DNA from: an uncultured virus (IMG/VR IMGVR_UViG_3300008952_000034)
Taxonomy: Duplodnaviria; Heunggongvirae; Uroviricota; Caudoviricetes
IMG/VR virus record: IMGVR_UViG_3300008952_000034
Coordinates: 52,663-72,662 of that record
DNA length: 20,000 bases
Strand: one strand, 5' to 3'
Part shown: in pieces, positions 1-20,000 of the stretch
Layout: the number at the start of each line of letters is the position of its first letter
Numbering within the stretch: the stretch's first letter is position 1
Notes under the pieces: model-generated
The model's database searches: none
What the model was told of the DNA's origin: nothing
The model's input: the letters and a program-made list of their open reading frames with translations, nothing else
Position numbers and translations under genes: made by a program

Positions 1-347
1 CACACACGTTTGCACACGAACTAGACGAACTAAAAACATTAGGTTATCCGATAGTAATGGTTTATAGGAATGATATTGAATCTTATAAGTGGTGGATTGA
101 TGCTGGTGGATTTGATATTACCTATCCTAATTACAGTTATTTTGAGTCTTTAGAAAAAATGTGGACTCATATACAAAACGAAAACAACGACATAATGCAG
201 TTTATTAAAGACAATCAAAACAGAGTTATTTGTCCTGTAGACAATGTGGATCTTTGTAGAGCACTCAGTATTAGTTTTCCTGACGCCAACGGCAGGATAC
301 ATAATTACGAACACAACGATATTAAAGTTTACTTGTACAAACAATGA
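1..347 (+). CDS. 5'-truncated conserved phage protein, possibly sulfotransferase/P-loop-like fold
   Basis: Frame is open from base 3 (HTFAHELDELKTLGYPIVMVYRND..WWIDAGGFDITYPNY), so the ATG at 57 is internal. H..F...LD.LK...IVMVYR resembles the KSH...hhhhR segment of sulfotransferase-like proteins. ATGA overlap with the next gene. Confidence 0.55.
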   Translation, partial: HTFAHELDELKTLGYPIVMVYRNDIESYKWWIDAGGFDITYPNYSYFESLEKMWTHIQNENNDIMQFIKDNQNRVICPVDNVDLCRALSISFPDANGRIHNYEHNDIKVYLYKQ

Positions 348-1003
348 ATAAAAGAATATTTGCAGAACTACTTACACATAGTCAAAACAACCTAGACAAA
401 ATTTCACAACCTTATATCAAAGAAAAATTTGGTGTTGAAGTAAAGAGATGTAACACCTTAGAGGAATACGCAGATGTAATTGACGATGCTTGTCTACACA
501 AATACTTCTCCAAGTATTGGCAGAACGATATGAAGAAATGGAAGTACTCTGGACTTGCCCTAATCAACGAAGTGAATGCTTTAAAGCCAAGAGCAGTGCT
601 TGACGTTGGCTGTGGATACAATGAGTTCAAAGGTAAGATACACAATTTAATTGGTATAGATCCTTATAATGATTTAGCAGACCACGAAGTCGGCACACTA
701 GGATATAGGACTGATGAAAAGTTTGATGTTATACTATGTCTTGGCTCAGTAAACTTTGGTAGCAGGGATAAGATACTTGCAGAAGTAGGCAGATGTGTAG
801 ACTTACTAGCAGACGGTGGCACTATGTTCTTCAGGGTGAACCCGGGTTTACAACACAACAAGACTGAGGCAAAGTGGATAGAGTTCTATGCATGGAACGT
901 ACCTTTTATCATAGAATTATCAGATATTTTTAACCTAAAAATACTAGACATACGTGATGATAGCAATCAACGTAAGTATTTCATCTATAGGAAAGTAAAA
1001 TAA
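344..1003 (+). CDS. class I SAM-dependent methyltransferase
   Basis: Motif I VLDVGCG, post-I IGIDP, motif II KFDVILCLG, and LLADGGTMFF. Confidence 0.85.
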   Translation: MNKRIFAELLTHSQNNLDKISQPYIKEKFGVEVKRCNTLEEYADVIDDACLHKYFSKYWQNDMKKWKYSGLALINEVNALKPRAVLDVGCGYNEFKGKIHNLIGIDPYNDLADHEVGTLGYRTDEKFDVILCLGSVNFGSRDKILAEVGRCVDLLADGGTMFFRVNPGLQHNKTEAKWIEFYAWNVPFIIELSDIFNLKILDIRDDSNQRKYFIYRKVK

Positions 1004-1016
1004 GCATTATTTCCAA

Positions 1017-1044
1017 TAGACATTTACTATAATTCTGTTATAAT
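1017..1044 (+). promoter_or_regulatory. sigma70-type promoter, TAGACA-N16-TATAAT with extended -10 TGn
   Basis: TAGACA 1017-1022, TG 1036-1037, TATAAT 1039-1044. The same TAGACA-N16-TATAAT geometry recurs at 16424-16451. Confidence 0.6.
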
Positions 1045-1050
1045 ATTGCT

Positions 1051-1056
1051 TAAATA
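1051..1056 (+). promoter_or_regulatory. late-promoter-like TAAATA, 5 nt before ATG 1062 (leaderless)
   Basis: TAAATA-ccatt-ATG with no Shine-Dalgarno. Matches the core of the T4 late promoter TATAAATA. Confidence 0.6.
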
Positions 1057-1061
1057 CCATT

Positions 1062-1361
1062 ATGCAGAAACAAACAAGAAGTATATTAGAAGAATTAAAC
1101 AATGTATCCTTTACTAAAGACAAGGAAAATGTTGTAGAAAGTCGTGCATCTCATATTTTAGACTCGGCAATACGACTTTTAACATACATTAAAGAAAATT
1201 TTGAGCCTGAAACTGCATACAAATTAGAAAAACGATTTCATTCAGCAATAAAAAATATGGACGCATCTAAGTTTTCAAAAGGCGTTGCTCGTATTAAAGA
1301 AAACAAAGACATTAAAGAAAACGTACTTAAAATTAAAAACGGCGACTATAAAGAGGACTAA
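1062..1361 (+). CDS. hypothetical helical phage protein (99 aa)
   Basis: Clean ORF behind promoter motifs, ending 2 nt before the next gene. No function recognised. Confidence 0.8.
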   Translation: MQKQTRSILEELNNVSFTKDKENVVESRASHILDSAIRLLTYIKENFEPETAYKLEKRFHSAIKNMDASKFSKGVARIKENKDIKENVLKIKNGDYKED

Positions 1362-1363
1362 TC

Positions 1364-2584
1364 ATGTTAATTGAAGATGTCCTATTAGAATTTAAAAGGA
1401 CTCACTTAGAACATATAGAAGATATTATTATTACAGATGGATTTGAGGGTGGTAAAGCAGTGATAGAATATTTCCGAGGATTATTACTAACACTTAAAGG
1501 TACATCATCAGAAGCAGTTTCAGTATCAGTTAAATGGGATGGTGCTCCTGCTGTGGTATGTGGTACACATCCTGAAACAGGAAAGTTCTTTGTTGCAACT
1601 AAATCAGCATTTGCTCAAAATGCCAAAGTGAATTATACTAAAAACGATATTGCAAAAAATCATGGCACAGATGATTTAGGACAAAAACTTTTAAAATGTC
1701 TTGTACACTTAAAAAAAATAAACATACAAGGAGTAGTACAGGGCGACTTATTGTTCACTGATGATGATATAACAAGAAAGAATATCGGTGGCCAACCACA
1801 TATAACATTTACACCTAACACAATTACATATGCAGTACTTGAAGATTCAGAGATTGGCAAAAGAATTGATGCCGCTAAAGTAGGAATTATATTTCATACA
1901 ACATATAATGGCGAAACACTTGCAGACATGAGTGCATCAGCAGGTGCAGATGTAGAAGCATTTGGAGTATCGCCAGATGTATTTTTCGATAATGCAACAT
2001 ACAAAGATGTATCAGGTTCTGCTAAATTTACAGCAGACGAAACAGCACAATTTTACAACAGTATTGAAAAGTTAGAAGCACTACTTAATAATATACCTCG
2101 TGACTTATCAAGTTTATTAGGACAGAACAATGACTTTGTTGGCTACTTCCAACTATATATTAATGCAATGGTCAAGCAAGGACAACTACCAACCAATGTA
2201 AATCAATTCTTGCAAGGTTTCAAACAGTTCTATATAGATAGAATGCAACAACAAATTGCAGGATTAAAAGCACAAAAGGCTTTAGCACTAAGACAAGACA
2301 AAATAAAAAATATGCCTGCATTTTTAAACAGAACCAAAAAGCCATTACAAGCGATGCTAACATTTTATAAAGCAGTACAACAAATGAAAGGCTTTATACT
2401 TAAAAAAATGAATCAAGCAATGACCATAGGATCATTTGCACAAACAGATAATGGATTAGAAGTTACAGATCCAGAAGGATTCGTTGCTGTTGACAAGGCT
2501 GGTAATGCTGTTAAACTTGTAGATAGATTAGGATTCTCAAGAAGAAACTTGACTGCTATCAAAAAATTCCAAAAAACTAATTAA
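1364..2584 (+). CDS. DUF6267-like protein with ATP-dependent ligase/covalent nucleotidyltransferase motifs
   Basis: N-terminal THLEHIED, KWDG (motif I KxDG), FFVATKS, QGDLLF (motif III-like), FTPNTITY, PEGFVA (motif IV), VKLVDR (motif V). GAGG RBS upstream. Confidence 0.7.
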   Translation: MLIEDVLLEFKRTHLEHIEDIIITDGFEGGKAVIEYFRGLLLTLKGTSSEAVSVSVKWDGAPAVVCGTHPETGKFFVATKSAFAQNAKVNYTKNDIAKNHGTDDLGQKLLKCLVHLKKINIQGVVQGDLLFTDDDITRKNIGGQPHITFTPNTITYAVLEDSEIGKRIDAAKVGIIFHTTYNGETLADMSASAGADVEAFGVSPDVFFDNATYKDVSGSAKFTADETAQFYNSIEKLEALLNNIPRDLSSLLGQNNDFVGYFQLYINAMVKQGQLPTNVNQFLQGFKQFYIDRMQQQIAGLKAQKALALRQDKIKNMPAFLNRTKKPLQAMLTFYKAVQQMKGFILKKMNQAMTIGSFAQTDNGLEVTDPEGFVAVDKAGNAVKLVDRLGFSRRNLTAIKKFQKTN

Positions 2585-3628
2585 AGTTTTATTAATTTGT
2601 TCACTTAACTTTTCTTTATTAAAAAACGTATCATAATTATGTTGTCTTAAAGCAATTGTCTGACGATATATATCGCTCCAGTCTTTTGTTTTTAAATCTT
2701 TACACAAAGAAACAATAGCATTTATTTTTTTATCTCTATCATTTTCTAAATCATATGATTCATCAAAGTAAGAACCAAATGTTTTAAAACCCATCTCTCT
2801 TAATTTTTGTAGATACAAATAATTACCATGCACAACAAATACGTGTTGAGCTATAATAGGTTTCCATATTTTTTCTGTCATAAAAACTTCGTAATCATTA
2901 TCGTTAGTTTCAGAAACTATTGAACAAACTGTATCAACATATGGTTGTTCAGTTATATCTTGATCCAGCCCCCACTTTGGATAGTCTTCTGGTTTTACCC
3001 ATGGTAGTTCATGTTCTTGTGTTAATCTAACTGGATTATCTAATCCTAAAAAAGTATATAAACTATTTGATAATATGTTTTCTTTTAACAATTTATTATA
3101 TAATTTAACTCTATGTTCTCTTGGTTGCTTATTCAAATATAAAAAATCATTTTTCTTATACCAGTAGCTACCAAAATGATCATGAGTAAATTTAAACGTA
3201 TGATTTAAATGCTTATGGTACATATAACTCCAGAACCAAGATACATCGCCAGTCCATATATGATGAGGATAAGGTATGTCTACTTCTTTCATTTTTTCAC
3301 CAGTAACAAATATTTGAGATTTTATATTATCTAACGATTCCCACGGATTAGCTAATACAAATTTAAAACCTTGTTGATGCAAAAGTTCTAATCTATTAAT
3401 TAAATCATTTTTATAACCACTATTGTCTAGAACTCTATTATTGTGTATTCTCATATCAATAAGTGCAAACTTTCTATCGTATTGTTCTAAATCATAATTG
3501 TGTAAAGTGTAATACTCTCCTGTGTATTCAAATATTTGATCAGGTATGGAATGCGTATCAATAAACTGCTCGTATGTTTGATGAGCACCTGTTTTCATTA
3601 AATCAGTTAGAAAGAAATTACGTTGCAT
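2537..3628 (-). CDS. putative glycosyltransferase (GT-B, GT10/fucosyltransferase-like C-terminal domain)
   Basis: FLYLNKQPREHR, SIVSETN..FMTEKIWKPII..FVVHG..YL..LREMGFKTF..DESYD, HNY. This pattern is typical of glycosyltransferase-like proteins of large aquatic phages. Convergent 48-nt overlap with the DUF6267-like gene. Confidence 0.55.
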   Translation of the reverse strand: MQRNFFLTDLMKTGAHQTYEQFIDTHSIPDQIFEYTGEYYTLHNYDLEQYDRKFALIDMRIHNNRVLDNSGYKNDLINRLELLHQQGFKFVLANPWESLDNIKSQIFVTGEKMKEVDIPYPHHIWTGDVSWFWSYMYHKHLNHTFKFTHDHFGSYWYKKNDFLYLNKQPREHRVKLYNKLLKENILSNSLYTFLGLDNPVRLTQEHELPWVKPEDYPKWGLDQDITEQPYVDTVCSIVSETNDNDYEVFMTEKIWKPIIAQHVFVVHGNYLYLQKLREMGFKTFGSYFDESYDLENDRDKKINAIVSLCKDLKTKDWSDIYRQTIALRQHNYDTFFNKEKLSEQINKTLISFLEFFDSSQVSS

Positions 3629-3646
3629 ATACCTATAAATATGAGT
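3629..3646. promoter_or_regulatory. 18-nt divergent intergenic spacer containing TATAAATA (candidate bidirectional late promoter)
   Basis: CAT(3626-3628)-N7-TAAATA(3636-3641)-N5-ATG(3647). Perfect T4 late consensus TATAAATA at 3634-3641. Confidence 0.6.
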
Positions 3647-4501
3647 ATGTTAACACCCTTTTTACAGTATGTATCTGAAGCAAGAATAGTAAGACGACAA
3701 AGCGACCTACAAAGATATACATTTCAGGAAATTACCGAACGTATATATCTTAGTTTTCTTACACTATCACTATTAAAAAACTTTAAACAAACAGCAGGAT
3801 TTGTCAAATCATATGGAACGAATACTCTATCATATGGTGAATTTACTAAAGTACGAGGCACAGCGAATGACCTTCATAATATGTTGGCAATAGTAGCAGG
3901 TGATCCAAGTGTAGTTGAAAAACTTGCAAATAAAAACCAAGCTATGGCACTAAGACAAAGACAGAGCGTACCAGTATTAGCAATACGAAGATACCTTAGA
4001 AGTTTTAGCAAAGACTATGAATTTTTAACACAATTAGAATCAGCACTAGGTATTAACAATATGGATTATAAAAATTTAAGAAGAGCAATTAGTGACTATC
4101 CTAGTTTAGATTCAAAAAGAAAACAATATACTGCAACAAGATTACTACAAGCACTAAAGGCTAAACTATCAGGTACTGACTTACAAAGACAAGCACAAAT
4201 ATTTGCTGACAAACAACATCTTGAATTAGATGATGTAGTAGATGCTGAACGAACAGTTCCAGGAAAAGAATTAACATCAAATGAACTAGTTGGATACAGA
4301 TTACTAGTCGGACCAAGTAATGTTAGACGTGCTAAAATTGCCGCTGATATGATACGTCAAGGTCGTGCAGTTCCTGCTCCTGTTATGTCTTCTTTCGCTC
4401 CTATAGTTAAAATGATCGATGATATAGTAAAAGGCGGTTACACATACGTTAGACTTGTACAATCTATTCATGACCGAGCAAAAACGAAGACCAAAAAATA
4501 G
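3647..4501 (+). CDS. hypothetical helical protein, putative internal virion protein (284 aa)
   Basis: Long ORF. Start moved from TTG 3623 (which overlaps the divergent gene) to ATG 3647 on promoter geometry. N-terminus MLTPFLQYVSE/A resembles a capsid-targeting propeptide. Confidence 0.7.
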   Translation: MLTPFLQYVSEARIVRRQSDLQRYTFQEITERIYLSFLTLSLLKNFKQTAGFVKSYGTNTLSYGEFTKVRGTANDLHNMLAIVAGDPSVVEKLANKNQAMALRQRQSVPVLAIRRYLRSFSKDYEFLTQLESALGINNMDYKNLRRAISDYPSLDSKRKQYTATRLLQALKAKLSGTDLQRQAQIFADKQHLELDDVVDAERTVPGKELTSNELVGYRLLVGPSNVRRAKIAADMIRQGRAVPAPVMSSFAPIVKMIDDIVKGGYTYVRLVQSIHDRAKTKTKK

Positions 4502-4619
4502 AACTTATTGTTTTAGATGTGCCTGTGATCCACATTGTGATAAAGACTGCAAAAATTGTGAAAAGTGTGATACTTGTGACTGTCCAAAATGTTTGCAGAG
4601 ATTTGCTGTAGATAGCTGA
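4470..4619 (+). CDS. 49-aa Cys-rich metallothionein-like protein (not in ORF track)
   Basis: Translates MTEQKRRPKNRTYCFRCACDPHCDKDCKNCEKCDTCDCPKCLQRFAVDS*, with 10 Cys and 1 His in 28 residues in CxC/CxxC/CxxxC spacing. It fills the gap up to the next TAAATA. Confidence 0.75.
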   Translation: MTEQKRRPKNRTYCFRCACDPHCDKDCKNCEKCDTCDCPKCLQRFAVDS

Positions 4620-4620
4620 G

Positions 4621-4626
4621 TAAATA
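4621..4626 (+). promoter_or_regulatory. late-promoter-like TAAATA, 6 nt before ATG 4633
   Basis: TAAATA-tagtac-ATG with no SD. Confidence 0.6.
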
Positions 4627-4632
4627 TAGTAC

Positions 4633-5010
4633 ATGGCAACACCAAATAACTTTAAAATAACTAATTCAATTGGAAGTACTGATAACTTTGCAGGTCCTGA
4701 CGTACAATTCTTTTATATTACATTAATAACAGCAGATGGTAGTACAGTTTTAGATGTACGTACAGAATTAGGTTACAACGAAACACTTCATAATTTACAA
4801 CGAACTATTTTACAAAGAGGTACTATATTATACCAAAGAGTTGAAAACGCCGCTACTGGTAGATTAGATATTTGTATGGAAAGACCTGGTTGGACAGCGG
4901 CAACACTTCAAACAGCAATAAGAGATATGGGTACAAGTGTTGGTACTAATACTAAAGACGTTTCTATGTCTACAGTAACCGAGACTGAACTAAAATTAGA
5001 CAACTCATAA
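4633..5010 (+). CDS. putative structural protein, paralog family copy 1
   Basis: FAGPDVQFFYI...TILQRGTIL...AATLQTAIRDM aligns by eye with the ORFs at 5740, 6187 and 6622. Confidence 0.65.
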   Translation: MATPNNFKITNSIGSTDNFAGPDVQFFYITLITADGSTVLDVRTELGYNETLHNLQRTILQRGTILYQRVENAATGRLDICMERPGWTAATLQTAIRDMGTSVGTNTKDVSMSTVTETELKLDNS

Positions 5011-5019
5011 TATCCTAAT

Positions 5020-5025
5020 TAAATA
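5020..5025 (+). promoter_or_regulatory. late-promoter-like TAAATA, 6 nt before ATG 5032
   Basis: TAAATA-acttta-ATG with no SD. Confidence 0.6.
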
Positions 5026-5031
5026 ACTTTA

Positions 5032-5643
5032 ATGTATCCTACAAATTATAGTTTTTGGGTGGCGTATAAACAACACCAATACAATCCTACCTTTCTCAAA
5101 GATGCTGGACCAGGTCAAGAACCACAAAGAGAAACTGCACTCAAATATGTAAAAAAATGGAATACTTGTATAGATGTTGGAAGTCAATTTGGTTTTTGGA
5201 CACGACCATTACTAAAAAAATTTAAAACAGTACACTGTTTTGAACCTAATCCTTTATTTCGTGAATGCTTTTTAAAAAATATACCATTAGATAATGTAAC
5301 ACTACATCCATATGGATTATCTAATAATGAACACACAGCATATCAAAGTAAAGATGGTCAAGTATTAAGTATGAAAGAAGGGTCTGTACAATGCAAAACA
5401 CTTGATAGTTTCAAATTCAGTAATGTTGATTTTATTAAAATTGATGTTGATGGTTTTGAACATCAAGTTTTAATAGGTGCAAAACAGACAATTAAAAAGT
5501 TTAATCCAGTTATAAACATCGAAATGAAAAAAATGAAAAGATCTTTAACTGTTTTTAATTGTACTAATTTTTTAAAGAAAAGAGGCTATAGAATGGCCAA
5601 ACGAGTCAAATCCGACGAGGTATGGGTTAAAAAAGTAATATAA
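5032..5643 (+). CDS. FkbM-family methyltransferase
   Basis: IDVGSQFG, VHCFEPNP, LHPYGLS, TLDSF..VDFIKIDVDGFEHQVLIGA..TI..FNPVINIE. Confidence 0.9.
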   Translation: MYPTNYSFWVAYKQHQYNPTFLKDAGPGQEPQRETALKYVKKWNTCIDVGSQFGFWTRPLLKKFKTVHCFEPNPLFRECFLKNIPLDNVTLHPYGLSNNEHTAYQSKDGQVLSMKEGSVQCKTLDSFKFSNVDFIKIDVDGFEHQVLIGAKQTIKKFNPVINIEMKKMKRSLTVFNCTNFLKKRGYRMAKRVKSDEVWVKKVI

Positions 5644-5668
5644 CTACTAAATTTACCAAACCATTTAC

Positions 5669-5702
5669 TAAATAGAAACATACAGTCACCTGAGCGGTGA
5701 CT
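5669..5702 (+). promoter_or_regulatory. TAAATA promoter followed by a 5'-leader stem-loop
   Basis: TAAATA 5669-5674, then a perfect 7-bp stem AGTCACC(5684-5690)-TGAGC-GGTGACT(5696-5702). No U-tract, so not a terminator. AGGAGG at 5727-5732. Confidence 0.65.
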
Positions 5703-5739
5703 AAAGCCAAATAATCAGAGAATATAAGGAGGATTAAAA

Positions 5740-6159
5740 ATGGCATACGACAGCACAATACCAGCAGGCGGTCCAGGAAACTTTGTATCACCAAATCTTG
5801 CTATAGAGCATGAAGGGGTAAGAGTTGACTTTATCACTGTTGATTATATAAATGCGATGAACGGTGAGGTAACACACTCATTAGCATCGGCAAACACAGC
5901 GGGTCTTAAATTAGCTATAGAAGCAATCCAAAACCAAGGAGTAAACGTCCTAGGTTCAGGTGCTTTAGGTAATTCAAACACTGAACAAACTTACATGGTA
6001 AGAGCGGACAGTTTAGACACGATTAGTTCAACTACAACGGTAGCGGCAATCCAAACGGCAATTAGAGGATTGGACGCCCTAACACCTGACAAAGTAACAG
6101 CAACTATATCTTCAGCAACAGCGGCTGACAGAGATATGTCTGATACTCAGGTAGCATAA
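5740..6159 (+). CDS. putative abundant structural protein, paralog family copy 2
   Basis: AGGAGG SD; Ala/Thr/Ser-rich; HEGVRVDFITVDY...IQNQGVNVLGSGALGNSNTEQTY...VAAIQTAIRGL. Confidence 0.7.
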   Translation: MAYDSTIPAGGPGNFVSPNLAIEHEGVRVDFITVDYINAMNGEVTHSLASANTAGLKLAIEAIQNQGVNVLGSGALGNSNTEQTYMVRADSLDTISSTTTVAAIQTAIRGLDALTPDKVTATISSATAADRDMSDTQVA

Positions 6160-6186
6160 TAATATAAGTTATAGGAGGAAACTAAA

Positions 6187-6600
6187 ATGGCTTATACAGG
6201 ATCAAGTGTTGCAGGTGGAGAAGGTAACGCAACTTTTCATGCAACAAGTAAATTAGATTTCTTAGGCAAAGAACTAGAAATCTTCACTGTTGACTTTGTT
6301 GACGACATGAGTGGACAAACAGCAAAAGACGCTGACCAGTACACTGCGGAACTTACTATAAGAAATTATGGTAATATCGTAGGTGCAGGCCCACTACATA
6401 ACTCAGACACAGAAAAAACTTACATTTCTGAAGGTACTGATATGTATGTTGGGTCACCAGCAAGTGCAGGTGGAACATTCACGTTTACTGAAACAACAGC
6501 ATCAAGTTCAACAGCAACCCTACAAACAGCTCTTAGAGCAGTTTCGGGACAAAACGCATCAACAACAGCGACTAACAAGACGCTAGTAATTGGTACGTAA
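6187..6600 (+). CDS. putative abundant structural protein, paralog family copy 3
   Basis: AGGAGG SD 6173-6178; FLGKELEIFTVDF...IRNYGNIVGAGPLHNSDTEKTY...TATLQTALRAV. Confidence 0.7.
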   Translation: MAYTGSSVAGGEGNATFHATSKLDFLGKELEIFTVDFVDDMSGQTAKDADQYTAELTIRNYGNIVGAGPLHNSDTEKTYISEGTDMYVGSPASAGGTFTFTETTASSSTATLQTALRAVSGQNASTTATNKTLVIGT

Positions 6601-6621
6601 TATTAGAAGGAGGAATAAATT

Positions 6622-7164
6622 ATGCCAGCAACAAGTAACAATACAGGCATTATGTCTAGAAGACAATCTTTCAATGGTAAAGGTTTAACTTTCATTGAAA
6701 TGATCTTTGATGACGAAATAGCAACAACGGCTTCTAGTCCTGACACTAAAGACAGTGCTTTTGAAATTTGCAGTGAAATCATCCAAGAAAAAGGAACTTT
6801 ACTAGCAAAATCTTATTCATTAGGAAACAAATGTACTGAAAAAGATGCGGCGACGGCGGCTTCAATGACTGAAGACGAATTAATCGACGTATACACTTTC
6901 ATAGTAGAGGGAACACCAGGTCAGTATAATACTGCAGACTCGGCTGGAGACATTAACATGGATCCAGGTCAAGCAGACAGTTCTGACCCAGGCGTTATTG
7001 CAGATGCAGAAGCAGACATTGAAACAGAAATTCTAGCTAGACTTTCTGAAAACGACTCTGCGGCATCAGTTCACGTTGACGTTAGATATCTTCCAGCAGA
7101 TGGAGTTACATCAGCAGGTGAAGAAATCATATACGGTGTGAACAGTGCTAGAGTTAATGGTTAA
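6622..7164 (+). CDS. putative abundant structural protein, paralog family copy 4 (acidic, more diverged)
   Basis: AGGAGG SD 6608-6613; FNGKGLTFIEMIF...IQEKGTLLAKSYSLGNKCTEK...YTFIVEG. Confidence 0.65.
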   Translation: MPATSNNTGIMSRRQSFNGKGLTFIEMIFDDEIATTASSPDTKDSAFEICSEIIQEKGTLLAKSYSLGNKCTEKDAATAASMTEDELIDVYTFIVEGTPGQYNTADSAGDINMDPGQADSSDPGVIADAEADIETEILARLSENDSAASVHVDVRYLPADGVTSAGEEIIYGVNSARVNG

Positions 7165-7191
7165 TAATTAACTACTAGAAATTAAATTACC

Positions 7192-7224
7192 AAAAGGGCG
7201 GATCTTTTTTAGGTTCGCCCTTTT
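7192..7224. terminator. intrinsic, probably bidirectional, terminator
   Basis: AAAAGGGCG-GATCT-TTTTT-AGGTT-CGCCCTTTT: 9 perfect bp extended by 5 bp with two G.U pairs, and A/T tracts on both sides. Lies directly after the paralog operon. Confidence 0.85.
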
Positions 7225-7255
7225 GTCACAATTAAATATCCAAAAGGAGTTTACA

Positions 7256-7495
7256 ATGGAAAAATTTGTAGTAGAGATATGTGTTGGAGATGAAATTGAA
7301 ATTGGACGTTTTCATCTTGCTAAACAAAAAATAACAGAGATTAATTTAGACAAATGGGGTCATCCAATAGTAACTACTACTAGTGGTAGAAAAGTTGGAC
7401 TATTTGCTAAAAGATTAAAGAAATTAATACCAGAAGAAGATATAAAACGAAATATAGCATTAGAAGATTACGTAGAAGAAGACAATAGAAAATAA
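7256..7495 (+). CDS. small hypothetical beta-rich protein (79 aa)
   Basis: TAAATA 7233-7238 and AGGAG 7245-7249 favour ATG 7256 over TTG 7223. I.VGD.I..GRF.....I..I..D..G.P pattern. TAATG coupling to the next gene. Confidence 0.7.
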   Translation: MEKFVVEICVGDEIEIGRFHLAKQKITEINLDKWGHPIVTTTSGRKVGLFAKRLKKLIPEEDIKRNIALEDYVEEDNRK

Positions 7496-8130
7496 TGCCT
7501 ACACCGTTAGAAAATACTCTATCTATAATTCTAGGTCCAGAAAATTATATGAGGGAAAAAGATCCCTACATATACGATATTCCAGAATCAAACCTATGTT
7601 GGTTACATAACTGCGGATCAGCATCTAAATCTACATTAACATGGTTAAGAAGAGACTATGGTAATATGAAAAAAATGAAGCCTGACGAATTAAAAACAAA
7701 TGAAAAACCTGCTTTTGTTTTATTACATGAACCGGAGTATAGATGGTGGAATGGTGTAATAGAATGGGGAACAAATTTTGATGACTACGCATGGTTTAAA
7801 AATGAAAAAATAATGGAATGGTGGCCACACTTTGATAGATTTACACTAGCACCATGGGAACTTATTGAACAAACTAAAGTACAACATTACATAAAAGTTA
7901 GTCCAGACTTACCTGAAAAAATGGAAAATTTTTGCAGAGAACAAAACCTAAAATTATATGGTGAATTTCCGTATAAAAAACCTAGGTGGAGAACAGTTAA
8001 GTACATAGAGAGAATGGCAAAGGCTTTAAGGCCTGCGTTGGAAACTGAGATGAGAAGAAATCCAAAGTTAAGACAAAAGTTAGATGAGTATTTAGAAAAA
8101 GACTACGAGTATTACAATAAAGCAAAATAA
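7495..8130 (+). CDS. sulfotransferase family 2-like protein with degenerate PAPS motifs
   Basis: LCWLHNCGSASKST (5'PSB-like), AFVLLHEPEYRWWNG (cf. RDPxxRxxS), FD.FT, and C-terminal YLEKDYEYY. Confidence 0.5.
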   Translation: MPTPLENTLSIILGPENYMREKDPYIYDIPESNLCWLHNCGSASKSTLTWLRRDYGNMKKMKPDELKTNEKPAFVLLHEPEYRWWNGVIEWGTNFDDYAWFKNEKIMEWWPHFDRFTLAPWELIEQTKVQHYIKVSPDLPEKMENFCREQNLKLYGEFPYKKPRWRTVKYIERMAKALRPALETEMRRNPKLRQKLDEYLEKDYEYYNKAK

Positions 8131-8600
8131 TGTACGAATTTCGTGTCCACACACTTGTTGATATAACAGATAACGGAAACTTAAAAAAAGAATTTCCTTT
8201 TAAAACAACTGGAGGTGAAGTGGTTCATGACAAAAATACTTTAACCATTGCACGACATCAAAATTCTAACTTCAATACAATGATACAATTACTTCAAATG
8301 AGAGGTAACATTACTTGGGAGTTACCGCCTATAAGAGTAAATGAAACTCTAGGAAATAGTGCATTTGGTACTGCTTATGAAGGCAAACACATATCATGGC
8401 ACTTTACATTTTTCTCAGAACAAACAGATGTTTATGGTGAACCACAACACCCAACCGCACAACTACTTGATGACTTTCATTTAGTACCTATATTAAATTT
8501 TTGCAAGGAAACTGCAACTTTTCCAACAGCAACTTTTATAACACAAAATTCTGAAACAATAAACACGTACTTTTCGTACGCTGGAGAAATTAATAAATAG
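8130..8600 (+). CDS. conserved hypothetical phage protein (156 aa)
   Basis: TAATG-coupled ORF; TLVDIT, Q.SNF.T..Q....R.N, FG..Y.G....W.F.F. Confidence 0.75.
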   Translation: MYEFRVHTLVDITDNGNLKKEFPFKTTGGEVVHDKNTLTIARHQNSNFNTMIQLLQMRGNITWELPPIRVNETLGNSAFGTAYEGKHISWHFTFFSEQTDVYGEPQHPTAQLLDDFHLVPILNFCKETATFPTATFITQNSETINTYFSYAGEINK

Positions 8601-8609
8601 TAATGATTA

Positions 8610-8643
8610 AGGCAAACACAGGCAAACATAGGCAGTTAAGGCA
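8610..8643 (+). repeat. 4x AGGCA with about 10-nt period
   Basis: AGGCAAACAC AGGCAAACAT AGGCAGTTA AGGCA, with copies at 8610, 8620, 8630 and 8639, just downstream of TAAATA 8594-8599. Confidence 0.85.
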
Positions 8644-8942
8644 TGACACAGACAGAGTACCTAGCGGTAAAAAGAGATTTATTAAATTTAAAAAAAGAAT
8701 TGGAATTTATGCCAACTGAGTTAGAAAAAACAAACCTAGAAGCACACGTTGACTTATGTAGCGAAAGATACAAAGGTCTACACGACAGATTGTCGGCGAT
8801 TGAACTGCGACTAGGAAAAATGCACGATGATCAAGACAAGAATCACAAAGGTCAGACAAAAACAATTATAGCCACAGCAGGTACAGTAGTGGCAGGATTA
8901 TTATCAACAGTAGTTGTAATCCTAATGAAAATGCCTAGTTAA
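8643..8942 (+). CDS. coiled-coil protein with C-terminal transmembrane helix (holin/XhlA-like architecture); alternative start ATG 8709
   Basis: LEAHVDLCSERYKGLHDRLSAIELRL heptads, then hydrophobic TIIATAGTVVAGLLSTVVVILM. Confidence 0.6.
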   Translation: MTQTEYLAVKRDLLNLKKELEFMPTELEKTNLEAHVDLCSERYKGLHDRLSAIELRLGKMHDDQDKNHKGQTKTIIATAGTVVAGLLSTVVVILMKMPS

Positions 8943-8974
8943 TATAACTACTTTAAACATCAATTACCAAATAT

Positions 8975-9211
8975 ATGTTCGTACAAATAGCACCCCATGT
9001 AAAAGTATTCCTTACCAACACCCAAGTTGAATTTGTTAACAAATACAAGGATAAAGAATCATTTCGTAGCACAGATTTATTACCAGAAGAAGTGGAAATT
9101 GCAAGAATACTAGGAGATAAAAGTATCTTCGTAAGAAAAAAACTTGACATTGGCATACAATACGCTTTAAATAGACGTATTAGATTTGTACAAAATGCCA
9201 TTAAAAAATAA
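8975..9211 (+). CDS. hypothetical protein (78 aa), possibly small winged-helix-like
   Basis: ORF in operon orientation; L...EVEIAR.L..K.IF.R pattern; overlaps the start of the next gene. Confidence 0.65.
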   Translation: MFVQIAPHVKVFLTNTQVEFVNKYKDKESFRSTDLLPEEVEIARILGDKSIFVRKKLDIGIQYALNRRIRFVQNAIKK

Positions 9212-9698
9212 ACAAGAATTAGTAAGACAAATTGAGGCTTATGGTCTTAAAAATAAACTTGCAGAATTAGCACGTAAAGAAGTAGCAAAAAAACCATTCC
9301 GTCATTTACCCAAGCAGTTCTCTAAAGGGATCCTTATAGGAAACATAGCAATCGTACCTAAAAAGCATACAGGCACAAGATATGTCTACGTAATAGCAGA
9401 CATGATTGGGGCAAAACTACTATATGAAGATATAAACTTAAAACAAACAGCAATTCTTGTGGCACACCATTTGGCAGATAGTAAAAATCCACCTAGGGAG
9501 GTATTGGAACACGACACACATTTTGCTTCACAACTGTTTAATATAACAAGTGCTAAAGGTATGATTAAAATGGCACAAAAAGAACGTAATAATAGTATGG
9601 AAGAGATATATACACAGCGATTAGAAGATGCACACCGATTAGCCGATGAATATAAGGGTAAAATACAAGAAATATTCCAATCTACCTTTGGTGTTTAA
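9195..9698 (+). CDS. hypothetical protein (about 167 aa)
   Basis: Long ORF; ATG 9195 preferred to TTG 9186. Confidence 0.7.
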   Translation: MPLKNKQELVRQIEAYGLKNKLAELARKEVAKKPFRHLPKQFSKGILIGNIAIVPKKHTGTRYVYVIADMIGAKLLYEDINLKQTAILVAHHLADSKNPPREVLEHDTHFASQLFNITSAKGMIKMAQKERNNSMEEIYTQRLEDAHRLADEYKGKIQEIFQSTFGV

Positions 9699-9702
9699 TA
9701 AC

Positions 9703-9708
9703 TAAATA
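9703..9708 (+). promoter_or_regulatory. late-promoter-like TAAATA, 5 nt before ATG 9714
   Basis: TAAATA-acaat-ATG with no SD. Confidence 0.6.
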
Positions 9709-9713
9709 ACAAT

Positions 9714-10580
9714 ATGCAAAGCATAGAACTAACAAAACCAGTAACTACAGAGTCATTACTATCCGAGTTTGAAAGTAGATTTAATCAAACTATGGATTTA
9801 AGCAAATTTACTAGAGAAGAGTTAGAAGATACTGCAAATAAAATTAGAACTAGAATTCACGACATTACACAAAATGAACATTTTGGACAAGAATTAAAAA
9901 ATCATGACTATCAAAAAAATCAAAGTATGTTAGATATTATTAATCAATCAATTAAAGAGTATGGGTCAGACACAGCAGAAAATCCAGTTTTAAACAAAGC
10001 AACAGCACCAATCAAAGACAAACTTAGAAAAGGACAAGCATTAAGTCCAGATGAAAGAGGAGCGGCGGCAAAACTTATGGCAAGTAAAGAAGTTAAAGAA
10101 GGCGTAGAAGAACAATCAGAATTAATTTTAGCGGCTAAAGATATGATGGACAAAGTTACAGGGTATCTAGAAGATTTAGCAACAATGAAAACTGAAAGTA
10201 TGTTAGAACTTGCTGATAGAATTAGAGACGAAATGGGAGCAGAAAAGTCAGATGCTTTCTTACAAAAAGTTCAACCAGCTATTGAACAAGCAGAAGCAAC
10301 ACTAGGAACAACAAGACAAGAACTTGACAACGGTGTAAGAATATTGACCGGCGAAGAAGTTGCATCAGACCCTATGGGTTCTGATGATTCCATGAATATG
10401 GACGAACCAGACACAGACCTAGGAGGAGACGTAGACCTAGGAGGAGACGCTGAAACAGATGAGTTTGGCGCTTCTGATGCAGAAGCAGGTGGAACAGAAC
10501 CTGAAGGCAGAGAACAAAGAGAATCCAGAGAAGTATTTGAAACTTCAAACAGAATCTACGGCAAACTAGCAGGGAAGTAA
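9714..10580 (+). CDS. acidic helical protein, putative prohead core/scaffold-like virion protein
   Basis: Glu/Asp-rich helical sequence with a disordered acidic tail and several (I/L/V)-x-E sites (IKE, VKE, VFE) of the T4 gp21 protease type. Confidence 0.5.
   Translation: MQSIELTKPVTTESLLSEFESRFNQTMDLSKFTREELEDTANKIRTRIHDITQNEHFGQELKNHDYQKNQSMLDIINQSIKEYGSDTAENPVLNKATAPIKDKLRKGQALSPDERGAAAKLMASKEVKEGVEEQSELILAAKDMMDKVTGYLEDLATMKTESMLELADRIRDEMGAEKSDAFLQKVQPAIEQAEATLGTTRQELDNGVRILTGEEVASDPMGSDDSMNMDEPDTDLGGDVDLGGDAETDEFGASDAEAGGTEPEGREQRESREVFETSNRIYGKLAGK
10415..10449 (+). repeat. intragenic 17-nt direct repeat x2 (18-nt period; DLGGD-V-DLGGD)
   Basis: AGACCTAGGAGGAGACG at 10415-10431 and 10433-10449. 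Confidence 0.9.
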
Positions 10581-10584
10581 TCCC

Positions 10585-10935
10585 ATGCGATTTTTCGAAT
10601 TTAAAAATAAAGATTTAGAATCAGCATTAGTTAATACCTTAATGAATATGAAAGGTGATGCTGATAAAAAAGATCAATCATCAGAAATAAGTTTTGATGC
10701 TGTTGACAATATAATGACTAACATAGGTTATCCATCATTCAATTATGATATTTTTAAACAGATGTATGACCAAGGTGAAGCACTAAAAAACATTGTCGCA
10801 GATTTTGATGAAGAAAAGATTGTAATTAAAACAGAACAAGACGCAGAAGCAGATCCAGAAATGGACTTTGATAATCAAGGTTCTACAGATAAAGTAAAGC
10901 AGATGGCCAAGTCTGCGATGAACCGAAGAAAATAG
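10585..10935 (+). CDS. hypothetical acidic protein (116 aa), putative head-associated
   Basis: Starts MRFFEF (CTS-like); C-terminal V..MAK.A..RR. Confidence 0.7.
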   Translation: MRFFEFKNKDLESALVNTLMNMKGDADKKDQSSEISFDAVDNIMTNIGYPSFNYDIFKQMYDQGEALKNIVADFDEEKIVIKTEQDAEADPEMDFDNQGSTDKVKQMAKSAMNRRK

Positions 10936-10953
10936 CAGATAACTAACATTACA

Positions 10954-11373
10954 ATGAATAATAACCTTCGGCAGGTGGATCTTGTATCAACAACGAAAGG
11001 TTTGTTGAACCTTCATCAATTTTGGAACAAACCTATTGTGGTATTCAACAGTGCATCTTTCTGTGGCTTTACTAATCAGTTGTCCGCTTTTGAAGAACTG
11101 CACAAGACAGGCAAAGTAATACCTATTGCCCTGCCAACAAATGAATTTGGTGCCCAAGAACCTGGACACTCTCTAGAAATCAATCAACACTACTGTAAGA
11201 AATACAACGTGACATATCCAATAATGGACAAGACAGATCTAGAACATAAATTTTTTAAAACTTTTGGCATACCAGACTGGAACTTCAATAAATGGTTATT
11301 TGATTCTAAACACAATTTTGTTAAGAAGTTTAACAGTAGAACCCAACCAATGAAAATGCTTGAATATGTCTGA
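10954..11373 (+). CDS. gpx: glutathione peroxidase-family protein (Cys-type, probably thioredoxin-dependent)
   Basis: All three GPx signatures: NSASFCGFTNQ, PTNEFGAQEPG, WNFNKWL. The second Cys in INQHYCKKYNVTYP sits at the resolving-Cys position. Confidence 0.9.
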   Translation: MNNNLRQVDLVSTTKGLLNLHQFWNKPIVVFNSASFCGFTNQLSAFEELHKTGKVIPIALPTNEFGAQEPGHSLEINQHYCKKYNVTYPIMDKTDLEHKFFKTFGIPDWNFNKWLFDSKHNFVKKFNSRTQPMKMLEYV

Positions 11374-12634
11374 TACATTTTGCACTTATCCGTTTAAACA
11401 TCTCTACATAGAAACCAATGGACGACAGAAGTTGTGTTGTATGCCTAACGAGTTCATAGAAAAGAATGATGGATACAGACAGTACCAAATGAAGGATGGG
11501 ATCTTTTCTAGTTGGAACAGCGACTACATGAAAGACACAAGGTTGAAAATGCTTAACGGACAAAAAGTTAGTGCCTGTGAAAAATGTTACTTACTAGAAT
11601 CTCATGGACAAAAAAGTTTAAGGCAAAACGGCGGACGAGGTAAGCCGGAATGGTTTAAAGATGATATAGAGTCCAATGGCACTATGAAGACCATGCCGAC
11701 TGATATAGAACTGCACTTTGGAAACGTCTGCAACTTGAAATGTAGGATGTGCAGTCATTATTTCTCACACATGATCGGCAAAGAGCTGTTGGCTGTGCAA
11801 CAAGATGATCCAGATTTTTTCCGTTGGATACAGGAGCAAGGAGGCAACGTTAATAATTGGGCCACTGGAGATTTGACAGAAGTCTATGACTGGTACAAGG
11901 ACAAGTCTGTATTAGAAAACACGTTTGAAGAAATATACAATCATGTACAAAGTATAAGAGTGATTGGTGGAGAACCAACAATTATTCCTGAGTTCTGGCA
12001 GATGTTCAAATATCTCAAATCCAAGAACAGTCTCAAAGACAAGTTTATAAAAATCACCACAAACGGTACTAACACAAATCCAAAGATGACCGAATGGTTT
12101 GCTGAAATGAAAGGTGTAGAGATTATGATAAGTCTCGACGGACTTGATCTTAGAAACAGGTATATCAGGTACCCATCAAACTGGCAGGCAATAATGAAGA
12201 ACATTAGAGAATACAAAGCAATCGCAAACCTACATCCATCTGTGAGACCATTTGTGGCACCAACGCCACAAATATTAAATGTAGATCAATTAACTGATTT
12301 CTGTATATTCTTCGAGAACGAAGAAGTCGCCGTTGGAATAAATCCAGATGTTGTCAGTCCCAAGATATGTAATTTTAATTATTTCCCAATGGAGTATAAA
12401 AAGATTGTAGTTGATAAATTGAACACTAACCTCGCAAAGGTCAAAAACAACACCAACAGAACACACATTGAAAACACTATTAAAGTCCTACAGCAAGATT
12501 TCAATAAACAAGAAATAGATCAAAACATAAGAAACTTTGTCAAATACAACGATTACATGGATAAGTTTAGAAACACAGATTCATGGAGAGACTTGTTACC
12601 AGAACTTGCAGAAGTTATAGAAAAAAGATTATAG
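11366..12634 (+). CDS. radical SAM protein with N-terminal twitch/SPASM Fe-S domain
   Basis: FCTYPF...G...LCC...WNS..MK..R..ML.G....CEKC (twitch), GNVCNLKCRMC (CxxxCxxC), GGEP, TTNGT, ISLDG, YIRYP..W. ATG 11366 overlaps the end of gpx. Confidence 0.9.
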   Translation: MSDTFCTYPFKHLYIETNGRQKLCCMPNEFIEKNDGYRQYQMKDGIFSSWNSDYMKDTRLKMLNGQKVSACEKCYLLESHGQKSLRQNGGRGKPEWFKDDIESNGTMKTMPTDIELHFGNVCNLKCRMCSHYFSHMIGKELLAVQQDDPDFFRWIQEQGGNVNNWATGDLTEVYDWYKDKSVLENTFEEIYNHVQSIRVIGGEPTIIPEFWQMFKYLKSKNSLKDKFIKITTNGTNTNPKMTEWFAEMKGVEIMISLDGLDLRNRYIRYPSNWQAIMKNIREYKAIANLHPSVRPFVAPTPQILNVDQLTDFCIFFENEEVAVGINPDVVSPKICNFNYFPMEYKKIVVDKLNTNLAKVKNNTNRTHIENTIKVLQQDFNKQEIDQNIRNFVKYNDYMDKFRNTDSWRDLLPELAEVIEKRL

Positions 12635-13927
12635 GTCTTTAACAATATCGTATATCTGTGGATAAACTTTCTTCCAGTTAGTACCTCTCCTACGATCTAA
12701 CTCTGTCAAATAGATTTTCAGTTGTTTTTGTCTTATAAGACTAGGTTCTCTATTTTCAAACTCAATCATATTACCTTCCATAAATTTTTTATGATTTACC
12801 TTAACTGAATCTGGGTAACCATAAGAATTAGTATCAAACAACTCTATTGCTTCTTGTAATCCCCATTCGTTAATTTTTTTACCAAATATTCCAGGATACA
12901 AATAAGGCTTAGGCCCAATATCATGCTGGTTTGCTTTCATCATACTCCAATACACAGGTCTAATCTTTGACCAGTTGTTAATCATTTTAACCATTTCAGG
13001 CATACCTGATACTGCTGTCACTGTTAATGCAGAATTTATTCCTTGTAACGTTTCTGTTTCATTTAACACATATTCAAAATTCTTTTGCAATAATGGTAAG
13101 TTAATTCCAGTACGCACATACTCTCCTGCAGGTCCCCAAGCATCACATGATGCAATAATCTGTAGTTTATCTAATCTACCTTGCTTAACCATTTTATCTA
13201 ATCTACTAACCCACATTTTATATCTATCGTGTTCTACATTATGATTACTAAAAAAGCATAAAGTTAAATCAGGCAGTTCCCTTTTCTCTAAAAACTCTAT
13301 AAATCTAAATGTTTCTTTTTGTAAAAATGGTTCTCCTCCTAATACAAAAACTTTATGTAATTTGTGTATATTATTTTCAAACCATTTAAACAATAATTCT
13401 GTATGCTCTTCTATCTTAGGATTCTTTTTCCACCATGGACTTATATCAACTCCTTCTTTATTAAAGTCTCCAAATTTTTCTTCTTCTTGTTGTATTTGTG
13501 AACTAAAATGAGCACCACAATAGATACATTTTTGATTACAAGTATTTCCCCAATACACTTCTAATTGCCTTGGAGTAACATCAACTGCTTCTAAATCATT
13601 ATCCAACTCCGGTGGAGCAGTAGTACCTTCCAAGTGTAGATGTATTTGTCTGTCACTAGTTCCACCAGCTTCTTCAATGTGTTTACAGTGTTCACAACCA
13701 CGTCCTGGCCATTCACCTTTTAACATTTTACGTCTTGCTTCTAACTTGGCCGGTAAGTTATGAAAATTTAATTCACCATTACGTATTTCTAATGGATCTC
13801 CCTGTACTCTGTGACAACTTGCACTTACTCCATCCGTAAGATATACTGTGGAATGTGTCCACTTTAACTGACATGGTAATCCTTTTTTAATAGGAAACGG
13901 TTTTGGTGGTTGCTTTGATATACCCAT
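12629..13927 (-). CDS. radical SAM protein with N-terminal twitch-like domain
   Basis: CQLKW...SCHRV...FHN..K...RRKMLKG..PGRGCEHC, GNTCNQKCIYC, LGGEPF, EYVRTG. Start reassigned to ATG 13927 (MGISKQ) to avoid overlapping the divergent gene. Stop codons overlap those of the convergent radical SAM gene (TTATAG). Confidence 0.88.
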   Translation of the reverse strand: MGISKQPPKPFPIKKGLPCQLKWTHSTVYLTDGVSASCHRVQGDPLEIRNGELNFHNLPAKLEARRKMLKGEWPGRGCEHCKHIEEAGGTSDRQIHLHLEGTTAPPELDNDLEAVDVTPRQLEVYWGNTCNQKCIYCGAHFSSQIQQEEEKFGDFNKEGVDISPWWKKNPKIEEHTELLFKWFENNIHKLHKVFVLGGEPFLQKETFRFIEFLEKRELPDLTLCFFSNHNVEHDRYKMWVSRLDKMVKQGRLDKLQIIASCDAWGPAGEYVRTGINLPLLQKNFEYVLNETETLQGINSALTVTAVSGMPEMVKMINNWSKIRPVYWSMMKANQHDIGPKPYLYPGIFGKKINEWGLQEAIELFDTNSYGYPDSVKVNHKKFMEGNMIEFENREPSLIRQKQLKIYLTELDRRRGTNWKKVYPQIYDIVKDL

Positions 13928-13945
13928 TTGTATATAATTATGTAT
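13928..13945. promoter_or_regulatory. 18-nt divergent spacer with palindromic ATAATTAT (candidate bidirectional promoter)
   Basis: CAT(13925-13927)-N7-TAATTA(13935-13940)-N5-ATG(13946). Same geometry as 3629-3646. Confidence 0.6.
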
Positions 13946-14650
13946 ATGAAAATCTCCGAAGATGTTCTTAAAAGCAAAGGTATAGCATATATACAAAAAT
14001 TTCCATACAATGAATTGTCTAAAACATCTAAAAATGGTAAAAGATATTACTCTACTCCAGATGGTAGAACAGTACCTTCTGTGACCACAGTGTTATCTGC
14101 TACTAAAGACATGACACAATTACACGCATGGCGTAAAAGAGTTGGTGAAGCAAGAGCACAACAAATTACAACAGAGTCAGCTAACATTGGAACAGTGATG
14201 CACGGCTCATTAGAAAAACACGTAAAAGGTATTGAAAGAAAACCTGGGTCAAATCTTATACATCAAAAAGCACACGCAATGGCAAATGTTATTATTGATA
14301 ATGGATTAAAAAATGTTAGTGAAGTATGGGGATCAGAAGTATCATTACACTACCCAGAATTATATGCAGGAACAACTGACTTGGTTGGTGTATATAAAGG
14401 TGAACCGGCTATAATGGATTTCAAACAAGCACGTAAATTAAAAAAGAAAGAATGGGTAGAAGATTACTATCTTCAATTGGTTGCATATTCTGAAGCACAT
14501 AATAAACAATACGACACGCAAATTAAATCAGGTAGAGTCTTTATATGCACACAAAACAACGAATTTCAAACATTTGATATAGACAACTATGACCATTGGG
14601 TAGGACAATGGTATAGTAAATTGGAACAATACTACAAGTCTATCCTTTAA
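13946..14650 (+). CDS. PD-(D/E)XK exonuclease (RecB/MGME1-like phage exonuclease)
   Basis: RYY.TPDG...PSVTTVL, WRKRVG, GT.MH..LE, E..L, YAGTTDLV, IMDFK, YYLQLVAY. Confidence 0.88.
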   Translation: MKISEDVLKSKGIAYIQKFPYNELSKTSKNGKRYYSTPDGRTVPSVTTVLSATKDMTQLHAWRKRVGEARAQQITTESANIGTVMHGSLEKHVKGIERKPGSNLIHQKAHAMANVIIDNGLKNVSEVWGSEVSLHYPELYAGTTDLVGVYKGEPAIMDFKQARKLKKKEWVEDYYLQLVAYSEAHNKQYDTQIKSGRVFICTQNNEFQTFDIDNYDHWVGQWYSKLEQYYKSIL

Positions 14651-14695
14651 TAAATAACGTTAAATGTTTAAATATATTAAAGGAATTATATAATC

Positions 14696-16306
14696 GTGCC
14701 AATAGTGAGCATCTCAAGAATTCAGCACAGACGTGGAAAAGCCACTGATCTACCGCAATTAGCGGCTGGAGAATTAGGATGGTCTATTGACGATCAAAAA
14801 TTATACATAGGCAATGGCACCGTAGCCGATGGAGCTCCAGCAGTAGGCAACACAGAAATAATGACTTCTGGCAGTTCAGGATTTACAACTGCTTTATCAT
14901 ATGTTTATAAAGGATACTTAGGAGATTCAACACCAATAACAACTGGTGCTACTGGAGATGTTAGTAGAACATTACAAGCAACATTAGATGATCACGTTTC
15001 GGTTAAGGCATTTGGTGCTGTAGGAGATGGATCAACAGCAGATGTAGTAGCAATACAAAGAGCACTTGATGAACTGTATTCAGAAACAGATCAAGACGAC
15101 GTACGATCAAGAAGAATTTTATTTTTTCCAGCAGGAACATACAACATAGCAACTTCAATAACTATTCCACCTTATGCACATTTAGTAGGTGAAGGTCCAG
15201 GCAAAACAATTTTATATCAAGCAGGTGGAAACGCACCTGTGGCAGTTACCGAAGATGATGACGGACAAGTATTTGGAAGTATAGGTAATAGTGGTGCAAC
15301 TACTCCAACACAAATTCAAATACAAGGAATTTGTTTTAAAAATGGTGAAGCATATGGTGGACTATCTATTGACAATGCAACTCACGTTTATCTTAAAGAC
15401 TGTAAATTTCAAGGAACATATGCGGCAAGTGGTGCAGACGCATCAAATTCAAAAGGTGTTACAGTAAGAAGTACAACTGCTTTACCTTGTTCAAATATTG
15501 TATTTGATCAATGTCAATTTTCAAAATTTGCAAGACTAGTAGATATGTCTTATGATGTAACAAGTGTAAGATTTAATAATTGTGATTTTACAATTTCTTA
15601 TTATGGAGCGATGTTAGGTGAAACAATGGATGGCTCTACAAATGGATTAACTAAAGGACCAAGAAATGTTCAATTTAATTCTTCTAGTTGGAGTTCAATT
15701 GGACAACAAGCAATTTATGTTAAACCAGCCGCTGGAGCAGATTCAGGAACAGGAGCAAGAAATATTATTTCACATGGTAACTGGTTTGCATCAACAGTTG
15801 CAAATAATTTCGAAGGTGTTGGATCAATTAGAGAAGTTCCAATTATACAATTTGACAATGATGAATGTTCTTCTGTACTAGACTTTTTTGAAAGAACAGA
15901 TTTAAGAAGAGCAGATGGTAGTTCAGAATTAAATGCCGCTCCAGAATTACAAGGAATTGGAATAACAACCAAAGCAATTAAACAAGCAACTTTAGCAAAC
16001 AACACATCGTCGGCCACTACGATATACGATTTTCCAGCATTGAATGATAAGTCACTTTTAATAAAATATAAAATAAAAAGAGGGACTACTTACAGAGTTG
16101 GCGAACTTATAATTAACGCATCAACTACCGCAGTATCATATGATGATACATTTAATGAAAGCAATGGTTCTGTTGGAGTAACTCTTTCAGCCGCTATGGA
16201 AAGTAAAGATTCTACAGCAGGTAATGAAACAGTAGCATTACAATACACTACAACGAACACTGGTACTGATGCTACACTGGATTATCAAGTAACTATCATA
16301 GCATAA
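14696..16306 (+). CDS. virion tail/baseplate-associated protein: Mtd_N-like N-terminus plus pectate lyase 3-like beta-helix
   Basis: RIQHRRG...L..GELGWSIDDQKLYIGNG; SVKAFGAVGDGSTADVVAIQRAL, LFFPAGTYNI, LVGEG..KTIL; repeated F..C.F beta-helix rungs. GTG start with AGGA 14681-14684; TAAATA at 14651 and 14669. Confidence 0.8.
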   Translation: MPIVSISRIQHRRGKATDLPQLAAGELGWSIDDQKLYIGNGTVADGAPAVGNTEIMTSGSSGFTTALSYVYKGYLGDSTPITTGATGDVSRTLQATLDDHVSVKAFGAVGDGSTADVVAIQRALDELYSETDQDDVRSRRILFFPAGTYNIATSITIPPYAHLVGEGPGKTILYQAGGNAPVAVTEDDDGQVFGSIGNSGATTPTQIQIQGICFKNGEAYGGLSIDNATHVYLKDCKFQGTYAASGADASNSKGVTVRSTTALPCSNIVFDQCQFSKFARLVDMSYDVTSVRFNNCDFTISYYGAMLGETMDGSTNGLTKGPRNVQFNSSSWSSIGQQAIYVKPAAGADSGTGARNIISHGNWFASTVANNFEGVGSIREVPIIQFDNDECSSVLDFFERTDLRRADGSSELNAAPELQGIGITTKAIKQATLANNTSSATTIYDFPALNDKSLLIKYKIKRGTTYRVGELIINASTTAVSYDDTFNESNGSVGVTLSAAMESKDSTAGNETVALQYTTTNTGTDATLDYQVTIIA

Positions 16307-16402
16307 CCTGAAAACGTTGATCCTTGTCCATGGCATCATAAGTATCGTGAATATAGACACTTTGAAGAGTACTTAATCAGCTACTTAAATTCAAAGTTGT
16401 AA
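16307..16402 (+). pseudogene. start-less coding remnant (or read-through extension) in frame with the tail gene
   Basis: 31 sense codons PENVDPCPWHHKYREYRHFEEYLISYLNSKL* directly after TAA 16304-16306. Confidence 0.4.
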
Positions 16403-16423
16403 ATAAAAATTTCATATAACCGG

Positions 16424-16451
16424 TAGACAAATTTTTTTTCATCTATATAAT
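16424..16451 (+). promoter_or_regulatory. sigma70-type promoter for nrdAB, TAGACA-N16-TATAAT
   Basis: TAGACA 16424-16429, TATAAT 16446-16451, and a second TATAAT at 16456-16461. Confidence 0.6.
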
Positions 16452-16557
16452 AGTATATAATAAAATAGCAAAACGACAACCAAACTACGCACATACGGCT
16501 CATGATAAAAAGACAAAATAAAAATAAAAAACCTTGGAAAGTGAAAATACGATAAAT

Positions 16558-18990
16558 ATGGATATACAAATCAGAGAAAAAAAATTTAAAAAATTAATGA
16601 CACAAACTAATTCTTCCAAAATTCAAGTAAAAAAAAGAGATGGAAGATTAGAACCTTTAGACATTAACAAAATTCATTTCGTTGTTGAAGAAGCCTGTGA
16701 AAATCTTCCAGGTGTATCAGCATCACAAATTCAAATGAATGCCAACATACAATTTTATGATGGCATGACTACAAAAGATATTCAAAATGTTTTAGTAAGA
16801 TCAGCAAATGATTTAATAACTCTAGACCAACCTAACTATCAATACGCCGCGGCAAGATTACTTTCTTATGATATAAGAAAAGAAGCCCATGGACAATACG
16901 AATACATTCCGTTATTAAAATTACTTTTAAGAAATATTCGAAACAATGTTTACGATAAAGAAATTATAGACAAGTATTCTAAAACAGAAATTAAAAAATT
17001 AAACACTTGGATAAGAAGAGACAGAGATTTAAAATTTACATATGCAGGATTAAGACAAGTAGTAGACAAATATCTTGTACAAGATAGAAGCTCAGGACAA
17101 TTATATGAAACACCACAAGATATGTATATGATGATAGCCGCAACATTGTTTGCTGACTATCCTGAAAAAACAAGACTATCTTATGTTAAAAAATATTATG
17201 ATGCAATCTCATTACACAAAATCAATATACCAACTCCAGTTATGGCAGGTGTAAGAACTCCTGTTCGTCAATTTGCGAGTTGTGTGTTGGTGGACATAGA
17301 CGACACTCTACCCTCTATATTTTCTGGCGACATGGCAATTGGATTGTATGTTGCCAGAAGAGCAGGTATAGGAATTAATGCAGGACGTATTAGAGGAATT
17401 AATTCTAGAATTAGAGGTGGAGAAGTTCAACACACAGGAGTGATTCCGTTTCTAAAAAAATTCGAATCAACTGTAAGATGTTGTACACAAAACGGAGTAC
17501 GTGGAGGTAACGCAACTGTCCACTTCCCAATTTGGCATCCTGAAATAGAAGACATTCTAGTTTTAAAAAATAACAAAGGTACAGAAGATAACAGAGTAAG
17601 ACGAATGGATTACTCAATACAAATTTCTAAATTGTTTTATGAAAGATTTATTAACGATGAAGATATTAGTTTAATATCACCGCACCTTGCTCCAGGATTA
17701 TATGATGCATTTGGTACAGAAGAGTTTGATGACTTATATGAAAAATATGAGGAAGATAAAAGTATTCCAAAAAAAATTGTTAAGGCACAAGATTTATTTT
17801 TTGACCTTTTAAAAGAAAGAGCAGAGACAGGTAGAATTTATATAATGAATATAGATCACGCAAACACACATTCAAGTTTTAAAGACAAAGTATCAATGTC
17901 AAACTTATGTCAAGAAATTACATTACCCACAACCCCTATACAACATATAGATGATGAAAAAGGAGAAATTGCTTTATGTATTCTTTCTGCAATTAATGTT
18001 GGTGCTATAAATGATGTAAGTGAACTAGGCAACTTATGTGACGTATCAGTAAGAGCATTAGAACAAATTATTGACTATCAAAGATACCCCGTTAAAGCGG
18101 CAGAGATAAGCACTAAAGCACGAAGAAGCCTAGGCATAGGATATATAGGCTTGGCCCACTATCTAGCAAAAAATGGTGTAAAATATTCTGATCCTAAGGC
18201 TTGTGAATTAGTTGATAGACTTTCAGAAGCATTTCAATATTACCTATTAAGAACAAGTTGTGATATTGCAGAAGAAAAAGGTAAGTGTACCGCATTTGAT
18301 AAAACAAAATATGCAGACGGATTGCTACCAATTGATCACTACAAAAAAGAAGTAGATAAAATTGTACCACACAAACAAAGAATGGCGTGGGAAAGTTTAA
18401 GAAAAGATATTGCAAAATATGGATTAAGACATTCTACATTGTCAGCACAAATGCCTTCAGAAAGTTCTTCAGTTGTTAGTAATGAAACAAATGGAATTGA
18501 ACCTCCAAGAGCATTACTATCCATTAAGAAAAGTAAAAAAGGTCCACTAAAACAAATTATACCAGGTTATCCTAAACTTAAAAACGATTATACTTTATTA
18601 TGGGATATGACAAGCAACGAAGGATATATTAATATTGTATCAGTAATGCAAAAATATTTTGATCAAGCAATATCAGGTAACTGGAGTTACAACCCTTTAC
18701 AATATGAAAACAACGAGGTGCCATTATCAGTAATGGCTCAAGATATGTTAACTTCATACAAATATGGTTGGAAAACTGTATACTATCAAAATACGTATGA
18801 TTTTAAAGGCGAAGAAGAAGAGGTCCAACCAGCAGGATTAAGTGCGGTAATAGAAGATGACAACGGAGAAGACGTAGAATTACAACTATCAGATAGACAA
18901 ATTGTTAACGGTCATGCTAAAGTTAATACTGGTGTAGATATTACTGCTAGTGCTAACAACGACGAAGATTGTGACGCCTGCACAATATAA
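16558..18990 (+). CDS. nrdA: class Ia ribonucleoside-diphosphate reductase alpha subunit with ATP-cone (start 16558 or 16597)
   Basis: ATP-cone VKKRDGRLEPLD..KI; PTPVMAG, FASCVL, QNGVRGG, SNLCQEI, ALCILS, MPSESSS, YY dyad (TVYYQNT), C-terminal CDAC. Confidence 0.97.
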   Translation: MDIQIREKKFKKLMTQTNSSKIQVKKRDGRLEPLDINKIHFVVEEACENLPGVSASQIQMNANIQFYDGMTTKDIQNVLVRSANDLITLDQPNYQYAAARLLSYDIRKEAHGQYEYIPLLKLLLRNIRNNVYDKEIIDKYSKTEIKKLNTWIRRDRDLKFTYAGLRQVVDKYLVQDRSSGQLYETPQDMYMMIAATLFADYPEKTRLSYVKKYYDAISLHKINIPTPVMAGVRTPVRQFASCVLVDIDDTLPSIFSGDMAIGLYVARRAGIGINAGRIRGINSRIRGGEVQHTGVIPFLKKFESTVRCCTQNGVRGGNATVHFPIWHPEIEDILVLKNNKGTEDNRVRRMDYSIQISKLFYERFINDEDISLISPHLAPGLYDAFGTEEFDDLYEKYEEDKSIPKKIVKAQDLFFDLLKERAETGRIYIMNIDHANTHSSFKDKVSMSNLCQEITLPTTPIQHIDDEKGEIALCILSAINVGAINDVSELGNLCDVSVRALEQIIDYQRYPVKAAEISTKARRSLGIGYIGLAHYLAKNGVKYSDPKACELVDRLSEAFQYYLLRTSCDIAEEKGKCTAFDKTKYADGLLPIDHYKKEVDKIVPHKQRMAWESLRKDIAKYGLRHSTLSAQMPSESSSVVSNETNGIEPPRALLSIKKSKKGPLKQIIPGYPKLKNDYTLLWDMTSNEGYINIVSVMQKYFDQAISGNWSYNPLQYENNEVPLSVMAQDMLTSYKYGWKTVYYQNTYDFKGEEEEVQPAGLSAVIEDDNGEDVELQLSDRQIVNGHAKVNTGVDITASANNDEDCDACTI

Positions 18991-18991
18991 T

Positions 18992-18997
18992 TAAATA
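18992..18997 (+). promoter_or_regulatory. late-promoter-like TAAATA, 8 nt before the nrdB ATG
   Basis: TAAATA-caactata-ATG with no SD. Confidence 0.5.
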
Positions 18998-19005
18998 CAA
19001 CTATA

Positions 19006-20000
19006 ATGAGTAAAACTATTTTTAATCAGTCTAAGATAGACTTCACTAAACAACCAATGTTCTTTGGTGAAGATCAAAACGTACAAAGGTTTGATACCTA
19101 CAAGTATCCTATATTTGATAAACTAACACAAACACAACTAGGATACTTTTGGAGACCTGAGGAAGTATCATTACAAAAAGACAGATCAGATTACGCACAG
19201 TTCCGTCCAGAGCAAAAGCATATCTTTACATCTAATTTAAAATATCAAACACTATTAGATAGTGTACAAGGACGTGGTCCAGTAATTGCATTTTTACCAT
19301 ATTGTTCACTACCAGAGTTGGAGGCTTGTATTGTTGTATGGGATTTCTTTGAAACACTACACTCACGTTCTTACACACATATTATTAAAAATATATATCC
19401 AAACCCAAGTGACGTACTTGATAAAATTGTAGATAACGAACAAATATTAAAAAGAGCAACATCAGTTACAAAATATTATGATGAATTTATTGAATATGCA
19501 AAACAATGGGACGTTAATGGAAAAGGATCAACAAGAGTATTAAAGAAAAAGCTATATCTAGCAATGGCAAATGTTAATATATTAGAAGGATTAAGATTCT
19601 ATGTTTCGTTTGCTTGTACCTTTGCATTTGGTGAATTAAAACTTATGGAAGGTTCTGCTAAAATATTATCATTAATTGCACGTGATGAATCACAACACCT
19701 AGCAATTACAACACATATCATTAAAAATTGGATAAATGGTGATGACCCTGAAATGAAGCCACTTATAAAAGAATGTAAAGATGAAGTAATTAAAATGTGG
19801 AAAAATTGTATTAATGAAGAAAAACAATGGTGCAACTATCTATTCAAAGATGGATCAATAATTGGACTTAATGAACGACTACTATCCAAATATGTAGATT
19901 TTATTGCAAATAAAAGAATGAAAGCATTAGGATTTGATCCAATATTTGATGCACCAAAACTAGATCCACTACCATGGACGCAACATTGGTTAAGTTCTAA
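19006..20000 (+). CDS. nrdB: class Ia ribonucleotide reductase beta subunit, 3'-truncated by the window (absent from ORF track)
   Basis: MSKTIFNQ..QPMFFG..FWRPEEVSLQKD..QTLLDSVQGR..FETLHSRSYTHI (radical Tyr)..ILEGLRFYVSF..RDESQH..PLPWTQHWLSS. Frame stays open to the window end. Confidence 0.97.
   Translation, partial: MSKTIFNQSKIDFTKQPMFFGEDQNVQRFDTYKYPIFDKLTQTQLGYFWRPEEVSLQKDRSDYAQFRPEQKHIFTSNLKYQTLLDSVQGRGPVIAFLPYCSLPELEACIVVWDFFETLHSRSYTHIIKNIYPNPSDVLDKIVDNEQILKRATSVTKYYDEFIEYAKQWDVNGKGSTRVLKKKLYLAMANVNILEGLRFYVSFACTFAFGELKLMEGSAKILSLIARDESQHLAITTHIIKNWINGDDPEMKPLIKECKDEVIKMWKNCINEEKQWCNYLFKDGSIIGLNERLLSKYVDFIANKRMKALGFDPIFDAPKLDPLPWTQHWLSS

What the first reader, a model, noticed from the sequence alone, without database searches (positions are those of the whole stretch)
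4470..4619. Unannotated phage metallothionein-like microprotein (10 Cys in 49 aa)
Seen: an ORF below the track's size cut-off encodes MTEQKRRPKNRTYCFRCACDPHCDKDCKNCEKCDTCDCPKCLQRFAVDS. It has a basic N-terminus and then CxxCxCxxHCxxxCxxCxxCxxCxCxxC. It overlaps the upstream gene by 32 nt and stops 1 nt before the next TAAATA. Ten in-frame Cys codons in 28 are hard to get by chance in such AT-rich DNA. Known: bacterial metallothioneins (SmtA/BmtA, MymT) are short Cys/His-rich Zn/Cu binders often missed by gene callers. Inference: a phage metal buffer or chaperone, or a Cys-rich peptide substrate for the SPASM/twitch radical SAM enzymes in this window (ranthipeptide/sactipeptide-type maturases act on Cys-rich precursors).
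Basis: partly seen in the sequence, partly recalled or inferred. Interest (0 to 1): 0.8.

Follow-up and report, generated by a model that had tools for sequence, protein, structure and literature searches.

The report
Conserved phage ten-cysteine metal-cluster microprotein
A 49-residue gene missed by gene callers is real and conserved in a group of uncultivated ocean phages; it encodes a new, tiny ten-cysteine, one-histidine module that almost certainly folds around several metal ions, but it is not a relative of known metallothioneins and is unlikely to be a peptide-antibiotic precursor.

Summary
The ORF at 4470-4619 (+) is exactly as described: 49 aa, with 10 Cys and 1 His inside 28 residues. 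No shuffle of the window reaches that density. It is a real gene. Related loci give 68 distinct cores plus 13 cores of a paralogous second unit, all keeping the 11 ligand positions. dN/dS is 0.09-0.32, and both Cys codons occur in every Cys column. It is accessory: close relatives lack it cleanly. It sits almost always directly after one conserved 292-aa gene. It was not found in 185,579 prokaryote species genomes. No Pfam, NCBIfam or PHROG family matches it, metallothioneins included, and the model resembles no solved fold. The only weak sequence likeness is to CCHC zinc knuckles. Non-ligand residues are nearly invariant too, which points to a defined multi-zinc fold (probably 3 Zn) rather than a loose metal sponge. 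It is usually free-standing, sometimes tandem-duplicated, and in two lineages fused to the N-terminus of the neighbouring FkbM methyltransferase. The radical-SAM substrate idea is disfavoured. Some homologues have only 4 residues before the first Cys. The twitch rSAMs lie 6.7-9.4 kb away, fall far below every peptide-maturase cut-off, and occur in relatives that lack this gene. Function stays unproven, and a metallothionein-like role is not excluded.

The parts
4470..4619 (+). Microprotein gene (49 codons + TGA), the finding itself
   Evidence: Translation. Homologues. dN/dS 0.09-0.32. Codon position 3 varies about twice as much as positions 1 and 2.
4509..4592 (+). 28-residue core C-x2-C-x-C-x2-H-C-x3-C-x2-C-x2-C-x2-C-x-C-x2-C (residues 14-41): 10 Cys + 1 His, the putative metal-cluster module
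   Evidence: Core located. 68 distinct unit-1 cores and 13 unit-2 cores carry the pattern. Among the 63 unit-1 cores of 28 aa, core position 2 is aromatic or His in 63/63, R3 in 62/63, N16 in 63/63 and D24 in 61/63.
4470..4501 (+). 32-nt overlap of the microprotein's start with the 3' end of the upstream gene (+1 frame); no Shine-Dalgarno sequence here
   Evidence: In relatives where the gene does not overlap (L082, L086, L087) AAGGAG lies 6-7 nt before its ATG.
3623..4501 (+). Conserved 292-aa gene of unknown function ('up') that the microprotein gene follows
   Evidence: It is the upstream neighbour in 68 of 70 evaluable non-redundant loci. No Pfam, PHROG or NCBIfam hit. Distant homologue in Agrobacterium jumbo phage Atu_ph07, annotated hypothetical.
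4621..4626 (+). TAAATA motif 6 nt before the ATG of the next gene; a recurrent gene-start motif in this phage
   Evidence: The same motif lies 5-8 nt before the ATGs at 1062, 4633, 5032, 9714 and 19006. It also lies before the second Cys-rich unit in L089 and L091.
4633..5010 (+). 125-aa gene ('dn'), the commonest downstream neighbour
   Evidence: It is the first downstream ORF in 40 of the non-redundant loci. No family hit.
5032..5643 (+). FkbM-family methyltransferase; in two other lineages the Cys module is fused to its N-terminus
   Evidence: PF05050 at 7.6e-15. TIGR01444 at 68.2 bits against a cut-off of 37.7. Fusions: L018 3848-4573, P0012/P0016/P0017 and P0018/P0019.

Best explanation
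ORF 4470-4619 is a genuine accessory gene of a group of uncultivated phages. The same family turns up in ocean metagenome scaffolds.

Its product is a 49-aa protein whose 28-residue core is a self-contained metal-thiolate module of a previously undescribed family. Ten Cys and one His sit at fixed spacing, with an aromatic or His residue and an Arg after the first Cys, plus an invariant Asn and Asp.

Inferred mechanism: the peptide has no hydrophobic core and folds only around metal ions, most probably three Zn(II).
- Site 1 is an N-terminal knuckle-like site (C14, C17, H22 plus C23 or C27).
- Site 2 is a C-terminal C33/C36/C38/C41 site.
- Site 3 is a middle site using C19, C27/C23 and C30 plus one shared thiolate. 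A natural variant has lost exactly this site.

The gene is translated from its own start codon, coupled to the gene upstream.

The rigid conservation of non-ligand residues suggests a small zinc-stabilised binding module for a protein or nucleic-acid partner rather than a bulk metal sponge. One candidate partner is the FkbM-type methyltransferase of the same locus, to whose N-terminus the module is fused in two lineages.

Shown: the coding status, the conservation, the distribution, the fusions and the lack of homology to known families. Inferred: the metal identity and stoichiometry, the adaptor role and the partner.
For: Reality of the gene.
- On the part of the gene that does not overlap the upstream gene, all 10 Cys and the His are invariant in 8 distinct viral-contig homologues, and dN/dS is 0.09-0.32 with dS often saturated.
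- In 22 distinct core DNAs, every Cys column uses both TGT and TGC. Codon position 3 differs 0.51 per site against 0.30 and 0.25 for positions 1 and 2.
- 78 of 80 metagenome loci carry the strict core as a 38-60-aa ORF or a 79-83-aa tandem ORF.
- Its own AAGGAG lies 6-7 nt before the ATG where the gene does not overlap its neighbour.

Defined fold rather than loose Cys-richness.
- Among 63 unit-1 cores of 28 aa, core position 2 is F/H/Y/W in 63/63, R3 in 62/63, N16 in 63/63, D24 in 61/63 and P8 in 53/63.
- AlphaFold2 with 32 sequences gives pLDDT about 80 over the core, with no regular secondary structure in residues 1-38 and a helix at 39-47.

Three-site reading.
- Variant P0004 (5 member sequences, 9 contigs) lacks C19, C27 and C30 together but keeps the other 7 Cys and the His.
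- The spacing C-x2-C-x4-H-x4-C with an aromatic residue after the first Cys equals the CCHC knuckle pattern.
- 13 of the 18 weak PDB profile hits are CCHC knuckles (best E 0.019).
- 2 of the 13 hits in the search of 1.84 billion representatives are CCHC arrays.

Module behaviour.
- A paralogous second unit lies next to the first in several loci and is fused in tandem in L088, L099, L164, L171 and L172.
- Two independent N-terminal fusions to FkbM methyltransferases exist, each seen as 2-3 sequence variants from different sources.
- In L082 and L086 the microprotein's stop overlaps the methyltransferase's start.
- P0024, which shares a 90%-identity cluster with the fused form P0018, lacks exactly the Cys module.
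Against: - No metal measurement exists. Zn, the three-site scheme and the binding role are all inference.
- The CCHC likeness is marginal (E about 0.02). Pfam zf-CCHC is not matched at E<=10, and part of the second-unit paralogues lacks that spacing.
- Eleven ligands is also the ligand count recalled for the four-metal clusters of SmtA and of the mammalian alpha-domain, so a metallothionein-like Zn4 cluster fits equally well.
- Tandem duplication is typical of metallothioneins.
- The tie to the methyltransferase is weak. Among non-redundant loci with enough flank, 14 with the module have a methyltransferase within 1.5 kb and 10 do not, against 12 and 18 without the module.
- The contigs G002, G006 and G008, which hold the module, show no methyltransferase, though all are fragments.
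- The free-standing form is by far the commonest.
- The protein is only mildly basic, and in many homologues the N-terminal basic tail is 3-5 residues long. This argues against a nucleocapsid-like nucleic-acid binder.
Confidence: 0.55

Rival explanations
1. A true metallothionein in function: a free cytosolic metal-thiolate cluster protein (Zn4-type or Cu(I)/Cd) that buffers, stores or steals metal in the infected cell, evolved independently of the known metallothionein families.
For: - It is small (49 aa), with 20% Cys overall and 36% in the core, and has CxC and CxxC motifs.
- Residues between the Cys are polar, and the model shows no secondary structure in the core.
- It has 11 ligands. SmtA binds 4 Zn (PMC10612145, passages read). 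That SmtA does so through 9 Cys and 2 His is recalled and comes from no call.
- It is free-standing in nearly all loci, and tandem two-unit forms exist.
- Bacterial metallothionein ORFs are known to be overlooked by annotation (PMC3323870, passages read).
- It is an accessory gene, as an environment-dependent helper function would be.
Against: - No sequence match to any Pfam or NCBIfam metallothionein model or to any solved metallothionein.
- Strict conservation of non-ligand residues is unusual for a sponge.
- Two persistent fusions to an enzyme are unusual for a metallothionein.
- There is no metal-homeostasis gene beside it. Its neighbours are structural-like late genes and methyltransferases.
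Confidence: 0.22
2. A small Fe-S protein: an electron donor or cluster carrier for the phage's many radical SAM enzymes.
For: - The window carries two radical SAM genes, and a related contig (G004) gives nine matches to one of them.
- Marine phage genomes rich in radical SAM and Fe-S assembly genes are described in PMC5332604 (passages read).
- C27-x2-C30-x2-C33 followed by C38-P39 faintly recalls the ferredoxin motif.
Against: - The ferredoxin spacing CxxCxxCxxxCP is not met, and the Pro is present in only 24 of 63 cores.
- The residues around the Cys are charged or polar, with no hydrophobic shield.
- A 28-residue module is too small to bury cubane clusters (inference).
- No ferredoxin family hit.
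- Radical SAM relatives occur in contigs that lack the module.
Confidence: 0.08
3. A ribosomally made precursor peptide that the window's twitch radical SAM enzymes crosslink (ranthipeptide/sactipeptide-like).
For: - It is a Cys-rich short peptide in a genome with two radical SAM enzymes that carry an auxiliary-cluster (twitch) domain.
- Weak partial matches of one enzyme to PapB and CcpM models.
Against: - The enzymes start 6.7 kb (11360) and end 9.4 kb (13996) downstream, with a dozen genes between.
- Both pass NF033640 (314.7 and 216.1 bits, cut-off 170). They are far below the cut-offs of PapB (38.7 against 340), CcpM (31.6 against 500) and the other maturases.
- Relatives of the enzyme occur in G003 and G004, which lack the peptide in what is held.
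- Homologues such as L084 begin MREKC, so only 4 residues precede the first Cys and there is no leader.
- The module is fused to the N-terminus of a methyltransferase in two lineages.
- The invariant His, Asn and Asp fit metal binding better.
Confidence: 0.04
4. A disulfide-knotted mini-protein (five disulfides) that becomes stable outside the cell, for instance on the virion.
For: An even number of Cys (10). It lies in a region with virion-structural PHROG hits. One member gives a weak Pfam hit to scytovirin, a five-disulfide lectin (E 0.013; also 2jmv).
Against: - No signal peptide is apparent by eye in the sequence (no predictor was run). The protein would be made in a reducing cytoplasm (inference).
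- The invariant His next to a Cys and the CxxC/CxC spacing are typical metal-ligand patterns.
- The second-unit paralogues have 11-12 Cys.
- The scytovirin hits are composition-level and are seen in 1 of 11 members.
Confidence: 0.05
5. Not a gene: a chance open frame, or the shadow of a gene on the other strand.
For: No Shine-Dalgarno sequence before the ATG in the window. It overlaps its neighbour by 32 nt. Minus-strand ORFs of 56 and 46 aa cover the same DNA.
Against: The shuffles never reach this Cys density. dN/dS is well below 1 and the third position is the most variable. The antisense frames are broken in 6-8 of 22 homologues. There are more than 100 loci with the intact frame, and the gene has its own AAGGAG in the non-overlapping arrangements.
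Confidence: 0.01

Closest known systems
Bacterial metallothioneins SmtA/BmtA (Pfam PF02069)
   Same: A small Cys/His-rich cytosolic protein that gene callers easily miss. The total ligand count of 11 equals that recalled for SmtA's Zn4 cluster. SmtA binds 4 Zn (PMC10612145) and contains a zinc-finger-like element (PMC3323870).
   Different: No detectable sequence similarity. The Cys spacing is different. There is one His instead of two or three. There is no evidence of the SmtA beta-hairpin/helix zinc-finger fold. It is phage-borne, lies beside structural-like genes, and is sometimes fused to a methyltransferase.
CCHC zinc knuckle (retroviral nucleocapsid type, Pfam PF00098)
   Same: Residues 14-27 have exactly C-x2-C-x4-H-x4-C with an aromatic residue after the first Cys and a basic residue next to it. 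The only weak sequence hits in PDB and among 1.84 billion representatives are knuckle proteins.
   Different: Hits are marginal (best E 0.019) and Pfam's model is not matched. Two extra invariant Cys are interleaved in the knuckle and five more follow it. Variant P0004 drops the knuckle's fourth ligand. Some second-unit paralogues lack the spacing. The protein is not strongly basic.
Multi-zinc Cys clusters attached to methyltransferases (pre-SET/CXC Zn3Cys9 domains of SET-domain enzymes; recalled, not tested)
   Same: A short Cys-dense segment ending in C-x-C-x2-C, thought here to hold about three Zn with shared thiolates. In two lineages it sits directly N-terminal to a methyltransferase domain.
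   Different: The partner enzyme is a class I FkbM-type methyltransferase, not a SET domain. No sequence or fold match was found. The module is usually a separate protein.
SCIFF/ranthipeptide precursors of radical SAM-SPASM maturases
   Same: A short peptide of about 45 aa with many Cys, in a genome that encodes radical SAM enzymes with an auxiliary-cluster domain.
   Different: It is not adjacent to the enzymes and has no leader peptide. The enzymes fall in another family (NF033640), it does not co-occur with them, and it exists as an enzyme-fused domain.

Membership tests
Bacterial metallothionein BmtA/SmtA (PF02069) | Sequence match to the family model | tested here: not met
   hmmscan of 11 members against Pfam-A at E<=10 gave no metallothionein family. 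NCBIfam gave nothing. No metallothionein among the 18 PDB profile hits at E<=10.
Bacterial metallothionein BmtA/SmtA (PF02069) | Zinc-finger fold (beta-hairpin plus helix, conserved Tyr and Ala) enclosing site A, as described in PMC3323870 | tested here: inconclusive
   The AlphaFold2 model (pLDDT 72) shows no strands in residues 1-38 and one helix at 39-47. No structural match in PDB. The model's confidence is only moderate.
Metallothioneins in the operational sense (small, Cys-rich, metal-thiolate clusters) | Low mass, high Cys content, CxC/CxxC motifs, few aromatic residues | tested here: met
   49 aa; 10 Cys (20% overall, 36% of the core); CxC twice and CxxC repeatedly; 3 aromatic residues, one of them in the core.
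Metallothioneins in the operational sense (small, Cys-rich, metal-thiolate clusters) | Binds several metal ions in thiolate clusters; labile, buffering behaviour | not testable with these tools
   Needs ICP-MS, native MS and chelator competition on the recombinant protein.
CCHC zinc knuckle (PF00098) | C-x2-C-x4-H-x4-C spacing with an aromatic residue after the first Cys | tested here: met
   C, C, H and C are at core positions 1, 4, 9 and 14 by construction of the search pattern; position 2 is F/H/Y/W in 63 of 63 unit-1 cores of 28 aa. Not kept in 4-5 second-unit cores (CxCxCxHHC form) or in P0004.
CCHC zinc knuckle (PF00098) | Significant match to the family model | tested here: not met
   No PF00098 hit at E<=10 for 11 members. 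The best PDB knuckle hit has E 0.019, with single-stretch E above 1.
RiPP precursor of a radical SAM/SPASM maturase (SCIFF, ranthipeptide, sactipeptide) | Encoded next to its maturase | tested here: not met
   The nearest radical SAM gene starts at 11360, 6.7 kb downstream, with a dozen ORFs between. In 78 non-redundant loci no first downstream ORF matched a radical SAM gene; the references used were dn, methyltransferases and paralogues, and 2 were 'other'.
RiPP precursor of a radical SAM/SPASM maturase (SCIFF, ranthipeptide, sactipeptide) | Leader (or follower) peptide for recognition, plus a core | tested here: not met
   Homologues begin MREKC, MTKEKC or MKKEKC, leaving 4-6 residues before the first Cys. 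Several end 3-4 residues after the last Cys.
RiPP precursor of a radical SAM/SPASM maturase (SCIFF, ranthipeptide, sactipeptide) | The accompanying enzyme belongs to a peptide-maturase family | tested here: not met
   Both enzymes pass NF033640 N_Twi_rSAM (314.7 and 216.1 bits, cut-off 170). PapB scores 38.7 against 340, CcpM 31.6 against 500, RumMC 18.8 against 720.
2[4Fe-4S] ferredoxin | CxxCxxCxxxCP motif(s) | tested here: not met
   The spacing is CxxCxxCxxCxC, and Pro follows in only 24 of 63 cores. No ferredoxin family hit.

The most novel reading that the evidence does not exclude
This is the first virus-encoded metallothionein-type protein family. It is a 28-residue Cys10His module, evolved independently of cellular metallothioneins, that packs three or four Zn (or Cd/Cu) ions. 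Ocean phages would use it, singly, doubled or bolted onto an enzyme, to capture and redistribute scarce metal in the infected cell. In the bolder form, the zinc-knuckle half also targets the FkbM methyltransferase to its (nucleic-acid or glycan-bearing) substrate.
Probability: 0.25. Interest if true: 0.75.

Novelty: new variant of a known kind. Interest (0 to 1): 0.58.

Why it matters
Microproteins below gene-caller cut-offs are a blind spot of phage genomics. Here one of them proves to be a widespread, strongly selected family, with more than 100 loci in viral and metagenome contigs and no match in 185,579 prokaryote species genomes at the sensitivity of the pattern scan.

Its architecture is unusually dense: 11 metal-ligand residues in 28. 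It matches no protein family and no solved fold. If it binds three or four metal ions it would be among the smallest natural multi-metal domains. It would also be the first metallothionein-like protein known from a virus; the three literature searches for such a thing found none.

This bears on how phages handle trace metals in metal-poor seawater. The recurrent fusion to an FkbM methyltransferase gives a concrete, testable lead to the function of both proteins.

Tried and rejected
- **Complex prediction.** The microprotein (alignment A2) was folded with the window's FkbM methyltransferase (A3), 3 Zn and SAM. The result was 'no answer' (score 0.00, the partner's own fold uncertain). It counts neither for nor against binding.
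- **First AlphaFold2 run.** With 11 sequences the model reached pLDDT 58 and was unusable.
- **Fold searches on the second model.** Foldseek against PDB gave one row at E 9.5 (PML B-box). VIA-align against 48,161 chains gave none with Z>=2. For a 49-residue irregular model this does not prove a new fold.
- **ESM Atlas.** For the microprotein the best scores were 0.85-0.86 to unnamed clusters, below the useful range. For the upstream gene there was no usable hit.
- **tblastn of the microprotein against 50,697 GenBank phage records.** No match. The low-complexity filter may have masked it.
- **blastn of 3600-5700 against the same collection.** No match.
- **Search for longer proteins carrying the module.** The word index found none. 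The fusion P0012 came from the profile search instead.
- **Function of the upstream 292-aa gene.** No PDB sequence match (best E 0.92). Its Atu_ph07 homologue and that gene's neighbours are annotated hypothetical.
- **Programmed +1 frameshift extending the upstream protein into the Cys frame.** Considered and rejected. The module has its own ATG or GTG everywhere. In L082, L084, L086, L087, L089 and L091 it starts at or after the neighbour's stop, with its own AAGGAG in three of these loci.
- **Methyltransferase as an obligate partner.** Rejected. The 14/10 against 12/18 co-occurrence table shows no exclusive link.
- **RNA evidence.** Only small shares of the stretch were found in public runs. 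One contig of an RNA-seq run (X5, record 15, 90-95% alike) covers 4436-4613, nearly the whole ORF. Contigs of an RNA library can hold DNA and this is a relative, so it is no more than a hint of transcription.
Full report
**1.

- It overlaps the 292-codon upstream ORF (3623-4501) by 32 nt.
- Its TGA is followed by G and then TAAATA at 4621-4626. The next gene starts at 4633.

The Cys density is far beyond chance for this 33.8% G+C DNA.
- Among the window's 156 six-frame ORFs of 40 aa or more, the runner-up has 7 Cys in 28 residues.
- In 300 shuffles of the window the best value was 4-8, with 8 reached once.
- In 100,000 shuffles of the ORF's own bases, in-frame Cys codons averaged 1.25 and never exceeded 7.

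**2. It is a real, selected gene**

The window is part of a 72.7-kb viral record, G000. The record carries these phage genes:
- ribonucleotide reductase;
- DUF6267;
- a tail-spike-like protein;
- PHROG 'virion structural' proteins;
- two methyltransferases;
- a glutathione-peroxidase-like gene;
- two radical SAM genes.

Using the upstream gene as bait, 70 IMG/VR loci were fetched. The microprotein is present in 13 of them, giving 8 distinct sequences.

On the part that does not overlap the upstream gene:
- all ten Cys and the His are invariant;
- pairwise dN/dS is 0.09-0.32 wherever dS is not saturated;
- TGT/TGC swaps occur in 8 of 10 Cys columns.

Over 22 distinct core DNAs:
- every Cys column uses both codons;
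- codon position 3 differs at 0.51 per site, against 0.30 and 0.25 for positions 1 and 2;
- this is the only frame open in all 22, because the antisense frames are broken in 6-8 of 22.

Direct searches with the protein added further members.
- The word-index search found 3 small proteins.
- The profile search of 1.84 billion representatives found 13 proteins at E<=0.001. Nine are 38-57-aa family members and one is a 255-aa fusion. Two are eukaryote-type CCHC-knuckle arrays and one is an unrelated repeat protein.
- The IMG/VR scan found 30 loci.
- The metagenome scan found 91 relatives, of which 80 were kept.

Of those 80 metagenome loci, 78 carry the strict core as an ORF of 38-60 aa or as a two-unit ORF of 79-83 aa. 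The two exceptions are a contig end (L143) and one locus with Val in place of the first Cys (L178).

In all there are 68 distinct unit-1 cores and 13 distinct cores of a paralogous second unit.

A scan of one genome for each of 185,579 prokaryote species gave a single 18-residue weak hit. At that sensitivity the family is phage-only.

**3. Anatomy and context**

The core signature is C-x(1,2)-C-x-C-x2-H-C-x(3,4)-C-x2-C-x2-C-x2-C-x-C-x2-C.

Non-ligand residues are also nearly fixed in the 63 unit-1 cores of 28 aa:

| Core position | Residue | Count |
|---|---|---|
| 2 | F/H/Y/W | 63/63 |
| 3 | Arg | 62/63 |
| 8 | Pro | 53/63 |
| 16 | Asn | 63/63 |
| 24 | Asp | 61/63 |

The flanks are free to vary.
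- The N-terminus before the first Cys ranges from 4 residues (MREKC) to about 25.
- The C-terminal tail is LQRFAVDG in many members, but only 3-4 residues in others.

The gene is accessory. In L009/L010 and L023-L025 the upstream and downstream genes abut with a gap of about 25-31 nt. L009 keeps the first ten codons (MTEQEQKLED...) and lacks the Cys core cleanly.

Position is very constant across 78 non-redundant loci:
- the gene ending just before the module is the 292-aa gene in 68 of 70 evaluable cases;
- the first gene after it is the 125-aa 'dn' gene in 40;
- it is an FkbM methyltransferase in 9, plus 2 of a second methyltransferase type;
- it is a member of a paralogous family of small SD-led proteins in 7.

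Where the module does not overlap its neighbour, a canonical AAGGAG lies 6-7 nt before its ATG (L082, L086, L087). In the window there is no such site, and translation is presumably coupled to the upstream gene (inference).

A second Cys-rich unit, for example MIKCVCECGCEHHCKGSCAECRDCPDCMCKCCKEEQKS in L089, lies directly behind the first in several loci. It is fused with the first into one ORF in L088, L099, L164, L171 and L172.

**4. The methyltransferase fusions**

In L018 the module is the N-terminus of a 241-aa FkbM methyltransferase. The same fused protein exists as two variants, P0018 and P0019, from different sources.

A second, independent fusion of 255 aa has a different linker and a divergent enzyme. 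It exists as three variants (P0012, P0016, P0017) on four contigs.

P0024 shares a 90%-identity cluster with P0018. It reads MLEQKTKNNNFWVMY..., which is the same enzyme with exactly the Cys module missing.

In L082 and L086 the microprotein's stop overlaps the methyltransferase's start. A very small deletion could therefore create such a fusion (inference).

The fusions show that linking the module to this enzyme is tolerated and has persisted. The general association is weak, however.
- Among non-redundant loci with enough flank, 14 with the module have the enzyme within 1.5 kb and 10 do not. Without the module the figures are 12 and 18.
- Three module-bearing contigs of 36-84 kb show no such enzyme. 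All three are fragments.
- None of 32 cultured-phage records with a related methyltransferase covers the module part.

**5. What it is not**

- **No family match.** Pfam at E<=10 was scanned with 11 members; the only hits were one member to scytovirin at 0.013 and one to a zinc ribbon at 7.3. PHROGs and NCBIfam gave nothing.
- **No metallothionein match.** None of the 18 PDB chains found by the profile at E<=10 is a metallothionein. Thirteen are CCHC zinc knuckles (best E 0.019), three are nuclear-receptor zinc fingers, one is scytovirin and one is an SBP domain.
- **No fold match.** The second AlphaFold2 model (32 sequences, mean pLDDT 72, about 80 in the core) has no regular secondary structure in residues 1-38 and a helix at 39-47. 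Neither Foldseek nor VIA-align finds a similar solved chain.
- **Unlikely to be a radical SAM substrate.**
  - Both enzymes belong to NF033640, the N-terminal-twitch radical SAM subfamily. They score an order of magnitude below the cut-offs of PapB, CcpM, RumMC and other maturases.
  - They lie 6.7-9.4 kb away.
  - Relatives of the enzyme are present in G003 (E 7e-97) and G004 (nine matches), where the module is absent from what is held.
  - There is no leader peptide.
  - The module can be an enzyme's N-terminal domain.

**6. How it most likely works**

A 28-residue segment with 11 invariant thiolate or imidazole side chains, polar residues between them and no hydrophobic core can only be held together by metal ions. 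This follows from established knowledge of zinc fingers and metallothioneins.

The natural variant P0004 (5 member sequences, 9 contigs) lacks C19, C27 and C30 together and keeps the other eight ligands. This fits two independent four-ligand sites plus a third site built from the three lost Cys and one shared thiolate. That makes three Zn in the standard form (inference).

Residues 14-27 have the CCHC-knuckle spacing, with the aromatic and basic residues in the places known from nucleocapsid knuckles (pattern shown; homology not shown).

The near-invariance of Arg, Asn, Asp, Pro and the aromatic position argues for one rigid fold with a specific surface. That means a small zinc-stabilised binding module. 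The methyltransferase fusions name one plausible partner. The constant upstream gene and the frequent downstream gene are others.

My confidence by level of claim:

| Claim | Confidence |
|---|---|
| Real gene | about 0.97 |
| Metal-cluster domain | about 0.85 |
| Zn with about three sites | about 0.6 |
| Structured binding module rather than buffer | about 0.5 |
| The methyltransferase as its partner | about 0.25 |

**7. The metallothionein reading stays open**

- Size, Cys content and motifs fit.
- The ligand count of 11 equals that recalled for the four-metal clusters of SmtA and the mammalian alpha-domain. SmtA's four Zn are confirmed in PMC10612145 (passages read). The Cys9His2 composition is from recall.
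- Tandem duplication is metallothionein-like.
- The gene's accessory status would suit an environment-dependent helper.

Three literature searches found no paper describing a virus- or phage-encoded metallothionein: 'metallothionein' with 'phage-encoded'; 'metallothionein' with 'bacteriophage genome' and 'cysteine-rich'; and four exact phrases. The library covers open-access papers and bioRxiv only.

**8. Verdict**

This is a new family of phage microproteins with an exceptionally dense Cys10His metal-ligand core. It is not homologous to known metallothioneins, is probably a structured multi-zinc module, and is very unlikely to be a radical-SAM-modified peptide. The function remains to be shown at the bench.

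Noticed in passing
window 1051, 4621, 5020, 9703, 18992 (also L089:~4117, L091:~4120): The hexamer TAAATA (usually T/C/G-TAAATA) lies 5-8 nt before the ATG of several genes: 1062, 4633, 5032, 9714, 19006. In relatives it lies before the second Cys-rich unit. It resembles the T4-type late promoter core (recalled) but sits so close to the start codons that transcripts would be nearly leaderless. Other genes (5740, 6187, 6622) have strong AGGAGG sites instead.
   Followed up: partly
window 11360-12634 (+) and 12629-13996 (-): Two radical SAM genes of the N-terminal-twitch subfamily NF033640 converge and overlap by 6 nt at their 3' ends. The related 172-kb contig G004 gives nine matches to one of them. 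Their substrate is unknown. The first overlaps the end of a glutathione-peroxidase-like gene, 10954-11373.
   Followed up: partly
window 5740-6159, 6187-6600, 6622-7164 (and 4633-5010): A run of small genes with strong Shine-Dalgarno sites. 5740-6159 and 6187-6600 are paralogues (35% identity, E 4e-11). The 125-aa gene 4633-5010 shares only an ...ATLQTAIR... motif with them (E 0.045). Related loci carry 114-145-aa versions in varying numbers. They are probably abundant late or virion proteins; no family hit.
   Followed up: partly
L089:4133-4249, L091:4136-4252, L088:2304-2420, L099:2341-2442 and others: A second, paralogous Cys-rich microprotein (38-44 aa, 11-12 Cys, often HH before the fifth Cys). 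It is absent from the window but adjacent to, or fused with, the first unit in many relatives.
   Followed up: yes
L011:3848-4480, L030:3797-4468, P0024: Whatever gene follows the 292-aa gene tends to begin in the same overlapping +1 frame with M-[TPL]-E-Q-K/N... This holds even for a methyltransferase without the Cys module. The start is encoded inside the conserved 3' end of the upstream gene and is reused by different downstream genes.
   Followed up: partly
window 3623-4501: The conserved 292-aa protein has a distant homologue (28.5% over 175 residues, E 7e-12) in the 490-kb Agrobacterium jumbo phage Atu_ph07, annotated hypothetical. The window's FkbM methyltransferase type also occurs in Caulobacter jumbo phages of about 310 kb and in Pelagibacter phage Mosig. 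CheckV rates related contigs of 84-172 kb as only 20-47% complete, so this may be a very large phage of a marine alphaproteobacterium.
   Followed up: no
window 7165-7222: The spacer before the TTG at 7223 holds a G+C-rich inverted repeat around a T run (aagggcggatcttttttaggttcgccctt). It looks like a terminator closing the block of small SD-led genes.
   Followed up: no
window 2537-3628 (-): The only long minus-strand gene in the first 12 kb (363 aa) has no Pfam, PHROG or NCBIfam hit. It overlaps the ends of its two plus-strand neighbours, 1364-2584 and 3623-4501.
   Followed up: no
window 4436-4613: One contig of a seawater RNA-seq run (X5, record 15; 186 nt, 90-95% alike) covers almost exactly the microprotein ORF of a relative. 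It is a hint of transcription at most.
   Followed up: partly
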